NCBI GenBank assembly: GCA_963810275.1
Contig: CAWENF010000019.1
Location: 96,001 to 160,000 of the forward strand
Direction of reading: 5' to 3'
Origin: an uncultured archaeon
Lineage (GTDB): Archaea; Thermoproteota; Bathyarchaeia; Bathyarchaeales; Bathycorpusculaceae
Length of the DNA: 64,000 nt
The translations under genes and the position numbers were made by a program. Every line of letters begins with the position of its first letter. The first letter of the stretch is position 1. Positions 1 through 64,000 of this stretch are shown piece by piece. The notes under the pieces were generated by a model. It made no database searches. It was not told where the DNA came from and worked only from the letters and a program-made list of their open reading frames with translations.

Positions 1-665
1 AGCCCGAAGAGGATTAAGTCCAGAGTGTCGTATTTGATTTCAAGTTCGGCTTCTGCTAGCTGGTTTGGCCAAAGTGACGGTGTGGAGGGTTTCATGGCGA
101 GTTCCTCTGGAACACCTAGGTGGTGGGCTAGTCTGCGGACTTGAGTTTTGTAGAGGTCAATTATGGGTGCTATGTCGGCTGCGGCGTCTCCCCACTTGGT
201 AAAGTATCCCATCATCGTTTCAGATTTATCTGAGGTACCTGCGACGATGCATTTTTGGTGATTGGCGTAGTAGTATAGATAAATCATGCGGGTTCGGGCT
301 TTGATGTTTCCTTTGGAAACCCTGTCCGATGGGTCAAACGGGGGAATGCCCATGTAAAAGTTTTCGAGGACGGGCGTGAGGTCACAGACTTGGGTTTGCA
401 GCTTGAACTGCTCCGCTACTTTGTTTGAATCGTTTATGTCTTTTTGGTTGAAGGTTTCCCCTTCAGGCATTAAAAGCGCCAGGACGCGGTCGCCTCCCAA
501 CGCTTTACTTGCCAGTGCAGCTATAGTGGTGCTGTCAACTCCTCCAGACAAACCAAGCACTACGCCTTCTGCTCCCAAGTTTTCTATGTATTCTTTTATG
601 AAACGGCAAATTCTGGTTTCTGCTTCTGCAAAATCAATATTTAAACAGGCAGGGGTTAATTTCAC
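1..665 (-). CDS. nadE: NH3-dependent NAD+ synthetase (3' end runs off the window)
   Basis: Manual minus-strand translation from GTG at 665 (GGAGG upstream) gives VKLTPACLNIDF...GVVLGLSGGVDSTT...GNIKARTRM...GYFTKWGD, the NadE PP-loop and signature motifs. Absent from the ORF track because it is truncated. Confidence 0.93.
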   Translation of the reverse strand, partial: MKLTPACLNIDFAEAETRICRFIKEYIENLGAEGVVLGLSGGVDSTTIAALASKALGGDRVLALLMPEGETFNQKDINDSNKVAEQFKLQTQVCDLTPVLENFYMGIPPFDPSDRVSKGNIKARTRMIYLYYYANHQKCIVAGTSDKSETMMGYFTKWGDAAADIAPIIDLYKTQVRRLAHHLGVPEELAMKPSTPSLWPNQLAEAELEIKYDTLDLILFG

Positions 666-763
666 GCTGAATTCAGCCTCCCATTCATGGTTAGTAGGCA
701 AGTATTTAAGGACAAGGATAAATAATAATGCAACATTATTCAAAAGAATAGAAGGATGTTTAG

Positions 764-1027
764 ATGGGGCGTCGAAGGAAAAAAGTTGTTCATATTCCAA
801 AGAAAAAGCTTCCCAAGTTCTTTTCTTGCCCCACATGCGGCAAAGAAACCGTCCGCGTAGAGATTTATCGTGAAGAAGGCGGACGTTCCGTTGCGCAATG
901 CAGCAGTTGCGGGCTTAAAGAGGAATTTACCATAAAACCCGCACAGGGCGAAGTAGATGTTTACTGCATTTTAACGGACCGTGTTTATGGCAGCCAGAAA
1001 AGAACTCCTGCAGCTGAAGGCATTTAG
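764..1027 (+). CDS. elf1: Transcription elongation factor Elf1 homolog
   Basis: Basic N-terminus MGRRRKK, then LPKFFSCPTCG...CSSCG...EVDVY, the Elf1 zinc-ribbon pattern. Confidence 0.88.
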   Translation: MGRRRKKVVHIPKKKLPKFFSCPTCGKETVRVEIYREEGGRSVAQCSSCGLKEEFTIKPAQGEVDVYCILTDRVYGSQKRTPAAEGI

Positions 1028-1039
1028 AGGACCAAAGCT

Positions 1040-1783
1040 ATGGTTGGTGCAATCGAGCGGTACTTACTAGACAAAATCAAAGTCGACGGCTCAATCCACA
1101 TGACCCTAATCGACCCAGAGAATGTCACGCCAGATGAAGCCACCCACATTGCAGAAGTGTCAAAGAAATGCGGAACCGCAGCCGTCATGATTGGCGGTTC
1201 TACAGTTGCGTTACAAAGCCAACTTGACGAAGTTGTCAAAGCAATAAAAGCCAAAGTCGATATACCAACGATTCTTTTTCCTGGTAACGTTAACGGCATA
1301 AGCCGCCACGCCGACGCCATCTGGTTTATGTCTATGATTAACTCTCAGGAACCCTACTTTTTAGCAGGCGCCCAAATCCTGGGTGCACCTTACATCAAAA
1401 AGTTCGAAATTGAACCCATCCCAATGGGTTACATCATCGTAGGCGAAGGCGGCACCGTGGGCAGAGTCGGAAAAGCCAAAACCATTCCTTACAGAAACCC
1501 GCAGTTAGCCGCAGACCACGCCCTAGCTGCGCAGTATTTTGGCATGCGGTTTGTTTATCTTGAGGGAGGTTCTGGTACCACTCAACCCGTGCCACACGAA
1601 ATGATTCGTCAAGTCAAAAGCGCCACCAACGTGGTCCTCATAGTGGGGGGTGGCATCCGCTCCAAAGACCAGGCGATAGCCGCAGCAGAGGCAGGGGCAG
1701 ACATAATTGTTACAGGCAACTTGACCGAATCAAGCGACTGCAACGAGCGCATCCTGCAGATTATCCAAGCCATTAAACACTAA
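1040..1783 (+). CDS. Geranylgeranylglyceryl phosphate synthase (PcrB family)
   Basis: HMTLIDPE, IGGST, FPGN, YLEGGSG and VGGGIR motifs. Confidence 0.93.
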   Translation: MVGAIERYLLDKIKVDGSIHMTLIDPENVTPDEATHIAEVSKKCGTAAVMIGGSTVALQSQLDEVVKAIKAKVDIPTILFPGNVNGISRHADAIWFMSMINSQEPYFLAGAQILGAPYIKKFEIEPIPMGYIIVGEGGTVGRVGKAKTIPYRNPQLAADHALAAQYFGMRFVYLEGGSGTTQPVPHEMIRQVKSATNVVLIVGGGIRSKDQAIAAAEAGADIIVTGNLTESSDCNERILQIIQAIKH

Positions 1784-1861
1784 GCGTCAAAGTATTTTTA
1801 GCTGTTTTTTAGAAAGCCCAAAATACCAAGTGATGCATATACTGTGCAGTGAGCGTTTGAC

Positions 1862-4800
1862 TTGAACATCACAAGCGGCATAAGTAAAGGATACCGAGAC
1901 TACGTACAAGGCATGGAAGCAGAGCTAAGAAAGCTCTACGAAATCAGCGACGCCGCCCGCAGCCGAGGGCTAGACCCCGCATTGAAAACGGAGTGCATTG
2001 AGGCTCAGGACATAGCTGACCTCGTCGAAGGACTCGTTGGCCCTAAAGGTGTAGCTGTTAGCATCCGTGAGTTGAGTAAAACTAAGCCCCGTGAAGAAAT
2101 CGCTTTTTATGCGGCCAAAGAAATCGCCGAAGGTAAATTCGCCCAAACCGACGAAGAACGTCATGAAGAAAAGCTGGCTGAACAGGCGATCCGTACTGCG
2201 CTGGCAATTTTCACTGAAGGCTTAACAGCGGCGCCCATTCAGGGCATCGCGCAGGTGAAGGTTAAGAAGAATGCTGACCAAACCCGTTATCTGGGCATCT
2301 ACTTCGCTGGGCCCATTCGCAGTGCGGGCGGCACCGACCAGGCGCTGACGCTGGTGGTGGGCGACTATGTGCGCCGCGCCTTGCACCTTGACATGTACAA
2401 ACCTACGGAGGAGGAGATTTCCCGCTTCATAGAGGAGTTGCGGGTTTACGAACGTAGCGTGGGGCGTTTTCAGTACCACATTCCTGATGGCGAACTCAGA
2501 AAAGCTTTAAATCTTGTCCCAGTTGAGTGCACAGGCACAGAATCCGATCCCGTTGAAGTCTCATCATACCGCAACCTTGAACGCATCGAAACCAACAGAG
2601 TCCGCGGCGGAGCCCTGCGTGTCATAAACGATGGTATCGTGGGCCGAGCCCAGAAGGTTTTCGTTATTGTGGATAAAATTGGGTTCCACGAATGGGATTG
2701 GCTTAAAAATTTTAAAAAGAAATCGGAGAAGAAGTCTGGTGGCTTTATGGACGACGTTATCGCCGGCAGACCCATCTTTGCATTTCCCTCCACCCGTGGC
2801 GGCTTTCGACTCAGATATGGCCGCTCACGCAACACAGGGCTCTCAGCCGTGGGTATCCACCCAGCCGCTATGTTTGTCGTAGAGAGCTTTCTAGCCGCGG
2901 GCACTCAGATGCGCCTTGAGTTGCCCGGTAAAGGAGGCGTCACCATGCCCGTGGACAGCATCGAGAAACCCGTGGTTCTGCTAAAAGACGGCTCCGTGGT
3001 GCGGGTGTCTCTTGAGAATTTTCCTTCAGTTAAGGATAGAATCCAGAAAATCCTCTTTTTAGGTGACATGCTTATTGACTTCGGTGATTTCCTCTACAGT
3101 AACAAGAGTCTGCCACCGTCGGGTTACGTGGAAGAGTGGTGGACAAAAGACCTTCAAGCCGCGGTTGCCTCAAGCTTTGGCGGCGACATAGGCAAAGCTG
3201 CGCAGGCATGCGAAATTCCAGATAGCCGCCTTGAAGATTTTCTACATGACCCCTTCAAAAACAAACCCGCCGCCAATGAAGCCATCTCCATAAGCCAGAC
3301 GCTGGGGGTTCCTTTGGGACCAAACTGCACATTTTACTGGACAAACCTCACCGAGTCGAAGGATGTGGAGGTTCTACGCAAGTGGATAGCCAACTGTGAT
3401 GTCGAGTCGGCGGATGGTTATGCCCAGAAAATAACAGGTGACGTTGATCAAGACGTAGTTAATGTGTTGCGTAAAATCTTTGCTCCTCATAAACTGGTTG
3501 AGGATAAGATTGTGATGTCAGGCGAAGATGCCGCCGCATTTGCGTTTACGCTTGGTTGGGGCACATCACGGATAGATGCGTCTGTCGAAGCGGAAACGGT
3601 GCTTGAGCTGCTTTCAAAACTGTCAGGCGTCACAGTTAAAGACAAAGCTCCCACCTACGTAGGCGGACGCATGGGCAGACCCGAAAAAGCCAAACACCGC
3701 GAAATGCGCCCCATGGTTCATGTCCTCTTCCCTGTCAGTTTAGCGGGAGGCAGTCACCGTGACCTATGTGCAGCAGCCAAAAAGAATCTCATTTCTGTTG
3801 AGATGGTGAGGCGCAAATGCCCGGAATGCAAAACTTATACAATTAAACTCAAATGTGACAATTGTAGCGCCGAAACGGTTCATGAGCAATCATGCCCGAG
3901 ATGTGGCAGAACCCTAAAAGAAGGCTACTGTGGCACATGCAAAGCCGAAGGGGTTCTTTACCAGAAGCAAACTGTGAACTTTAAAAAACTGCTTGATACC
4001 GCTTGCAAAAATATAGGCTGTCCGCCGCCCAAAATGCTTCGTGGCGTCAAAGGTTTAACCAACTTCGATAAAACGCCTGAGCTGATTGAGAAGGGGCTTC
4101 TGCGCGCCAAATACGGAGTATCAACCTACAAGGACGGCACGATTCGTTTTGACGGCACAAACGCACCGCTCACGCACATCACGCCTGAGGAAATCGGGGT
4201 TTCTGTTGAGAAGATGCGCCAAATGGGTTACTTGGCTGACACTTACGGTTTACCCCTCACCAGCCCAGAGCAGATCTGTGAACTAAAAATCCAAGACGTC
4301 GTGATACCCAAGTCGGCAGGAACCTACCTTGTGCAAATTGCAGGCTTTATTGACGAACTCCTCACTAAAGTCTACAAGCTTTCTCCCTACTACAATGCCA
4401 AGAGCCCCGACGATATGGTGGGGATGCTCATCTTCGGCTTGGCACCTCACACGTGCGCCTGCATCCTTGGCAGAGTCGTCGGTTACACCGACCGCAACCT
4501 CATCTATGCCCATCCCGTCTGGCACTCAGCCAAACGCCGAGACTGCGACGGCGACGAAGACGCAATCATGCTTGCCTTAGACACCCTCATCAACTTTTCC
4601 CGCGTATTCTTGCCCAGCCAAATCGGTGGCATCATGGACGCCCCTATCCTTATGATTCCGTTTTGCAACACCAAAGAGGTGCAGCGCCAAGCCCACGATT
4701 TTGATGTCAGTCACACTTATCCTCTTGAGTTTTACCGTAAAACATGGGAGAAAGACGAATCCCGTAAAGTCAGTGCTTTCATGGACACCATTAGCCATCG

Positions 4801-5296
4801 TCTCAGCACAGAAGGACAGTTTGAGGGTTTCCAGTTCACCACTCCCACAACAAACATCAACTTCGGAAACGCAAATAGCAGCTACAAAGAATTCAAATCC
4901 ATGAAAGAAAAACTCAACATGCAGCTTTCTTTGGCAGAGAAAATCGATGCCGTCGACGCTAAACAGGTTGCGCTAAAAGTTCTCAACTGCCATTTGATGC
5001 GTGACATCGTAGGTAATATGCGTGCGTTCTCAACTCAGGGATTCCGATGCAAAGCATGCAATGCCAAGTACCGACGTCTACCGTTGGGGGGCAAATGTAT
5101 GCGCTGTGGCGGAGCGCTCACTTTGACAGTGTATCGAGGTAACATTGAGAAGTATCTTGGTGCTGCTCAGGAACTGGTGGATAAGTACGGGTTGGCTAGC
5201 TACTACACGCAGCGTATGGATCTGATTAAGGCGGAGTTGGAGCTGATGTTTGACAACAAGAAGCCTAAGCAGGCGAAGCTGTTTGATTTTGGTTAG
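1862..5296 (+). CDS. polC: DNA polymerase D large subunit DP2 (no intein)
   Basis: YFAGPIRSAGGT, GGFRLRYGRSR, RMGRPEK, catalytic KRRDCDGDED, Zn fingers and a C-terminal PIP box QAKLFDF. Confidence 0.97.
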   Translation: MNITSGISKGYRDYVQGMEAELRKLYEISDAARSRGLDPALKTECIEAQDIADLVEGLVGPKGVAVSIRELSKTKPREEIAFYAAKEIAEGKFAQTDEERHEEKLAEQAIRTALAIFTEGLTAAPIQGIAQVKVKKNADQTRYLGIYFAGPIRSAGGTDQALTLVVGDYVRRALHLDMYKPTEEEISRFIEELRVYERSVGRFQYHIPDGELRKALNLVPVECTGTESDPVEVSSYRNLERIETNRVRGGALRVINDGIVGRAQKVFVIVDKIGFHEWDWLKNFKKKSEKKSGGFMDDVIAGRPIFAFPSTRGGFRLRYGRSRNTGLSAVGIHPAAMFVVESFLAAGTQMRLELPGKGGVTMPVDSIEKPVVLLKDGSVVRVSLENFPSVKDRIQKILFLGDMLIDFGDFLYSNKSLPPSGYVEEWWTKDLQAAVASSFGGDIGKAAQACEIPDSRLEDFLHDPFKNKPAANEAISISQTLGVPLGPNCTFYWTNLTESKDVEVLRKWIANCDVESADGYAQKITGDVDQDVVNVLRKIFAPHKLVEDKIVMSGEDAAAFAFTLGWGTSRIDASVEAETVLELLSKLSGVTVKDKAPTYVGGRMGRPEKAKHREMRPMVHVLFPVSLAGGSHRDLCAAAKKNLISVEMVRRKCPECKTYTIKLKCDNCSAETVHEQSCPRCGRTLKEGYCGTCKAEGVLYQKQTVNFKKLLDTACKNIGCPPPKMLRGVKGLTNFDKTPELIEKGLLRAKYGVSTYKDGTIRFDGTNAPLTHITPEEIGVSVEKMRQMGYLADTYGLPLTSPEQICELKIQDVVIPKSAGTYLVQIAGFIDELLTKVYKLSPYYNAKSPDDMVGMLIFGLAPHTCACILGRVVGYTDRNLIYAHPVWHSAKRRDCDGDEDAIMLALDTLINFSRVFLPSQIGGIMDAPILMIPFCNTKEVQRQAHDFDVSHTYPLEFYRKTWEKDESRKVSAFMDTISHRLSTEGQFEGFQFTTPTTNINFGNANSSYKEFKSMKEKLNMQLSLAEKIDAVDAKQVALKVLNCHLMRDIVGNMRAFSTQGFRCKACNAKYRRLPLGGKCMRCGGALTLTVYRGNIEKYLGAAQELVDKYGLASYYTQRMDLIKAELELMFDNKKPKQAKLFDFG

Positions 5297-5345
5297 GATA
5301 AGCTTTTCAATTTAGACAGCGCCTTAATCTGGTAGGTGGCATCCT

Positions 5346-5607
5346 ATCAAGGAAACTTGGCATCCTAACGCTCAGCTCAAAAGCATCCGAAACGTATCGC
5401 AGCGGGCTTTCTGCTCGCTCAAAGATTTTGGTTGTGTTGGATCGGGAGCCGTTTAGCGCAACTAAAATTGCTAAACAAACCAGCCTGAAATACTATGTCG
5501 TCATGTATCATCTGCGGCTTCTCAAATCGGAATGTGTGGTGGAGCGCAGGGGGAGTCGTCGCTATGTTTGGCTACAGACAGGCATCGGGCAAACAAGGCT
5601 GACTTAG
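5346..5607 (+). pseudogene. ArsR-like winged-helix protein with a 1-bp frameshift and no canonical start
   Basis: Frame 1 reads IKETWHPNAQLKSIRNV. After one extra base near 5397 it continues RSGLSARSKILVVLDREPFSATKIAKQTSLKYYVVMYHLRLLKSECVVERRGSRRYVW...QTRLT*, an HTH-wing pattern. Confidence 0.6.
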
Positions 5608-5891
5608 AACCTGCATTGACACGGTGACCTTTGGCATTTAGGGCATTTGTGCGGGTATTTTGATAGGGCGGCTTTTTCAAGGTCAATGTCTATGATGTTT
5701 GCCAGCGACGCCAGCCATGCAAGGACATCCGCAAACTCTTTCTCGATTGCCACGCGGTCGCTGCCTTTGAGTTCCTTGCCCAGCTCAAGGACTTCATCAA
5801 AGAGCCAGGTGTAGGTGCCATCAGCTCCGCGGACTGTGTCGCGGGGTCCGTAGAGGGTTTTCATCATTTCTTGGAATTCGCTTATCTGCAT
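5604..5891 (-). CDS. MazG-like nucleotide pyrophosphohydrolase
   Basis: WLFDEVLEL...EKEFADVLAWLASLAN motif plus a C-terminal KYPxxCxxC...CxC. Confidence 0.88.
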   Translation of the reverse strand: MQISEFQEMMKTLYGPRDTVRGADGTYTWLFDEVLELGKELKGSDRVAIEKEFADVLAWLASLANIIDIDLEKAALSKYPHKCPKCQRSPCQCRF

Positions 5892-6644
5892 AATGGTCAA
5901 TTGGAAAATGAGCGGTTGGATGCTTTTAAAGTTTCAAACTGTGTTTTGTTGATGTTTTTGTATACGGAGATCAACATGCATCTTTCATCTCGTTTTTTAG
6001 GGGCAAGTACTGGAGAACTTATACGTTCTTCTGCAAGCGCGATATAGTTAGTCAGCCATAACTTAATGCTTAACAGGAAGGTTTTAATGAAGAAAACAAT
6101 CTTAATCGCCGCCGTCAATAGCCATTTTGCTATTGTTATTGCAGATGTGTACCTAAGATACACCGGAGTGCTTAATGCACCGTCAGCAACACCCATTCCC
6201 GCTCCTGAGGTTCCCACACAAGAGATAGTTAGATAATCAACCATTACTCATATAGCGACTAACCACTCGGGGTTGGCCTGTTATGGATCTGGTGAGTAGA
6301 AGTTGTATCGGATTTGGGCGAAGGAAGTAAGATGTCTTTTTTTACTGTTTGCTGAATCTTTTGCAAACAGTCTTCATTCTACACCTCATGCAGACGATAA
6401 AACAGAAACTTGGGCCCAAGCGATTGTTGTTGTCAAAAAAAGGGTTCCACAGCAATAACTAAAAAAAACCAATGCTTTTATAGTGTTGCAAACGATTACT
6501 ACACACTACATGCAATATGGTCATCGAAAACCAGCAAAAAAGCCCTAAGTTAGTTTTTAAACACCATAAAGCGGCTTTTACGTTTGTGACGGCAACATTT
6601 ATAACTACAATTTCTTATTGCTAAAGGCGCGAAGCGGAAGTACT

Positions 6645-7658
6645 ATGGGACATCGAAAACATCATGCTCCAAGACATGGTTCACTAGCTTATTTACCTAG
6701 GCAACGAGCTAAAAAACCAGTGGCAAGAATAAGATACTGGCCAAACATAAAATCAGATTCACCAAAACTTCTAGGTTTCTCAGCCTACAAAGCAGGCATG
6801 ACCTACATCTTCACTATCGAAGACCGAAAAAGATCACCCCACTTCGGAAAAGAAGTCATGCGAGCAGCAACCATACTAGAAACCCCGCCAATTCTGGTGT
6901 GCGGCATCAGAACTTACCAAAAAACACCATACGGACTCAAAAACGTAACAGAGGCCTGGATGAAAGAGCCACCGGCAAGCCTAAATAGACTTTTAGTTTT
7001 GCCAGAAGCGTTTGACACAGACGCTATGCTTGAGAAAATCCAGCAAAACCTCGAGCAAACAGACGTCGTTCGCGTCATAACCGCCACACATCCAAACCAA
7101 ACCGCTCTCTCTAAAAAGAAACCAGAGTCAATGGAAATCCAAATCGGCGGCGGAACAATCCCACAGCAATTCGAATACGCTAAACAACTACTTGGACGAA
7201 CCGTCGCACCCGAAGAAGTTTTCAAAGACGGACAATTCATCGACATCGCAGGGGTAACTGTAGGCAAAGGCTACCAAGGTCCAGTTAAACGCTGGGGAGT
7301 AACCAGACTGCAACACAAAGGCAGAAAAACCAAACGCGGCATCGCCACTTTGGGTCCATGGAATCCCCATCACATAATGTACAGCGTGGCCCGCGCTGGC
7401 CAAATGGGCTATCACCAACGCATCGAATTCAACAAACGTATTCTCAAAATCGGTAAAGATGGCAAAGAAGTCACTGTTAAAGGCGGCTTCATCCGCTACG
7501 GCGAAATCAAGGGTCCCTACATCCTCATCTCAGGCAGCATACCCGGCACCGAAAAACGTACCATCCGCCTACGCGTACCCGCACGTCCACCCACAGAAAC
7601 CCCTGATCAACCACCACAAGTGACATATATCTCAGTAGAGTCACCACAAGGGAAATAG
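6645..7658 (+). CDS. rpl3: 50S ribosomal protein uL3
   Basis: MGHRKHHAPRHGSLAYLPR, YKAGMT, GKGYQGPVKRWG, RAGQMGYHQR. Start moved to the ATG at 6645. Confidence 0.98.
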   Translation: MGHRKHHAPRHGSLAYLPRQRAKKPVARIRYWPNIKSDSPKLLGFSAYKAGMTYIFTIEDRKRSPHFGKEVMRAATILETPPILVCGIRTYQKTPYGLKNVTEAWMKEPPASLNRLLVLPEAFDTDAMLEKIQQNLEQTDVVRVITATHPNQTALSKKKPESMEIQIGGGTIPQQFEYAKQLLGRTVAPEEVFKDGQFIDIAGVTVGKGYQGPVKRWGVTRLQHKGRKTKRGIATLGPWNPHHIMYSVARAGQMGYHQRIEFNKRILKIGKDGKEVTVKGGFIRYGEIKGPYILISGSIPGTEKRTIRLRVPARPPTETPDQPPQVTYISVESPQGK

Positions 7659-7669
7659 GTAGATAGACT

Positions 7670-8458
7670 ATGGCACAGAAAACCGCAGAAATCTTTGACT
7701 TACAGGGTAAATCAACAGGCACCATAAATCTGCCTAAAGTATTCTCAACCCCTATCCGCCCAGACGTAATCAAACGCGCAGTGCTAGCCATACAAAGCAA
7801 CAGGCTCCAGCCACAAGGCAGAGACCCCATGGCCGGCAAACGCACTACCGCAGAATCACGCGGCACGGGCAGCGGGATCGCAAGAGTTCCCCGCGTAAAA
7901 GGCGGCAGTGGCAAAGCAGCATTTGCCCCAAGCACAGTCAAAGGCAGACAACCACACCCCCCACGCGCAGAAAAAATCATAGTTAAAGACATACCTAAAA
8001 AAGAAGCTAAACTCGCCCTAACATCTGCCATTGCTGCAACAGCAGAAAAAGACATAGTTGTTAGACGTGGCCACAAAATCGAGGCAGTCGTTAACCTGCC
8101 GCTTGTGGTCGATAGTGCATTCGAAAACTTGGCAAAAGCCAAAGAAGTTGAGGAGGTTTTTTCTAAACTTGGTTTCGACGCAGAACTCACTCGTGTCAAA
8201 GAGAGTCGCAACATACGCGCCGGCAAAGGTAAACATAGAGGAAGAAAAATGAAACAAGCAGTCGGACCCCTTATCGTGGTGGTTGACGCAGGAAGCAGCG
8301 TTGCAAATGCAGCAGCTAACCTCCCTGGCGTGCAAGTTACGACCGTAACAAGTCTTAATACCGAAATGCTTGCCCCAGGGACACACCCAGGCAGACTCAC
8401 GGTGTGGACTAACGGTGCCATCGAGAAATTATTCAGCATTTATGGAGAAACCGCATAA
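7670..8458 (+). CDS. rpl4: 50S ribosomal protein uL4
   Basis: RPDVIKRAV, TAESRGTG, RAGKGKHRGR, LAPGTHPGRLTVWT. Confidence 0.98.
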   Translation: MAQKTAEIFDLQGKSTGTINLPKVFSTPIRPDVIKRAVLAIQSNRLQPQGRDPMAGKRTTAESRGTGSGIARVPRVKGGSGKAAFAPSTVKGRQPHPPRAEKIIVKDIPKKEAKLALTSAIAATAEKDIVVRRGHKIEAVVNLPLVVDSAFENLAKAKEVEEVFSKLGFDAELTRVKESRNIRAGKGKHRGRKMKQAVGPLIVVVDAGSSVANAAANLPGVQVTTVTSLNTEMLAPGTHPGRLTVWTNGAIEKLFSIYGETA

Positions 8459-8718
8459 TGAAGCCAGATGAAGTAATCAATTACCCGCTGATGACTGAAT
8501 CCGCCAGCGTCATGGTTGAACGCGACAACAAACTCATATTTATCGTCAGCTACAAAGCAGGCAAAGCAGACGTCAAAAAAGCAGTTGAAGTCATGTATGA
8601 AGTTAAAGTTGATAAAGTTAACTTGCTGGTCACTCCACAAGGCGTCAAAAAAGCGTTCGTGAGGCTAAAACCCGAATACCGAGCTTCCGACGTAGCAATC
8701 AAACTAGGTATCCTCTAA
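8458..8718 (+). CDS. rpl23: 50S ribosomal protein uL23
   Basis: PLMTE, KVDKVN, KKAFVRL; position in the operon. Confidence 0.97.
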   Translation: MKPDEVINYPLMTESASVMVERDNKLIFIVSYKAGKADVKKAVEVMYEVKVDKVNLLVTPQGVKKAFVRLKPEYRASDVAIKLGIL

Positions 8719-8736
8719 CCAATGAAGGCTTGAATT

Positions 8737-9480
8737 ATGGGAAAACGCATCCGTGTACAAAGAAGAGGACGTGGCGGTCAAAACTTCCGCGCCTCAACTC
8801 ACAAACGTGTAGCACCAGCAAAATATCCGACAATTGCACCAAAAGAATCATTCGAACTTGAACTCGTTGGTGTCGTAGTTGACTTACTCCACGACCCCGG
8901 ACGTGGCTCACCACTATCTCTCATCGAATTTGAAGACGGCTCATCTATCTACAGCATCACACCCGAAGGAATATATATTGGACAAGAAATCACCTACGGA
9001 GGTAAAGCCTACGCTGAAATCGGCAATATCCTACCATTGGGCAAGATGCCTGAAGGAACATTAGTTTGCGACCTCGAACTTCGTCCAGGCGACGGAGGCA
9101 AAATGGCCCGCAGCTCAGGCGCATACGCAACAGTCGTCGGTCATACCCCCCAAGGCACAATGATCCGTTTGCCCTCGGGAAGAACCCGTTACGTTAATGA
9201 TTACTGCCTAGCAACAGTCGGAGTTATTTCCGCTTCGGGACGGATCGAGAAGCCGTTCCTTAAAGCAGGCGAGAAATACCATCAGATGAAAGCCAAAGGC
9301 CATAAGTACCCACGCACCAGCGGTCGCAAAATGGTTCCCGCTGTTCACCCCTACGGCAGCAGCAAACGTAGCGCCCGCAGAACCACAACAACAAGTCACG
9401 GTGCACCTCCAGGACAGAAAGTAGGCTTAATCGCCGCCCGTGGCCCAGGACAGAAAAAGAAACGAGCCATTAGAGGTTAA
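8737..9480 (+). CDS. rpl2: 50S ribosomal protein uL2
   Basis: MGKRIRVQRRGRG, HDPGR, HPYG, PPGQKVGLIAAR. Confidence 0.98.
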   Translation: MGKRIRVQRRGRGGQNFRASTHKRVAPAKYPTIAPKESFELELVGVVVDLLHDPGRGSPLSLIEFEDGSSIYSITPEGIYIGQEITYGGKAYAEIGNILPLGKMPEGTLVCDLELRPGDGGKMARSSGAYATVVGHTPQGTMIRLPSGRTRYVNDYCLATVGVISASGRIEKPFLKAGEKYHQMKAKGHKYPRTSGRKMVPAVHPYGSSKRSARRTTTTSHGAPPGQKVGLIAARGPGQKKKRAIRG

Positions 9481-9502
9481 AAAATTAAAGGAGAAATAGA
9501 AT

Positions 9503-9907
9503 ATGCCGAAAGAATTTAGTTACCGCGGACACAGCATTGAAAGTCTATCAGCAATGTCCATGGACGAATTCATTAACCTTCTTCCATCCCGCCAACGCAG
9601 AAGTCTACAACGTGGACTTACACCCGAACAACGTATCCTGCTTGAAAAGCTACGCACAGCAAAAGAAGGTAAAAAAGCCACAAAAGAAAGTGGAATCAAA
9701 ACCCATGTACGCGACTTGATTATCCTCCCAGAAATGGTTGGTGTCAAGATCAGCGTGCACAACGGCAAAGACTTCGTCGCCATGGAAATACGCCCAGAGA
9801 TGATCGGTCACTACCTCGGAGAATTTGCCATAACTAACAAACCGGTTAGGCATGGAACTCCTGGTATCGGTGCGTCTCGTTCTTCAATGTATGTGCCATT
9901 GAAGTAA
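9503..9907 (+). CDS. rps19: 30S ribosomal protein uS19
   Basis: [38 protein letters not shown]. Confidence 0.98.
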
Positions 9908-9911
9908 CTCG

Positions 9912-9943
9912 TTTCTTTTCTTTTATTTTCCTTGTTTTTGTTT
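9912..9943 (+). terminator. Oligo-T archaeal terminator after rps19
   Basis: T-rich tract TTTCTTTTCTTTTATTTTCCTTGTTTTTGTTT directly after the stop codon. Confidence 0.55.
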
Positions 9944-10231
9944 AGTGCAAAATTTGTTTTTGTCTTTTGATAGTTTTAATAGTTGGTTTTCTTGCTGCTT
10001 CTTTAGTTTAAATTCTAACGTTGGCTTTTTGGCGTCTGAATCTTGGATAAGTTGCTGGCTGATTGCGGTGGTTGTTATAATCGGTTCCAAGATAGCCCAA
10101 GATTCATTATTTGGGCGCGCCGTAATTCTAAGGAATGTATTATCGGAAATTGTTATTGCCAGATGTTCGAACGTCTTTTTATAAAATCAGCATTTGAAAA
10201 ATTGAGAAGAAATGAATTTGAAAACTTTGGT

Positions 10232-10663
10232 TTAGCGACTGTAGTCTCTGCCGGATAGTTTTGAGCTTGGAGGTTTTGCGCCTGCTTCTGGAATCTGGGG
10301 CAGTGGAATAGGCGGTGGAATGTTGAGGCTACGTGATATCAAAACTGATTCTATGAACACAACATTTGAGATGGATTGGACAATTATGGGTGCCGGCGGC
10401 TTTTTCTGTTCATAGTCTTTTAGGACTTTGTCAACATCATCTTTTTCGCCGACCACATAAGCGTTGCCTTTGAGGCTTAACTGGGCTATGGAAGGATTGT
10501 AAATTATGGATAGCACGAAAGGTACTTCCAATGATTCATCTTGTTTTTTCTCCATCCCCACCACATTGATGTTTGTGCTGATTTGTATGGGCGGAACAGG
10601 CTTGCGAATATCCCAGAAACGTTCTGCTGAAATACTGGATAACACTACATTTACTCTGAGCAT
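10232..10663 (-). CDS. Conserved archaeal hypothetical protein downstream of rps27ae
   Basis: 143-aa ORF co-oriented 45 bp after rps27ae; beta-rich N-half, a helix and a proline-rich PPPIPLP tail. Confidence 0.75.
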   Translation of the reverse strand: MLRVNVVLSSISAERFWDIRKPVPPIQISTNINVVGMEKKQDESLEVPFVLSIIYNPSIAQLSLKGNAYVVGEKDDVDKVLKDYEQKKPPAPIIVQSISNVVFIESVLISRSLNIPPPIPLPQIPEAGAKPPSSKLSGRDYSR

Positions 10664-10708
10664 GTTAGGTCAAAAAAGAAATAGTGCGGTTGAGGGATTT
10701 AAAACTGT

Positions 10709-10939
10709 TTATTTCTGCTTATAGCGAGTAAAACCGCAGTGGCCGCATGTGTACCTGTCGTGATGGTCTGCCATAAAGTAGCCTGGACCGCAACGTTCAC
10801 AGGTTGGGCGTGCACGTGAAAGTTTTTCCCCTTCAACTTTATACATATCTTTAACACCGCTTTTTGACTCGGCTTTCTTATCTTTCTTCTCTTCGCCTTT
10901 CTTAGCTGCGTCGGGTTTGGCTCCGCCTTTTGGTGCCAT
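10709..10939 (-). CDS. rps27ae: 30S ribosomal protein eS31 (S27ae)
   Basis: CERCGPGYFMADHHDRYTCGHCG. Confidence 0.96.
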   Translation of the reverse strand: MAPKGGAKPDAAKKGEEKKDKKAESKSGVKDMYKVEGEKLSRARPTCERCGPGYFMADHHDRYTCGHCGFTRYKQK

Positions 10940-11256
10940 TATGCAGTCGCCTCTTCCTTAGGTTTTTCTGGGTTATTCCGTTTTTGGATGTATTCGGGTT
11001 CAACTAGTTTAGCCTGAGCAACGGACTGGTAAACGTTAGCTACTCCCTGAGTTATGGTGGTTCCGGTTTTGGTACGCATACGTTTAATATATACAACGTC
11101 GTCGCCTACTTTCATTTCTACGGCAACGGCTTTCTTGGCTTCCATTCTATGTGGAGTTTTCTCTTTTGGACCATGAATAATAGTGAAGCCTACTTCTGTC
11201 CGTTTAAGAAGCGGGTTTACTTTGGATGATTCAATTTTGATTTGCATTGTCTTCAC
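10939..11256 (-). CDS. rps24e: 30S ribosomal protein eS24
   Basis: NPLLKRTEV, TP.R, EPEYIQKRN. Confidence 0.95.
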   Translation of the reverse strand: MKTMQIKIESSKVNPLLKRTEVGFTIIHGPKEKTPHRMEAKKAVAVEMKVGDDVVYIKRMRTKTGTTITQGVANVYQSVAQAKLVEPEYIQKRNNPEKPKEEATA

Positions 11257-11289
11257 TTAAGGCGTAAATTCAAACAGTATTCTTCTTAT

Positions 11290-11817
11290 TTAGCTTTTCG
11301 AAGATTTCATCTCGTTTAGGAAGCCTTTTACTTGCTCTTTCATTGTTTTCGTCGATTCGGCAACCACAATACCTACATATGGCTGCCCATAAACAATGAA
11401 CGCTTTTTCAGGTGCGTACAAGATTGCGGGAAGTGTCAGAAGGTCTTCTTCGCCGTCAACTACTATATGTGTGTGCACACCACTCTCTAGCGCCGCTTTA
11501 ACTGCGACGGCTGCCTCCTCTGTTATGGTACCCTGAGGATTTTTGACATAAACGGTTTTCTCCACCTCCGCCTGCTCTGGCATGAGCTGGTGCCGCAGGG
11601 ATTTGCCGTCAAATATACTAAGCTGCGGGTCAAAGTTGAACTCGTGAAGACTCTGGCTCACTACATCGCCTACCGCCACTATCGCAAGTGGCTTTTCTTT
11701 GGTTGTTTTTTCCTGAAGTTTCCTCATAGTATCCTGTTGGGATCCCAAAATCAGTGTTCCAAAAGGTTCCTTGAAGAAGACACGTAGGCGAGGGGTTAGA
11801 GTGTACTCTACTTTCAT
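11290..11817 (-). CDS. GTP-dependent dephospho-CoA kinase (DUF359)
   Basis: VGDVVS, NPQGTIT, VDGEEDLL, YGQP; canonical position between spt4 and rps24e. Confidence 0.92.
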   Translation of the reverse strand: MKVEYTLTPRLRVFFKEPFGTLILGSQQDTMRKLQEKTTKEKPLAIVAVGDVVSQSLHEFNFDPQLSIFDGKSLRHQLMPEQAEVEKTVYVKNPQGTITEEAAVAVKAALESGVHTHIVVDGEEDLLTLPAILYAPEKAFIVYGQPYVGIVVAESTKTMKEQVKGFLNEMKSSKS

Positions 11818-11869
11818 TCGTTAAACATCAAAAATAGAAGAGGGACTGCTAAGTTAAGAAGCTATTTGC

Positions 11870-12055
11870 TTAGCGGACTTTGAGGGCGTATCTTCCTTTC
11901 TCTTTTATATTCATGGCTTTAGCGACGGCGCTGTGGTCAGGATCAAACATGACTACTAAACCGGCGTAGTCTTCGCTAAAACTTGTGGATTTGCATTTTG
12001 GGCACACGTTTTCTTTGGTGATGAAGTGGCAGTTTGTGCATGCTTTCTCGCTCAT
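11870..12055 (-). CDS. spt4: Transcription elongation factor Spt4 (RpoE'')
   Basis: KACTNCH...CPKC...SAVAKAMNI...GRYALKVR. Confidence 0.96.
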   Translation of the reverse strand: MSEKACTNCHFITKENVCPKCKSTSFSEDYAGLVVMFDPDHSAVAKAMNIKEKGRYALKVR

Positions 12056-12067
12056 TTTTTCTGTCTC

Positions 12068-12646
12068 CTAAGCTTTGGCTGGGGCTTCAGCTGGTTTCTT
12101 TTCGCCGCTTTGGTCTTCTTTTAGCCAATCAAGTTTTCCCAAGAATGGTTGTCTTGCTGTTATACCGATTTTGCCGCTGCTGCCTGCTCTACCAAGTGAG
12201 ACTGCGGTGATGCGGGCACGGATTTGGTCGCTGCTGCTGAGTTTACGTTTGGTTTCTTTGCCCAAAAGCACGCCCTGTTTTTCGTCGTAGCTAATGTAGT
12301 CGTCCATTAGTTGGCTGACGTGGAGAAGTGCGTCGACTGGCCCGATTCGGACGAATGCGCCGAAGTCTGCGATTTCCACTACGTCGCCTTCCACGACTTC
12401 CTGTATGATTGGGTAGAATGTGAGAAGGGAAAAGCTTACTTTGTGGTATGTTGCGCCGTCGCCTGGGATAATCTTCCCAATGGGGCTTACCTCTATGCCT
12501 GTAACAGCTATGACGTATCCTAATTCTTCGTCCACTATACCTTCGTATTTATGTTTAACTTGGTCTCTGCCCACTTTCTCCAGTGGGTTACCGAAGGTTT
12601 CGGGTGGAATACGGATGGTATCTTGAAGAGTAATTAATTTGAACAT
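12068..12646 (-). CDS. rpoE1: RNA polymerase subunit Rpo7 (E')
   Basis: IRIPP, IIPGDGA, FGAFVRIGPVDALLHVSQ, RQPFLGK. Confidence 0.97.
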   Translation of the reverse strand: MFKLITLQDTIRIPPETFGNPLEKVGRDQVKHKYEGIVDEELGYVIAVTGIEVSPIGKIIPGDGATYHKVSFSLLTFYPIIQEVVEGDVVEIADFGAFVRIGPVDALLHVSQLMDDYISYDEKQGVLLGKETKRKLSSSDQIRARITAVSLGRAGSSGKIGITARQPFLGKLDWLKEDQSGEKKPAEAPAKA

Positions 12647-13069
12647 CTACAATATCAACCCGTCAATGTCTAACCGAGATTTTTGTCTCAGATAAATCAC
12701 TGGCACACTTATATCTCTTAGCCTCCTTCGAAGAGCAATATCATTTGTTAAAACGGGGCTACCCCAGTTTTTCGCCACTCGTGCAATTACGTCATCTACT
12801 CCTTCGTCTTTAGAGTCCACAGCCACCAGCCGGCATTTTTTTGATAGACGCAAAGCAAAACTAGCTTGCCTTTGCACCTTCGGCTCATCACCCTCAGCCA
12901 ACAGCTCCAACTCACGCTTAACCACAGAAAGCAGCACAAAATCAACGTTTCGAGTCAACAACCGCTTTGTTCCATCGTAAATGTCCAATTTGAACTCTAA
13001 AGGTATGAAGAATGAATTAGAATCCAAAATCACTTTAACGGGTTGAGCTGGGCGTTTCTGTGACGACAC
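12647..13069 (-). CDS. PIN-domain ribonuclease (Fcf1/Utp24-like)
   Basis: VILDSN, VKREL, VDD, TNDIALRRRL; usual position upstream of rpoE1. Confidence 0.88.
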   Translation of the reverse strand: MSSQKRPAQPVKVILDSNSFFIPLEFKLDIYDGTKRLLTRNVDFVLLSVVKRELELLAEGDEPKVQRQASFALRLSKKCRLVAVDSKDEGVDDVIARVAKNWGSPVLTNDIALRRRLRDISVPVIYLRQKSRLDIDGLIL

Positions 13070-13200
13070 ATGCAGGAGCTCCTTGTTTTTGTAACTGTGC
13101 CTGTGAGCTTAAAGGTTTTGCTAGGGCAAGGCTCCATAGGGTCTACTACTACTTTAAATATTAAGAATTAATGAATTGGTGCAGATTAGGTGACTTGTTA

Positions 13201-13632
13201 GTGCTCCGTGAAAAATCCTGTGGCGCAGTTATATACATTAACAATCAAGAGTTAACTCGATACCTTCTGCTTAACTATACAGGGGGTCACTGGGACTTCG
13301 TTAAAGGCAACGTTGAGCACAATGAAACAGAGAAGCAAACCGTCATTAGGGAAATGATGGAGGAAACAGGCATAACCCACGCAGAGTTCATAGGCGACTT
13401 CCGTGAATCAATAAACTACTTTTACCGCCGCCAAGGACAAAACATCAACAAAGAAGTGGTGTTCTACATAATCGAATCTCAAACCGAAGAAGTTACCATA
13501 TCTTTTGAGCACATCGGCTACACTTGGCTCACATACCAGCAAGCCCTCGATAAATTAACGTTTAAAAACGCCAAAGATGTACTGCAGAAAGCCCATGATT
13601 TCTTGCAAAGAAAGGGCTTAGTGAGAGGCTAA
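13201..13632 (+). CDS. NUDIX hydrolase, Ap4A hydrolase-like
   Basis: HWDFVKGNVEHNETEKQTVIREMMEETG Nudix box, SCGAV and ISFEH. GTG start at 13201 is likely. Confidence 0.9.
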   Translation: MLREKSCGAVIYINNQELTRYLLLNYTGGHWDFVKGNVEHNETEKQTVIREMMEETGITHAEFIGDFRESINYFYRRQGQNINKEVVFYIIESQTEEVTISFEHIGYTWLTYQQALDKLTFKNAKDVLQKAHDFLQRKGLVRG

Positions 13633-13638
13633 ACCGCT

Positions 13639-14883
13639 TTATTTTATGAGCCCATACCCGATGAGTCTCCATCGGGCAGTGATTTTTCTACTGATGGCAA
13701 CTCGGCTGCCCGGTAGGGCGCAAATAGGTCTTGTTAATTTGACTTTCAGTTGGTTCTGCTTTATGTTGATAACTTTGCCCACGTTAACCGCTGCACCGAT
13801 GTGTAGCAGCAACGCCTCATCAGGGTTGATTTTCTCGACCTTCTGCAACTCCTTGCTGCCTACAACGCGTTCAAGTACGAAAGTGTCCATAGTGATTTCG
13901 GTTACGGTGGGCGGCAACATGCCTGACTTGCCTGCAATGCTTCCAGTTAAGCCATCTGCTTTAGAGTAGGATGGGTCAAGCAGAGTGCCTACTCCGACGA
14001 GTCCGCCGCAGGTGGCTTCTTTGACGTTTTTCTCTCCAGCGTGTAGACTGACGATTTCGCTAACCAATGGGTCGTAAACGGTTTTGCCTTCCCGTTCCGT
14101 CATGATGCCTGGGCGAATCTCAATTTCTTCACCGACAGCAAATTTTCCCTGCACGATGGTTCCGCCGATGATGCCGCCTTCTATGTCGTCGATGGTTGTG
14201 CCTGGCTTGTTAATGTCAAAAGAGCGGATGATATACATTAACGGTGCCACGTCGGGATTGCGGTGTGGCGTTGGGATGATGGCTTGTATAGCCTCTAATA
14301 GGACATCGACGTTTATGCATCGCTGCGCCGAAATCGGAATGATGGGTGCGTTCTCCGCTACAGTCCCTTTAACGAACTCTTTAATTTCCTTGTAGTTTTC
14401 CAACGCGCGTTGGCGGTCTACGATGTCGATTTTATTTTGAACAATAATGATGTTTTTCACGCCACTGACTTCTGCCGCTGCAAGGTGCTCGCGGGTCTGA
14501 GCCTGCGGGCAGGGCTCGTCGGCTGCGATGACGAGGATGGCGCCGTCCATGATGGCTGCTCCGGAAAGCATTGTTGCCATAAGCGCTTCGTGTCCGGGTG
14601 CGTCGACGAAGCTTATTGCGCGCACAAACTCGGCGGGTGAGTTGCATTTTTCACAGACTGGTTGGATGGTGTAGTTGTTGGGTGGCGGGCACTTGGTGCA
14701 TTGGAAAATGGGCATATCTGCATAGCCAAGTTTGATGGTGATGCCTCTTTTGAGTTCTTCACTGTGACGTGACGCCCAAGTGCCTGTTAACGCTTGGACA
14801 AGAGTGGTTTTGCCGTGGTCAACGTGACCGATGGTGCCTATGTTGACTTCTGGCTGCTTGGGTAGGGCTTTGGCGTTACTCAT
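13639..14883 (-). CDS. eif2g: Translation initiation factor aIF2 gamma
   Basis: GHVDHGKT, RGITIKLGYA, Zn knuckle, DAPGHE, QNKID, RWRLIGYG. Confidence 0.98.
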   Translation of the reverse strand: MSNAKALPKQPEVNIGTIGHVDHGKTTLVQALTGTWASRHSEELKRGITIKLGYADMPIFQCTKCPPPNNYTIQPVCEKCNSPAEFVRAISFVDAPGHEALMATMLSGAAIMDGAILVIAADEPCPQAQTREHLAAAEVSGVKNIIIVQNKIDIVDRQRALENYKEIKEFVKGTVAENAPIIPISAQRCINVDVLLEAIQAIIPTPHRNPDVAPLMYIIRSFDINKPGTTIDDIEGGIIGGTIVQGKFAVGEEIEIRPGIMTEREGKTVYDPLVSEIVSLHAGEKNVKEATCGGLVGVGTLLDPSYSKADGLTGSIAGKSGMLPPTVTEITMDTFVLERVVGSKELQKVEKINPDEALLLHIGAAVNVGKVINIKQNQLKVKLTRPICALPGSRVAISRKITARWRLIGYGLIK

Positions 14884-14984
14884 GTGGTTCTTCTCTTCTG
14901 TGAATAATTGGAAACGAGTAAAAAGAATAAGTTATGGAGTTTATAAGGGTTAAGCAGGCTTAAATAAAAAGCCTGGTCTACTGC

Positions 14985-15365
14985 TCACTCAGCTTTAGCT
15001 GGGGCAGTTACTTGGGCGGGTCTGTCAACAATTTTTACGTTGATTTGGACGATTTCGTCGGTAATTACTTCGCCTCGGACGGTTTTTCTTTTGCGTCCAC
15101 CTTTACGGGTTGGGTTGTATCCTGCGCCACCGCTTAACACTACTGCTCTGCGGACGCCTCCGTGGACGTCGTTTCTCATTGGCACGCCGTCGCTGTCGCT
15201 ACCGCCTGTAAGTTGGATTTTGTGTGCTGGCATATCAACAGCTGCGCCGTCTATGGTTTCGCCCAGTTTTTTCCCTATGAATGGGCTTGCGCGTGCTTCT
15301 TCCAGCTCTACGACTTTGGATGTTCCCGCTTGTGGGTCGGAAACTATGACTTTGAACTTTGCCAT
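14985..15365 (-). CDS. rps6e: 30S ribosomal protein eS6
   Basis: FKVIVSDP, LTGGSDSDGVPMR, GGRKRKTVRG. Confidence 0.97.
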   Translation of the reverse strand: MAKFKVIVSDPQAGTSKVVELEEARASPFIGKKLGETIDGAAVDMPAHKIQLTGGSDSDGVPMRNDVHGGVRRAVVLSGGAGYNPTRKGGRKRKTVRGEVITDEIVQINVKIVDRPAQVTAPAKAE

Positions 15366-15488
15366 ACTGATTAACTCTCCAGCGGAATATGTAAGTTGGC
15401 TGGTCTCTCTATTAAGTATTTATCCCCTGAAAATGTAATTCATCAGAAATAACAATTTACGGCTGGCAATTAGCCTAAGTTTTAATGG

Positions 15489-16634
15489 CTATCTATTGTC
15501 TGTGTTTTCCCGTCTCTCACAAATCGGCGGTTGCTGGTCAGTTATCTCTTTGTCTGTTTTGGGGTCATTTTGCTTTTTCATGTTTGGTGTTTTGGGGTCT
15601 CTAGGCGAGATAACGGTAAAATGGAATGTCATATAGGAAATGATGGTTTTTAAGAAGAAAATCAATACGCCGCCCAAAAGCGCCACGGAAGCGCCGACGG
15701 CAAAGGGTACGCCAAGTGTACGGTAGATTTCGCTTGTTATTATTTGGGCGTAGCCTACAAAGGCGTATCCTTGCGATTCTAAGTTGCCGGCAATGGATTT
15801 TACGATTACGACTTTGTCAATTGGAATCAGCTGTGAGAGCGCGGCAAACACGAAGAGCAGGGTGATGATTTCAAAGCACCATCCCAGAAAAGAAAATAAG
15901 ATTGGTTTGATTAGCATTTGGGGTTTTTTGAGAAGTATTTTCATGCCTTCGTGGTAGTCGCCTAACGCTTTGTCCACTTTGCCTTCAAGGGTTGCAAGAG
16001 TAGCACGGTTTTTGAAGATGCGACTCAGGCTGTTAAATAAGTGTGTTACTATCTTTTTGGCTGCTACTGGTTTGAAGCTTGCTAAAAGTAGTACTGCAAG
16101 CGGTAACGTGAGAAGCAGGATTATGCTGCCTAGGCTTATAAGCAATGAAGTTTCCAATCGGTAGTTTATGATCAGCAGTGTAAGCGCGAAAATCATGCCT
16201 CCGAGGTTGAATACTGCTTCGTACATGTTTTTGGCGACTACCGATGCGACTGCTTTTCCGCTTTGTATGTTGGGGTCTTTGTTTAGCAGGTAGGCTTTGA
16301 AGAGGTCGCCTGACCAGCCTCCTGGGATTAGGTTGTCTATGAATATGCCGACCCAGTAAAGTTTGAATGCTCGAAGCAGGGTGATTTTGATTTGAAGGGC
16401 GCTAAGGAGTTGACGCCATACCATGGTGTTGAAGAATATAGAAACCATGAGGCTTAGGATAGCTAGCATGTAGAGTGATAGGTTTGTTTGCTCAACGACT
16501 CCTACCAGTTGGGGTATACCCACAACGTAGAGGAGATACAAAATCAGCGCTGTGTACCCAATTAGTGTGGTGACTATTATTAACCTCTTGATAGATGGGC
16601 TGATTGCAAAAGGTCTCGCGCCACTCTCTTCCAT
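15489..16634 (-). CDS. LPG-synthase TM / flippase-like membrane protein (UPF0104)
   Basis: Multi-TM protein with W..LL and GIFIDNLIPGGWSGDLFKAYLL. Confidence 0.8.
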   Translation of the reverse strand: MEESGARPFAISPSIKRLIIVTTLIGYTALILYLLYVVGIPQLVGVVEQTNLSLYMLAILSLMVSIFFNTMVWRQLLSALQIKITLLRAFKLYWVGIFIDNLIPGGWSGDLFKAYLLNKDPNIQSGKAVASVVAKNMYEAVFNLGGMIFALTLLIINYRLETSLLISLGSIILLLTLPLAVLLLASFKPVAAKKIVTHLFNSLSRIFKNRATLATLEGKVDKALGDYHEGMKILLKKPQMLIKPILFSFLGWCFEIITLLFVFAALSQLIPIDKVVIVKSIAGNLESQGYAFVGYAQIITSEIYRTLGVPFAVGASVALLGGVLIFFLKTIISYMTFHFTVISPRDPKTPNMKKQNDPKTDKEITDQQPPICERRENTDNR

Positions 16635-16777
16635 GGTTAAGTAGTATTTTTAACGCTATTTCAGTTTTATCCAAATATTACTTGCCTTTTTGTCTTCTCT
16701 CAGCTGGAGATTTCAAGCACAATTCTGATTTCTCAGCTAGGAAACATTTTATCTCCCTTCACTGTGGTGCTCTTGCT

Positions 16778-18019
16778 ATGTGGCGGCTTGGCTTCTTCTT
16801 CCACGATATGGCGTTTGGGTTACTAACAGTTTTCATTCCGCTGTACGTTGTTACTTTCCAAGACACAAGCCTCCTTGGCGGACCACTTATGACTTTGGGC
16901 ATAATGACATCCATAGCCATTTTCTGTTCCATTCCCACATCGTACTTTTGGGGACATCTCTGTGATAAAAAACGCCGCTACAAAGCTTTCATACTACTTA
17001 GCTTCGGCTCTATTTCCATAATCCTGTTTTTGATGTCTTTGCCTTTCGCTCAAAACCTCTTAGTATTCATAGGCCTCTACATCGTCATGCAGATGCTACA
17101 CGTCGCCCACGAATCCCCCAAAAATGTGTTAGTTACCGAACACTATAGCCGCACCGACTGGGAACACTCCTTTGGGCTCTATGAGGGCGTAACCGAAATC
17201 GGGTTCATAGCTGGCTTAGCGGCAGGCATGATTATCTTTGCTTCCACAGTTGCTATCCCCACTTTGATCACTTACACCTTTTACTTGTGTTGCGGCTTAA
17301 ACGTCGTCTCCTTTGTGTTGGCGGTGCGGTTAATTACTGACCCCATAATGATTTTCGAGCGGCGACTTGTAGGTCTTGAGCGGTCGCTTGAGTTGGCACA
17401 CCGTGGTTTTGAGAGATCCTCCCGAATCATGGACGGACTAAAATGGCGTGGCTCACTTAAACGCGAAAGTTTCTCAAAATTCGCAGTTGCTATAGTTTTG
17501 TATTCTCTTGCCTCAAGCACATTATTTACTCCACTGCCCATTTACCTGCTTCACCTCTTCGAGGGACAGCAACAGTACGTATATTTTGCTTTCATTCTCT
17601 GCTCCATTGGAGCCGCTTTAGGTTACTTTCTTATCCGGGCTAAATCTTCACTAGATAACAAGCGCCAAATGCCCCGTTACATGTTCCTTCGCAGTTTCCT
17701 CGTTTTTATTTTGGTTGCGGTTGTCTCCTTCGCCATTTTCCCTGTGATATTAACTTGTGTTATACTCGTGGGATTGGGGTTTGTTTTCTCCATGTACTAC
17801 ATCATGATGCTTGCTTTGTCAATGGAGATTATTCCACAGGGCAAAGCAGGATTATTCGACGGCATGGTAAACTTGGGCCTTGCAGTAGGCGCTTTTCTCG
17901 GGCCATTCTTAGCGAGCTACTTTTCTTATTTGCCTAAGCAATTCGTTTATTTGCCTATATTCGTAATTACGGCTATATTGTTTTTAGTTGCCTACATATC
18001 CATAAAACTTGCAAGATAA
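16778..18019 (+). CDS. MFS transporter
   Basis: About 12 hydrophobic segments and motif A-like WGHLCDKKRRYK. Start set at ATG 16778 to avoid overlap. Confidence 0.82.
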   Translation: MWRLGFFFHDMAFGLLTVFIPLYVVTFQDTSLLGGPLMTLGIMTSIAIFCSIPTSYFWGHLCDKKRRYKAFILLSFGSISIILFLMSLPFAQNLLVFIGLYIVMQMLHVAHESPKNVLVTEHYSRTDWEHSFGLYEGVTEIGFIAGLAAGMIIFASTVAIPTLITYTFYLCCGLNVVSFVLAVRLITDPIMIFERRLVGLERSLELAHRGFERSSRIMDGLKWRGSLKRESFSKFAVAIVLYSLASSTLFTPLPIYLLHLFEGQQQYVYFAFILCSIGAALGYFLIRAKSSLDNKRQMPRYMFLRSFLVFILVAVVSFAIFPVILTCVILVGLGFVFSMYYIMMLALSMEIIPQGKAGLFDGMVNLGLAVGAFLGPFLASYFSYLPKQFVYLPIFVITAILFLVAYISIKLAR

Positions 18020-18068
18020 AACTTGCAAAAATAGAAGAGTTGAGTTGATTTCCGCTCTGGTCTTTTGT

Positions 18069-19211
18069 TTATTCGGTGTGAACTCTGTATAAGTCGACGT
18101 CTTCGGCCATGGCGGGTGTCAATTCAAGGAAGTCTCGAACTGAGCGTTTAACGTCTTTGGATTGGGTGAATTATCTGCCAACGATGAGGATATATGCGCC
18201 TTTCTCAAGTGCTTCCTTTGCGGTTTCTGAAACTATGCCGCCTGCAACTGCAATGAGGATTTTATTGTTTGGGAAGGCTTCTCGGATATGTTTTATGCGT
18301 TCTAACCGCTGCTTCTTCCATTTTCTTGGTAGATGCCTCCTGTGTAGGACCACGATGTCCGGCAAATCTTTTAGGGATTTAAGTTTTGCAAGATACTCTT
18401 CTTTAGCATATCGATTACAGCGTAGCTTCCTAAGTGTCTGGCTTCCTGCACGGTTGAGTCTAAGGTTTTTGAGGGAGCTAAGCCTGCTGCTACCACTGCA
18501 TCAGCAGTGTCTTCATATGCTATGTCTGTTTCGATTTTGCCTACGTCAAGTGTTTTGAGGTCTGCGATTATTAATTTGTCTTGGGGCTTTTTTCTTATGT
18601 CGTTTATGACTTTTGTGCATACCCTTTGATAAGTGGAGTTCCGACTTCAAGGACTATTCTATCACTGCCCGGCAACTGCTCAATGGCTTTTAGGGCCGCC
18701 TCAAGGTTTGGTGCATCAAGGGCGATTTGGAGGTACCGTGGACGCTATAGACGTGGAACTTTAAAGTCCATGATTGGGTGCTTCGCGCGATCTTTATTAT
18801 AGTTGATTTTGTCCAGTGACGGGTACTTCTTTATAGCGCGTTGCAGAGCCATTTTTGTCGCTTCGTAGTTGTATTGGTAGCTCTTGCGATAGTCCTCTGC
18901 CTGCGGGTGAATGAACACGCTGCAGATTATGACCCTGTCGTCGACCTTGTCTTGGGGTATGACCCCTTCCTTCTGCGGCGTCAGCTATGGCTTTGGCGAC
19001 TGCGGCTTGGGCTGGACCGAAGATTTTGCCTGTGTCCGCCATATTTTTTAATGTGACCTTGGGCCCTATGAGCCGTGAGGTTTTGGCGGCAGGTTAGGGC
19101 GGATAACAGCCAGCAACGTTGTGTGACCCCTGAGAGGGTGGTTAAGCCATTGGCGAATGCTTGACCAACTGGTCCTATCTTGTCGCCTATCATGAGGTCA
19201 ACATGTGCAAC
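18069..19211 (-). pseudogene. fae-hps: Decayed bifunctional formaldehyde-activating enzyme / hexulose-6-phosphate synthase
   Basis: Fragments in several frames: [23 protein letters not shown]; [16 protein letters not shown]; [25 protein letters not shown]; EVGTPLIK; IAVAGGI...ILIVGR*FTQSKDV. Multiple frameshifts, in-frame stops and a missing N-terminus. Confidence 0.9.
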
Positions 19212-19486
19212 TTATTTTTTTAGCAGAATTCAGAAATTATTTTATGAGTGTGTTGCGGCTTTCAGGCTTTTTAACGTCTGTTCCTGACATTAGGTTAGTT
19301 TAGGCGGTGTCTGTTTAACATTTCATCTATAAATAAAATCGGAAGAACTATGCTATAACTACTTTCCGATGATTTCATTACTTTAAATTATCGGGGTATT
19401 AGCGTAAGTTAGGCGATGCAGACCCAACCCATATTTTTTGGTTATAAATATTTATATTTCAAGGTCTTCTATTCAAACCTAATTCA

Positions 19487-19714
19487 ATGGGGACCAATAT
19501 GTTTCGCATAGACTGGGTACTGTTAGTTGCCTTCATTGCTGGTTTTCTGCTTTTCCTCTACGGAGCAAACCTAACCATCTGGAGCGGAGCCAATTTTAAC
19601 TCTAGAATGGCAGCAGCTATCGGCTACAGCGGCATCTACCTCGCCATCGGCTCCGTCGCAATATACTTGGTTATCTACGTCTACAAGGAACTCAAACAAC
19701 GACAAATCTTCTAA
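19487..19714 (+). CDS. Small two-TM membrane protein
   Basis: 75-aa ORF with two hydrophobic helices and an AT-rich TATA-like element upstream. Confidence 0.7.
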   Translation: MGTNMFRIDWVLLVAFIAGFLLFLYGANLTIWSGANFNSRMAAAIGYSGIYLAIGSVAIYLVIYVYKELKQRQIF

Positions 19715-21243
19715 AAGCCGTAAAGGTCGCCGTACTTAATCGACAGATATCTGATAAACGGCGCCGAGTTTAAGCGGCTTCCCGTGACAAGCCGGATGAG
19801 TTCTTCGGGGTTGTAGCGGTTGCCTTTATTGTGTATGCTTTTTTTCAACCACTCATTTACGGCGTTGAGGTTGCCTACTGATAGCTGGCTTTTCCAGTCA
19901 GGCACATCTCTACTGATCGAGTCGTAGAGTTGTCCGTCGTAGATGTTGCCCAACGCGTAGCTGGGGAAGTACCCAAACAACCCGCTTGCCCAATGCGTAT
20001 CCTGCATCACGCCTTCGCTGTCGTTTTGGACCTCCACGCCGAGGTAGTCTTGGTATTTCTGGTTCCACGCCCCTGGGAGCTCGTCGATTTTGATTTTTCC
20101 TGCGAAAAGGTCGCGTTCAAGCTCGAAGCGGATGATTATGTGGATGCTGTAGGTGACTTCGTCGGCTTCGATTCTGATTTTGGAGCGCTCCACACGGTTA
20201 ATTGCCCGTATGAAGTCGTCAAGCGGCAACCCACCCAGGCTGGGCGCCACGGTTTTAACTTGAGGCAGAAAACCCATCCAGAACTCGCGGCTGCGCCCTA
20301 CGATGTTTTCGTAGAAGCGCGATTGCGACTCGTGGATTCCGTAGCTGCAGGTAGCCCCAACAGGCTGATACATCCACTCTTGGTTTAGATTATGCTCGTA
20401 GATAGCGTGCCCCGACTCGTGCAGCACCGAGAAAAGGGAGCTGGCGAAGTTATTGGGGTAGTAGTGGGTGGTGATGCGGACGTCGTTGTAGCAGCCTGTG
20501 GTGAAGGGGTGCTCGGTTTCGTCTACTCGTCCGCAGGCGGCGGGCGATGCTGTGTCGTAACCCAAGGTTAGGGTGATGAGTTGGCTTATGCGGCGTTGCT
20601 CCTCTACTGGCACTGGAGTTGATAGAAGGGCGGCGTCAGGTTGGGTTTGGCAATCCTCGATTTTGGTTATGAGCGGCTTAAGCCCGCCGAGAAGTTCGGT
20701 GAATGTGGCGGTGATGGCGTCTGCGGACATGTTGGGCTCAAAGTTGTCAATTAAGGATTCGTAGGGGGTTTTGGTGCCTTTTGCTTTCATCAAAATCTCC
20801 GCTGCCTCTAGACTTAAATCGAAAAGCTTCTGCAGGTCTGCTTTGTAGAGGTTAAAGTCGCGTTTGGCTTTGGCTTTTTTCCAGTTGTTAACGGTTACGG
20901 CTTCCTGCATCGCCAAGTCGCCTACCAGCCGCTCAGGCAGCGCGATCTGTTCACGATAGGTTTTTGCTATGAGGTGAATGTTGCGTTTCTCGATTTGCCC
21001 CATTGAGTCGTAGTTGGGGCTGGTTTGGATTGTGTTTAGGAGTGCCCCGATTTCGGGGTCTATGGCGAGTTTATGGTGCAGTCGGCTAAGCAGCGCTAGC
21101 TGTTCGCCGCGTTGCTCTATTGCTTTGGGCGGCATCATCGTTTCCATATCCCAGTGGACCACTGCCTCCGCGTTGCCCAGCACCGTGGGGTCTTTGTTTT
21201 TAGCTAAAAGCTGCTTGTAAGATGATTCTACATCGCCGTTCAT
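19711..21243 (-). CDS. Carboxypeptidase Taq, family M32
   Basis: WDMETMMP, HPF, DVRITT, HESGH, HESQ, IRIEADE, GVMQDTHW, GYFPSYALG. Confidence 0.96.
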   Translation of the reverse strand: MNGDVESSYKQLLAKNKDPTVLGNAEAVVHWDMETMMPPKAIEQRGEQLALLSRLHHKLAIDPEIGALLNTIQTSPNYDSMGQIEKRNIHLIAKTYREQIALPERLVGDLAMQEAVTVNNWKKAKAKRDFNLYKADLQKLFDLSLEAAEILMKAKGTKTPYESLIDNFEPNMSADAITATFTELLGGLKPLITKIEDCQTQPDAALLSTPVPVEEQRRISQLITLTLGYDTASPAACGRVDETEHPFTTGCYNDVRITTHYYPNNFASSLFSVLHESGHAIYEHNLNQEWMYQPVGATCSYGIHESQSRFYENIVGRSREFWMGFLPQVKTVAPSLGGLPLDDFIRAINRVERSKIRIEADEVTYSIHIIIRFELERDLFAGKIKIDELPGAWNQKYQDYLGVEVQNDSEGVMQDTHWASGLFGYFPSYALGNIYDGQLYDSISRDVPDWKSQLSVGNLNAVNEWLKKSIHNKGNRYNPEELIRLVTGSRLNSAPFIRYLSIKYGDLYGF

Positions 21244-21364
21244 ATGTTTCTTCTCATTCCTTTTGGTTCAATGCTGCACCAATTATTAATGTTGAGTAGA
21301 AATCAAGCAAGCGGTGGCTGCAAAAGCTTTTATTCTTATTTATCTGCCTTTTAATTGAGGAATT

Positions 21365-22033
21365 TTGAATTTGAGCTCAAACGTTGACTCAGGCAAGACT
21401 TTAGCGGCAATAGGGTCTTTGATGCTGTTTCTCAGCTTCGTACCTGTACTCGGCATCATAGGCATCATCTTGCTGTTCGTAGGCATGAAAAACCTCTCAG
21501 ACTACTATAAAGACCCAAGCATCTATCAGCAAGCAATTAAGGGCTTAATCTTTGGCATCATCGGCGCGATAGCGGTTTCAGTACTTTCCGTAGTAAGCTT
21601 CGCAGGTATTTTCACAATCGCTACCCCCGCCAGAGCCTTAGCTACAATAGGACCCATCATAATAACCGTCGTAATCCTAATCGTTGCTTTCGCCTTCTAC
21701 CTGTTAATGGCAATTAACTTCCGACGTGCATTCAATATATTGGCGGATAAGTCAGGTGAAAACGGCTTCCGAACCGCAGGCACACTACTTTTCTGGGGTG
21801 CCGTGCTAACCATAATTGCTGTGGGTCTGATTTTGATTTGGATTGCGTGGCTTATCGCTGCCTTAGCTTTCTTCTCCCTAAAACCTGCCCAAACACAACC
21901 GCCACCCTACGCTGTACCCCCCACATCTCCGCCGCCAACACAAGCAACAAGGTACTGCCCTCACTGCGGCGCACCTAACAATGAATCTGGCACCTTCTGC
22001 ACTAACTGCGGACAACAACTTCCCCCATCCTAA
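21365..22033 (+). CDS. DUF996 membrane protein with C-terminal zinc ribbon
   Basis: KTLAAIGSL, GIILLFVGMK.LSDYY, FRTAGTLLFWGAVL; Pro-rich linker; CPHCG...FCTNCG. Confidence 0.82.
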   Translation: MNLSSNVDSGKTLAAIGSLMLFLSFVPVLGIIGIILLFVGMKNLSDYYKDPSIYQQAIKGLIFGIIGAIAVSVLSVVSFAGIFTIATPARALATIGPIIITVVILIVAFAFYLLMAINFRRAFNILADKSGENGFRTAGTLLFWGAVLTIIAVGLILIWIAWLIAALAFFSLKPAQTQPPPYAVPPTSPPPTQATRYCPHCGAPNNESGTFCTNCGQQLPPS

Positions 22034-22199
22034 ACCCCTCTTTTCCTTTTTTGTTACTACCGCAATGCAACAGCCTATTTTTAGGAATTGAAAATACACA
22101 GTAAAGTTGGGTACGTTTAAGATGAATTGTTTCTTTTCTTTCCCAATTCTGGCTTCTCTCCCTAAAGCGCTGCATGTCCATGAAGAGCCTTCAGGCAAG

Positions 22200-22337
22200 A
22201 TGCCGCCAAGCATGTTTGTATGTGACACCTGCGGCAAAACCTTCAAGACCCATAGTGAACTGGATCGGCATAAAGAGCACATGCATGGGCATCCAGAAAA
22301 AACCCATACAAAACCTAACCAATCACATAATGTCTAA
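22200..22337 (+). CDS. C2H2 zinc-finger microprotein
   Basis: MPPSMFVCDTCGKTFKTHSELDRHKEHMH matches F-x-C-x2-C-x3-F-x5-L-x2-H-x4-H. Start is ATG 22200 or 22212. Confidence 0.75.
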   Translation: MPPSMFVCDTCGKTFKTHSELDRHKEHMHGHPEKTHTKPNQSHNV

Positions 22338-22350
22338 AATTGAGTTGTAG

Positions 22351-22425
22351 TGCTCCGGCCGGGATTCGGACCCGGGTCGCCGACTCGAAAGGCCGGCATA
22401 CTTGACCGGACTATACTACCGGAGC
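22351..22425 (-). tRNA. tRNA-Glu (anticodon UUC), intronless, CCA not encoded
   Basis: Reverse complement GCTCCGGTAGTATAGTCCGGTCAAGTATGCCGGCCTTTCGAGTCGGCGACCCGGGTCCGAATCCCGGCCGGAGCA folds as a cloverleaf with TTC in the anticodon loop. Confidence 0.96.
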
Positions 22426-22465
22426 TTGCAATAGCCGGAAAGCACAAGCAACATACAATTTCCTA

Positions 22466-23023
22466 TCAATAAACCTTACCCTTCCTTGGGGACGTTTTTT
22501 TGCTCTTCGGCTTATTTGCTTTGGCCCTTTTTGGGGTAAATAAATGCGCGGTTATTCGGTCCACTAGCGATTTCTGCTCTGTCAAGGTTTCCTCCAAGTT
22601 TTGGATCCGTTTCTCAAGATCACCCGAGAGAATTCTGCCTTCAATGCGGTTGGCACTTCGGAACATAAGCATCATCTTGAAAACTTCGCTGACCGCCTCA
22701 TCCTGCTCCTTCGCCGACGCTGCTTTTATGCCTGCCACAACCATAAGCAAATTCACGTAGTGCTCCTTGATTTTCAACTCGGCGCTAACAGAGGGATCTT
22801 TTGGGAAAGAAATCATCAATGGCATCTGCTTGGAAAGCTCAGTGGCGGTGGGGAACCGAATGATTATGTCGCCCCGGATCCATGACGACACGAATTCGGA
22901 GACGAAGCGGCGGATTTCCTCTTTGCCGTACAGCGGCGCTGCCAATTCGGATTCGTCGGGTTTGCGTTTGATTCTTACACTGATTATATTTTTGTCTTCG
23001 GCATTGTCGTTTGGGCTTGACAT
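22466..23023 (-). CDS. Hypothetical protein with coiled-coil and basic tail
   Basis: 185-aa ORF co-oriented downstream of the HD gene; no family recognised. Confidence 0.65.
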   Translation of the reverse strand: MSSPNDNAEDKNIISVRIKRKPDESELAAPLYGKEEIRRFVSEFVSSWIRGDIIIRFPTATELSKQMPLMISFPKDPSVSAELKIKEHYVNLLMVVAGIKAASAKEQDEAVSEVFKMMLMFRSANRIEGRILSGDLEKRIQNLEETLTEQKSLVDRITAHLFTPKRAKANKPKSKKTSPRKGKVY

Positions 23024-23100
23024 TTCTTTGATTCCAGCTTTTGACTGCTCTCTAATCCCCTCTAAGCAATCACTAGTATTTAAAACGAGACATCGTTAAA

Positions 23101-24381
23101 CTAAAAAGAGATTTTCGCAGCGGACGGAATTTTGCCCAGCACTTTTAGGGTGGCTTTCTCCACTTTGGTGCGCTCCTCCGATTCCGTGTAAACGCGAAGT
23201 ATGTTCATGAAGCCTTTGAGGGTTTCAAAAATCTTTGAACTCTCGCTGAGCCGCTGCAACTTCTTTTCACCTGCGGGGTTTTTAGTAAAAACGGGGATTT
23301 CAGTTGACTCGAACAAGACAGCGTGATGGTAAGGCACCGAGGGCACCGTAGGCACGTCAATGACGACTTTCTCCATATCGACACCTGCCTCCTTAGCAAT
23401 TTCGCTTCTGATCTGGTTACGGTATGATTCCTGCCCAAACAAGTTGCTTATCATCGCATCTTTCTCATAGAATGTGCGTTCGTAGGCGCATTTGAGCATG
23501 CGGCGGTTCTCGAGGTTACTGATGATTATGTTTGAGGCTTTGCATTTTTTTAGTGCCGCCCAGACAGTATAGTCGTCAAGCGCCATGTACTCTTCAGGGG
23601 TTTTAAAAGAGGTTAAGCCTAACTCCTCGTTGGCTTTGTCCATAGCTGAGGATAGCATGATTTGGGCTGCGCGACCGACACGATGGAAGTATATGCTTTT
23701 GAAGGATTCAATGCGGGCTATAACAAATGCCTCCAACGCGGATAGCGCGCCGAGTTCGACAGCTAAGTTTTCCCCGAGAAGGTCAAGCGCGTGGATGAGA
23801 CGGTAAACGTCTATGAAGCCGTACTCTGCACCTGTATGATACGTGTCACGCACAATGAAGTCCTGTTTGTCCACGTCGACGGCGCTACTGATGATTTGGT
23901 CAAGGAATGCTCTGTTTTGTTTGTGGAGTCTGCCGACAGCTAAGGCGCCTACCTCTTTTGGGTTGTATCCCATTTTGTTTAGTTTTTCAGCGACTTCGCT
24001 TTTCTCAATAATCCAAGACGTGATGTCCTCATGCGTTTTGTTTAAGTCTTTGAGTAATAGGTGCTCAAATACGTGACTAAATGGGCCGTGTCCGCAGTCA
24101 TGCAAAAGTGCGGAAAGGCGGCACATGTCCACTTCCTCGTAGTTTGCTACCTCAGATATGTTGGGATTAACCAGAACTTGTCCAGCCAAAAACATCACAC
24201 CTAGACAGTGCTCAAAGCGGGTGTGGTTAGCGCCCGGATAAACGTACTCGCTGCCTGCAAGCTGCCGAAGTCTGCGTAGGCGCTGCATGGGGTAGCTGTC
24301 GATTATTGCTTTCTCTTGCTGAGTGATGTATACGTAACCGTGGACGGGGTCTTTGATTTCTCCCCAGTAAGTTTTTGGCAT
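23101..24381 (-). CDS. HD-domain phosphohydrolase (dNTP triphosphohydrolase / SAMHD1-like)
   Basis: IKDPVHG, QRLRRLRQL, HTRFEHCLG, LLHDCGHGPFSH, DVDKQDFIVRD, IYFH. Confidence 0.92.
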   Translation of the reverse strand: MPKTYWGEIKDPVHGYVYITQQEKAIIDSYPMQRLRRLRQLAGSEYVYPGANHTRFEHCLGVMFLAGQVLVNPNISEVANYEEVDMCRLSALLHDCGHGPFSHVFEHLLLKDLNKTHEDITSWIIEKSEVAEKLNKMGYNPKEVGALAVGRLHKQNRAFLDQIISSAVDVDKQDFIVRDTYHTGAEYGFIDVYRLIHALDLLGENLAVELGALSALEAFVIARIESFKSIYFHRVGRAAQIMLSSAMDKANEELGLTSFKTPEEYMALDDYTVWAALKKCKASNIIISNLENRRMLKCAYERTFYEKDAMISNLFGQESYRNQIRSEIAKEAGVDMEKVVIDVPTVPSVPYHHAVLFESTEIPVFTKNPAGEKKLQRLSESSKIFETLKGFMNILRVYTESEERTKVEKATLKVLGKIPSAAKISF

Positions 24382-24465
24382 AAACAGGGTCGCCTTGGTT
24401 TGTAGGTTATTATTTATGTAACTCCCTATAATGTGTAACGCTGACTAAAACAGGCGGAAGATTAT

Positions 24466-25077
24466 TTGACTAAAAAAGGCGTATTCATAGTTATTGAGGG
24501 ATTGGACGGCAGTGGCAAGACCACCCAAGCCAGACTGCTGGCGGAGAAACTCTCTAAAACCTACCGAGTGCATCTTACATCGGAACCCAGTGGAGGCAAA
24601 ATCGGTACTTTCATTCGCGATGGACTCCTCTACGAGCAGGTGCGGCTTCCAGTCGAAGCCGAAGCGCTTCTATTTGCAGCCGATCGCATCGAGCACATGT
24701 ACAGCGAAATCAAACCCGCACTTGACGAGGGCAAACTGGTCATCTGTGACCGCTATGTGTACTCCACCCTCGCTTACCAAGGCAGCGCCGGCTTGAGTCT
24801 GGATTGGATTAAAACCACCAATGCACGAGCTCTGCAACCTGATTTCGCAATATTCATAGACGTGCCCCCCAAGAAGGTGCTGGAGCGGCTTCAACGCAAA
24901 AAATCCGTTATGGAAACACTTGAAACTCAACAGAAAGTGCGGGACGTCTACCTTAAGTTTGTGAAAAAGACCGAGCTTATTTCCGTAGACGGCGACAAAG
25001 AGACGTTTGTGGTTGCTGATGAGTTGTATGAGATGGTGGCTGCATTGCTTAAGCCTGTTGAGGCATACTTGCAGTAG
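24466..25077 (+). CDS. tmk: Thymidylate kinase
   Basis: FIVIEGLDGSGKTT, LLFAADR, CDRYVYSTLAYQG. Confidence 0.96.
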   Translation: MTKKGVFIVIEGLDGSGKTTQARLLAEKLSKTYRVHLTSEPSGGKIGTFIRDGLLYEQVRLPVEAEALLFAADRIEHMYSEIKPALDEGKLVICDRYVYSTLAYQGSAGLSLDWIKTTNARALQPDFAIFIDVPPKKVLERLQRKKSVMETLETQQKVRDVYLKFVKKTELISVDGDKETFVVADELYEMVAALLKPVEAYLQ

Positions 25078-25298
25078 CGCAAAGTAGCCATCTGCAATTG
25101 TTGGGCAAAAAATGTTTAACCAAACTTATGCAGTGAGGTTTATAGTTTTTCAGTTAAAAAATAGCGTTGCTCTCTGTTTCTAATCTTACATGTGTCGGAG
25201 TTTATATAAGTAGTCTCAGGGAGAGTCACGGAAGCCGATAACAATCTGGTCCCAAAGAACCCGCCAAGTTTATGTTCTAGCTTGATGCCTTTCTGTGC

Positions 25299-25374
25299 TG
25301 AAGCCAATGATGCATGAAGAGCCGTCTGAATTGTGAAGAATGCTAAATGGGGAATTATATTTACTGAGGCTTCA
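25299..25374 (+). ncRNA. Box C/D 2'-O-methylation guide sRNA
   Basis: 7-bp terminal stem TGAAGCC/GGCTTCA; box C ATGATG(C) 25307-25313; 12-nt spacer; D' CTGA 25326-25329; C' GTGAAGA 25333-25339; D CTGA 25364-25367; K-turn geometry. Confidence 0.8.
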
Positions 25375-25465
25375 AAGAAAAACTTAAAGAACTCCCAACC
25401 TATGCGGACTTTAGTTGTGTAATCTTTATTTGACTGAACAATAAACTGTATGACTGGAGACACAG

Positions 25466-26815
25466 ATGTCACTAGACAAGTTAAGCAATTCACTAACCGA
25501 CGCCATAAAGAAGCTGTTCAAGGCAGGTGTAGTGGACGAAAGGGCAGTGAAGGAATTGGTCCGCGACATCCAGCGGGCGCTGCTTCAATCCGACGTGAAC
25601 GTGCAACTTGTCTTGCAAATTAGCAAAAGCATCGAGGAACGAGCCCTAAAAGAAAAAGTACCACCCGGGGTTTCTAGACGCGAACATGTTATAAAAGTCG
25701 TTTACGAGGAACTCACGCGCTTCATCGGCGACAAACCAGTTACGCTAAAAGTTGAACCGGGTAAAAAGAAAACCATTATGCTTGTAGGTATTCAGGGCTC
25801 GGGTAAAACCACACACGCTGCTAAACTTTCAAAGTACTTCCAAAAACGCGGCATAAAAGTCGGCTTAATAGCCGCCGACACCTTCCGTCCAGGGGCATAT
25901 GCACAACTCCAGCAGTTGGCAACACGCATTAACGTTCCAGTTTTTGGTGATTCTAAAGCCAAAGACCCCGTTAAGGTGGCTAAGGAAGGCTTCAAACACT
26001 TTCAGGATCGCGATCTTATACTCGTCGATACAGCAGGTCGACATAAGGAAGAAAAAGACCTCATCAAAGAGATGAAGGCCATCGAGAAGGGTATTCACCC
26101 TGACGAAATTATCCTGGTCATAGACGGCACCATTGGGCAGCAGGCGTCGGCTCAGGCTAAAACTTTCCATGAAGCAACACCCATCGGGGCTATCATAGTC
26201 ACAAAACTCGACGGTTCAAGCCGTGGAGGCGGAGCACTATCCGCAGTCGCAGCAACAGGTGCACCCATCAAGTTCATAGGAACTGGCGAAAAAATCGAGG
26301 ATCTGGAAGCCTTCATACCCAGCCGATTCGTCGGTAGACTCCTTGGTATGGGCGACTTGGAAACTCTGTTGGAGAAAGTTCACGACGCAGAAATCAAGGT
26401 ACCACAGAAAAAGGCAAAAGAGATTCTTAGCGGTCACTTTACTTTAACCGACATGTATGAGCAGTTCGCTGCAGTCAAAAACATGGGTCCATTCAGCAAG
26501 GTCATGAAGATGCTGCCTGGTATGTCTGGGTCAAACATCCCCGATGACATGTTAAGTACCGCCGAAGGGCGACTTGACACATGGCAAGTCATCATCCAGT
26601 CAATGACGCCTGCTGAGAAAGAGAACCCCAAACTCCTCAACTCTTCTCGAGCACGGCGCATTGCTCGGGGCAGCGGTACCAGCGAAAAAGAAGTAAAAGA
26701 GCTTGTTAAGCAGTACTTCAACATGAAGAAGATGCTCAAGATGTTTAAGCGTAAAAAGAAGCTGCCTTTCGGGTTAGGTGGCAAAGGCGGCATGCCTATG
26801 GGTATGGGAATGTAG
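25466..26815 (+). CDS. srp54: Signal recognition particle protein SRP54
   Basis: ALLQSDVN, GIQGSGKTT, DTFRPGA, DTAGR, TKLDG, RLLGMGD, M-domain SRARRIARGSG. Confidence 0.98.
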   Translation: MSLDKLSNSLTDAIKKLFKAGVVDERAVKELVRDIQRALLQSDVNVQLVLQISKSIEERALKEKVPPGVSRREHVIKVVYEELTRFIGDKPVTLKVEPGKKKTIMLVGIQGSGKTTHAAKLSKYFQKRGIKVGLIAADTFRPGAYAQLQQLATRINVPVFGDSKAKDPVKVAKEGFKHFQDRDLILVDTAGRHKEEKDLIKEMKAIEKGIHPDEIILVIDGTIGQQASAQAKTFHEATPIGAIIVTKLDGSSRGGGALSAVAATGAPIKFIGTGEKIEDLEAFIPSRFVGRLLGMGDLETLLEKVHDAEIKVPQKKAKEILSGHFTLTDMYEQFAAVKNMGPFSKVMKMLPGMSGSNIPDDMLSTAEGRLDTWQVIIQSMTPAEKENPKLLNSSRARRIARGSGTSEKEVKELVKQYFNMKKMLKMFKRKKKLPFGLGGKGGMPMGMGM

Positions 26816-26828
26816 TGGGGTTAGTGCG

Positions 26829-28157
26829 ATGGATGTTTTAGAAAAAGCTTACGAGTTACTTAGTAGATACCCGCTTTGTGACCATTGTTTGGGTAGGCAG
26901 TTTGCGCTGTTGGGTTATGGAATGGAAAACAACTTTCGCGGCAACTCGTTGAAGGTTAGTTTAACGTTGCAAGCTAACAGTTTAACGTCTGAGGATGAGG
27001 CTACAAGTACCAACCGACTCACGGTGTTGGCGACAAACGGTTTTTGCTTGACGGCGCAGAAGACGCTTGAGCACCTTAAAAAAAATGTTGCAAACCCCAG
27101 CTCAGACTTGAAGTGCTATTTGTGTGAAGAGAAATTCAAGCTTGTGGAAGACTTAACCAAAAAAACAATTGACGCTTTGAGCGAATACGAATTTAAAACT
27201 TTCCTAGTCGGTATCGAACTCCCTATATCAGTTGAGGAGCGGGAGGACGAATTCAAAGCTACCCAAGGTATCGTGTACGGTGAGAGTATGCGTCACGAAT
27301 TCGGTAGACTCTTTGGAAAAGCCCTCGCCAAAACCACAGGCAAAGAAGCAGAATACCTTATTCCAGAAGTAGTCCCAGTCATAGATCCCTTTTCCGAATC
27401 CGTGAGGCTCCAAATCAACCCTACCTTCGTAGGCGGTAGATACCGCAAACTGGTCCGAGATGTCCCTCAGTCAGAGTGGTGGTGCCGCAGTTGCCACGGC
27501 AAAGGATGCCAAAAATGTGGTGGCACAGGCAAAATGTACCCTGAGTCGGTTGAGGCTTACACTTCTCGGGCGCTTTTGGAAGCAACCGGCGGGGCGGGAT
27601 CGTTTTTCCATGCTGCTGGTAGAGAAGACATTGATGCTCGAATGCTCGGGGCTGGTAGACCTTACATTATAGAGATTTCGCAGCCGAAGCGGCGTTCAGT
27701 GAACCTTAAAGAAATTGAAGCGGCGGTTAACGCTGGTGCTATAGGCAAAGTAGAAGCTTCAGGATTGCATTTCGCTACCAAGGATGATGTGCGGCACCTT
27801 AAGCATGGCGAGAACGCCCAGAAAGAGTATCGTTTACTGGCAGAGTTTCAAAATGACTTGACTGGGGAGGGACTGCGATTGTTGGAAGAAAAGTTGACTG
27901 GCGCACTAATTAAGCAGCAGACGCCTCTTCGTGTTGTGCATCGCCGGGCCAACATTGTTCGGGAAAGGTACATATATAAGCTTGAAGTTAAGAAGGTGAC
28001 GCTTAAGAAAGCCATCCTCTATATCAAATGTCAGGGTGGGCTTTACGTTAAAGAATTGGTGTCTGGAGATGAAGGACGTACAGTACCCAACGTGTCGGCT
28101 TTGCTTGGTAACCCAGCGAAGACGCTTAAGCTTGACGTTCTCAACATAATAATGTAA
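26829..28157 (+). CDS. pus10: tRNA pseudouridine(54/55) synthase Pus10
   Basis: LCDHCLGRQFA, GGRYRKLVR, AAGREDIDARMLG, QQTPLRV, GGLYVKELVSGD. Confidence 0.95.
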   Translation: MDVLEKAYELLSRYPLCDHCLGRQFALLGYGMENNFRGNSLKVSLTLQANSLTSEDEATSTNRLTVLATNGFCLTAQKTLEHLKKNVANPSSDLKCYLCEEKFKLVEDLTKKTIDALSEYEFKTFLVGIELPISVEEREDEFKATQGIVYGESMRHEFGRLFGKALAKTTGKEAEYLIPEVVPVIDPFSESVRLQINPTFVGGRYRKLVRDVPQSEWWCRSCHGKGCQKCGGTGKMYPESVEAYTSRALLEATGGAGSFFHAAGREDIDARMLGAGRPYIIEISQPKRRSVNLKEIEAAVNAGAIGKVEASGLHFATKDDVRHLKHGENAQKEYRLLAEFQNDLTGEGLRLLEEKLTGALIKQQTPLRVVHRRANIVRERYIYKLEVKKVTLKKAILYIKCQGGLYVKELVSGDEGRTVPNVSALLGNPAKTLKLDVLNIIM

Positions 28158-28173
28158 TACAGGTGAAATATGG

Positions 28174-28470
28174 ATGAGAGGTTCAAACGGCTATTACTCT
28201 GGTACACGCAGTCTTCTGCGCAAGCCAACTCGTGAAAAGGGAAAACCCAAAATCAGCAAGTTACTTCACGAATACGCACCCAACGACCAGGTAATCATAA
28301 AGATGGATTCTAGCACACAGAAGAGTATGCCTCACAAACGGTTCCACGGCAAAATAGGCTGCATAATCGAGAAACGCGGCAGAGGCTACGTTGTCAGTGT
28401 GCCACAAGGCGATATGAGAAAAACCATAATTGTCCGCTCTGAACATCTAGAGCCTTACACTGGAACTTAG
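28174..28470 (+). CDS. rpl21e: 50S ribosomal protein eL21
   Basis: MPHKRFHGKIG, IIVRSEHL. Confidence 0.96.
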   Translation: MRGSNGYYSGTRSLLRKPTREKGKPKISKLLHEYAPNDQVIIKMDSSTQKSMPHKRFHGKIGCIIEKRGRGYVVSVPQGDMRKTIIVRSEHLEPYTGT

Positions 28471-28481
28471 GTGGAGACAAG

Positions 28482-28820
28482 ATGAGCAAGAGAGAAGTAA
28501 GCGAAAGCCGCCTAACATTGCCGCAAGTCAAAAAGGTACTGGAAAGCATAGGGGAAGAAAACCTTGACCAGTTCCAGCGCCGCACTCTTGATTATGTCAG
28601 CAAATTCAGTAAGGTAGAGCCGGAAGTAGCTGAAGAGCTCTTGCAGAAACTTGTCAAAGACTTTGAGCTTGACGAGGCAGAGGCAGTTCAAATCATAAAC
28701 TGCATGCCTGAAACAGTGGATGAGCTGCGGGTTTTTCTTGCGGGGGGACGCAAAATCATCGAAACCCAGAAACTCAGCCAAATTGTGGAGCTCTTAAACG
28801 AAAATAGGCTGCTTAAGTAA
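28482..28820 (+). CDS. rpoF: RNA polymerase subunit Rpo4 (F)
   Basis: LDYVSKFSK, AVQIINCMPETVDELR; conserved position after rpl21e. Confidence 0.93.
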   Translation: MSKREVSESRLTLPQVKKVLESIGEENLDQFQRRTLDYVSKFSKVEPEVAEELLQKLVKDFELDEAEAVQIINCMPETVDELRVFLAGGRKIIETQKLSQIVELLNENRLLK

Positions 28821-28879
28821 CCCTTAAGTGGCTAAGTATTTTTAAGCAGAACAAGAGAATACTCTAGAAGGCACAAGAG

Positions 28880-29455
28880 TTGGCTGCTATGGAAAAACGT
28901 TACGAAGAGAACGCTTACGTACTAGACTTTCTCTCCCACGGTAAACCGGGAATTCGCCCAACAGGACGCGCAGGATACCGTGCGGGAGCACTTATTCAAT
29001 GTGTCGGCGAAGAATTCTTCACCTTACTGGAAGCACTAGTTAAGGAGGGGTTGATGCTAAAACCAGGTGACCGCGTGTATGTGGGCAAAGACAGCCGAGA
29101 AGAAGTCACCTACATCATCGGCAGAATCAGCTACGAAGAACTCACCGCAGCAGCACGCTCAGAGCTTCCAGGTGTTATCAGCAAAATAGTGGCTAACCGC
29201 GAAAAATGGTTTGTTAACTTCTTTAACACTGCACGTGCCATAACGCCACGCATGCACGCACTGGAATTGGTGCCTGGCATAGGTAAAAAATATATGTGGC
29301 AAGTCATCAACGAACGCCAACGTAGACCTTTCGAGAGCTTTGAAGATATACAGAAACGCACGGAGCTGCCTAACCCAGTTAAGCTTATAACGAAACGCGT
29401 CTTAGAAGAGCTTGAAGGCGACAGCAAATACAGACTGTTCACTCGCACCCAGTAA
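28880..29455 (+). CDS. DUF655 putative RNA-binding protein
   Basis: EENAYVLDFL, GEEFFTLLE, PRMHALELVPGIGKK. Confidence 0.92.
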   Translation: MAAMEKRYEENAYVLDFLSHGKPGIRPTGRAGYRAGALIQCVGEEFFTLLEALVKEGLMLKPGDRVYVGKDSREEVTYIIGRISYEELTAAARSELPGVISKIVANREKWFVNFFNTARAITPRMHALELVPGIGKKYMWQVINERQRRPFESFEDIQKRTELPNPVKLITKRVLEELEGDSKYRLFTRTQ

Positions 29456-29465
29456 GGCTTCTGAG

Positions 29466-30284
29466 ATGAGTTTAGAGGAAATACATCAGCTACTTTTATT
29501 TTATAATTTGAGCCCCAACAAGGTGTTGGGTCAGAACTTTTTTGTTGACACCGCATTCTACCCCAAACTCGCTGACTACGCGGAGCTTTCAGAGTCGGAT
29601 GTGGTTTTGGATGCAGGTGCAGGCTTTGGTTTTTTGGCAAGATTTCTTTCCAGTAAATGCAAAGGCGTGATAGCAGTTGAGAAGGACCCCCAAGTTGCTG
29701 AGGTGCTCCGCAGCAGCGTCACACATTTAGATAACGTTTCTGTGGTGGAGGGTGATGTGCTCAAAGCAGAGTTGCCCCCGTTTAACAAGGTAATAGCCCT
29801 TCCGCCCTACTATCTGTCAACACAATTGGTAACTTGGGTGCTTGAGCGCAACGTGGACTGCACCGTGCTTGTAGTGCAGCGGGAATTCGCTCAACGCTTA
29901 ATCGCAGAAGTAGGCACAGAAGACTATGGCTGGTTAACCGTCGTTGCCGCCCAGAAGGCGCAAGCCAAACTGCTCGACGAAGTGCCTAAAGACTGCTTTT
30001 ACCCTCCTCCTGAGGTTAACTCCACCATTCTCCGCCTAAAACCTTGGAGTAAAAAGCCATTCAAGCCCAAAAACCCCGCACTCTTCATACAGCTAACTAA
30101 GTGGCTGTTTACCGAACGCAACCGAAAACTCGCCAAAGCCGCCGCCCCCTACCTACAAAGTTACCTAAAAATGACTAAACCCCACGCCAAAGAAGCCTCA
30201 GCCAAACTTCCCTTCAGCGACATGCGACCCCGTGAGCTTACACCAAAAGAATTCGGAGAAGTAGCCGATGCCCTCAGCGACTAA
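29466..30284 (+). CDS. rsmA: 16S rRNA adenine dimethyltransferase KsgA/Dim1
   Basis: LGQNF, DAGAGFG, VEKD, QREFAQRL, YGWLTV, FYPPPEVNS. Confidence 0.94.
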   Translation: MSLEEIHQLLLFYNLSPNKVLGQNFFVDTAFYPKLADYAELSESDVVLDAGAGFGFLARFLSSKCKGVIAVEKDPQVAEVLRSSVTHLDNVSVVEGDVLKAELPPFNKVIALPPYYLSTQLVTWVLERNVDCTVLVVQREFAQRLIAEVGTEDYGWLTVVAAQKAQAKLLDEVPKDCFYPPPEVNSTILRLKPWSKKPFKPKNPALFIQLTKWLFTERNRKLAKAAAPYLQSYLKMTKPHAKEASAKLPFSDMRPRELTPKEFGEVADALSD

Positions 30285-30885
30285 ACGTCTCCACCTCGGT
30301 AATTTGGTTTTCGACGTCACCGACGACGTATATGAGCCAGCAGAGGATTCCTACCTGTTTGTGGATAACCTACATGTTGGAGCCGGGGATTCGGTGTTGG
30401 ATTTGGGGACTGGGAGTGGCGTTTTAGCTGTTTATGTGGCTAAGCAGGGCGCCAATGTTGTGGCTGTAGATATAAACCCTCATGCGATTAAGGCTGCGAA
30501 GGGCAACGCTAACCTAAACGGGGTCGATGACCGCATGGTCTTATTCCAGGGTGACCTGTTTTCCGCTTTCAGAAATGGGACCGCTTTTAATTTGGTGCTG
30601 TTTAATGCACCTTACTTACCTTCAGATGCAGGCGAAGAAACAAGTTGGATTGGTCGCGCTTGGGCAGGCGGAGCAAACGGTCGAATTGTGGTAGACCGCT
30701 TCATCGCCGAAGTCGCAGCTTACCTAAAGTCAGACGGGCGGGTGCTACTCATGCAATCCACCTTAACAGGCGTGGAAGAAACAATTCAGAAATTCCAACT
30801 TCAGGGCTTCAGTGCGGAGGTTATTGCTATCCAGCGCCTGCCGTTTTTTGAAACCTTAACTCTCATAGACGCCCAACGTCTATAA
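30268..30885 (+). CDS. HemK2/PrmC-like methyltransferase
   Basis: VYEPAEDSYL, LDLGTGSG, FNAPYLP, AWAGGANG. Confidence 0.92.
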   Translation: MPSATKRLHLGNLVFDVTDDVYEPAEDSYLFVDNLHVGAGDSVLDLGTGSGVLAVYVAKQGANVVAVDINPHAIKAAKGNANLNGVDDRMVLFQGDLFSAFRNGTAFNLVLFNAPYLPSDAGEETSWIGRAWAGGANGRIVVDRFIAEVAAYLKSDGRVLLMQSTLTGVEETIQKFQLQGFSAEVIAIQRLPFFETLTLIDAQRL

Positions 30886-30936
30886 AGAAAAAACGTTTAA
30901 GGCAAACCTTGTTCATACATATTTTGGCGTTGAAAT

Positions 30937-31266
30937 ATGACAATTTGGTTTTACGTTAAAACAAGTGATTCACCAAACAAAGTAGGACAAGTAGTATGTG
31001 ACTATAACTATGCCGAGGGGAAGCACCCTGAGGATGAATACAGTTGGATTATTGAGGGGGACACTGAAGAGCCTGATTACTGGATGATTAAAGCCAAGTA
31101 CGCTGCCCTAAAAGACATGCCTGAAGTGGCTGTGGCATATCGAGTTGGCGACTCAGTGGTATTTGCTGAAATCGACAACGACTTAGCCCCCGACTTTTCA
31201 GAGCCCCTTGTCGAGCAGTATGGCCTTGACAACGTGAAGTGGCTTGTTGTTCCAAGCATGAAGTAG
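30937..31266 (+). CDS. Hypothetical acidic protein
   Basis: 109-aa ORF with ATG start and a TATA-like element upstream; no family recognised. Confidence 0.7.
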   Translation: MTIWFYVKTSDSPNKVGQVVCDYNYAEGKHPEDEYSWIIEGDTEEPDYWMIKAKYAALKDMPEVAVAYRVGDSVVFAEIDNDLAPDFSEPLVEQYGLDNVKWLVVPSMK

Positions 31267-31390
31267 CGTTTCTGTAGCTCTCTGCCATAGCATTTCTTGT
31301 ATATCCCTTTCTTTGGTTTAACATTCTTTTAGCAGAAACAGTCAGTGTTATGAGTTTGTTTTTATTTTGGTGGTCTGAGTGCTTGCAGCG

Positions 31391-31885
31391 TTACTGTTTA
31401 TCGTATTTCATGACTTCTTCAGTCATGATACTCAACAATATGCCGGCTTCCCTAAACATCAATATTGTGTCTGCGTCGGCATGGTAACGTTTCTCGCAGA
31501 CCACCCGCTTAATGCCTGCGTTGATTATCATCATGGCACAAGTGCGGCAAGGTGTCATCTTGCAAAATAAAGTTGAGCCTTCCAATGCTATGCCAAATCT
31601 GGCTGCCTGCAAAATGGCGTTCTGTTCCGCATGCAAGGTGCGTACACAGTGCTGGCTAACTTCGTCGTTTCCGTTGATAACTTGGCGAATGTCATGGCCT
31701 GCTTCGTCGCAGTGAGGCAACCCTGCAGGCGCCCCAACGTAGCCTGTAGTCATTATGCGTTTGTCTTTTACGATTACAGCGCCGCATTTGCCCCTGTTGC
31801 AGGTGGCGCGTGCAGCTACAGCTTCACACATGTCCAAGAAGTAGCGGTCCCAGTTAGGCCTTATCGTTTTCTCTGCGGATGCCAC
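31391..31885 (-). CDS. dCMP deaminase (ComEB-like)
   Basis: RPNWDRYF, RATCNR, HAEQNA, PCRTC. Confidence 0.93.
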   Translation of the reverse strand: MASAEKTIRPNWDRYFLDMCEAVAARATCNRGKCGAVIVKDKRIMTTGYVGAPAGLPHCDEAGHDIRQVINGNDEVSQHCVRTLHAEQNAILQAARFGIALEGSTLFCKMTPCRTCAMMIINAGIKRVVCEKRYHADADTILMFREAGILLSIMTEEVMKYDKQ

Positions 31886-31950
31886 ACAAATTTCCCCTAA
31901 CTAATTGAAAAGTAGTTTGCTATACAAATTAATAAATTGTTTCCGCTGAG

Positions 31951-33255
31951 TTAGCGCTGTTTTTGGAGGATGTGAATTTCTCTGCCGATTTTGTGGCGTT
32001 CATCCATCTCGATTAGTGTAGGAGCTCCCATGAGGCGTCCATGGTCGGGCGCTTCCGGTGCGAACATGTCGTCAGTGAAGGCGTAAACCCGTGAGAATCC
32101 AACTTCCTTAATTTTCTCTTCCAAAGGCATAACAACAGTTTCTCTTGAGCGAGTGCGTATGAACGGCGTAGCCACCACCAGTCTGCCTCCGACATGTAAA
32201 GCCTGATACGCCTGATCAACAAAATCCAAAAACATCGGCGTAAGCTTCTCGATAATCTTTAGTGCATAGGGTCCAGTCGGCGTCTGCTTCAACGCGGGGC
32301 CCAAGTCGGGTTCTGAGACAATGCAGTCCACGCTCTCCAGTCCGACCTTCTCGGCGAGGTGCTTTACGTTGCCCTGCACCACACGGAAATCTGCCCCAAC
32401 CAACCCATACTCCAACGCCACCCACTCCAAGTTCTCTTCCGCTGCTTTGACGCACCAGGAGTTGACGTCTAAGCCAACAACGGCTGCGCCTTCAAGCAAA
32501 GCTTCTTGGAGGATGGTTCCGACACCGCAAAACGCGTCCAGCAAGGTTTTCTGGTTGGTACAGGTGGACAGGTTCACCATCATCCGTGCCAATCGAGGCG
32601 GCATGCCAAATATGGCGCGTTGGTTGGGTTTATAGACGTCGCGTTTTTGAAACTCAAAAGGGTTATGCACGGCAACTGTAATAGCTATCCAGGTTTGGGT
32701 TTTGCCTATGCACACCAAGACTTCAGACTGGTTTTTTGCCAAGTCTTTTTTGAGGACTTCTACATGGCTAAGTTGGGCTTCGGAGCGATTGGGATCAGTG
32801 CTCATAAATCTGGATTTGATATTTTTGGCTGCCAATTCGGTTTTGATTGCGCTGCCTACGTAGCGTTGGATGCGTCCGCCTAAGACCTTGAGATTGTTGT
32901 TTGAGGTGTAGATGCTTACTCCGAAAAAAACTTTATCGGCTGAATTAGTCATGCCCTCTATGGTGGTTTTTCGGGCAACAGTTTGGGCCAGTTGTTTTTG
33001 GGTTGACTTGTTTTTTTCCAAGAAGGCAGTTTTTATGGTTTCCGAGGACAGGATGGTTTTGGTTTCTGCAATCTTTATGGTTCCGCCCAAGTCATCTATT
33101 ACCTTTTGGTTTAGGGGTTTAGGGAAGAATAATACGAAAAACTCTTTTGAAAAGTACTCAATTTGGAAGGCGACACTTCTGGCTTTGAAGTACTGGGTTA
33201 ACTCAGATAGGGACAGCTGCCAGTTCTTGCCTGAAATAAAGATGTAAGTTGGCAT
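31951..33255 (-). CDS. Trm11/TrmG10-like tRNA methyltransferase
   Basis: LGGTIKIAE, MPPRLARMMVNL, LDAFCGVGTILQEA, IVSEPDLG. Confidence 0.82.
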   Translation of the reverse strand: MPTYIFISGKNWQLSLSELTQYFKARSVAFQIEYFSKEFFVLFFPKPLNQKVIDDLGGTIKIAETKTILSSETIKTAFLEKNKSTQKQLAQTVARKTTIEGMTNSADKVFFGVSIYTSNNNLKVLGGRIQRYVGSAIKTELAAKNIKSRFMSTDPNRSEAQLSHVEVLKKDLAKNQSEVLVCIGKTQTWIAITVAVHNPFEFQKRDVYKPNQRAIFGMPPRLARMMVNLSTCTNQKTLLDAFCGVGTILQEALLEGAAVVGLDVNSWCVKAAEENLEWVALEYGLVGADFRVVQGNVKHLAEKVGLESVDCIVSEPDLGPALKQTPTGPYALKIIEKLTPMFLDFVDQAYQALHVGGRLVVATPFIRTRSRETVVMPLEEKIKEVGFSRVYAFTDDMFAPEAPDHGRLMGAPTLIEMDERHKIGREIHILQKQR

Positions 33256-33426
33256 TTGAGAAAAGAAAGTAAACTAAGTATATAAGGTGATGAGCGCATC
33301 ACTCCTTTATTTTCGTTCTTAAAGTCAACGATTATAATTAGGTTTTGGCACGGATGCATCTGGGAAGTTTTACAAATCGTTTAAATATTGCAGAGATGGT
33401 GAGTATGCTACCGAAAGTGACGTCGC

Positions 33427-33969
33427 ATGCACGCAAAAAACTTCCGACACGTAAAGAACCGAGCCTACACCCGAAAAGAATATGCTCGCGGTTTTCCTCC
33501 ACCGAAAATCGTCAAATTCAGCATGGGTGATTCTAAATCAGAGTTCCAACTTCAAGGGCAACTTATCGCTACTGAGCGAGTTCAAATACGCCACTGCGCC
33601 CTAGAAGCAGCTCGTGTCGCAGCCAACCGTATCTTAATGGATAAACTTGTCAACGATTATTACATGCAGGTACATCCCTACCCACACATCATTCTACGAG
33701 AAAACAAAATGATCTTTGGCGCTCACGCCGACCGTCTCCAACAAGGCATGAGACGCAGCTTCGGCACAGCAGTCGGCACAGCCGCCAAAGTTGAAGTGGG
33801 GCAACCCATTATAACCGTCAAAGTTAAAGCCGGTCAAGAAACCGTGGCAAAAGAATCCCTAAAACGTGGCAGCGCAAAACTCCCCATAGCCTGCAAAATT
33901 GTAATCACCAAAATTGAGGCTCCTGCAGCTGCTCTCGAGAAAGCTGAAGCGGAGACGGAGACTGCTTGA
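33427..33969 (+). CDS. rpl10e: 50S ribosomal protein uL16 (L10e)
   Basis: AYTRKEY, QIRHCALEAAR, YPHIILRENK, ADRLQQGMRRSFG. Confidence 0.97.
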   Translation: MHAKNFRHVKNRAYTRKEYARGFPPPKIVKFSMGDSKSEFQLQGQLIATERVQIRHCALEAARVAANRILMDKLVNDYYMQVHPYPHIILRENKMIFGAHADRLQQGMRRSFGTAVGTAAKVEVGQPIITVKVKAGQETVAKESLKRGSAKLPIACKIVITKIEAPAAALEKAEAETETA

Positions 33970-36380
33970 GCGGCAAAGACAAAGAGCTTGTCTTGTGGTT
34001 TGATGATTTAAGAAACACTGACGTGTCTATCGTTGGTGGTAAAAACTCCAGTCTCGGCGAAATGATTCATGCTGGGCTTCCCGTTCCATTCGGGTTTGCA
34101 GTAACCGCTTATTCTTATGAACGCTTCATTGTAGATAAGAATATTGCCGGGCAAATATATAAAATCATAAAAGACACAGTCACTAACCTGAATGACCCCA
34201 AGCAATATGATTCAGCCTCAAAAAAAATCCGTGAACTTATCGAAACGACTCCGATGCCACGGGACATAGAAGCTGCCATTCGAAACGCCTACATCGAGCT
34301 TAATAGGCGTCTTGCGCTCAACGATACTTTTGTAGCCGTTCGCTCCAGCGCAACAGCGGAAGACCTTCCTGATGCCTCGTTTGCCGGTCAACAGGAAACC
34401 TACCTAAACGTGAAAGGTCCCGACGAACTAATCGAGAAAGTCGTCAAATGCTGGAGTAGCCTCTTTACTCCAAGAGCCATTTTTTACCGTAACGAGAAAG
34501 GTTTCCCTCACGATAAAGTTTTCATAAGTGTTGGTGTTCAGAAAATGGTTAACAGCCGCGCCGCAGGCGTGATGTTCACCATAAACCCCGTCACCGGCAA
34601 TCACGACGAAATAGTCATAGACGGCAACTTTGGCCTTGGCGAAACTGTTGTGTCGGGTGCTGTGAACCCTGACAACTTTGTGGTTGACAAGGCCACAGGC
34701 TCTGTTAAGGAACGCCGCATCATGCGTAAAACCGTTAAGTACATACGCGATCCAAAAACGGGCAAAACACTGCATATTGACATCCCTGAAGATGAGCAGA
34801 AAGAGGTATGCTTAACAGACACGGAAATCGCTTTTTTGGCAAATTTGGCTAAACGCATCGAGAAGCACTACGCTAAACCCATGGATATCGAGTGGGCAAT
34901 TGACGGCGATTTGTCCTACCCAGAGAACATGATGCTGGTGCAGGCTCGCCCCGAAACAATCTACGGAACCAAAAATGTGGAAGGAGCAGAAATGGAACAA
35001 ACCAAAGCAGAACAAGCCCTAAAAATCGTTGTTAAAGGCATCTCCGCTGGCAGAAGAGGCTACGGCGTGGGTAAAGCCAGAGTCGTCCTGAACTTTGAAG
35101 ATGCAAATCGTGACATGCAAAAAGGCGACATCCTAGTCACTGGTATGACTGACCCTGACTTCGTTTCGTTCATGAAGATGGCATCAGCCATAGTTACCGA
35201 CAAAGGCGGCATCACCAGCCACGCAGCCATCGTCAGCCGCGAACTCAACATCCCATGTGTCGTCGGCACCGAAAACGCCACCCAACTAATGAAGACTGGT
35301 GTAGAATACACCGTCGACTCACGCAACGGCATCATCTACGAAGGCGTCCTAAAAGAAGCTACACAACCAACTGAAAACGGCGTAGCAGTCACAGTAGCAG
35401 AATCTGCCCCAGTCACAGCAACCAAGATTTACATGAACTTAGGCACCCCCGAAATGATTGAAACATACAAGAACCTCCCATTCGAAGGCATCGGCTTAAT
35501 GCGCACGGAATTCATCATGGCCTCTGCAATCGGCCAGCACCCAATGCTCTTCGTAGAAAATGGGGAAAGCCAGAAATTCATAGACATATTCGCAGACAAC
35601 GTCGCAAAAGTAGCACGAGCCATCCAACCTAAACCCGTTGTGGTCCGCTTTAGTGACTTTAAGACCAACGAGTACCGCGGACTCAAAGGCGGTGAAAAAT
35701 ACGAAATTAACGAAGAAAACCCAATGCTTGGCTGGAGAGGATGCAGCCGCTACATCAGCAAATGGTACATCGAAGCATTCAAGCTAGAATGCAAAGCCAT
35801 CAAAAAGTGCCGTGACGAATGGGGACTCAAAAACGTCTACGTCATGCTGCCCATGGTCCGCACACTCTGGGAAGCCAAAGCTGTTCTTGAAATCATGAAG
35901 AGCGAAGGCTTGGAACGAAACAAAGATTTCAAAGTCTGGTTCATGGCAGAAACCCCCAGCATAGCAATCATGGCAGACGAATTCAGCAAACTCGTAGACG
36001 GTTTTAGCGTAGGCTCAAACGATATGACACAGGGAGTACTCATGATTGACCGTGACAGCGAGCGTCTTGGTCAGATGGGCTACTTTGACGAGCGTGACCC
36101 AGCGGTTAAACGCATTATCGCACGTCTAATCAAAGTAGCACACGAAAACGGCTGCACCGTTAGCATCTGCGGCGAAGGCCCAAGTAATTTGCCTGACTTC
36201 GCAGAGTTCCTTGTTAGAGCCGGCATAGACAGCATCTCAGTTAACAACGACGCAGTCGCCGCAACTCGCAGAAACGTAGCTCAAGTCGAGCAGAAAATCG
36301 TCTTGGAACGCTTAGCCGAGCAGGCAGCATTGGCTACGGGCAACCCAATAAAGAAACCCGTTCCCGACTGGGAATGGTAA
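33966..36380 (+). CDS. ppsA: Phosphoenolpyruvate synthase (intact copy)
   Basis: VGGKN, VAVRSSATAEDLPDASFAGQQET, DIEWA, GGITSHAAIVSREL, GIGLMRTE, ENPMLGWRG, SICGE. Confidence 0.96.
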   Translation: MSGKDKELVLWFDDLRNTDVSIVGGKNSSLGEMIHAGLPVPFGFAVTAYSYERFIVDKNIAGQIYKIIKDTVTNLNDPKQYDSASKKIRELIETTPMPRDIEAAIRNAYIELNRRLALNDTFVAVRSSATAEDLPDASFAGQQETYLNVKGPDELIEKVVKCWSSLFTPRAIFYRNEKGFPHDKVFISVGVQKMVNSRAAGVMFTINPVTGNHDEIVIDGNFGLGETVVSGAVNPDNFVVDKATGSVKERRIMRKTVKYIRDPKTGKTLHIDIPEDEQKEVCLTDTEIAFLANLAKRIEKHYAKPMDIEWAIDGDLSYPENMMLVQARPETIYGTKNVEGAEMEQTKAEQALKIVVKGISAGRRGYGVGKARVVLNFEDANRDMQKGDILVTGMTDPDFVSFMKMASAIVTDKGGITSHAAIVSRELNIPCVVGTENATQLMKTGVEYTVDSRNGIIYEGVLKEATQPTENGVAVTVAESAPVTATKIYMNLGTPEMIETYKNLPFEGIGLMRTEFIMASAIGQHPMLFVENGESQKFIDIFADNVAKVARAIQPKPVVVRFSDFKTNEYRGLKGGEKYEINEENPMLGWRGCSRYISKWYIEAFKLECKAIKKCRDEWGLKNVYVMLPMVRTLWEAKAVLEIMKSEGLERNKDFKVWFMAETPSIAIMADEFSKLVDGFSVGSNDMTQGVLMIDRDSERLGQMGYFDERDPAVKRIIARLIKVAHENGCTVSICGEGPSNLPDFAEFLVRAGIDSISVNNDAVAATRRNVAQVEQKIVLERLAEQAALATGNPIKKPVPDWEW

Positions 36381-36434
36381 ACTCCACCCTTAATTCTTTA
36401 ATTTCTTTTGTCTTCTTCTGTTAGTTGATGGTAT

Positions 36435-37436
36435 ATGCCGATATTTAATTTTGAATTAGAGCATCTTAAAGACGAAATCAGACGGCTCAAAGCGAAACGT
36501 GTGGTTTTGCAGATGCCAGAGGGGCTAAAATCTGAAGCAACCCCCATCGTGCAGGCAGTTGAATCAGAAGGCGCAATCGCAATAATCTCCTCTGACCCAT
36601 GTTATGGGGCATGCGACATCGCATCCGCCGACGCCGAAGCATTATACGCGGATTTGCTTGTACATTTTGGCCACTCGAAAATGGTGGCTGACGGCAAAAT
36701 CCCCGTACTCTACATAGAAGCTCATTCCGACGCCTCAATAGACACAGCCATCCAACAGGCCCTTCCTCTTCTTGACTGCTTCAACAACATTGGGTTAACT
36801 ACTTCAGTCCAGCATATCCACCTGCTTGATAGGGCTAAGCGGCTCCTAACGGTCGCAGGCAAAACTGTTTACATTGGCGACGCCAAACAGCTGGAGCATT
36901 CTGGGCAGGTTATTGGTTGCAACTACAGCAACGCAACCGCAATCGCAGAGCAAGTGGATGCTTTCTTGTTTGTAGGCGGTGGAATGTTCCACGCGTTGGG
37001 CATTGCACTTTGTACTTCGAAGCCAACAGTGGTTACTGACCCCTACGATAACAGAGCTTACTCAATAACAGACCAAGCGCAGAAACTGCTCAAGCAACGC
37101 TTCGCCTCAATTCAGGAGGGGCATTACGCGAAAACCGTTGGTGTGCTCGTCGGGCTTAAGCCTGGACAGTGTCACCTCGAGGATGCCCTCAAAACCAAGA
37201 TGCTGGCAGATAAAACTGGGCGCCAAGCATACCTGCTGGCAGGCAGAGAAATTACTCCTGATGCCCTAATGGAGTTCCCGCAGTTTGACTGCTATGTGAA
37301 CACGGCGTGCCCACGCATCTCGCTGGATGCCCCTGGCAAGTTCAGTAAACCTATTTTGACAGTTAACGAGTTTATGGTTGTCTGCGGTGAAGTCACATGG
37401 ACGGATATGCTCAAAAAAGGCTTATTCGCAAACTAA
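36435..37436 (+). CDS. dph2: Diphthamide biosynthesis enzyme Dph2
   Basis: LQMPEGLK, CYGACD, HFGHS, GQVIGCN, NTACPRI. Confidence 0.95.
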   Translation: MPIFNFELEHLKDEIRRLKAKRVVLQMPEGLKSEATPIVQAVESEGAIAIISSDPCYGACDIASADAEALYADLLVHFGHSKMVADGKIPVLYIEAHSDASIDTAIQQALPLLDCFNNIGLTTSVQHIHLLDRAKRLLTVAGKTVYIGDAKQLEHSGQVIGCNYSNATAIAEQVDAFLFVGGGMFHALGIALCTSKPTVVTDPYDNRAYSITDQAQKLLKQRFASIQEGHYAKTVGVLVGLKPGQCHLEDALKTKMLADKTGRQAYLLAGREITPDALMEFPQFDCYVNTACPRISLDAPGKFSKPILTVNEFMVVCGEVTWTDMLKKGLFAN

Positions 37437-38092
37437 ACTTGGAGGTGTTTCTGGGCGGGCTTTATGCTCAGCCGAGTCCCAAGTGGCAGCTTGAGCAGTA
37501 CACCACGCCTGAGGCGATTGCCGCCAACGTGCTTTACCTAGCAGCGTATGGTAATGGCGACATTGAGGGTAAGAGGGTGCTGGATTTGGGCTGCGGCACT
37601 GGGCGGCTTGGGTTAGGTGCTGCTTTTCTTGGAGCATCAGAAGTCGTCGGTGTAGAAGTTGACACTTCAGCCTTAGAAACCGCTAAACAAAACGCAGAGA
37701 AAGCAGCCCTATCAATTCAGCTAATCCACGGTGACTTAGCTACAGTCACGGGCCACTTCGACACGGTTCTGATGAATCCGCCGTTTGGTGTTCAGCACCG
37801 AGAAGCTGACCGCCCCTTCCTCGTAAAAGCCCTCGATATTGCCAATAGCGTGTATTCGTTGCATAACCACCCCGAAGTAGACGAACGTCTCACCCGAATG
37901 CTCAAATCCAGAGGCGGCATGGTGCAAGTCCAGCCCAACAAGTTCCTAGAGCGGTTCATAGCCAAACACTGCGGGCAAGTTCAGGCGGTTTACTCGATGA
38001 TAATGACCATACCTAAGATGTTTGAGTTCCACAAGAAACTAAAATATGACTTCGTTATCGACCTATACGTTATCCGAAAACAGCAGAACTAA
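37397..38092 (+). CDS. METTL5-family RNA methyltransferase
   Basis: LEQYTTP, LDLGCGTG, MNPPFG, VYSLH, FEFH. Confidence 0.9.
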   Translation: MDGYAQKRLIRKLNLEVFLGGLYAQPSPKWQLEQYTTPEAIAANVLYLAAYGNGDIEGKRVLDLGCGTGRLGLGAAFLGASEVVGVEVDTSALETAKQNAEKAALSIQLIHGDLATVTGHFDTVLMNPPFGVQHREADRPFLVKALDIANSVYSLHNHPEVDERLTRMLKSRGGMVQVQPNKFLERFIAKHCGQVQAVYSMIMTIPKMFEFHKKLKYDFVIDLYVIRKQQN

Positions 38093-38098
38093 CAAAAA

Positions 38099-38688
38099 TT
38101 ATGCTCTTAGCATGCCCCGAAATGCTCTTGAGCTGTAAAACGTGGGTGCGCTGTTGTGGTATACAAATACGCGGTTGTAGGCGTCGGTCGGCGAAGATGG
38201 CGCCTCCGAGTTTTCTGATGTTTTGTGGGGTTTTTTATCCAGCTTGAGGTTTTGGTATCGAATTCGCATAGTCTCTGCAGTTGGCGGTATTACTCATCAT
38301 CTAACAGTTCGATGCCCTTGCGACTGCCATATCCACTGCGTTGCCTGCAGGGTGCACCCAATGCTTTTCCCGTTTCGCCTGTTCCCTCTCCGTCGTAGCA
38401 GACGTTTCGGCGGCCTTTTGGCGTCTCTGGTGAGCAGTCAACAAAAACAAATTCTCCTGCCGCCTTGTCGTAACCTGTGGCGCCTGGTTGGCCACCTGTT
38501 TTCTCGATCTCGATAAGAAACCACAATTTCCCGCTGTTGGATTCAAGTTTCACCTGAACCTTAGTCCATTCCAGACCCGCATGGCCGCTCATGTCACTTT
38601 CAAAACGGTCCTTCAAGATGCTCAGCAATCTTTGACATTCATCTTGCGAAAAACCACTTTTTGGAGCCGAAAAAAATGAATTATGCAT
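38099..38688 (-). pseudogene. DUF4256 family pseudogene
   Basis: LKDRFESDM.GHAGLEW.KVQ, DCSPETPKGRRNVCYD, NAVDMA, GIELL..E*YRQLQ...FDTKTSSW, FRGMLRA* spread over different frames with an internal TAA at 38290-38292. Confidence 0.8.
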
Positions 38689-39011
38689 AATTATATGTTT
38701 TTTTTGAGACTTATTAGATCTAATACAGGACGGCGTTTGCTTAGGTCTAACTTATAGGTTTCAATAATTGCTTGCAGAACCAGCCCCAACCAGACACAGC
38801 CCAAAAAAAAGGGCCTACAAAAACAGGTTGCGCTGCCAAACTCTAGACGAAGTAGTGCACAAAAAAGTGATCATCACTACTTATTGTAAAAAAGAACCAA
38901 ACCCGAGTAAAATTGTTTATACATCAAAAGGTTTATTGCGGGGAATGGAAACTAAACCTATACGCTATTAATATTAAGCTTATAAAATTACATAAGGTCA
39001 GTTGAAATAGA

Positions 39012-39599
39012 ATGGCTTTGAAAGCTCCTGAACAAAAAAGTGGACAACTCGTTATGCCTGGTGAACGCCTTGGTGTCATCGAAGAATTCATCCCCGACTC
39101 GGGAACCTACGTCAAAGACGGAGTCATATACAGCAAAATAATCGGACGAAGCTTAATTGATTTGCAAAACCGCAAAGTCCAAGTTTACCCCGTCTCCGAA
39201 GGCGCAGTTTATCCTAAAGTCGGAACAGTAGTCATCGGACAAATCGGCAACGCCCAATCAGACAATGTCCTAGTCAAAATCTTCAAAATCGGCAAAAAAG
39301 ACCTCTCTGGCACCTTCGGCGGCATACTTCACGTATCTGACGTATCGGACCGCTACATTGATCAAATGAGCGACGTCTGCAAACCAGGCGACATCGTCCG
39401 AGCAAAAGTAATCTCTGCAAAAAACCAGATTTTCCACTTATCAACAAACGACAAAAACCTTGGCATAATTGACGCTTTCTGCAGCCGAGACGCTACACTG
39501 CTAGAACAGCAGCCCGAACGCTATGACCTACGATGCCCCAAATGTGGTAACATTGAACAACGAAAAATCGCCCCAGACTACGGCAAAGAACCATTATAA
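39012..39599 (+). CDS. csl4: Exosome RNA-binding protein Csl4
   Basis: VMPGERLGVIEEF, S1 domain GILHVSDV...PGDIVRAKV, C-terminal CPKCGNIEQRKIA. Confidence 0.95.
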   Translation: MALKAPEQKSGQLVMPGERLGVIEEFIPDSGTYVKDGVIYSKIIGRSLIDLQNRKVQVYPVSEGAVYPKVGTVVIGQIGNAQSDNVLVKIFKIGKKDLSGTFGGILHVSDVSDRYIDQMSDVCKPGDIVRAKVISAKNQIFHLSTNDKNLGIIDAFCSRDATLLEQQPERYDLRCPKCGNIEQRKIAPDYGKEPL

Positions 39600-39613
39600 A
39601 TGAGAGATCAGAA

Positions 39614-39886
39614 ATGAAAGTTAAAGTCCTGAAAAAAGCTGAAAACGAGCTTAAAATCGAAATTGAAGGCAGTAGTCATGGACTCTGCAATCTAATCCAA
39701 AAAAAGCTTCTAGAGGACAAACGCGTTGACTTTGCAGGCTACGACGTGCCACACCCCTTAGCTTTAAGTCCTATCATATACGTACGAATGAAAGGCAAAG
39801 CAAAACCCGAAGACGCTCTCATAGATGCTGTGGAGAAGATTAAAAAGTCCAACGAAGCCTTCGGTAAAGAAATAGACAGCATCTAA
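39614..39886 (+). CDS. rpoL: RNA polymerase subunit Rpo11 (L)
   Basis: IEGSSHGLCNL, FAGYDVPHPL. Confidence 0.94.
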   Translation: MKVKVLKKAENELKIEIEGSSHGLCNLIQKKLLEDKRVDFAGYDVPHPLALSPIIYVRMKGKAKPEDALIDAVEKIKKSNEAFGKEIDSI

Positions 39887-39976
39887 AACCCTGACTTTTC
39901 TTTATTGCTTAACTTCTTTAGCCCCAAATGCATTCTATTTTTTAGGGTTAATTGCTTGAATGGTGCGAAGCATGTT

Positions 39977-40540
39977 TTGCGCGTGGTTAAAAACGAAATC
40001 CGTGTGCTAGGCGTGGATGACGGCAAATTTACTCCCAAAACTAGAGGCCGTGTTTTGGTTGTAGGCGTAGTTTTCAGAGGTGGCATTTCGATTGAGGCAG
40101 TTATGCACACCCACATAGCCATCGACGGATTAAACGCGACTGACAAACTAGCTAAAATGATTTTGAGCTCGCCGCACCACCATCAACTGCGTTTGGTAAT
40201 GCTTAGCGGGTTGACTTTTGGCGGCTTCAACATAGTGGATATCCAGCACCTGTATGCTGCGACTGGCCTGCCCGTTATGGTGGTGACTTCTGATAAACCC
40301 GATTTGGAAGCTATCCGTCTGGCGCTGGCGCATTTGCCAAACAGTGCGGAGCGGTGGCGAGTTGTGCAAGCTGCAGGCGAAATCTTTGAAGTAGCAAATC
40401 TCAGCAGCAAAGTTTACGTGGAGTTAGCGGGGCTTAGCTTAGAGGAAGCTAAAGTCGTACTGGCGGCGACTTCTACACGAAGCAGTATGCCTGAACCAAT
40501 ACGTGTCGCACATCTGGTGGCTTCAGGTGTAACGTCTTGA
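39977..40540 (+). CDS. DUF99 family (endonuclease V-like / endonuclease dU)
   Basis: RVLGVDDG, IDGLNAT, GLTFGGFNIVD, PEPIRVAHL. TTG start at 39977. Confidence 0.88.
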   Translation: MRVVKNEIRVLGVDDGKFTPKTRGRVLVVGVVFRGGISIEAVMHTHIAIDGLNATDKLAKMILSSPHHHQLRLVMLSGLTFGGFNIVDIQHLYAATGLPVMVVTSDKPDLEAIRLALAHLPNSAERWRVVQAAGEIFEVANLSSKVYVELAGLSLEEAKVVLAATSTRSSMPEPIRVAHLVASGVTS

Positions 40541-40611
40541 ACCATTGTGAAATAGAAAAAGTATAAAAGTTCCAATGCTAAGAAACCCCACAATTGGGAT
40601 GTGTAAAGTCT

Positions 40612-40965
40612 ATGGAATTTTGCCCGAAATGTGGTTCTCGCCTTGAGCCAAAAAAATATAAAAGCGGCAAAGAAGCGACCCTAGTGTTGGCGTGCCCCAA
40701 ATGCGGCTATAAAAAACCTGAAGAGGGGACAGTGGAGTCTAAGGTTGCGCCGAAAATAATACAGCACAACCCTCAACAGTTTGTAGCTGTAATTGGCAAA
40801 GAAGAGCAGAAACTCAGCACATTGCCGACGGTGCGTATAGAGTGTCCAAAGTGCGGAAACAACACAGCATACGTTTGGCAAGTGCAAACAAGAGGGGCAG
40901 ACGAATCTTCCACACAGTTTCTTCGCTGCACCAAATGCAACTACACCTACAGGGAATACAGCTAA
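40612..40965 (+). CDS. tfs: Transcription factor S (TFS)
   Basis: MEFCPKCG and C-terminal QTRGADESSTQFLRCTKC with the catalytic DE hairpin. Confidence 0.96.
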   Translation: MEFCPKCGSRLEPKKYKSGKEATLVLACPKCGYKKPEEGTVESKVAPKIIQHNPQQFVAVIGKEEQKLSTLPTVRIECPKCGNNTAYVWQVQTRGADESSTQFLRCTKCNYTYREYS

Positions 40966-41041
40966 ACTCCCTCTTTATTCTTATTTGATTTTGTCAAAGC
41001 GTTTTTTGCGCATCGTTTTTTAAACCCAAAATTCTCATGTT

Positions 41042-42094
41042 ATGGTGTGTTTTAGTTTGAAAAACCGCGAAGCGCCAAGACTTTCTCAATTAACCGTGGC
41101 ATATTTGCTCAAGTTGTTGCCTATAGCTGCGGTTGGGGTTCCTATGGTATTGCTTTTCTTGCTCAACCCCACAGAGCCTTACAATATTTCCGTGCAGAAG
41201 TCCTTTGAGCTCATGTGGAAAGGAAGAACTTTTATGGTTTTTTTCATCTGGCTGATACTGCTCGAGTTCATCTTGGGTTGGGAAAAATTCCAAATTAACC
41301 TCCAAAACAAGACCCGGCTATCAGCCTACCTCCTCACGCTCCTCCTACCTACATTATATGTCGCTGCTGAATATTACCTGGGCTTAAACTCCGCCATAGT
41401 AGACTTTTCCCAGAACAACGCAGTCGCATGGGCGGATTCCATGCCGCTTGCCATCGAGTACCTTGTCTTCTCCTTGTTCTTTCTCTTAATTGCCTACCTG
41501 GGTTTTGGCAAAAAAGGTTTAACAGGCTTGGCGCTTCCCACACTGTTTGTCGCCTTGGTTGGGTTGTTGTACACAATCGATAACCTGTTCCCCTATGGAC
41601 AATTTACCCCGTTTGCGCTGCTAGTGCCTACCACAGCTTCACTGGCTGGTGCCCTTTTGGGATGGATGGGAAACACCGTGGTTCCCGGAACAGACGTAGT
41701 CACAGGGATGCCGACGCTTGCGGTTTCGGGCCCAGCCGGTTCAGCGACGTTTGCGATTGCTTGGCCCTGCGCCGGTATCGAGAGCCTGCTGATTTTCACA
41801 GCGGTCGCATTGCTGTTCCTTAAGCCGATGTTGGTTTCTTGGAAGGCGAAACTGGGCTTCTTTGCTGTCGGTGCCGCAATAACTTACTTCATAAACGTGG
41901 TGCGCATATCGATGATTTTCACTTTGGGCATGCAGTACGGCACCAACTCGGTTGAGGTGTCGGATTTTCACTTTTACTACGGACCCCTCTATGCCATGAC
42001 GTGGATAGTAACTTATCCCATAATCCTGCTTGCAGCAGTGGCGTTTTGGCACCACTTTAAGCGAAGTCAACCAAAACCGCTAAACCCTGCTTAA
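41042..42094 (+). CDS. Exosortase/archaeosortase-family protein
   Basis: Multi-TM protein with the catalytic triad pattern WPCAGIES (Cys), NVVRI (Arg) and FH (His). Confidence 0.85.
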   Translation: MVCFSLKNREAPRLSQLTVAYLLKLLPIAAVGVPMVLLFLLNPTEPYNISVQKSFELMWKGRTFMVFFIWLILLEFILGWEKFQINLQNKTRLSAYLLTLLLPTLYVAAEYYLGLNSAIVDFSQNNAVAWADSMPLAIEYLVFSLFFLLIAYLGFGKKGLTGLALPTLFVALVGLLYTIDNLFPYGQFTPFALLVPTTASLAGALLGWMGNTVVPGTDVVTGMPTLAVSGPAGSATFAIAWPCAGIESLLIFTAVALLFLKPMLVSWKAKLGFFAVGAAITYFINVVRISMIFTLGMQYGTNSVEVSDFHFYYGPLYAMTWIVTYPIILLAAVAFWHHFKRSQPKPLNPA

Positions 42095-42683
42095 TTAAAA
42101 TCTGTGCGTTTAATGCAGGCAGCGACGCCACATCTTCTGCAGCAAAGGGACCATAAGATTTCATGTCTGCACCCATGATGGCGGGGATGGCTTTATTAAA
42201 CCGAAGCGTTAAGCGCTTGTGGGTTACATGAATTACTGGTGGTTTTGTTTCAGTTTTGGGCTTTTCCTCAATTGTGGCTGATACGGTGTGACTGGGTTGA
42301 ACGATGGTCACTGTGATGGGTGTCTCTTTCCCTTCAAAGAGACTTTTGGAAAACTGCTTGTATGCATTGGCAAACCCGACAAAGCTTTGACACATCTTCG
42401 TCTCCTCAGATGCCAACAGCTCTACAGGCACCTTATTCAGCTTCGTAACTATCTTGATGATTTTCCGATATCGCATATCCAAAAGCTCGTACAGCATACG
42501 CTTCACGTTCTTTGCTTCCTTCTCCAGCAAGCTAACTTTAACAGATTTCTTTTCTAAGGCGCTGCGGTCTTCGCTTATGTGCCGCTGGTACTCGGCTATT
42601 CTAACGTAAAAATCCTGAGGTAACCCGCCTAGAGTGGGGTCGTCGATTTCCCGCCGCCAAGCAGCATACAATTCCTCGTACAC
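42057..42683 (-). CDS. DNA replication complex GINS subunit (Gins15-like)
   Basis: E...L..LPQDFY, R.RKI, C-terminal B-domain IPAIMGADMKSYGPF..EDVASLP..NA; immediately after priS. Confidence 0.88.
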   Translation of the reverse strand: MYEELYAAWRREIDDPTLGGLPQDFYVRIAEYQRHISEDRSALEKKSVKVSLLEKEAKNVKRMLYELLDMRYRKIIKIVTKLNKVPVELLASEETKMCQSFVGFANAYKQFSKSLFEGKETPITVTIVQPSHTVSATIEEKPKTETKPPVIHVTHKRLTLRFNKAIPAIMGADMKSYGPFAAEDVASLPALNAQILIKQGLAVLVDFA

Positions 42684-43913
42684 TTAAGGCGTTACCTCCG
42701 CTCTTTTTTTACAAATAAGCAAAACAGCGGCTGCAACTGGCAACTCAAGGGTTTGGTTCTTGTATGGACCCAACGTTTCCCCACTCATCCTAAACTCTGG
42801 CGCATCAAACACCAACACTCTCACTTTGCCCTTTTTAAAAGCTACTGCTTCACTAAAAGGATCAAAATCTTGCAGTTCCCTTGGCTCAAACTCCACTTTC
42901 TTTAACCCTGTTTTGCCGTGTAGAGTACCGTTCATGCGTATGAGTCGGTGGATGTCAGTGGTTACAACGGTGTCGATTTTGGCTGCCTGCTCCTCTTTAA
43001 TGAGTTCAGCCAGATGTCGCCAGGTTGCTTCGCTGACACCTTTAACGCCTTCCCACCTGCCTTCCTTTAACACTCTTTTTATGATGGTGTCACGGCTTTC
43101 TATCAACGTCTTGTATCTAAGACCAACTTCTTTCAATGTGTCTGGCGTAGCCGAAAGCAGGAACTGTTCCATCCCCAACTTTAAGCGGCGGTTCCATCCG
43201 AAGTTATGTAGATTAAACTTGTTTCCGCCATGCTTACGCTTCGATTTCTCTTCTCGCTTATTTTCCTCAAAAATGCCCAAACCCAAACCTGTAACGTAAT
43301 CCACAATCTCTTTGCGTGCCATCGCATCCAACGAACGCACAGCCTCATTTTCAAGGTGCAGGTGGTAGCCGCGGTGCCCCGAAAAAAAGACCCGAATCTC
43401 AGATTGGGCAAAGCCGAAATCATTTTCCAGCATATCCAAAAGTTTGGCGACTTCATCTCGGGCACTTTTAATGCAGAGGTCGCATGCCCAAATCTTTGTT
43501 TGGAACTTTGTGGCTTCACAGCATGGACAAACTTCTGGGGTGATTCCGCGTCCTTCAAACCCGCATTTGACGCAGCGAAACTCATCATGGATTTTATTAC
43601 AGCTGGTTGGGATGTGGTCAGCGTCTATATCAAAAACTATGTCTGCGCCGCTCCAACCTTTCTTGTCCATGTCAAAGTCGGGGTTCTCATAGTAGGCAAC
43701 GCTGTGATAAACGTCGCTTGGTACAGTATTGGCGAGTACAGTCCGGAACTGCTCGACGGTGTTGAAGCGGCGGTGTCGCACCATAAATTTTTCTTTGAAC
43801 GTTAAGTACCCGAATTCGCGGCGTTCAGGCAGAGGTGAGGAAGGTACTGCGTTGGATGGATCGCGATAGAACTCTCTAAACCTCTGAAAAACAAATTCCC
43901 GAGAATCCACCAT
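42684..43913 (-). CDS. priS: DNA primase small subunit
   Basis: REFG, PSDVYHSVAYY, VFDIDAD, FSGHRGYH, IDTVVTTDIHRLIRMNGTLHGKTG. Confidence 0.96.
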   Translation of the reverse strand: MVDSREFVFQRFREFYRDPSNAVPSSPLPERREFGYLTFKEKFMVRHRRFNTVEQFRTVLANTVPSDVYHSVAYYENPDFDMDKKGWSGADIVFDIDADHIPTSCNKIHDEFRCVKCGFEGRGITPEVCPCCEATKFQTKIWACDLCIKSARDEVAKLLDMLENDFGFAQSEIRVFFSGHRGYHLHLENEAVRSLDAMARKEIVDYVTGLGLGIFEENKREEKSKRKHGGNKFNLHNFGWNRRLKLGMEQFLLSATPDTLKEVGLRYKTLIESRDTIIKRVLKEGRWEGVKGVSEATWRHLAELIKEEQAAKIDTVVTTDIHRLIRMNGTLHGKTGLKKVEFEPRELQDFDPFSEAVAFKKGKVRVLVFDAPEFRMSGETLGPYKNQTLELPVAAAVLLICKKRAEVTP

Positions 43914-44033
43914 GCCTTTCGTGCGCTCTCCAGTTGACTGTTATCCACTATTGCATGGTTCAACAATTTAACTATTAACCGACAACAACCCCAAACCCAC
44001 AGATACCCTTTTTGGCTGCAGGACGTTTATCCT

Positions 44034-44786
44034 TTAGAATTTGGCGGATGAGTCCCAGAGGAAATGGAAGTACTCACGGGCAAACCCCACAAGCCCCACG
44101 TGGTTGCTCCAAATCACAAGCGACGGCTTGTCTTCACCCAGAAACAGCATGGCTTCTTTGCCGTCTGCAATGACTCCGCCTCCGAACATGTGGTCGCGAA
44201 TGCGTAGTTCTCCGAGTCCAACGAATTTTTTGAGGAAAATCCAGTCTTCTTTTTTGCCTGCCGCCATCAACTGCACCTTTACCGACTTCTTAAGTCCGCC
44301 GCCAAGCAGGGGTTCGGCAAGGGCGATGACGGGTTTAGCGAATTCAGGCGCTGCCACTACAATTTCAACCGAGGCTTTCTTTAGAATTTCCTCCATCTTG
44401 GTTAGAACCTGCTGTTGTCCCCTAAGGATAAGCATGTCGGGGCGCTCTACCAACTCGCGTTTCTCGTAGAGCGGCTGCAAGGTTTCGGCAACGGTGTTTT
44501 CCCACTGTACATACTTGTCTTCTAAGCGGAGTTTTATGCATCGGGCGGCTTCCAGCGGCGGCACAGGGTAGTATTTGAATGGGCGGCTTTCGCTGCTTTT
44601 TATCCAGCCCTTCTCTTTCAGATAATTTAGGACCTCGTACATTTTGCTGTATGGCACGTTGGCTTGCTGGCTGACTTCCATAGCTGTTAACTGCCCGCAG
44701 TCCAAAAGCACTATGTATGAGTCGATTTCGTAGGCGTTTAGCCCCATTTCTCGTAGCACTGCACGTGTTTCGTCGTTAACAGCCAT
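44034..44786 (-). CDS. TrmB-family transcriptional regulator
   Basis: GLNAYE...TAMEVS...VPYSKMYEVL..L.EKGW...RP.KY HTH plus a C-terminal effector domain. Confidence 0.9.
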   Translation of the reverse strand: MAVNDETRAVLREMGLNAYEIDSYIVLLDCGQLTAMEVSQQANVPYSKMYEVLNYLKEKGWIKSSESRPFKYYPVPPLEAARCIKLRLEDKYVQWENTVAETLQPLYEKRELVERPDMLILRGQQQVLTKMEEILKKASVEIVVAAPEFAKPVIALAEPLLGGGLKKSVKVQLMAAGKKEDWIFLKKFVGLGELRIRDHMFGGGVIADGKEAMLFLGEDKPSLVIWSNHVGLVGFAREYFHFLWDSSAKF

Positions 44787-44892
44787 AGTTGTCCCCTCAA
44801 TCACCTTAGGAAACGTTTGGAAACCTTATTATCGAGACTTTGCTCTTAAGCACTTCGAAAGAATCGCCTACTGAACAGAAGGCACACACGTA

Positions 44893-46383
44893 ATGAAAGA
44901 TATTAAGACTACTCAAAGTATCTGCCCTGAATGCCTAAAAGCCCTCGATGCAACTATCTACGAGGATGAAGGCAAAGTTTTCATTAAAAAAACTTGTCCC
45001 GAACACGGGGAATACACTGAACTTTACTGGTCAGACTACGACCAATATGTCCGCGCCGAAAACTTCCGCAGCGAAGGAACAGGTGTGGAAAACCCAAGAA
45101 CAGAAAAGAAGCAGGGCTGTCCAGCCGACTGTGGATTGTGCCCAGAACACCACTCCCACACCGCATTAGCAATCATAGATGTCACTAATCGCTGCAACCT
45201 TAAATGCCCCGTCTGTTTTGCCAACGCAAACTACGCCGGCTACGTCTACGAACCAACTATGGAGCAGGTTGTAGGTATGCTTGAGAACCTGCGTGCAACT
45301 AAACCGGTGCCTGCTCAGGCGCTTCAGTTTAGCGGCGGCGAACCAACAATCCGCAAAGAACTTCCCGAAATGGTACGCAAAGCAAAAGAACTCGGTTTTA
45401 ACCACGTGGAAGTCAACACTAACGGGTTACGCATCAGCCAAGATGTGGAGTACTGCAAGGAGTTACGCGATGCTGGCGTTAGCACCATTTACCTTCAGTT
45501 TGACGGCTTAACATCTGACGTTTACAAGTACATCCGCGGTGTCGACTTACTCGACATAAAGATGAAGGCAATCGAGAACCTGCGAGCCGCCGGCTGGAAC
45601 AGCTGCGTACTCGTTGTTACTCTTGTTAAAGGCGTTAACGACGGTCAGCTTGGTGACATCATCCGTTTCGCTGCCAAAAACAGCGACGTCATTCGATGCA
45701 TCAACATTCAACCTGTATCGCTCTGCGGACGCTTACCAGCGGACGAACGCGAAAAAATGCGCATCACTATCCCTGACTTCATGAAAAGATGCGAGGAGCA
45801 AACCGACGGCGTTATCAAAGTCAGCGACTTCTACCCTGTCCCCGTTGTGGTGCCAGTATCAAAAGCAGTTGGCGCTATCAAAGACAAACGCTACGTCGAG
45901 TTCACCGCTCACCCACACTGCGGCATGGCAACCTTCGTGTTTGTTGAAGACGGCAAAATCACGCCCATCACCCACTATGGCAATATCGACAAGTTCGTCG
46001 CTACATTGCAAGGTGTCTACGAGGACGCGTGTAAAGGCAACAAGAGTAAAGCCAAAATCCGTCTTGCTGGGGCAAGTCGCCACATCAAATTTAGCTTCCT
46101 ACGCAAATACGTGCTTAAAGTTTTGCTTAACGGCGACTACAAGTCTCTGGGTGACTTCGCACGTAACGCTGTATTGATTTCGTCTATGCACTTCATGGAT
46201 CCATACAACTTTGACCTTGAACGCGTGTCACGTTGTGTGATACACTACGCTGTGCCAGATGGCAGAATAATTCCTTTCTGCACAATGAACTCAATTCACC
46301 GTGCTTCCGTGGAGAAGAAACTTGGCATCCCCATTAAAGAATGGCAAAATAAACATAAGGTTGAAATAAGCCAGACAATCTAG
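44893..46383 (+). CDS. tes: Tetraether lipid synthase (Tes / GDGT-MAS; radical SAM)
   Basis: N-terminal CPEC...CPEHG, CPADCGLC, radical-SAM CNLKCPVC, HPHCG and C-terminal MHFMDPYNFD...IHY...DGRIIPFC, as in the MJ0619 family. Confidence 0.88.
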   Translation: MKDIKTTQSICPECLKALDATIYEDEGKVFIKKTCPEHGEYTELYWSDYDQYVRAENFRSEGTGVENPRTEKKQGCPADCGLCPEHHSHTALAIIDVTNRCNLKCPVCFANANYAGYVYEPTMEQVVGMLENLRATKPVPAQALQFSGGEPTIRKELPEMVRKAKELGFNHVEVNTNGLRISQDVEYCKELRDAGVSTIYLQFDGLTSDVYKYIRGVDLLDIKMKAIENLRAAGWNSCVLVVTLVKGVNDGQLGDIIRFAAKNSDVIRCINIQPVSLCGRLPADEREKMRITIPDFMKRCEEQTDGVIKVSDFYPVPVVVPVSKAVGAIKDKRYVEFTAHPHCGMATFVFVEDGKITPITHYGNIDKFVATLQGVYEDACKGNKSKAKIRLAGASRHIKFSFLRKYVLKVLLNGDYKSLGDFARNAVLISSMHFMDPYNFDLERVSRCVIHYAVPDGRIIPFCTMNSIHRASVEKKLGIPIKEWQNKHKVEISQTI

Positions 46384-46417
46384 ATGTGGAATACTAAAAA
46401 ATTGGCAAGGTGAAAAC

Positions 46418-46744
46418 ATGGGTGGAAAAAAGAAGCTTGGCATAAAGCAGATGGAAAAGCAGCAAGGCGACAAAGCAGAAGAGAAATCTAAGAAGAAAGA
46501 TGAAAAGAAAGGTCCGCCGCAGAAGAAAACCACAATTAGCATTCTGCCTCCAGACGCAAAAGACCAACGAGTCGTCGCTGAAGTCAAAAAGATGGGTGTT
46601 CTAACACCATACGCTATTGCGACACGATATGGCATACGCATCAGCGCAGCAAAAGATTTTCTTGAGCAGCTTGAATCCAACGGAGCAATAGATCTCGTCA
46701 GCGCAAGCCATAGCATTAAAATCTACAAGTCAGCAGCAGCCTAA
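46418..46744 (+). CDS. rps25e: 30S ribosomal protein eS25
   Basis: Lys-rich N-terminus MGGKKK and wHTH LTPYAIA...IRISAAK..L..L...G.I.LV. Confidence 0.9.
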   Translation: MGGKKKLGIKQMEKQQGDKAEEKSKKKDEKKGPPQKKTTISILPPDAKDQRVVAEVKKMGVLTPYAIATRYGIRISAAKDFLEQLESNGAIDLVSASHSIKIYKSAAA

Positions 46745-46800
46745 AAACTGCCTTAACCTATTTTATTAATTGTTCCTATTTACTTTCGGAGCTAACAAGT

Positions 46801-47274
46801 TTGAACTTTCCAGAAAAAGTGTACACGAAAAAAGAAGTTAAAACCGCCCAAGAACTGGTTGATTGTGGCTACAAGCATGACCTCCAGATCAATGGGCAAT
46901 CTGATTTTACTTGGAAAGTTAAAGAAGCTCTTGATCACGTCAAAACCGCGGGCTACTATGATTACTTGCGTACCTACATACGTGCTATAGTAGAAATAGA
47001 TGGTATGACCCAGCTTCGACAGGCGGAAGTCTCGATTTGGGCAAACAAGTTCGCAGTAGATAACCCCATAGACGCCGCTAGCCTCTTCATACAGAAAGCT
47101 TTTAGCATGTCAGAGTACTTACAGGGCAAACTTTACTACGGCGGTACTGCCGAGAAACGCTCTATTAAGAAACGGACTGAGTTTTTAGAGGCACTCAAAG
47201 AGAAGTCTTCAGAAAAAGAAGTGAAAGAAGAGTGCCAGCGACTTCTAACACTTTGGCAAGATAATTCTGCTTAA
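46801..47274 (+). CDS. Hypothetical protein
   Basis: 157-aa ORF with TTG start and protein-like composition; no family recognised. Confidence 0.7.
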   Translation: MNFPEKVYTKKEVKTAQELVDCGYKHDLQINGQSDFTWKVKEALDHVKTAGYYDYLRTYIRAIVEIDGMTQLRQAEVSIWANKFAVDNPIDAASLFIQKAFSMSEYLQGKLYYGGTAEKRSIKKRTEFLEALKEKSSEKEVKEECQRLLTLWQDNSA

Positions 47275-47657
47275 CTGGATGCCAGCACTACTTTGATGAT
47301 TGAGCCACTTTTCACTTGTCTAAACAGGTCTAAGTTGGCGGTTATTTTTCCCAATACACTCACTGGACTGTAAGGCTGTGATTTACCATAAAAAACGCAT
47401 AATGCACTGCCCATAGGCCAAAACGCTATGGTGCCTTCCTCAACAGTTGATTTGCCTTTTTCTTCCCCCATTTTAAGCGGAATTTCAAAGTAGACTTCTT
47501 CCTTGTAGAGTGCAGCTCTGCCTTCTATAGGTAGTTTCCGCACAATAGCATCTATACTTCTAGGCGCCAAAAAACGCGCTAGTTCACCTTCTGCTTCGCC
47601 TAACCCTGCGATAATAAATTTTATTTTAATGCGCGAAACGTTTTCTTCGTTACTCAT
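47271..47657 (-). CDS. Cyclophilin-like (TM1367-like) protein
   Basis: APRS...LPI, EEVYF, GTIAFWPMGSALCVFYG, PYSPVSVLGKI. Confidence 0.85.
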   Translation of the reverse strand: MSNEENVSRIKIKFIIAGLGEAEGELARFLAPRSIDAIVRKLPIEGRAALYKEEVYFEIPLKMGEEKGKSTVEEGTIAFWPMGSALCVFYGKSQPYSPVSVLGKITANLDLFRQVKSGSIIKVVLASS

Positions 47658-47765
47658 ATACATCATACCCCTTTTATAGAAAACTCCACAGTAAACAAGT
47701 TATAGAGTATATTATGAAGAGAGCCATTTAACTCTTGCACTATCATACACTGTAGTAGCCAGGAG

Positions 47766-48869
47766 TTAGATAAGGTTCAATGTTATTTTTGCGATTTGAT
47801 CTGCATCTTCTTCGGTTACGCCTGGGTGGATGGGCAGAGAAAACACTTGTTTGGCAGCTTTCTCTGTTTCAGGCAACGCGCAAGCGCCATAATTGTCTCT
47901 GTAAAACGGCATTGTGTGCACCGGGTTGATGTAGTAGGATTCTGCGCCTATGCCTTTAGCTTTGAGGGCCTCGATAAGCTTGTTGCGTTTCTCTTCAGTT
48001 GCTTCAAGGAGGCGGGCGGTGTAGAGATACCAGCTATGCAGTCTGTCTGGGGTTTCGTAGGGTAAAACCAGCTTCTCACAAACTTTAAGCGCTTCAGTCA
48101 GGGTTTGGGCGTTTCGGCGGCGCGCTGCAACAAACACAGGCAGCTTCTTCAATTGCACATTGCCAATAGCTGCTTGCAACTCCGACATGCGGTAATTGGT
48201 GCCCAACATCTCCGAGGCGTACTTGGCTTTTTCTCCGTGCGTGCGAATCATCCGCAGTTTCTCTTCAACTTCATCACTGTCGGTTGTTACTACGCCGCCC
48301 TCGCCTGTCATAATGTTCTTGCTAGCGTAGAGACTCCAGCACGCCACATCCGAGAATTTGCCTGCGGGTTTACACATATATGTTGCTCCGTGTGCTTGAG
48401 CAGCATCCTCAACTAGTCCCAGTCCATGTTTGTTCGCGATTTCACTCAAGGGTTTCATTTCGGCGGAGAACCCATAGAGATCCACGGGCAGTATGGCTTT
48501 GGTTTTGCGTGTGATTACAGCTTCCACAGCTTGGGGTGAGAGGTTGTAAGTTTTAGGGTCAATATCTGCGAAGACTGGTTTGCCACCTGCTAACACGATA
48601 GCTTCGGCGGTTGCCACAAAAGTAAAGCTGGGCAAAATCACTTCGTCATCCCGTCTTACGCCGACTGCCATTATGGCTGCGTGCAAGGCAGCGGTGCCAG
48701 TGTTGACTGCGACAGCATGTTTTGTGCCTGCGAACGCTGCAAAGTTTTTCTCAAACTCAAGCACTTTAGGTCCAGCGCCAAGAGCGTTGGTTATTGGACC
48801 TTTACGCATGACTTCTATAACTGCTTGTACTTCTTCTTCATCCACTTGTGGCTTGTTAATAGGTATCAC
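47766..48869 (-). CDS. DegT/DnrJ/EryC1/StrS PLP-dependent aminotransferase
   Basis: VNTGTAALH, TFVATA, EDAAQAHGA, SLYASKN...GEGG, NYRMSEL. Confidence 0.94.
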   Translation of the reverse strand: MIPINKPQVDEEEVQAVIEVMRKGPITNALGAGPKVLEFEKNFAAFAGTKHAVAVNTGTAALHAAIMAVGVRRDDEVILPSFTFVATAEAIVLAGGKPVFADIDPKTYNLSPQAVEAVITRKTKAILPVDLYGFSAEMKPLSEIANKHGLGLVEDAAQAHGATYMCKPAGKFSDVACWSLYASKNIMTGEGGVVTTDSDEVEEKLRMIRTHGEKAKYASEMLGTNYRMSELQAAIGNVQLKKLPVFVAARRRNAQTLTEALKVCEKLVLPYETPDRLHSWYLYTARLLEATEEKRNKLIEALKAKGIGAESYYINPVHTMPFYRDNYGACALPETEKAAKQVFSLPIHPGVTEEDADQIAKITLNLI

Positions 48870-48928
48870 TATGTTTGCCTCACTTTCAGATTTAGAGGTG
48901 AGCCTCTATATTTTGATTTTCCAGAAAG

Positions 48929-50053
48929 TCACTCAATTGGCATCTGAAGTTGATTCTTGTAGTCTTCTATGACCGTTACGCCGTGGCTTCGAAATTGCGC
49001 GTCGAGGTCGGGATCGCCTGTATCTACCCGTAGGCTGCTTAGGTGGTCAAGTTTGCTTCTGGTGGCAATCACGGTTATGTTGTTTAAGCCGACTTGGCGT
49101 ATGATTTTGTTGCTGATTTGCTGGTTACCCCGCCCGAAAATGACGCCTTGCCCGCCGATGGGTGTCACAATTATTTGTGCTTTTCTGTCCGTTATTTGTT
49201 CAAGAATCTGTTTTTCATTCACGTCTCGGGCAACAATTTTCTTGTCCCGAAATATGTCCACACCTAGCAGTGTCTTCTTTTGGTCTAAGAGGTCGGCGAT
49301 GGTTCGGGTAGTTGTGCCTGGACCCACAACATAAACTGTTTCAGGTTTCATTTCATCTATGACGTAGAGGGCGATGGCTGCTTGGTTCTCTACCTCATCC
49401 ACGTTGGTGGCGCTCTCCACTTTATTGCCCTGAATCAAGTGCGGCTCAAACGGGCTAAGCATGTACCCGTACAACTCAGCGGAGAGATGTCCCCCTCGGA
49501 AGGCTTCCTCGTCAATATCCATTACCTCTGCTTCCCGAAGCGGCAGCCCTTCCCAGAGGTAGCGGATGACAACTCTAGCCGCGGCTTGGGGGCTGATGGC
49601 GAAAAGTGCACTGTGCATTTTGACGCCTGTGGGCACGCCGACTGTGGGTACTTTGAGTTCGACCACTTTTTGGATGTCGCGTGTGGTTCCGTCGCCGCCG
49701 CAGTAAATAAGTAAATCTACCCCTGCTTCAACTATAGCTTGGGCTGCGGTTTTTGTGTCCTCTGGGGCGGTTTCGGGTTTGGCTTCTCCCACGACTTTAA
49801 CATTGTAGCCGAGTTTTTTTGCTTCGGATTCCCCCATGTCGCCTCCCCCCACGATTAATTTAAGGTAGGGTTTTGCGGGCAAAAGCTCAGAGAGGAAGGT
49901 TTCGGCTCTCTGCGCCGCGACGGGTTTAGCTCCCAGCGCTCTGGCTTGTCTAAGGATTGCTGCTCCGTCGGTGCCCTTGAGTCCCACTGCTCCGCCCATG
50001 CCTGCGACGGGGTTGACTATTAAGCCGACGGTTTTGGTTTGCGGTTCCTTCAA
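48929..50053 (-). CDS. ATP-NAD kinase family protein
   Basis: NPVAGMGGAVGLKGTDG, GGDGTTRD, GVKMHS, GGQG..FGRGNQQ, VDTGD. Confidence 0.88.
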   Translation of the reverse strand: MKEPQTKTVGLIVNPVAGMGGAVGLKGTDGAAILRQARALGAKPVAAQRAETFLSELLPAKPYLKLIVGGGDMGESEAKKLGYNVKVVGEAKPETAPEDTKTAAQAIVEAGVDLLIYCGGDGTTRDIQKVVELKVPTVGVPTGVKMHSALFAISPQAAARVVIRYLWEGLPLREAEVMDIDEEAFRGGHLSAELYGYMLSPFEPHLIQGNKVESATNVDEVENQAAIALYVIDEMKPETVYVVGPGTTTRTIADLLDQKKTLLGVDIFRDKKIVARDVNEKQILEQITDRKAQIIVTPIGGQGVIFGRGNQQISNKIIRQVGLNNITVIATRSKLDHLSSLRVDTGDPDLDAQFRSHGVTVIEDYKNQLQMPIE

Positions 50054-50139
50054 CGTTGGTTAACCTGCAAAGTAATATTGCGTGAGGGTTTAATAAAAAG
50101 TAAAAGTTCCGCTGTTTCATGGTTATTTTAGGAAGGAAA

Positions 50140-50766
50140 TTAGGTGTGGAAATTGCGGTTCAAAGTTTTCAAAGTAAAAGTGGGGGTTGAGGGTTGGCTG
50201 GTTTTGGTGCGTCCTATCCAAACCGCCAGTGCGATTGCTGCGGGAATTGCACAGATTGCTGCTATCCAGATTACGATTGTAACCATGGAGCCTACGACGT
50301 AGTCCACGTTCCACGATGCGATGGCTTGCGTCCAGTTGCCATCAAGGTAGACTTTGATGGCGAATATGATGAACAGTAGCGGTGAGATTACTCTTCCAGC
50401 GTCTCTGCCCTTTGAGCGCTTGCTTTCAAGGTTGTATTGCTGTTTTTCCTGTTCGGGTATGTGTTTCCACCACTGCCAGCCGATGACTCCACCGATAGCT
50501 GCTGGGATACCTATTAGGAGGAGTTCCCAGAAGATGGCGTGCAAGATGAAGATCACAATATCCATCATCGACCACAAGCTTAGCGATGAGGGAACTAAGC
50601 CGACTGCTTGGATGTTTCCTGTGAACCAGACAAAGACGTAGATGGTCCCTGCCGCTACTAGAATAGCGGCTGAAATAAACGCCGCAAAGACCACCCAGTG
50701 GCGGCGCATGAAGAGGCGCCAGCCTGCGTCGGTTGAGATTTGATTTTGTTCGGTCATGGGTTTCAC
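50140..50766 (-). CDS. Multi-pass membrane protein of unknown function
   Basis: Four to five hydrophobic, Trp-rich segments; begins 3 bp after the DUF996 stop. Confidence 0.8.
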   Translation of the reverse strand: MKPMTEQNQISTDAGWRLFMRRHWVVFAAFISAAILVAAGTIYVFVWFTGNIQAVGLVPSSLSLWSMMDIVIFILHAIFWELLLIGIPAAIGGVIGWQWWKHIPEQEKQQYNLESKRSKGRDAGRVISPLLFIIFAIKVYLDGNWTQAIASWNVDYVVGSMVTIVIWIAAICAIPAAIALAVWIGRTKTSQPSTPTFTLKTLNRNFHT

Positions 50767-50769
50767 TTC

Positions 50770-51426
50770 TTAGACTGTTGGTTGGTCGTTTTGGGTGCCT
50801 ATTTGCTGTTGACCAGCTGGGGGTGATGTGTAGCCGTTGGTTTTCCCCTGATAGGATTGGTATTCGCGGCTCTTCATACTAAAGAAGCCGATAGTTGCGA
50901 ATATCCATGCGATGAATATCAGTAGTAAACCGATGCCACCAAGGATGGTCAGTATTGAGCCAATCCAGAGCAGTGTGCCTGCAGTGTTGAGTGATTGTTC
51001 GCCGGTTTTCTGTGCCAATGTTTCAAAGGTTTTTTTCAGGTTGGATGCTGCGAGCACGTAGAATATGAATGCGACGATTAAGCCCACAATGATTGTAACT
51101 ATGCCTGATACGATGCCTGCAGTTAAGCCCGTGATTGTGACCGCGATTGTGCCCTCAAATAACCCTGTGGTGGCGAAGATGATTAAGCCTGCGCCTGTGG
51201 CAACCGCGGCAGCGATTAAGGCGACCACATAATACTTTAGACCTGTTAAGGAGTTTCGGTAGATGCTTTCATCTTGATAGTAATATGAGAGTTCTTTTGT
51301 TGCTTTAAGGAGTAAGACTATGCCGACTATTGCCAAAACCCATCCTACATATGGGATTAAGCCGAGCAAAAGTAGAACTGCGCCTTCGCCGGCCAATGTT
51401 TTTGCGTAATTGAAGTTTACGTTCAT
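50770..51426 (-). CDS. DUF996 membrane protein
   Basis: AKTLAGEGAVL, GIVLLLKA.KELSYYY, TAGTLLWIGSILT; GGAGG upstream of ATG 51426; paralog of 21365..22033. Confidence 0.85.
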   Translation of the reverse strand: MNVNFNYAKTLAGEGAVLLLLGLIPYVGWVLAIVGIVLLLKATKELSYYYQDESIYRNSLTGLKYYVVALIAAAVATGAGLIIFATTGLFEGTIAVTITGLTAGIVSGIVTIIVGLIVAFIFYVLAASNLKKTFETLAQKTGEQSLNTAGTLLWIGSILTILGGIGLLLIFIAWIFATIGFFSMKSREYQSYQGKTNGYTSPPAGQQQIGTQNDQPTV

Positions 51427-51482
51427 TTTATTTTGCCTCCGATTTTTCGATACATCCACTATGGCTAATTTCGGATATAGCC

Positions 51483-51538
51483 CTAACATTTAGAAGACTG
51501 CCACTATTGTTTAGATGTGCAACTCTAAGGTTTAGAGT
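51483..51538. promoter_or_regulatory. Three phased palindromic operator-like sites CTA(A/T)-N3-TTAG
   Basis: CTAAcatTTAG at 51483, CTATtgtTTAG at 51504, and CTAAggtTTAG at 51525 (extended to ACTCTAA-N3-TTAGAGT, 51522-51538); 21-bp spacing. Confidence 0.65.
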
Positions 51539-51674
51539 CGCCAAAAACCCCTTATTAAGCCGCTTTTAGGTTTGAACTATATGGTTTTTGAGGATTAGCT
51601 TTTTATTTTCTAAAAGGCTATTTAGCTCCAGGGGTTTACTGTTGGGAACAAAGTCTCGAGGCATAAACGCGGAT

Positions 51675-52121
51675 ATGCAGTCGCCGCGCACACGGTTGCT
51701 TTACTTAATTTACAGTGCACCTAACAGTCGCATCAAATCTGCCCCCGGTGCCAAAAGCAGCATCAGTTCCGCATTGGGCTACAAGTCTGATGGGCATTTC
51801 CACTACGACTGGAACTACCTTCTGGGTGCAAATATGATTGAGGAGAAAAACGGCTATTACCAAGTCACTGATACAGGCAAAAAAGAGTTTGCACTGCATT
51901 CCACCGCCGCCATGAGCAACTGGATAATGGTAGTCATGGGTATAGCCATTGTGTCTTTCACTGTGGGACTGAATTATGAGTTGTTACCAGTGTGGAGTGT
52001 GTCGTTTTTCGGTGCTGCTCTGATTCTGGTCGGAGGCATGTTTCTGCTTGTGGGCAAAAAAGCTAAACCTGACCTCTCCGTTGAAGCAAAAGAACTGCTA
52101 AAAGAACTCAATAGACGCTAA
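51675..52121 (+). CDS. Winged-helix-like protein with two C-terminal TM helices
   Basis: RTRLLYLI...ISSALGY...YLL...MIEEKNGYYQVTDTGKKE (wHTH wing pattern) followed by two hydrophobic helices. Confidence 0.7.
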   Translation: MQSPRTRLLYLIYSAPNSRIKSAPGAKSSISSALGYKSDGHFHYDWNYLLGANMIEEKNGYYQVTDTGKKEFALHSTAAMSNWIMVVMGIAIVSFTVGLNYELLPVWSVSFFGAALILVGGMFLLVGKKAKPDLSVEAKELLKELNRR

Positions 52122-52156
52122 GACAAAAAGAAAGAAAAGAAAGGGTTGTGCTGCGT

Positions 52157-53578
52157 TTAGAGTGGTTCGCAGCCGATGTACTTCTTGGTCGCTTCGTTAA
52201 GCCAAGGATAGAGCTTGTGCAGTTTATCCATGGATTCCGCAACTCTCTCTGTGGGGTACTCGTAGGGTTGTAGTCTACCGCTGAAGTACTCCTCGTAGGC
52301 TGACATGTCAAAGAACCCGTGTCCAGTCAAAGCAAACATCAACGTCTTGGATTCGTTAGTTTCTTTGCATTGTAGGGCTCTGTCGACGACCACTTTTATA
52401 GCGTGTGCTGCTTCTGGTGCTGGAATGATGCCTTCGCTGCGGAGGAAGATTTTAGCGGCATCAAATGCCGCCACTTGGTTTACTGCAATTGTGCTGATTT
52501 TCTTTTCCTGCGCGAGCACGCTGATGGTTGGTGCAATGCCATGGTAACGTAACCCGCCTGCGTGGATGGGGGCTGGCATGAAGTCATGGCCAAGTGTGTG
52601 CATGGGCACCAGTGGGGTGAGTTTGGCGGTGTCGCCGTGGTCAAAGGTGTAGTATCCGCGGGTGACTTTAGGGCATGCGGTGGGTTCGACAGCTATGAAC
52701 TTGGTTTCTTTGGGTGCTTTCTTGCTGACTTTGTCGTGGTAGAATGGCCAGAAAAGTCCGCTAAAGCTGCTGCCTCCGCCGATGCAGCCGTAGATTTCGT
52801 CAGGGTAGTCCTCTACTATGGCGAGCTGCTTTTGAGCTTCGAGTCCAGCGACGGTTTGGTGCATGCAGACGTGGTTAAATACGCTACCGATTGTGTAGTT
52901 TGCTTTTTTGCCGGTTTTTTCGCTTTCGAGGCTGTCTTCGACTGCTTCGCTGATGGCGATGCCGAGGCTGCCTTTGTTGTCTGGGTCTTCAGCAAGGATT
53001 TTTCTGCCTGCCGCTGTTTTATCGCTGGGGCTGGCGACGCATTCCGCGCCGAAAGCAGTCATCATAGCTTTGCGATAGGGCTTCTGGTCGAAGCTTGCAC
53101 GGACCATGTAGACGGTTGCTTCCAAGCCAAACACGTTAGCTGCAAAAGACAGTGCACTGCCCCATTGACCTGCGCCTGTTTCAGTGGTGACACGGGTGAT
53201 GCCTTCTTTCATGTTATAGTAGGCTTGGGGGACAGAGCTGTTGATTTTGTGGCTGCCTGGAGGTGAGACACCTTCATATTTATAGTAGATTTTTGCTGGA
53301 GTTTTGAGTGCCTTTTCGAGGTTGAGTGCTCGGAAGAGGGGTGATGGACGCCATATGCGGTAGACTTCTCTAACTTCGTCGGGGATGTCTATCCAGCGTT
53401 CTTGGCTGATTTCTTGTCCGATGATTGCTTTAGGGAATATGCGTGGTACGATACCGACTCCGGGTTCTCCTGTTTCCGCTTCAAGGAAGGGTGGGAGCGG
53501 GTGGGGCAGGTCGGGGGCTATGTTGTACCATTTTTTTGGTATGTCTGACTCTTTAAGTAGGATTTTTTTCTCGGGCAT
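52157..53578 (-). CDS. trpB2: Tryptophan synthase beta subunit, type 2
   Basis: IPKKWYNI, WRPSPL, GSHKIN, TTETGAGQWGSAL, GSLGIAISEA, IHAGGLRYHG, PAPE. Confidence 0.96.
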   Translation of the reverse strand: MPEKKILLKESDIPKKWYNIAPDLPHPLPPFLEAETGEPGVGIVPRIFPKAIIGQEISQERWIDIPDEVREVYRIWRPSPLFRALNLEKALKTPAKIYYKYEGVSPPGSHKINSSVPQAYYNMKEGITRVTTETGAGQWGSALSFAANVFGLEATVYMVRASFDQKPYRKAMMTAFGAECVASPSDKTAAGRKILAEDPDNKGSLGIAISEAVEDSLESEKTGKKANYTIGSVFNHVCMHQTVAGLEAQKQLAIVEDYPDEIYGCIGGGSSFSGLFWPFYHDKVSKKAPKETKFIAVEPTACPKVTRGYYTFDHGDTAKLTPLVPMHTLGHDFMPAPIHAGGLRYHGIAPTISVLAQEKKISTIAVNQVAAFDAAKIFLRSEGIIPAPEAAHAIKVVVDRALQCKETNESKTLMFALTGHGFFDMSAYEEYFSGRLQPYEYPTERVAESMDKLHKLYPWLNEATKKYIGCEPL

Positions 53579-53631
53579 TTTGTTCGCCTTTTGCAGAGAA
53601 CTGTTCTTGTAAGTTTTATTTAACTCTTTTC

Positions 53632-53647
53632 TGTACATTTATGTACG
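53632..53647. promoter_or_regulatory. TRP boxes (TrpY operator)
   Basis: TGTACA-TTTA-TGTACG between the divergent trpB2 and trpY TATA elements; TGTACA is the TrpY box described in Methanothermobacter. Confidence 0.75.
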
Positions 53648-53725
53648 TGTGTGGGTTGGTTGCGGAAAAACGCTTAACAACACATTTATACTCAAACGCA
53701 CAGAACCCTACATAAGAGATCCAAA

Positions 53726-54229
53726 ATGTGGAGTCAAATCAGAAGCCAACTCGAAACCTACCCAGAACGCCTAAAAGTCGCCAGAGTCCTAATAGAAAAC
53801 GGTCTCTCGGCACAAGACAGCAAAATATTTCTAAACCAAATAGAAATCCCCCCAATCCGGGTCGCCCGAGTTGCAGGCGTCGACCGCAGAACAGTCAACG
53901 AAACCCTCACAACCATCCACAAGAATCCCGAACTCCGCTTAATTTTTGAAGAAATCCGCCCAGCAGGAAACTCACTAAAAGAAATCGCCAAACACCTCAA
54001 TTTGGGCGTAATTGAAATTATCCCAACCAGCGCCACAACCCGTGGAATTTTAGCAAACACTGCCCAAGCACTTAGCAAAGCGGGTCTGGGTATTCGGCAA
54101 GCGATAGTGGACGACCCAGAGCTGTCACCTGAACCCAAACTAACTCTGATTGTTGAGAGAAAAATTCCCGGTGAGTTAATCCCTGAACTGCTAAAGATTA
54201 CGGGTGTAGCAAAAGTTTCAGTTTACTAA
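53726..54229 (+). CDS. trpY: Tryptophan-responsive HTH-ACT regulator TrpY
   Basis: MW.QI....E.YP.R..VAR, VAGVDRRTV, GIL, IRQA..DDPEL..EPKL, IPG..I.ELLKI.GV.KVSVY; divergent from trpB2. Confidence 0.85.
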   Translation: MWSQIRSQLETYPERLKVARVLIENGLSAQDSKIFLNQIEIPPIRVARVAGVDRRTVNETLTTIHKNPELRLIFEEIRPAGNSLKEIAKHLNLGVIEIIPTSATTRGILANTAQALSKAGLGIRQAIVDDPELSPEPKLTLIVERKIPGELIPELLKITGVAKVSVY

Positions 54230-54278
54230 CAATTCGTCGCCCGATGAGTCGGCAGTAGTGGGGCTGTGGCGAAGCTGT

Positions 54279-56729
54279 TTATCTGCTGAATTTTATTCCC
54301 GTATGATCTAAAATCTTGTAGAACAGTAGCTTTAGTGGGTCTGTTATAAGCAACTCTATGAAGATATATCCGAGGATGAAGAGGGCAAGCGGCCAACCTA
54401 GGGGCGAAGGAAATAGAACCCCATAAACAGTTATCAGCACAGCGGTGGTTTGGGAAAACAAGATTGCCAACCCTAGCTGCTTAGCCGGTCGTATCGACCA
54501 GAATGGGCCTCTTGTTCGGGCCATTAAAAGAGTCATTTGGCTTGCCAGAGAAAGCTTTAGGTATATGAAGGCTTGAAGTACAGCGGGGCTGAGCATGAAG
54601 ACTTCTTTGCCGATGTAGAAAGCTCCAAAGGTTATTACAACTCCAACTGTTCCAAGCATCGTAGCCATCCCTAAGACCGTGCGCATGTTCCATTTTTCAG
54701 GAGACTTCGAGTAGTGCACGTTGTCGTAAGCAATTGTTATTATCGGCAGGTCGTTTAGCAACGCCAACAAAACAATCATCACGGCGGTAATCGGGTAGAC
54801 GTTGAATAGAGAAATCGTCAGCGTTATGAAAAGGACAACTCTAATGGTTTCAGCGATTCGGTATATGGAATAATGCTGCATTCGTTGGAATATTTGCCGT
54901 GACTGTTTTACAGCATCGATAATAACGGATAACCCGGGTTTGGTGAGAGCTATATCAGCCGCCGAGCGCGCTGCATCGGTTGCCCCTGAAACAGCAATAC
55001 CTGAATCGGCCTTCTTCAAAGCTGGTGCATCATTTACGCCGTCCCCAGTCATACCCACGATATGTCCATTATTCTGCAGAGTTTCCACGATGTCGTACTT
55101 GTGCTCGGGAAAAACCTCGGCAAATCCATCAGCTTCCTCAACTATTCTTTTGGCTTTTCGGTCGGGTTTATCAATGAAAGCAGAGGGGAGAACGATGTTG
55201 GTACCTAGACCGACTTCTTTTGCGATTTCTTTGCCTATAGCAATGTGGTCGCCCGTTACCATTTTTACGGCTATACCCATTTCCTCTGCAGTTTTTATAG
55301 TCTGGGCAGAATCCGTTCTGGGAGGGTCATGAAGGGCAATTAAGCCGATGTATTCCCATGTGCCTTCTCCAACTGTTTTGGCAACGCCAAGAGCCCTATA
55401 TCCCTTGGAAGCAAAATCGGCAACATCTTTCCCAATTTGGTCCTTAACTTTATCGTTGCCTTTAGACAGCTCAAGGATCACTTGAGGAGCGCCCTTAGCA
55501 ACCTGAAATTTTTTCCCTGCAGCGTCTTCTACAGTAGCCATCGTCCGTTTCACTACGGGGTCGAAGGGCTTAAAACCAGTCACGTTGTACTGACCGAGGT
55601 TAATGTTGACTTCTTTTATGCTGCGTGTTTTAATGATTATTGCGTCGTCAATTGGATCTTTGTCTTCTTCCCTTGACGATAGAGTTCCATAGAGAAGTAT
55701 GTCTTCTTCTTTGTTTTTTGCATATGGTCGCAGTTCTGCGACGGTTAGTTTGTTTTCGGTTATAGTTCCGGTTTTATCTGCACAGAGAATGTCGATACCC
55801 GCCATTTCCTCGATGGACACCATTTTGCTGACGATTGCCTCCTTCTTTGACAGCGCAATCGCGCCAATAGCCATAGTAACTGAGAGGACTGCGGGAAGTG
55901 CAGCTGGTATGGAAGCAACGATTAAAACTAGTGCAAACTGAATCAGCGTCGAAAGGTCTTGACCTCTAAAGATGGATACCAGCATAATCACGGTGACAAG
56001 GATTACGGCAAAGAAAATCAGGTAGTCGCCGATTCTGACGACAGCTTTTTGAAAATGACTAGTGGTTCCGGATTCTTGAACCAGTTTTGTGGTTTTACCA
56101 AAATAAGTACTGGAGCCTGTGCTAACTACCAGTCCCTCCATTTCACCCATTTTGATTATAGAACTGGAGTAGGCGACATCGGCGGGATGTTTATCAACCG
56201 GGAGTGATTCGCCGGTAAGTGCAGATTCATCTGCCTGCAGATAGTCACCCTCTATGAGTTTGAGGTCTGCGGGAACTATGTCGCCCAATCGAACACGCAC
56301 AACATCTCCGGGCACTAGCTCCTTTGAGGGCTTCTGAATCCATTTACTGTCTCTTAGCACACGCGCTGTGGGCGAGAGCCGCTTTTGCAGGGCTTCTATT
56401 GCGTTGCCTGCTTGCCGTTCCTCCCAGAAGCCAACTATCGCATTCATGAATAGCAACAGGAGAATTATGCCGAAAGAGGATACATCACGCAGGATGGCTG
56501 ACATCACAACGGCGGCTTCGATCATGAATGGTATGGGACCCCAAAAATAACTGAGAAATTTAACTATTGGGTTGACTTTTTTTTCGGCGATGTCGTTGGG
56601 ACCATATTTTTGGAGTCGCTTCGCTGCTTCCTCAGAGGAAAGACCATTTTTATTTGCTGATAGCACCTCGAATATTTTATCAGCACTGGTCTTCTTCGCT
56701 TCCTCTGTAGATATGGAAACTTCTCCCAA
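54279..56729 (-). CDS. P-type H+-exporting ATPase, type IIIA (copy 1)
   Basis: FWGPIPFMIE, LTGES, CADKTGT, DPID, KGAPQ, MVTGD, GDGVNDAPAL, LLND. Confidence 0.93.
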   Translation of the reverse strand: MGEVSISTEEAKKTSADKIFEVLSANKNGLSSEEAAKRLQKYGPNDIAEKKVNPIVKFLSYFWGPIPFMIEAAVVMSAILRDVSSFGIILLLLFMNAIVGFWEERQAGNAIEALQKRLSPTARVLRDSKWIQKPSKELVPGDVVRVRLGDIVPADLKLIEGDYLQADESALTGESLPVDKHPADVAYSSSIIKMGEMEGLVVSTGSSTYFGKTTKLVQESGTTSHFQKAVVRIGDYLIFFAVILVTVIMLVSIFRGQDLSTLIQFALVLIVASIPAALPAVLSVTMAIGAIALSKKEAIVSKMVSIEEMAGIDILCADKTGTITENKLTVAELRPYAKNKEEDILLYGTLSSREEDKDPIDDAIIIKTRSIKEVNINLGQYNVTGFKPFDPVVKRTMATVEDAAGKKFQVAKGAPQVILELSKGNDKVKDQIGKDVADFASKGYRALGVAKTVGEGTWEYIGLIALHDPPRTDSAQTIKTAEEMGIAVKMVTGDHIAIGKEIAKEVGLGTNIVLPSAFIDKPDRKAKRIVEEADGFAEVFPEHKYDIVETLQNNGHIVGMTGDGVNDAPALKKADSGIAVSGATDAARSAADIALTKPGLSVIIDAVKQSRQIFQRMQHYSIYRIAETIRVVLFITLTISLFNVYPITAVMIVLLALLNDLPIITIAYDNVHYSKSPEKWNMRTVLGMATMLGTVGVVITFGAFYIGKEVFMLSPAVLQAFIYLKLSLASQMTLLMARTRGPFWSIRPAKQLGLAILFSQTTAVLITVYGVLFPSPLGWPLALFILGYIFIELLITDPLKLLFYKILDHTGIKFSR

Positions 56730-56967
56730 AAAACCAACTCTTTAAAACTGAAAAACTAGATAATGTGTCTCCTTAGAGCTTCTAAGTATATTTACTTATG
56801 TGGTTACATTGCAGCATCACTAATTACCGGAATTGAATCATTTTTGACTATCCTCTTGAAGCAGAAAGCCGATTGCTAGAAAAATTTTTAAGAGCCAAAA
56901 CGAATAATAAACATTGCTTTATGGCAACAAACAGCCTTTAGCAATTTATTATTTTGAAGGAATCTTT

Positions 56968-59374
56968 TTGAGTAAATCCAATTCTTACATTATGTGGTTT
57001 GATGACGTCAACATAAACGACGTCCCCAAAGTCGGAGGAAAAAACGCTTCACTCGGAGAAATGATAAGGTCCATACGAAAAGAGGGCATCCGTATTCCCA
57101 ACGGATTTGCCACAACCGCCAAGCTCTACTGGGACCTAGTCGACAAGAACGGCTTAAGAGTAAAAATTGAGTCTCTGCTTCAAGACCTAATCAAAGAGAA
57201 AAACCGCTAAAAGATGTCGGCGCAGCTATCCGCCAGTTGTTCCTTGACCCCCTTTCCTCCCGAGATTGAAGGGGAAATCACAAAGGCATACGATGGGTTA
57301 TGTGAACGCTACGAAACAAAGGATGTGGATGTTGCGGTTAGGAGCAGCGCTACAGCAGAGGATCTTCCGGGAGCAAGTTTTGCGGGGCAGCAGGAGAGTT
57401 ACCTAAACGTTAGAGGGAAACCGCAGCTTCTTTATGCCTGCAAGAAATGCTTCGCATCGCTGTTTACTGATAGAGCCATAACTTATCGTGCCGAGCAGGG
57501 GTTTGAGCACATGAAGGTGGCGCTTTCTATTGGCATAATGAAGATGGTGCGTTCAGATTTGGCAGGTAGCGGCGTCATGTTCACTTTGGACACCGAGACA
57601 GGTTTTCCTAAAACGATAATAATCAACGCAGGGTGGGGGCTGGGTGAGTATATCGTGAAAGGCGAAATTAACCCCGATCGCTATGTCGTTTTTAAGCCTC
57701 CGCTTGGTGACCTAAAGATGGTTCCGATTTTAGAGAAGGCGTTGGGTACAAAAGAGAAGAAGCTCGTATACTCTGACTACGGGGACGACTCGACCAAGAA
57801 CGTTGAAACGGCGCAGCAGGAACGGGAAGCCTTCGTTCTTTCCGAGGAAGAAATTTTGTTGTTAGCGCGGTGGGGTCTGCGCATTGAAGCGCATTACAAG
57901 CGCCCAATGGATATTGAGTGGGCTAAAGATGGCGAACGTAATGAACTCTACATCGTGCAGGCGAGGCCTGAAACCGTGCAGAGTAGATTCAAAGAATCCA
58001 GCGGCTTAATGTCCTACAACCTCAAGGAAAAAGGCAAAGAACTCATAACGGGCATCAGTATCGGTCAAGCAATCGCCACAGGAAAGGTATGCAAGATTCT
58101 TGATGCAGCAAACATTGACCAATTCAAGAAGGGAGCTATCTTAGTTACCAAAATGACTGACCCAGATTGGGTCACTATCATGAAGGAGGCATCAGGCATA
58201 ATAACTGACTTTGGCGGTCGCACTTCCCATGCAGCCATAGTCAGCAGAGAACTCGGGATCACCTGCCATAGTGGGCACGGAGCGAGCTACCGAGGTTCTC
58301 CAGCCCGACCAAGCAATCACTATGTCCTGTGCTGAAGGAGAAACGGGGCATGTTTATGAAGGCATTTTAAAGTTTGACAAAACAAAAGTTGACATCAAGG
58401 GAATCCCTAAAACGAAAACTCAGATTATGATGAACATGGCTAGCCCCGATGCCGCCTACCGCTGGTGGCGCTTGCCCTGTGAAGGTATAGGCTTAGCACG
58501 AATGGAGTTCATAATAAACAACCTCATTAAAATCCATCCGATGGCGCTTATCAAGTTTAGCACCCTAAAAGATGAGGAGGCAATTGCCCAAATAAACGAG
58601 TTAACAAAGGGCTACAAAGACAAAACAGAGTACTTCGTGGACAACTTAGCTAAAGGAATCGCCCGCATAGCATCCGCACAGTACCCATACCCAGTCATCG
58701 TAAGAATGAGCGACTTCAAAACAAACGAGTACGCCAACCTTATAGGTGGAAAAACCTTTGAACCAAAAGAAGACAACCCAATGCTTGGCTTTAGGGGTGC
58801 CAGCAGATACTACAGCGATAGGTACCGAGAAGGGTTCGCGTTGGAGTGCCGTGCCATTAAGCGCGCAAGAGAAGAAATCGGGTTAGCTAACGTGGTTGTG
58901 ATGATTCCTTTCTGCAGAACTGTTGAAGAAGCACAGAAGGTAATCAAGGTGATGGCTGATAACGGTATAGAGCGCGGAAAAGGCGACTTTGAAGTCTATG
59001 TAATGGCGGAGATACCTTCAAACATTATCTTGGCTGACAAGTTTGCCGCTTTCTTCGATGGCTTCTCAGTGGGCTCTAACGATTTGACTCAGCTAGTACT
59101 TGGGATTGATAGGGATTCAGCCGAGCTAGCTTACTTGTTTGATGAACGCAACGAAGCAGTGAAAGACGCTATCAAATCGCTCATCGAAGTCGCCCACGCA
59201 CACACACCGCGGCGAAAAGTAGGGATTTGCGGGCAAGCACCCAGCGACTACCCTGACTTCGCAGCTTTTCTAGTCCGGTTGGGCATTGATTCTATCTCAG
59301 TTAACCCTGACAGCGTTATAGACGTGAAGAAGCGTGTGGCAGAAACAGAAAAGGAGACCTCGCAGCAGAAATAG
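56968..59374 (+). pseudogene. ppsA: Second phosphoenolpyruvate synthase, interrupted by three single-base indels
   Basis: VGGKNASLGEM; VAVRSSATAEDLP; GGRTSHAAIVSRELG; GIGLARMEF; NPMLGFRGASRY; GICGQAPSD. Frame breaks at the A5 run 57199-57203, the C5 run 57248-57252 and near 58261. Confidence 0.88.
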
Positions 59375-59590
59375 GTTAGAAACTGTTAGAGCGCAACCGC
59401 CAATCATGAGACTATACAGCGACACATAACACGTTATAATTAATGGAAACTCCAAAGCAAACGCTACCGTAACTTACTGTTGCTATACCTGCACAGTAAC
59501 AAGCGTTTATTAGGTATGACCTTGTCAGTGTAGATTAGTCTTTTCGTTTTTCCATTTTTCAGGTCTCTTTTAAAAAGAGGGTGTGATTAA

Positions 59591-62056
59591 TCGAGCCAAG
59601 AAAACGTCACCACTGAGGAATCCAAAAAAACCTCATCCGAAAAGCTCTTTGAAAAGCTTCAAAGCAAGCCAGAAGGGCTTTCTCAATCGGAAGCACAGCA
59701 AAGACTCCAAACCTATGGCTCCAACGAAATAACAGAAAAAAAAATCAGCCCCCTGAGAAAGTTCCTCGGCTACTTCTGGGGTCCGATTCCATGGATGATT
59801 GAAGCCGCCGTTGTGATGTCCGCAGTTATTCAGCATTGGCCAGACTTCGGAATCATATTGATGCTGCTACTGCTAAACGCAGTAATCGGGTTCTGGCAGG
59901 AAAACAAAGCAGACAACGCCATAGAAATGCTAAAACAGAAACTGGCGCCAAACGCAAAAGTGCTCCGGGATGGCAAATGGGTGCAGAAGCCCGCCAAGGA
60001 GCTTGTGCCAGGCGACATAGTACGAGTTCGGCTCGGAGACATAATACCCGCAGACGTGAAACTGATAAAGGGCGACTACATTCAGCTTGACGAATCCGCC
60101 TTAACCGGTGAATCTTTACCTGTAGAGAAACACGAAGAAGATGTTGGTTACTCGGGGTCTATTGCTCGACAAGGCGAAATGGATGCCCTAGTCATCACTA
60201 CCGGCATGAATACCTACTTTGGAAAAACCACCAAACTTGTCGAGCAAGCTGGCACGGTAAGCCACTTCCAAAAGGCAGTCACAAAAATAGGTGACTACCT
60301 CATAGCTCTAGCGGGCGTAATCGTAGTTATAATCCTTGTTGTAAGCTTGTTTAGGGGGGAAAGCCTACTTTCAACCATCCAGTTTGCACTTGTTTTAACG
60401 GTTGCCGCAATCCCCGCAGCTCTACCCGCTGTCCTCTCAGTTACGCTGGCTTTGGGTGCAATAGCGTTATCAAAAAAAGAAGCCATTGTAAGCAAACTCG
60501 TAGCCATCGAGGAAATGGCAGGCGTTGATGTACTATGTGCGGACAAAACTGGTACCATAACCAAAAACGAGTTAACTGTAGGCAAAATCCAGCCTCTTGA
60601 AAGTTTCACAGAAAAAGACGTTTTGCTGTTTGGTTTCTTGTCCTCGCGGGAAGAGGACCAAGATCCCATAGACACCGCTATCATAACTAAAAGCAAAGAA
60701 GCAAAGGAAGTCTCAAGTGCAGTTGACTCCTATGAAATCGTCAAGTTTACGCCCTTTGACCCAGTACGGAAACGTACCGAAGCAGAAATCGAAGGCAAAG
60801 ACGGAAAAACCTTTAAGGTATCCAAAGGAGCACCTCAAGTTATTCTGTCCTTAACTACTGCCAGCAAAGATTCCATCTCCAGCAAAATCAGCCAGTACGT
60901 TGACGACTTTGCCTCAAACGGCTACCGCGCTTTAGGCGTAGCGCAAAACAATGGTGACACTTGGCGCTATGTGGGTTTGATTGCACTCTATGACCCGCCT
61001 CGTGAAGATTCCGCTGAAACTCTAAAAAACGCTGCTTCCATGGGCGTCAAAGTTAAGATGGTTACAGGTGATCACGAAGCAATAGGCAAAGAAATTGCAG
61101 GTCAAGTCGGTTTAGGTCGTAACGTACTGCCTGCCTCTGTTTTCCTGGATAAAAGCGACTTGGACGCTCAAGACGTAATCGAAAAGGCAGATGGATTTGC
61201 CGAGGTTTATCCCGAGCATAAATACCGCATAGTCAAGCTGCTCCAGAGCAAAGACCATATTGTGGGAATGACGGGCGACGGCGTAAATGATGCACCAGCA
61301 TTAAAAGAAGCCGATGCGGGAATAGCTGTTGCAGGTGCCACGGACGCCGCTAAATCCGCCGCAGACATCGTTCTTACCAAACCTGGTTTGTCAGTCATAA
61401 TTGATGCGTTGAAGCAGAGTCGACAGATTTTCCAAAGGATGAATAATTATTCAATCTATCGTATTACTGAAACCTTCAGGGTGCTGTTTTTTATTGCCAT
61501 TACGATTCTAGTTTTTCAGTTCTTCCCCGTTACCGCCCTTATGATCGTGCTATTAGCAATACTTAATGACCTGCCAATTATCACAATCGCATATGATAAC
61601 GTTCTTTATTCGAATAAGCCTGAGAAGTGGAATATGCGTGTCATTGTGGGCATGGCGACTTTTCTGGGGGTTCTGGGTGTAGTGGAGTCTTTTGCTTTAT
61701 TTTATATTGGGTATCAGGTGCTGGGTTTGTCGCCTGTGGTTCTGCAGTCGTTTATGTATCTGAAGCTTTCAGTCGCAGGTCACTTAACGGTGTTTATGGC
61801 TCGAACTAAAGGTCACTTCTGGTCTGTACGACCCGCCACGCCATTGCTGGTCGCGGTGATTTTAACTCAGCTTACAGCTACATTGATTACCGTCTATGGA
61901 ATTTTGCTACCTGCTATGGGTTGGGCCCTGGCTGGACTTGTTTGGGGCGAAGCGCTGTTGGTTTTTGTAGTTATAGACTTCGCGAAAGTACGCTTCTATA
62001 AAGTGCTGGACCATAGCGGAGTTGACTTCAGCCATAAAACACCGCACAAAAAATAA
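59591..62056 (+). CDS. P-type H+-exporting ATPase, type IIIA (copy 2); homologous N-terminus begins at a TCG codon
   Basis: Same motifs as copy 1. The frame is open for 68 codons upstream of ATG 59795 and aligns to the copy-1 N-terminus (TTEESKKTSSEKLF...GLSQSEA..RL..YG.NEI). Confidence 0.88.
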   Translation, partial: SSQENVTTEESKKTSSEKLFEKLQSKPEGLSQSEAQQRLQTYGSNEITEKKISPLRKFLGYFWGPIPWMIEAAVVMSAVIQHWPDFGIILMLLLLNAVIGFWQENKADNAIEMLKQKLAPNAKVLRDGKWVQKPAKELVPGDIVRVRLGDIIPADVKLIKGDYIQLDESALTGESLPVEKHEEDVGYSGSIARQGEMDALVITTGMNTYFGKTTKLVEQAGTVSHFQKAVTKIGDYLIALAGVIVVIILVVSLFRGESLLSTIQFALVLTVAAIPAALPAVLSVTLALGAIALSKKEAIVSKLVAIEEMAGVDVLCADKTGTITKNELTVGKIQPLESFTEKDVLLFGFLSSREEDQDPIDTAIITKSKEAKEVSSAVDSYEIVKFTPFDPVRKRTEAEIEGKDGKTFKVSKGAPQVILSLTTASKDSISSKISQYVDDFASNGYRALGVAQNNGDTWRYVGLIALYDPPREDSAETLKNAASMGVKVKMVTGDHEAIGKEIAGQVGLGRNVLPASVFLDKSDLDAQDVIEKADGFAEVYPEHKYRIVKLLQSKDHIVGMTGDGVNDAPALKEADAGIAVAGATDAAKSAADIVLTKPGLSVIIDALKQSRQIFQRMNNYSIYRITETFRVLFFIAITILVFQFFPVTALMIVLLAILNDLPIITIAYDNVLYSNKPEKWNMRVIVGMATFLGVLGVVESFALFYIGYQVLGLSPVVLQSFMYLKLSVAGHLTVFMARTKGHFWSVRPATPLLVAVILTQLTATLITVYGILLPAMGWALAGLVWGEALLVFVVIDFAKVRFYKVLDHSGVDFSHKTPHKK

Positions 62057-62223
62057 TCTGCAAAACCTTTGCCCAAATCTAACCGATATAAGTAAAAGTT
62101 GGATTTCTGTTTTGGTAGCCCGATCGCGCTGTCAAACCTTTGGTAAATTGAAGTATGCGGTAAACATTTTTTTATCCTAACTGATAACAAAGAAAAAAGC
62201 CCAAATTGAATAGGCAGAGCAAA

Positions 62224-63130
62224 TTATGCGCAAGCATCTCGGCCCTTTTTATTCTGGGGAAGCGTTAAGTTTTTGTCGCCTGTTAAATCTTTTTCGAGGA
62301 TGGCTGCGCGAGCAGCGACTTTTTTAGCTTCCGCATTAATTTCAGGATTTTCCATCTCACCCTTACGTTTCTCATTAGACTCCAAAATCAACCGCAGCAT
62401 GTCCGAATCATAGTTTTTTAGTAATAGCTTAGTGTTAGGAATTAAACAGTGGCCGCCGATGACTCCAGGAAACATAATCGGCCGATCAAGACGTTGCCGG
62501 TGCGTATCTTCTAGAAAATCCAGTGAATCATTAAAGTCGGTACCGAATTTACGGCTTATACGGTGCATTTCCTGAAAGCATATAATCATCCAAGCGCGGT
62601 AAGTGGTCTCAAAAAGTTTCGCCAACTCGGTTTCGGTGCAGCCTTTGAGCACTTTAACCGTTAAGCCAAGTTTTTTAAAATGCGATTTCGCCGCTTCTGA
62701 TGCTTCATTCGTTGCTCCACCTACGTATTTAGGCCAACGCTTCATCTCCCACAACATATGCTCAGCATTAATGTGTACACCGCGAGAAGGCGAATGAACA
62801 ACAAAACAAAAGCTGCAATGTTCTGCGACTTTTAGTGTAGTTCCAGGCGGAACTGTGCTGTTATTTACAACCAGTTTAGGCGTATACTGTTTGGTGTAGT
62901 CAACAACAATCTGCGTAAAACGTTCAGGGTTGCCGCATGGCAGGCAAACTTGCAGAACATCCACTTGACTAGGTAAAGCATCTTTTAATTGGTTAAGCTC
63001 CATCATTTTAGCCTCATCCACATCCAAACCGTAAACCGAAAACTCCGCTAGTTTTTTCTTTGTACAGCGTGAAAAGAGTGTGTCCAATTTCGCCTAACCC
63101 AACAACCAGCACAGATTCCTTTTTTGCCAA
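62224..63130 (-). pseudogene. UDP-glucose/GDP-mannose dehydrogenase-family protein with a 1-bp frameshift
   Basis: TTG 63130 gives MAKKESVLVVGLGEIGHTL (Rossmann GxGxxG). The frame shifts at the A6 run (63052-63057) into NSTVPPGTT, HSP.RG, ELAKLFET and GGHCL. Confidence 0.8.
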
Positions 63131-63204
63131 ACAGTATGCCTCCCAGACTGCAAAGAATTCAGAAGTGTTAAACTATTTAAATCTGGAGTCAACAAAAGAA
63201 AAGT

Positions 63205-63717
63205 ATGCAAACTTCTAAACGCGGCGTCGGAATTGTACGAGGCAGAAACATCCAAGTTGGAGAAGGCTGTGCTATTTGGAACTATGTGGTTATCGGCGAC
63301 AACGCCAAAATAGGAGATGGCTGCATAATTGGCAGTTTTGTGGATCTTGGTAAAGATGTGGTTTTAGGCAGAAACTGCAACATACAGGCGCACGTAACCA
63401 TCTCTAACGGTTGCGTGCTTGGTGACAACGTCTTTATTGCTCCCAACAGCAGTCTTTTAAACGACAAGTACCCTAAAAGCAGCTTAATGACGCCCCCAAA
63501 AATCATGGATGGAGCAGCCATAGGCGGCGGAGTAACTATTCTGCCCAATGTTATAGTTGGGGAGAAAGCGGTCGTCGGCGGTGGAAGCGTAGTCGCTAAA
63601 AACGTGCCTGCCAGAACAGTCGTAGCGGGATGTCCAGCAAAAAAAGTTATGACGCTCGAAGAGTTTATGATAAAACGTGAAGATTTTTTAGCCGTGAAAC
63701 TGCGGGAACGGCAATGA
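63205..63717 (+). CDS. Hexapeptide-repeat sugar N-acetyltransferase
   Basis: Left-handed beta-helix repeats (IGDNAKIGDGCIIG), LNDKYP, VPA..VVAGCPAK. Confidence 0.9.
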   Translation: MQTSKRGVGIVRGRNIQVGEGCAIWNYVVIGDNAKIGDGCIIGSFVDLGKDVVLGRNCNIQAHVTISNGCVLGDNVFIAPNSSLLNDKYPKSSLMTPPKIMDGAAIGGGVTILPNVIVGEKAVVGGGSVVAKNVPARTVVAGCPAKKVMTLEEFMIKREDFLAVKLRERQ

Positions 63718-64000
63718 AGGTCTGGTATGATGCCTGCACGGGCAAACACACTCGCTACGGTTCAGCAATCGGCAAAAAAATCCGTGGGCTAGGACATGAA
63801 TTCATCTTAACAACCCGCGAGCATCCGGATACTTTGCCGCTTATGAAAATTCTGGGTGAGAAACCAGTGGTCGTTGGAAAATACGATCCAACAACCAACA
63901 CATCACGACTCAAAGAAAGTGCACAACGCATAATCGAATTTGCCGACTTATTTGCGAAAAAAGGCAAACCCGACATAGCCATAGCTCATCAATCAGTTGA
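63714..64000 (+). CDS. DUF354-family glycosyltransferase-like protein (3' end runs off the window)
   Basis: Manual translation MKVWYDACTGKHTRYGSAIGKKIRGLGHEFILTTREHPDTL...PDIAIAHQSV; ATGA overlap with the upstream gene. Confidence 0.78.
   Translation, partial: MKVWYDACTGKHTRYGSAIGKKIRGLGHEFILTTREHPDTLPLMKILGEKPVVVGKYDPTTNTSRLKESAQRIIEFADLFAKKGKPDIAIAHQSV

Follow-up and report, generated by a model that had tools for sequence, protein, structure and literature searches.

Helices 90-93 of the large-subunit rRNA are presented as a methylation hotspot in the available part of PMC4644070. Read by the N+5 rule, supplementary file 1 of this paper (Dennis 2015, PMC4644070) holds guides directed to position 2509 in Sulfolobus acidocaldarius (Sac-sR7), Nanoarchaeum equitans (NeqsR04), Ignicoccus hospitalis (IHOsR165), Thermoproteus tenax (TtesR150) and Methanopyrus kandleri (MKAsR45), and the D guide of a second M. 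kandleri sRNA, MKAsR7, is directed to 2510. Archaeal guide spacers measure 10-12 nt, and some dual guides are described as bridging neighbouring rRNA segments and serving as chaperones, both according to the portion of PMC7994747 that is accessible. On the eukaryotic side, SNORD49A/B are given as the guides of human 28S Cm4456 (Cm4426) in the available text of PMC9941101, and counterparts of U49 are listed in Plasmodium and Arabidopsis, with none in yeast (PMC2656528).

We describe here a predicted sRNA gene at 25299-25374 (+) of the window, i.e. of the whole 64,000-nt stretch of DNA from an uncultured bathyarchaeial genome that was analysed. The comparison of this locus with its relatives suggests a C/D sRNA whose D' guide targets the site equivalent to E. 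coli C2510, a joint claim to which we give a probability of about 0.9. We read the locus as a genuine box C/D guide gene of archaea with deep conservation; that it is transcribed independently is predicted and appears quite likely. Apart from an unusually long second spacer the gene is of an ordinary kind: it is a new member of the C/D sRNAs, and archaeal guides to 2509/2510 are already published. A literature search returned no paper that joins "box sRNA" with Bathyarchae*.

The window sRNA shares with the archaeal sRNAs directed to helices 89-92 of the 23S rRNA the RNA class, the order of the boxes and the antisense to 23S GUCGGCUCUUC. On our reading of their sequences, the D guide of MKAsR7 gives C2510, the same N+5 nucleotide as the D' guide of the window. 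The guides of TtesR150 pair with about 2476-2485 and about 2506-2515 and so bridge the same two segments; Sac-sR7 likewise has its guide at D', and its D spacer measures about 20 nt if the boxes are placed as we assign them. Disparities nevertheless appear: most of these counterparts are directed to 2509, the nucleotide immediately 5' of the target considered here, several of them use the D side, and the D-side element of the window sRNA has drifted from box D. No homology at the sequence level is established with any of them, the Rfam models of archaeal sRs reaching at most 23 bits.

SNORD49 (RF00277) is also a box C/D guide with an antisense element before the D' box. Its consensus reads GGAAGUGCCGU followed by CAGA, against GUGAAGAGCCGU, more precisely AUGAAGAGCCGU, followed by CUGA in the window. 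Ten of the 12 positions agree, N+5 is a G in both, and at position 6 from D' the consensus has a U where the window guide has an A. The first-pass annotation had attributed a similar element to U49, correctly; it had also likened the whole RNA to U49/SNORD49, which holds for the antisense element and fails for the rest. The SNORD49 model gives 14.9 bits, short of its gathering score of 37 (E = 0.52 in a 501-nt search, 0.085 in an 83-nt search), and beyond the antisense element generic boxes alone align. SNORD49 also differs in its genomic context (intronic in animals), its biogenesis and the proteins of its RNP. The guide sequence and the position numbering suggest that C4456 (C4426) of human 28S corresponds to E. 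coli C2510; a literature search for this equivalence found nothing relevant. The likeness of the two guides is forced by an invariant target and is no proof, by itself, of common descent, which the first-pass annotation had put forward as possible.

Architecture and conservation of the sRNA

The features of the locus are collected in Table 1. A box C/D sRNA gene with a complete C/D'/C'/D set, a 7-bp terminal stem and a 12-nt D' spacer had been called at first pass, and all of these elements are read directly in 25299-25374; the call of a gene is borne out by the four boxes, the stem and conservation in relatives. The C box lies near the 5' end and the D box near the 3' end, the terminal stem would juxtapose them, and D' and C' are separated by a short loop (CUGA-AUU-GUGAAGA at 25326-25339). 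Of the two guide spacers, the D' one agrees with the rule of 10-12 nt and the D one does not (12 and 24 nt, respectively). The complement to the 23S rRNA had been placed exactly right, at 25316-25324 (GAAGAGCCG, within the spacer ATGAAGAGCCGT), and the TATA-like TTTATG reported upstream (25269-25274, i.e. 25-30 nt 5' of 25299) turned out to belong to a longer promoter-like block, TTTATGTTCTAG. On reading the alignment, this block is near-invariant and at a fixed distance in most of 30 same-genus loci, while its flanks vary. Its geometry, typical of archaeal promoters, suggests that it may act as one.

The last base of the C box (C) and the C' box GUGAAGA are both departures from the consensus. 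The thermodynamic fold predicts the terminal stem alone, with an energy at z = -0.19 relative to shuffled sequences. An uninformative fold of this kind is expected for the box C/D class of RNAs. A minus-strand ORF of 117 aa (25140-25493) overlaps the sRNA; it was rejected as a gene, since it has no Pfam family and the spacer indels, whose lengths are not all divisible by three, speak against a coding role.

Table 1. Features of the sRNA locus and genes for the C/D RNP proteins (window positions, or contig and position for the proteins)
Feature	Position	Strand	Remark
Promoter-like block TTTATGTTCTAG	25269..25280	+	TATA-like, ~25-30 nt before the start of the RNA
Whole box C/D sRNA gene (predicted)	25299..25374	+	76 nt
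Terminal stem, 5' strand TGAAGCC	25299..25305	+	pairs with 25368-25374
C box AUGAUGC	25307..25313	+	from sequence; RUGAUGA with final A to C
D' guide AUGAAGAGCCGU (spacer DNA ATGAAGAGCCGT)	25314..25325	+	12 nt
D' box CUGA	25326..25329	+	from sequence
D'/C' loop ATT	25330..25332	+	3 nt, K-loop
C' box GUGAAGA	25333..25339	+	UGAUGA with fourth-position U to A; K-loop partner of D'
D spacer	25340..25363	+	24 nt, non-canonical length
Conserved element AUGGGGAA in D spacer	25347..25354	+	candidate accessory antisense to 23S 2473-2479 (UCCCCAU)
A/U-rich linker UUAUAUUUA	25355..25363	+	from motif to box D; subclade-specific
D box CUGA	25364..25367	+	from sequence
Terminal stem, 3' strand GGCTTCA	25368..25374	+	7 bp with 25299-25305
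srp54	25466..26815	+	downstream neighbour, context and not part of the RNA; Pfam SRP54, SRP_SPB, SRP54_N
L7Ae (PF01248)	C19:193445-193717		101 bits
Nop5 (PF01798)	C17:7930-8610		245 bits
Fibrillarin (PF01269)	C17:8828-9508		310 bits

The archaeal counterparts come from hyperthermophiles that have tens to more than 100 sRNAs; here, a strict pattern of four boxes and a terminal stem matches this locus only in the 2.26-Mb genome, with 0 matches in the reversed genome. A relaxed scan for C and D boxes with a stem (stem >= 6) gave 112 matches against 59 in the reversed genome; as candidates for further C/D sRNAs these are mostly noise. The Rfam covariance models, SNORD49 included, were run as the first-pass annotation had proposed and returned generic C/D families only, every one below its gathering score: SNORD91 at 28.7 bits (gathering 51), snoR38 at 28.0 (45) and sR1 at 23.1 (45). 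The one gathering-level Rfam match in the window is a tRNA. L7Ae, Nop5 and fibrillarin, the proteins of the C/D RNP, are encoded in the same genome, all above their cut-offs (Table 1).

The whole-sRNA pattern matches in 153 of the 301 genomes of the order, and a class scan that tolerated two mismatches matched 98 of the 401 genomes sampled, the controls (a reversed pattern for the order) giving 0. Covariance model R1 scores 25299..25374 at 82.4 bits, the window being one of its training sequences. Five other families of the class also have matches to the model that carry this guide unchanged, and a diverged copy is present in a family of another class, hereafter f40 (match in 17 of 19 genomes). 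Among 86 distinct family sequences the D' spacer is 12 nt long without exception and the C box is ATGATGC in 84. The D' box is CTGA in 78, CGGA in 6, AGGA in 1 and TTGA in 1, and the C' box is GTGAAGA in 70, the remainder being NTGANGA variants; the variants thus retain NNGA and NUGANGA, respectively. The D box is invariant in alignment A1. The three 5'-most nucleotides of the guide are ATG in 74 sequences, AAG in 4, GAG in 3, GTG in 3, TTG in 1 and ATT in 1.

The constancy of the paired core AAGAGCCGU among these 86 sequences is not evidence, because the extraction pattern fixed it. When two mismatches were allowed anywhere in the class scan, the matches that bear the architecture kept GAAGAGCCGU and varied at the first three positions of the guide (its 5' end) as well as in boxes C and D'; there is one exception, G375, which reads AUUAAGAGCCGU. 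For the terminal stem of 34 family members, in an alignment that was fitted to the model, 91.8% of the cells are paired against 70.8% after shuffling, and 53 cells carry a double change against 20.6 in the shuffles; 0 of 500 shuffles reach either value. Changes on both sides are found in five of the seven pairs. Within the order alone no co-variation of the stem was seen, only G-U changes, and it appeared once distant members were added. Covariation, for which a search had been proposed at first pass, was found for the terminal stem and for the D' guide with its target (see below). The copy of one genome of the same genus (G035) is decayed, which suggests that the gene is dispensable.

The D' guide, its probable 23S target and the srp54 neighbourhood

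Positions 2-10 of the D' guide, counted from D', form nine Watson-Crick pairs with GUCGGCUCUUCC/CGGCUCUUC (position 2627 of the same-genus 23S), and the 9-nt complement, CGGCTCTTC, occurs in the 23S of same-genus genomes. With -16.4 kcal/mol, the D' duplex is the sole one listed within 3 kcal/mol of the best in the same-genus 23S. The N+5 nucleotide of the guide, a G, is paired to the C equivalent to E. coli C2510 (same-genus 23S 2627), a numbering verified against the E. coli sequence as aligned in supplementary file 2 of Dennis et al. 2015. The fit of the guide to the peptidyl-transferase region and the assignment of N+5 to C2510, both put forward at first pass, are supported. A pairing of at least 8-9 bp that includes N+5 is found for the D' guide and is absent on the D side here. 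An alternative site in the organism's own 16S (493-504) pairs with guide positions 4-11 over 8 bp, i.e. seven Watson-Crick pairs and one G-U.

No 23S was found in the own assembly by RF02540, by motif or by blastn with the 23S of relatives, so the target was taken from congeners. The target segment is identical in 28 same-genus 23S copies, and across the order each of the 89 matched 23S segments (88 genomes) reads GTCGGCTCTTCC. Complementarity alone is weak because nine contiguous pairs covering N+5 also arise by chance in 16S and 23S, with 72 of 2000 shuffled 12-mers and with 102 of 2000 random ones; the case for D' targeting thus rests on conservation and co-variation. In f40 the 23S reads CGGCUUUUC/GTCGGCTTTTCC (4 of 4 genomes checked) and the guide GAAAAGCCG/GGAAAAGCCGU: position 7 of the guide goes from G to A and E. 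coli position 2512 from C to U, which is a compensatory change. Most likely the D' guide directs ribose methylation of the C2510-equivalent cytidine by the peptidyl-transferase centre.

Of 80 related loci, 75 have a copy of the sRNA, detected by pattern or covariance model, upstream of srp54; in 71 of the 80 the exact 14-mer of guide and D' is found there, and srp54 is still downstream in f40. This linkage, kept into another class, would suit a cis-acting K-turn leader of srp54, e.g. an mRNA regulator that binds L7Ae, rather than a trans guide, and binding of mRNA K-turns by L7Ae has been proposed in the accessible text of PMC5539422. We nevertheless judge such a leader highly improbable: the distance to srp54 ranges between about 90 nt and over 2 kb (about 730-800 nt in f40, with room for another gene), the sRNA has its own conserved promoter-like block, and the constancy of the 12-nt spacer, the complementarity to rRNA and the co-variation with 23S would all be left without explanation. 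That box-like motifs assembled by chance in intergenic DNA could be argued from the shortness of the boxes, the sub-threshold Rfam scores and the fold energy, and is effectively refuted by the conservation of the full pattern against 0 reversed controls, by the co-varying stem, by the synteny and by the joint changes of guide and target. A trans-acting C/D guide is our reading of the locus.

The D spacer and its AUGGGGA element

Across the 86 sequences the D spacer varies from 10 to 31 nt. It contains a conserved AUGGGGA that is complementary to 23S 2473-2479 (UCCCCAU); TGGGG is present in 73 of the 86 sequences, and cross-reading of the scans finds the D-spacer motif together with 23S UCCCCAU in 35 genomes. 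The AUGGGGA duplex has 7 bp, and that of the UUGGGG variants 6 bp. In one genus (g36) the motif is AUAGGGA and the 23S reads UCCCUAU in 3 of the 3 genomes having both the motif and an assembled 23S, and the 23S of G319 shows no change at its other CCCC sites. Another g36 genome, G843, has the motif AUGGGG. The co-variation, observed in three species of g36, probably goes back to a single evolutionary event. The earlier view of the D spacer as lacking a target is therefore superseded, AUGGGGA being complementary to 23S 2473-2479 and co-varying with it. For g44 and g238, whose motif is AUAGGGG, the assemblies hold no 23S, and the 23S search gave control-level matches only.

The D side as a whole is variable: according to the genus it pairs with the loop of helix 89, the A loop or the central loop of the peptidyl-transferase centre, and many members with UCCCCAU in their 23S bear quite different D guides. 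The A/U linker is found within a subclade of the genus, where it varies both in sequence and in length (8-16 nt), and is absent from most relatives. Its best rRNA duplex reaches only -3.9 kcal/mol, and the rRNA searches found no target for this linker beside box D. An older class-wide D guide (..CCUAUGAGUG; GGAUUAUGAGUA in f40) had no convincing complement in the partial rRNA pieces searched.

AUGGGGA lies at a distance from box D that varies between 0 and 16 nt within the family and is 9 nt in the window, so the element here is probably an accessory contact and not a methylation guide; we hold this accessory role with moderate confidence. In a true dual methylation guide AUGGGGA would direct methylation within 23S 2474-2478 and the A/U linker would loop out of the RNP. 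Many relatives do have the motif 0-3 nt from box D, in spacers from 10 nt up, with N+5 inside the duplex (A2478, C2477, C2476 or C2475, by lineage), and guide indels are described as shifting the target in Pyrobaculum in the available part of PMC6009581. This arrangement is nevertheless quite improbable for the window sRNA, in which N+5 falls in the non-conserved linker and the duplex is limited to 7 bp; moreover, with such a drift of the register no single methylated nucleotide is conserved.

The D side could also be an orphan, the sRNA having a single guide and AUGGGGA being kept for RNP assembly, for another target RNA or as an inheritance from the older UAUGAG-type D guide. The energies leave room for it: in G014 three other 23S sites pair with the D-side element as well as or better than 2473-2479 (-13.4, -12.9 and -12.4 against -11.9 kcal/mol). 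Moreover, the motif is resembled by the older class-wide D guide, for which the rRNA pieces searched yielded no target, and orphans make up 28% of the guides in Pyrobaculum, a figure from the accessible text of PMC6009581. An orphan D side is unlikely, though not negligible, in view of the matching change of motif and 23S in g36 and of the position of 2473-2479, which lies some 27 nt 5' of the D' target; simple arithmetic puts the odds of a 7-mer turning up by chance in the 100 nt or so to each side at about 1 in 80. We retain the accessory contact as the preferred role of AUGGGGA.

Proposed mode of action and meaning of the family

Following what is known of archaeal C/D RNPs, the terminal stem would join boxes C and D as a K-turn, D' and C' would form a K-loop, and L7Ae, Nop5 and fibrillarin would assemble on the sRNA. 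The 12-nt D' guide would pair with 23S CGGCUCUUC, which we take to be the 5' side of helix 90, adjoining the peptidyl-transferase centre, and fibrillarin would add a 2'-O-methyl group to the cytidine that faces guide nucleotide 5, counted upstream from D'. On the D side the sRNA appears degenerate as a methylation guide here, with a spacer of 24 nt instead of 10-12 and non-conserved A/U beside box D. AUGGGGA would pair with 2473-2479, presumably in the apical part of helix 89, and may serve as an accessory contact or chaperone tether that recruits or holds the nascent 23S for the D' reaction.

Extra base-pairing of eukaryotic box C/D snoRNAs with pre-rRNA, beside the methylation guide, was reportedly described by van Nues et al. 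in 2011. Such accessory pairing and the archaeal chaperone model have in common with the role suggested for AUGGGGA a short neighbouring complementarity whose position relative to box D is not fixed. In the chaperone model of archaea, as far as the available part of PMC7994747 describes it, the second complementarity is normally itself a methylation guide of 10-12 nt, unlike AUGGGGA. One may speculate, and we regard this as doubtful, that a single vertically inherited lineage of C2510 guides is older than the split between Bathyarchaeia and the other class and is possibly the counterpart by descent of U49/SNORD49, its D side being eukaryote-like (a long relaxed spacer and an accessory contact with rRNA). 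If this were true, a guide for the methylation of C2510 would already have been present in the archaeal ancestor of eukaryotes.

The analysis gives a curated C/D sRNA family, supported by co-variation, that covers a large class of uncultured archaea and extends to at least one other class of their phylum. It is rare that one guide can be traced together with its target and its srp54 neighbourhood across a deep divergence, and few C/D families can be followed so confidently. With a constant D' guide and a freely evolving D side, the family offers a natural series for the gain, shift and loss of a second guide, and its D side shows how far the 12-nt spacing rule relaxes in mesophilic archaea. 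Finally, since the target cytidine is probably the one modified via U49/SNORD49 in animals, plants and Plasmodium, this position provides a test case for whether archaea and eukaryotes have any rRNA methylation guide in common by descent.

The sRNA gene and its surroundings

The sRNA sits in a 388-nt gap with thymidylate kinase on one side and srp54 on the other, both assigned by Pfam. Its 5' and 3' ends form a stem of 7 bp, and the coordinates that the first-pass annotation had given for its parts were all correct on re-reading of the sequence. The last nucleotide of the C box is C, not A, and the fourth position of C' is A, not U; the positions that we take to form the K-turn's and the K-loop's sheared G-A pairs are unaltered. 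As for the RNP proteins, the genome carries L7Ae (contig C19, 193445-193717) and, adjoining each other on contig C17, Nop5 (7930-8610) and fibrillarin (8828-9508).

If its first GTG is taken as the start, the pus10 ORF shares 38 nt with the end of srp54 (window 26778-26815), and co-transcription of the pair is probable. The DNA from the sRNA to the srp54 start includes, at window 25410-25440, a run rich in T and the motif TTTATTT; these may serve as terminator of the sRNA and promoter of srp54.

Parts of the sRNA and neighbouring features (window coordinates)
Feature	Position	Strand	Basis or remark
tRNA-Glu (UUC)	22350-22425	-	sole Rfam gathering-level match in the 64-kb window
Thymidylate kinase	24466-25077		Pfam
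ORF spanning the sRNA region	25140-25493	-	no Pfam family
5' stem TGAAGCC	25299-25305	+	sequence
Single A between 5' stem and C box	25306	+	sequence
C box ATGATGC	25307-25313	+	sequence
D' spacer ATGAAGAGCCGT	25314-25325	+	sequence
D' box CTGA	25326-25329	+	sequence
Loop ATT	25330-25332	+	sequence
C' box GTGAAGA	25333-25339	+	sequence
D spacer, 24 nt	25340-25363	+	sequence
D box CTGA	25364-25367	+	sequence
3' stem GGCTTCA	25368-25374	+	sequence
srp54	25466-26815		Pfam
pus10	26778-28157		Pfam; after srp54

At gathering thresholds Rfam gave nothing but a tRNA across the window, and no family matched the sRNA. Of the 20 matches below threshold that E-value mode gave for 25000-25500, 18 were to C/D-box families on the strand and coordinates of the sRNA (SNORD91 28.7 bits, snoR38 28.0, sR1 23.1, SNORD49 14.9). 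A strict scan for four boxes plus a terminal stem (4 bp or more) found the window locus as its sole match in the 2.26-Mb assembly and 0 matches in the reversed genome. The literature searched held no description of the sRNA for this class.

Conservation and distribution

The srp54 loci of relatives (75-96% identical) are titled Candidatus Bathyarchaeota, Bathyarchaeia or Bathycorpusculum. The exact 14-mer covering guide and D' lies upstream of srp54 in 71 of 80 loci from public genomes, and a pattern or covariance-model match places a copy in 4 of the remainder; one locus is without any upstream DNA, and in 3/80 neither pattern nor covariance model found a copy within 2.5 kb of srp54. Across 30 aligned same-genus loci the stem, C box, D' guide, D', C', D and 3' stem are all invariant. 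An upstream block, TTTAT(G/T)TTCTAG, is also conserved at constant spacing, while the remaining flanks vary.

When a 23-nt pattern was scanned with up to two mismatches over a sample of 401 genomes of the class, 98 had a match (families f1 90/103, f7 4/18, f2 1/1, f3 1/2), and the reversed control gave 0. Within the order, the whole-sRNA pattern matched 153/301 genomes (f1 126/147, f7 19/60, f2 3/3, f3 3/5, f8 1/1); six other families gave 0 matches, as did the control on the 301 genomes. A covariance model (R1) brings in five more families of the class, whose members carry the same D' guide (G088; G111, G083; G064; G074, G113; G107). Its matches, at 24-46 bits, further include 17 of 19 genomes of f40, a family from another class of the phylum; there srp54 is still downstream, about 730-800 nt off, with room for another gene. 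The D box of this diverged orthologue (L182-L197) is AUGA or UUGA, not CUGA.

In an alignment of 34 members, itself fitted to the model, 91.8% of the terminal-helix cells are paired versus 70.8% in shuffles. Both-sided changes occur at 5 of the 7 pairs, in 53 cells versus 20.6 in shuffles; 0/500 shuffles reach either value, and sliding the partner by 1-3 columns leaves 1-5 double-change cells. We consider the window locus a genuine box C/D sRNA gene.

Genome G471 has two identical copies (C1:79275-79317 and 633667-633709). A second, weaker match in G162 (C24:134406-134463, 27.7 bits), with the altered guide GAAGTTCCGT, is possibly a paralogue. One same-genus genome has a decayed copy (L166, G035:C166:14736-14806; C box ATAACG, guide GAAGAGTCAT), which suggests that the gene can be lost; the D' target is intact in the 23S of that genome.

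The D' guide and its 23S target

The window's own assembly contains 16S, complete at C21:175457-176942 (outside the window, on a contig of 295 kb). Covariance-model, motif and blastn searches of the whole assembly gave no 23S; the explanation is either unlinked rRNA genes in this lineage or loss of the 23S during binning. In 23S of the same genus (G003, G014) the target stretch is GATGTCGGCTCTTCCTATCC. With the guide numbered from D', its nucleotides 2-10 pair with CGGCTCTTC, and the fifth (G) pairs with C at position 2627. With A2451 and A2503 as anchors in the E. coli line of the Dennis et al. 2015 alignment (supplementary file 2), this is C2510 in E. coli numbering. The pairing is also the guide's best duplex by energy in this 23S (-16.4 kcal/mol), with no alternative within 3 kcal/mol.

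Such pairing could arise by chance: nine contiguous pairs covering N+5 (the nucleotide paired to the fifth guide position from the box) were found in 16S plus 23S for 72/2000 shuffled guides and 102/2000 random 12-mers, and the organism's own 16S has an 8-bp site. Complementarity alone is not strong evidence; what carries weight is the evolutionary pattern. All 86 distinct sequences have a 12-nt D' spacer. With two mismatches allowed anywhere, the architecture-bearing matches of the class scan keep GAAGAGCCGU, with the sole exception of G375, and changes are confined to the 5'-most guide nucleotides and boxes C and D'. Within the order, the 89 matched 23S segments uniformly have GTCGGCTCTTCC. 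Family f40 has GTCGGCTTTTCC in its 23S (4/4 genomes checked) and GGAAAAGCCGU as its guide, so a change in the target is matched by one in the guide at a single internal pair (position 7 of the guide with E. coli 2512). Deep conservation, synteny and this co-variation support the C2510 equivalent as the predicted target.

Helices 90-93 of 23S are a methylation hotspot in published accounts (PMC7994747, PMC4644070), and guides to the same stretch occur among the sRNA sequences of Dennis 2015 (supplementary file 1). By our N+5 reading, those of Sac-sR7, NeqsR04, IHOsR165, TtesR150 and MKAsR45 target 2509, whereas the D guide of MKAsR7 targets C2510, as the window's D' guide does. The other guide of TtesR150 pairs at about 2476-2485, bridging the same two segments as the window sRNA with sides swapped.

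For human 28S Cm4456 (Cm4426), SNORD49A/B are listed as guides (PMC9941101); counterparts are listed for Arabidopsis and Plasmodium and none for yeast (PMC2656528). The first-pass annotation had pointed to a similar antisense element in U49, and rightly so: the SNORD49 Rfam consensus, GGAAGUGCCGU followed by D' box CAGA, agrees with the window's D' guide at 10 of 12 positions with the same N+5 G. The same target entails the same guide, and the whole SNORD49 model gives the window sRNA 14.9 bits versus 37. Common descent with U49 appears unlikely.

The D side

Archaeal guides measure 10-12 nt according to a review (PMC7994747). Among family members the D spacer has a length of 10-31 nt, and its sequence varies genus by genus. 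Part of f7 has CGCGAGCAAA, forming 7 bp with the A-loop UGCUCGC (N+5 at E. coli 2554). The 17-nt spacer of genera g46 (G388, G427) and g42 (G342) forms 12 bp with the 23S central loop GCUGGGUUUAGA (E. coli ~2578-2589, N+5 at 2581); in these genera a strong second guide accompanies the same D' guide. Many Bathyarchaeia families and f40 keep a D guide of the UAUGAGU type (e.g. L170, L174, L181, L183), for which no target was found in the rRNA pieces searched.

The spacer of the window's genus and several others contains (A/U)UGGGG. The first-pass annotation had given its length of 24 nt correctly and had identified no target for it. The motif AUGGGGA is the perfect complement of 23S 2473-2479 (UCCCCAU), which lies upstream of the D' target by 27 nt. 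By cross-reading of the scans, UCCCCAU is present in 35/35 genomes having both motif and assembled 23S, 3 of them with UUGGGG variants that form only 6 bp. By energy, this site ranks fourth for the motif in G014. Genus g36 has the motif AUAGGGA, and its three genomes with a 23S (G319, G844, G845) read UCCCUAU; the other CCCC-containing sites in the G319 23S are unchanged. This co-change, probably a single evolutionary event, supports the proposed pairing.

The motif lies 0, 1, 2, 3 or 4 nt from box D in most lineages and 8-16 nt in the window's subclade. As this distance drifts, conservation of the D-side N+5 nucleotide is lost; the one in the window belongs to a variable A/U linker, for which no rRNA complement was found. 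The D side is atypical, with a long spacer, a drifting length and a probable accessory contact. The conserved function of the motif would be the rRNA contact itself, and it may act as a tether or chaperone, like that proposed for dual guides bridging neighbouring rRNA segments (PMC7994747, PMC4644070). In the window's organism, methylation would be guided by the D' side only.

Follow-up and report, generated by a model that had tools for sequence, protein, structure and literature searches.

The locus and its genes

The window, the whole stretch of 64,000 nt that we analysed, comes from a Bathycorpusculaceae archaeon (GCA_963810275.1, contig CAWENF010000019.1, positions 96,001–160,000), and all coordinates given here are counted within it. 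At the locus under study, the gene of a predicted membrane-anchored winged-helix protein, referred to below as the regulator, is divergent from two membrane-protein genes, DUF996 and MP2. The region between them holds three CTA(A/T)-N3-TTAG dyads with a start-to-start spacing of exactly 21 bp, located precisely where an earlier reading of the DNA (the sequence-only reading) had placed them (Table 1).

Table 1. Features of the locus between the regulator gene and the DUF996–MP2 operon, in window coordinates.
Feature	Position	Strand	Size or sequence	Basis or remark
MP2, multi-pass membrane protein, second operon gene	50140..50757	-	205 aa	ORF
DUF996 membrane protein, first operon gene	50770..51426	-	218 aa	PF06195
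Shine–Dalgarno-like element of the DUF996 gene	51436..51440	-	GGAGG	Read from sequence
TATA-like element, proposed weak core promoter	51475..51482	-	GGCTATAT (plus strand ATATAGCC)	Invariant; assigned by conservation
Site 1	51483..51493	.	CTAACATTTAG	Nearly invariant; abuts/overlaps BRE position
Site 2	51504..51514	.	CTATTGTTTAG	Variable middle site; left arm imperfect
Site 3, core	51525..51535		CTAAGGTTTAG	
Site 3, full	51523..51537	.	CTCTAAGGTTTAGAG	Perfect 15-bp palindrome
Candidate promoter	51543..51560	+	A-rich stretch and TTATTAAG	Contains TTAATAA (51552-51558)
Second candidate BRE/TATA of the regulator gene	51593..51609	+	GATTAGCTTTTTATTTT	Read from sequence; matrix score 3.5
Membrane-tethered winged-helix protein (predicted)	51642..52121	+	159 aa plus stop	
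Predicted layout of this protein (residues)				wHTH ~8-91; TM1 93-111; 7-residue outside loop; TM2 119-140; cytoplasmic C-terminal helix 147-158

DUF996 matches PF06195 over profile positions 1–138 of 138 (E 1.6e-21; bit score 77.4, cut-off 31.3). MP2 has no Pfam or NCBIfam family, and its nearest Atlas clusters are unnamed Bathyarchaeota hypothetical proteins, which bears out the earlier description of the presumed targets as uncharacterised membrane proteins. A literature search found no mention of DUF996, and NCBIfam gave nothing useful for either of these proteins or for the regulator. The DUF996 protein likely starts at the ATG at 51426 rather than at 51489, as its N-terminus (MNVNF...) lies just 3′ of a GGAGG and the start is conserved in relatives; most DUF996-linked arrays likewise have a Shine–Dalgarno element. 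Because MP2 begins 13 nt past the DUF996 stop, the two genes are presumably co-transcribed. One RNA-library run contained two contigs, of 151 and 222 nt, that fall inside MP2 and DUF996 at 100% identity; these carry neither ends nor strand, may stem from DNA carry-over and are uninformative on the transcription start site (TSS).

For the divergent gene, the sequence-only reading had proposed a wHTH-like protein with two C-terminal transmembrane (TM) helices and a start at 51675. Orientation and architecture stood, and the start was revised to the TTG at 51642 as the more likely one: the proteins of relatives are 156–160 aa long, a K-S-R-G-I stretch is conserved 5′ of the ATG at 51675, and many relatives have no start codon at that position. 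The AF2 model of the protein (pLDDT 80.5) gives a winged helix over residues 8–89, with secondary-structure order H-E-H-H-E-E-H, followed by two long hydrophobic helices. Residues 1–91 align by VIA with the CggR DBD, MarR and AspA (Z 8.0–8.5, rmsd 2.6–4.3 Å, 77–85 residues aligned), although a VIA Z near 8 can reflect a merely common arrangement; the top rows of both Foldseek and VIA are winged-helix DNA binders throughout. With the entire model, in which the membrane helices weigh the score down, Foldseek gave a best E of 0.037. Kyte–Doolittle peaks (19-residue mean of at least 1.6) cover residues 88–115 and 112–141, and K/R residues occur on both cytoplasmic flanks of the TM pair, with none in the 7-residue loop. 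Homodimer prediction with two copies was uninformative, its scores of 0.07 and 0.09 falling below the mark of 0.42.

By sequence, the protein belongs to a family that current models do not name. None of 773 homologs carries a Pfam domain or a name, and a profile search of 1.84 billion proteins returned 67 clusters at 50% identity, nearly all with the same 145–180-aa architecture. Pfam gave no HTH family match to the regulator at E up to 0.1, the window protein does not reach the curated thresholds of the MarR models (PF01047, PF12802, HTH_27), and a PDB sequence search with the regulator profile returned chance-level rows only. Among 26 distant members compared with Pfam, HTH_45 (PF14947) appeared below threshold in 10 and PadR (PF03551) below threshold in 3; one scored 19.2 bits against HTH_27, under the cut-off of 22.2, and one (P0174) exceeded the cut-off of the EarA family PF07381 (23.6 versus 22 bits).

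The dyad array and the candidate promoters around it

Single CTAWNNNTTAG dyads are mildly enriched in the window, with 9 strand-matches where shuffles average 3.2; the 9 were equalled in 1 of 100 shuffles. Pairs of dyads at 21-bp spacing (at most 2 mismatches) gave 2 matches in the window and 0 in 100 shuffles, and a scan of the whole genome (2,257,982 bases) located the paired pattern at this locus only, with 0 matches for a reversed-pattern control. As had been noted before, no comparable dyad lies near the DUF996 paralog at 21365..22033. Elsewhere in the genome, a second perfect 15-bp palindrome (C21:201347) stands alone, accompanied by neither TATAGCC nor a second site, and is probably a chance occurrence.

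Comparison with relatives was based on 61 unique arrays from one Bathyarchaeota-like genus. Site 1, in the form GCCCTAACATTTAGA, is kept in 79 of the 120 genomes of the genus, with about 2 bits of information at most positions. The last site has the consensus CTCTAAGgGTTAGAG (55 arrays), in which the arms outside the searched core are likewise conserved, and the 15-bp palindrome consensus reads CTCTAA-N3-TTAGAG. Conservation is lowest at the middle sites, which two-site arrays lack. A search for further CTAANNNTTAG matches between +8 and +99 from site 1, with no more than 1 mismatch, yielded 84, of which 82 lay at +21/22, +31/32, +42/43 or +52–54, so that both dyads and spacing, which the sequence-only reading had known from a single locus, are conserved. 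The six spacing layouts, with spacings of 21, 31/32, 42 and 52–54 bp, all keep helical phase, and the indels that separate them measure 10–11 bp; this retention of phase is consistent with binding on one face of the DNA, as had been proposed. Covariation between regulator and operator was considered for a Y55H paralog and the CTACC and ATAG site variants, and was rejected because these variants also occur in genomes with the canonical regulator only.

A second conserved element, WTATAGCC (GGCTATAW on the opposite strand), abuts site 1 on its gene side in 60 of 60 arrays, in each case oriented towards the start of a gene. Its distance to the start codon is 34–59 nt in most arrays, a spacing that holds whether the gene encodes DUF996, a small membrane protein or PAP2; of four arrays before polysaccharide pyruvyl transferase genes, one (L071) has the start at 56 nt, and in the other three, as in the array before an ABC ATPase gene, the first long ORF is 128–181 nt away. 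Since GGCTATAW is fixed between site 1 and the gene, the dyads appear to lie upstream of the core promoter. With GGCTATAT as core promoter, the TSS of the DUF996 operon is predicted near 51451 and the sites would lie at about −37, −58 and −79 (span −37 to −86), an activator-like position resembling that of the ArnR boxes discussed below. The sequence-only reading had assigned TTAATAA as the TATA box of DUF996, with the dyads over the TSS and leader and the protein acting as a repressor. That assignment is probably incorrect, given an invariant GGCTATAT and a TTAATAA-like element in 7 of 61 arrays, and with the sites predicted upstream of the core promoter, repression is no longer the favoured reading.

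By matrix score, GGCTATAT would be a weak promoter. WTATAGCC has a median BRE/TATA score of −0.4, compared with 9.6 for tRNA promoters, and with this tRNA-derived matrix GGCTATAT is indistinguishable from random sequence. The matrix, trained on tRNA genes only, singled out no promoter in 240-nt array segments and does not discriminate between the two promoter candidates. Invariance and position are what mark GGCTATAT as a putative TATA box, and it may instead belong to the site of the protein; moreover, the BRE position that site 1 adjoins is one that repressors classically occupy as well.

It is less likely that the operon promoter lies beyond site 3 (TTAATAA in the window, TTTGCTTATGAC in relatives), so that the sites cover the TSS and leader and the protein acts as a cooperative repressor or roadblock, with GGCTATAT as part of the operator or as a second, proximal promoter. 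Of the 61 arrays, 27 do have promoter-like elements past the last site: 7, from the window's subclade only, show xCTTAAw at a distance of 24–29 nt, and 20 show TTTGCTTATGAC directly adjacent to the site. GCTTAT/GCTTAA, the core of these elements, is similar to the cores of tRNA promoters in this genome; were the TATA centred at 51555, the TSS would come to lie within site 3; and a relative from another family has an AT-rich ATTAATTAG about 10 nt past its distal site. However, these elements are confined to DUF996-linked arrays and absent from the 13 that precede other genes, whereas GGCTATAW is universal. The resulting leader of about 100 nt would also be unusually long, although the Shine–Dalgarno-led gene begins about 50 nt from GGCTATAT. 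Finally, the TTAATAA element scores 1.9 on the minus strand versus 6.3 on the plus strand, and this candidate promoter more likely serves the regulator gene. For that gene, GATTAGCTTTTTATTTT is a further candidate, with TTTATCTT/TTTTTAT as its counterpart at the same place in relatives, and a TSS is predicted about 10 nt before the TTG at 51642.

Co-occurrence of regulator and sites

Across the 120 genomes of the genus, the 18-mer site was found in 79 of 86 genomes with the regulator and in 0 of 34 without it, unlinked positions included, a co-occurrence to which physical linkage and common descent would by themselves contribute in part. In the regulator-less genomes, the DUF996 ortholog is preceded by an ordinary promoter, AAAAGCTTTTAT, and dyads are absent. 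Of 19 loci, 17 have the regulator gene divergent from DUF996, and MP2 follows DUF996 in about 10 of 17 loci of relatives (1.5-kb flanks). The locus holds a real cis-regulatory array, which is paired with the membrane-anchored winged helix. A class-level genome search extended the association to another family, in which a 38%-identical relative has an analogous pair of sites 22 bp apart beside GCTATAAAG and keeps the divergent gene arrangement in altered form. Relatives also carry the array before other envelope genes, namely those for PAP2, polysaccharide pyruvyl transferase, an ABC ATPase and small membrane proteins, and in one locus (L004) a 175-bp insertion leaves the array on the DUF996 side.

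The array could be a real operator that a different, soluble factor binds, the winged-helix protein being a linked cassette gene with another role, for example in tethering DNA to the membrane or in contacts between proteins. Such a division of labour would account for arrays that lie apart from a regulator gene, both before DUF996 (L056, L060) and at the 13 other targets, and for five genomes (G020, G106, G125, G130 and G131) that retain the array although their regulator copy is pseudogenised by internal stops. We nevertheless consider it improbable, as the site is absent even from unlinked positions of regulator-less genomes, and the divergent layout recurs in the genus and, in altered form, in another family. 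In addition, palindromes suit a dimeric winged helix, and neither the recognition helix (H52, F53, H54, D56, W57, N58, Y59) nor the CTAA/TTAG core varies.

Least plausible by far is that the dyads are RNA hairpins of a 5′ leader or small RNA, or remnants of a short mobile repeat: site 3 can fold into a 6-bp stem with a 3-nt loop and the cassette reaches 6 copies in one genome (G007), yet an Rfam search gave no match, orientation and start-codon distance are always the same, the conserved inter-site helical phase is meaningful on DNA but would be of no consequence to separate hairpins, and there are neither terminal repeats nor target duplications. In 55 arrays there is 1 A-T at pair 1; the other arm changes are losses on one side, for instance TTAG to ATAG, and no informative compensatory change is among them. 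Because the arms are conserved as sequence without such compensation, the palindrome is best read as a site for protein rather than as RNA.

Proposed mechanism and relation to known regulators

We consider it probable that the 159-aa protein is a minimal transmembrane regulator, likely binding the phased palindromes upstream of a weak DUF996–MP2 promoter. Its predicted cytoplasmic winged helix is joined, almost without a linker, to a two-helix membrane hairpin with a short cytoplasmic tail. Dimers would most likely bind two or three of the 15-bp palindromes, all on one face of the DNA and directly upstream of the non-consensus core promoter, from where the protein would help TBP/TFB onto it. 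Archaeal activators are described as typically binding upstream of the BRE where BRE/TATA deviates from consensus (PMC5512572, PMC4706686), and we lean slightly towards activation rather than repression by BRE occlusion. Whichever the sign, a signal perceived at the membrane would be coupled to the expression of envelope proteins.

Among the closest described systems are two membrane-bound one-component regulators that activate the archaellum operon of Sulfolobus acidocaldarius, ArnR and ArnR1 (PMC6396743). According to that description, ArnR is, like the window protein, archaeal, with an N-terminal HTH and two C-terminal transmembrane helices, and its targets, like the candidate ones here, are 15-bp inverted repeats; in ArnR they read TCGAC-N5-GTCGA (PMC6396743), in contrast to the N3 spacer found here. 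Two ArnR boxes, both required for binding, span −43 to −84 upstream of BRE/TATA, close to the −37 to −86 predicted here (PMC6396743). ArnR, however, is described with a HAMP-like and a sensor domain between HTH and TM helices (PMC6396743), for which the window protein can have no room, since its winged helix extends to residue 91 and TM1 starts at 93; in addition, its predicted regulon of DUF996 and envelope genes differs from the pili reported for ArnR.

More broadly, both defining parts of the transmembrane transcription regulator (TTR) class, a DNA-binding domain and at least one transmembrane region (PMC10269533), are predicted for the window protein. The published TTR census counts 1,384 archaeal members in 367 of 404 species, about 17% of them with two TM regions (PMC10269533); as it relied on recognisable DNA-binding models (PMC10269533), a protein with no Pfam domain was probably missed. 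Of the TTRs, ToxR, CadC and TcpP cross the membrane once and carry periplasmic sensor domains, unlike the two-helix window protein, which has no domain other than the DNA-binding one. BcrR of Enterococcus faecalis, a one-component transmembrane bacitracin sensor, binds DNA as a membrane-bound regulator and, like the window protein, has no obvious extracellular domain; an envelope-protection ABC transporter is under its control, and it is reported to perceive its stimulus directly (PMC3968067). The arrays that precede ABC ATPase and PAP2 phosphatase genes in relatives add to this likeness. BcrR is bacterial and differs from the archaeal protein in HTH type and in the number of membrane helices. 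EarA (PF07381), Ptr2 and TFB-RF1 are described as using multiple sites directly upstream of a non-consensus BRE/TATA and activating by TFB/TBP recruitment, but they are soluble, and the EarA sites are 6-bp repeats rather than palindromes (PMC5512572); the window protein did not match PF07381 at E up to 0.1. The MarR, PadR/AspA and CggR-DBD proteins (4b8x, 4rs8, 8r3g), whose fold matches the model of residues 1–91, are soluble and dimerise through extra helices that the window protein lacks.

The sequence-only reading had not recognized a described system. This applies to the family itself, and not to membrane-bound regulators as such, which are in print for ArnR/ArnR1 and the TTRs (PMC6396743, PMC10269533): the regulator class is known, and the sensor-less family with its defined operator appears undescribed. 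A literature search found nothing relevant on membrane-bound winged-helix factors of Bathyarchaeota.

A more far-reaching and tentative possibility, which we hold to be rather less likely than the regulator assignment, is a sensor-less minimal envelope switch, in which the hairpin reads the membrane state, the operator is limited to whole helical turns and the regulon is small and envelope-stress-like. If this is true, the hairpin, or its contact with the DUF996 or MP2 products, would sense the state of the membrane, and the 10–11-bp indels would arise because dimers approach the DNA from the membrane side, so that the operator evolves in whole turns. The regulon would then comprise DUF996, small membrane proteins, the PAP2 lipid phosphatase, the glycan pyruvyl transferase and the ABC transporter, and the system would be an archaeal counterpart of BcrR-type intramembrane sensing.

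How membrane-bound regulators gain access to DNA, and how they perceive signals when they lack a sensor domain, is debated for the class (PMC10269533, PMC3968067), and this protein offers a minimal example, in which the phase-preserving indels amount to a natural experiment on DNA access from the membrane. For the Bathyarchaeia, which are abundant and uncultured and whose gene regulation is almost uncharted, the locus provides a testable regulator–operator pair, consisting of a 91-residue soluble domain and a 65-bp DNA fragment with a clear prediction for half-turn insertions, and its regulon links the uncharacterised DUF996 family to functions of the envelope.

Dyad array, predicted operon and putative divergent regulator

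The region between the DUF996 gene and the divergent regulator gene contains three CTA(A/T)-N3-TTAG dyads exactly where the sequence-only reading had placed them, with a start-to-start distance of exactly 21 bp (table), and site 3 forms a perfect 15-bp palindrome, CTCTAAGGTTTAGAG. Single dyads are not rare in the window (9 strand-matches versus a shuffle mean of 3.2), but the two-dyad pattern with 21 bp between starts is (2 overlapping matches versus 0 in 100 shuffles), and a genome-wide scan, as that reading had suggested, located it only at this array in the 2.26-Mb genome with 2 mismatches allowed (reversed-pattern control, 0). Elsewhere in the genome a perfect CTCTAA-N3-TTAGAG palindrome occurs just once (G000, contig C21, 201347-201361); it is solitary, has neither TATAGCC nor a second site and is probably a chance occurrence. 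A lone perfect CTAA-N3-TTAG palindrome also lies in the window, distant from the array.

Features of the module and its surroundings in window coordinates
Feature	Position	Strand	Remarks
NAD-kinase-like gene	48929-50053	-	PF01513/PF20143
Spacer between MP2 and NAD-kinase-like gene	50054-50139	-	minus strand reads CTTTTACTTTTTATTAAACC
MP2	50140..50757	-	multi-pass membrane protein, 13 nt after DUF996 gene
DUF996 protein gene	50770..51426	-	PF06195, E 1.6e-21
Site 1	51483-51493		CTAACATTTAG
Site 2	51504-51514		CTATTGTTTAG
Site 3	51525-51535		CTAAGGTTTAG
TTAATAA element	51552-51558		
Regulator gene	51642..52121	+	probable TTG start, 159 aa
PALP (TrpB-like) gene	52157-53638	-	493 aa
167-aa ORF	53726-54229	+	very weak HTH_38 match, E 0.076
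P-type ATPase gene	54279..56729		
Lone palindrome	57403-57413		CTAAACGTTAG

The DUF996 protein starts MNVNF, with GGAGG just ahead of the start; for MP2, no family was found in Pfam, NCBIfam and Atlas look-ups. The module sits inserted between the NAD-kinase-like and TrpB-like genes, and several relatives retain the order NADK, MP2, DUF996, array, regulator, TrpB-like. The spacer downstream of MP2 could act as an oligo-T terminator for the operon while also supplying the BRE/TATA of the gene that follows, and the 167-aa ORF adjoining the P-type ATPase gene may encode another small regulator.

For the divergent regulator gene, the TTG is a likelier start than the ATG first assigned: relatives are 156-160 aa long and conserve residues, (M)xKSRGI(S/N)ADIQ, upstream of that ATG, the position of which reads ATA, ATT or TTG in many of them. 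The AF2 model (24-row alignment, pLDDT 80.5) comprises H15-25, E30-32, H37-44, H50-62, E66-69, E72-75 and H77-89 in its N-terminal part, followed by helices 93-111 and 119-140 and a C-terminal helix, 147-158. Its top structural matches over residues 1-91 were all winged-helix DNA binders (CggR DBD, MarR proteins and AspA; Z 8.0-8.5). Hydropathy revealed two peaks, a 7-residue loop without K/R and basic flanks on both sides, so both termini are predicted to lie inside the cell. Model, structural matches and hydropathy thus agree on the wHTH-like protein with two C-terminal TM helices proposed from the sequence; the winged helix ends two residues ahead of TM1, leaving no room for a sensor domain.

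Neither a Pfam HTH model nor a PDB sequence matched the regulator. It belongs to a small family, with 67 clusters at 50% identity among 1.84 billion representatives, in which one architecture is shared almost throughout. In the conserved membrane hairpin, N93, G100, P116, G124, G131 and P143 are invariant. Distant members gave weak HTH_45, PadR and HTH_27 matches, and one member scored above the EarA threshold. A paralog type, 54-60% identical and with the recognition helix GHFHHDWNYL, occurs at L055 (G029:C3), L020 (G023) and L093 (G337). Arrays near it carry CTACC...TTAG and CTAAG..ATAG variants and face a membrane protein of 79-86 aa that bears the motif (E/D)HP(E/A); this small protein also precedes the regulator gene in a distant relative (L094).

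Co-occurrence and helical phasing across relatives

Source names of homologs and Atlas taxa place the organism in a Bathyarchaeota-like genus. Of 36 other genomes from this genus, the regulator was detected in 19; it was detected in 0 of 24 from other families of the order and in 12 of 301 class-wide. In 17 of 19 loci, the gene divergent from the regulator gene encodes DUF996. The intergenic blocks WTATAGCCCTAACATTTAGA and CTCTAAGGGTTAGAG are kept almost letter for letter, and the DNA between them drifts.

A set of 120 genomes from the genus was scanned for both partners: with up to 1 mismatch, TATAGCCCTAACANTTAG, an 18-mer, was present in 79 (reversed control, 0), and the regulator profile matched 86. 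All 79 motif-positive genomes carry the regulator, and the motif is absent from all 34 genomes without it. The 7 regulator-positive, motif-negative genomes are accounted for by gene fragments, a contig end, a dubious 36-residue match and two paralog-type genes, one of which (L020 in G023) has degenerate arrays. In G020, G106, G125, G130 and G131 the regulator gene contains 1 to 5 in-frame stops and the 18-mer site is kept; these genes are possibly recent pseudogenes or assembly errors. The co-occurrence is partly due to linkage and shared ancestry; arrays also occur at positions not linked to the regulator gene, with as many as 6 in one genome, and all genomes that have them are regulator-positive. 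In genomes without the regulator, the nearest DUF996 ortholog lies behind an ordinary AAAAGCTTTTATC promoter, without dyads and without MP2. In a 38%-identical relative from another family of the order, a small membrane protein gene and the regulator gene are codirectional, preceded by CTATATTATAG and, 22 bp on, by CCAAAAAATAG fused to GCTATAAAG, 34 nt from the ATG; in this single case we read an unchanged architecture in which one half-site has diverged.

To describe spacing, 61 unique array segments were drawn from all loci (one a likely chance match), and further sites were counted as CTAANNNTTAG, with up to 1 mismatch, at offsets +8 to +99 from site 1. They fell at +21 (33), +22 (2), +31/32 (12), +42/43 (23) and +52-54 (12), with only 2 of 84 outside phased offsets, in keeping with the spacing first noticed in the window. 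The layouts were 21 (17 arrays), 21+42 (15), 42 only, the middle site having decayed (7), 32+53 (7), 32+54 (2), 31+52 (2), five found once each (15+21; 22; 22+43; 32; 54) and 6 arrays without a second site, indicating that 10-11 bp insertions are tolerated and other lengths essentially not. Because arrays share descent, these counts are not independent events, and the real evidence for phasing is that several distinct layouts are all in phase. The palindrome arms carry no informative compensatory changes, departures being one-sided (among 55 last sites, for example, 7 have ATAG for TTAG), and Rfam returned no match across the array region; the pattern is that of a predicted protein-binding array, not an RNA structure. 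Four arrays before small membrane-protein genes (L057, L063, L065 and L066) share the element TTAGA(C/T)GC(A/G/T)AAAAT(C/T)CG, 35-50 nt past the last palindrome.

Predicted position of the promoter

WTATAGCC (GGCTATAW on the opposite strand) is fused directly to site 1 in every array, and the partner gene always lies on that side. DUF996 genes are faced by 46 arrays, with the start 44-59 nt away behind GGAGG where the start-picking heuristic worked (it took the wrong frame in 4, in which the true start is visible in the sequence). Another 13 face other genes: small membrane proteins (57-86 aa; 34-42 nt away), a PAP2 phosphatase (34 nt), four polysaccharide pyruvyl transferases (one at 56 nt; three with the first long ORF at 128-181 nt) and an ABC ATPase (138 nt). 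A single array has no ORF in front of it. At L004, a 175-bp insertion parts the regulator gene from the array, which remains with DUF996; at L056 and L060, the regulator gene is absent between the array and the convergent TrpB-like gene of the otherwise shared synteny. Across these contexts, no candidate core promoter other than GGCTATAW is present at every target. Its centre at ~51477.5 would place the TSS near 51451, with a leader of ~25 nt and site centres at about -37, -58 and -79.

The sequence-only reading had instead taken TTAATAA as the DUF996 TATA, beyond the last site, with the dyads downstream. Promoter-like elements do occur there in DUF996-linked arrays: TTTGCTTATGAC abuts the last site on its far side in 20 of 61, and xCTTAAw, TTAATAA included, lies 24-29 nt past it in 7 of 61. 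Moreover, a BRE/TATA matrix built on 33 tRNA upstream regions puts GGCTATAW on a par with random DNA (median -0.4, versus 9.6 for tRNA promoters and 1.4 for random 60-mers). However, TTAATAA scores 1.9 toward DUF996 versus 6.3 toward the regulator gene, and GGCTATAW alone is shared by all array targets. We consider the GGCTATAW promoter the likelier arrangement and a DUF996 promoter beyond the last site the less likely one. TTAATAA may drive the regulator gene itself, or it may be an additional, distal promoter of DUF996, which bound protein would block. RNA-library data at the locus comprise two short contigs, both inside the genes.

Predicted mode of action and relation to known regulators

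Archaeal activators are described as typically binding upstream of BRE, with BRE/TATA deviating from consensus (PMC5512572), and TrmBL1 is reported to activate from upstream of the promoter and repress from downstream (PMC4706686). According to PMC6396743, ArnR and ArnR1 are activators, membrane-bound via two C-terminal helices; at the flaB promoter they depend on a pair of 15-bp inverted repeats, positioned at -43 to -84. Relative to its predicted TSS, the array would closely match this pattern, by analogy with which activation of a weak promoter is slightly favoured. Repression is a serious alternative: site 1 touches the BRE position, and the bound regulator would occlude TFB.

The near absence of a linker would require DNA to reach the membrane, every presumed dimer approaching from one side. 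Such an approach fits the strict helical phasing, although the phasing is no proof of it, since a preference for one face is seen with soluble cooperative factors too. With 7 residues predicted outside the cell, perception would be limited to three candidate routes: inside the membrane itself, the mode suggested for BcrR, a protein described as being without extracellular domains (PMC3968067); via the conserved membrane hairpin; or via contact with membrane proteins under the regulator's control.

One-component regulators bound to the membrane have been described as a class in both bacteria and archaea. In a census, archaeal TTRs number 1,384, or about 4 in each genome, and two TM regions are present in 17% of all TTRs (PMC10269533). 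With ArnR as an archaeal example studied experimentally (PMC6396743), this kind of regulator is already known. Our literature search found no paper on DUF996. The regulator family appears to be new, with no Pfam model and no names among 773 homologs, as does the minimal, sensor-less build that the model predicts. A defined, predicted operator that evolves while preserving phase, and a small predicted envelope regulon under it, likewise appear to be new.
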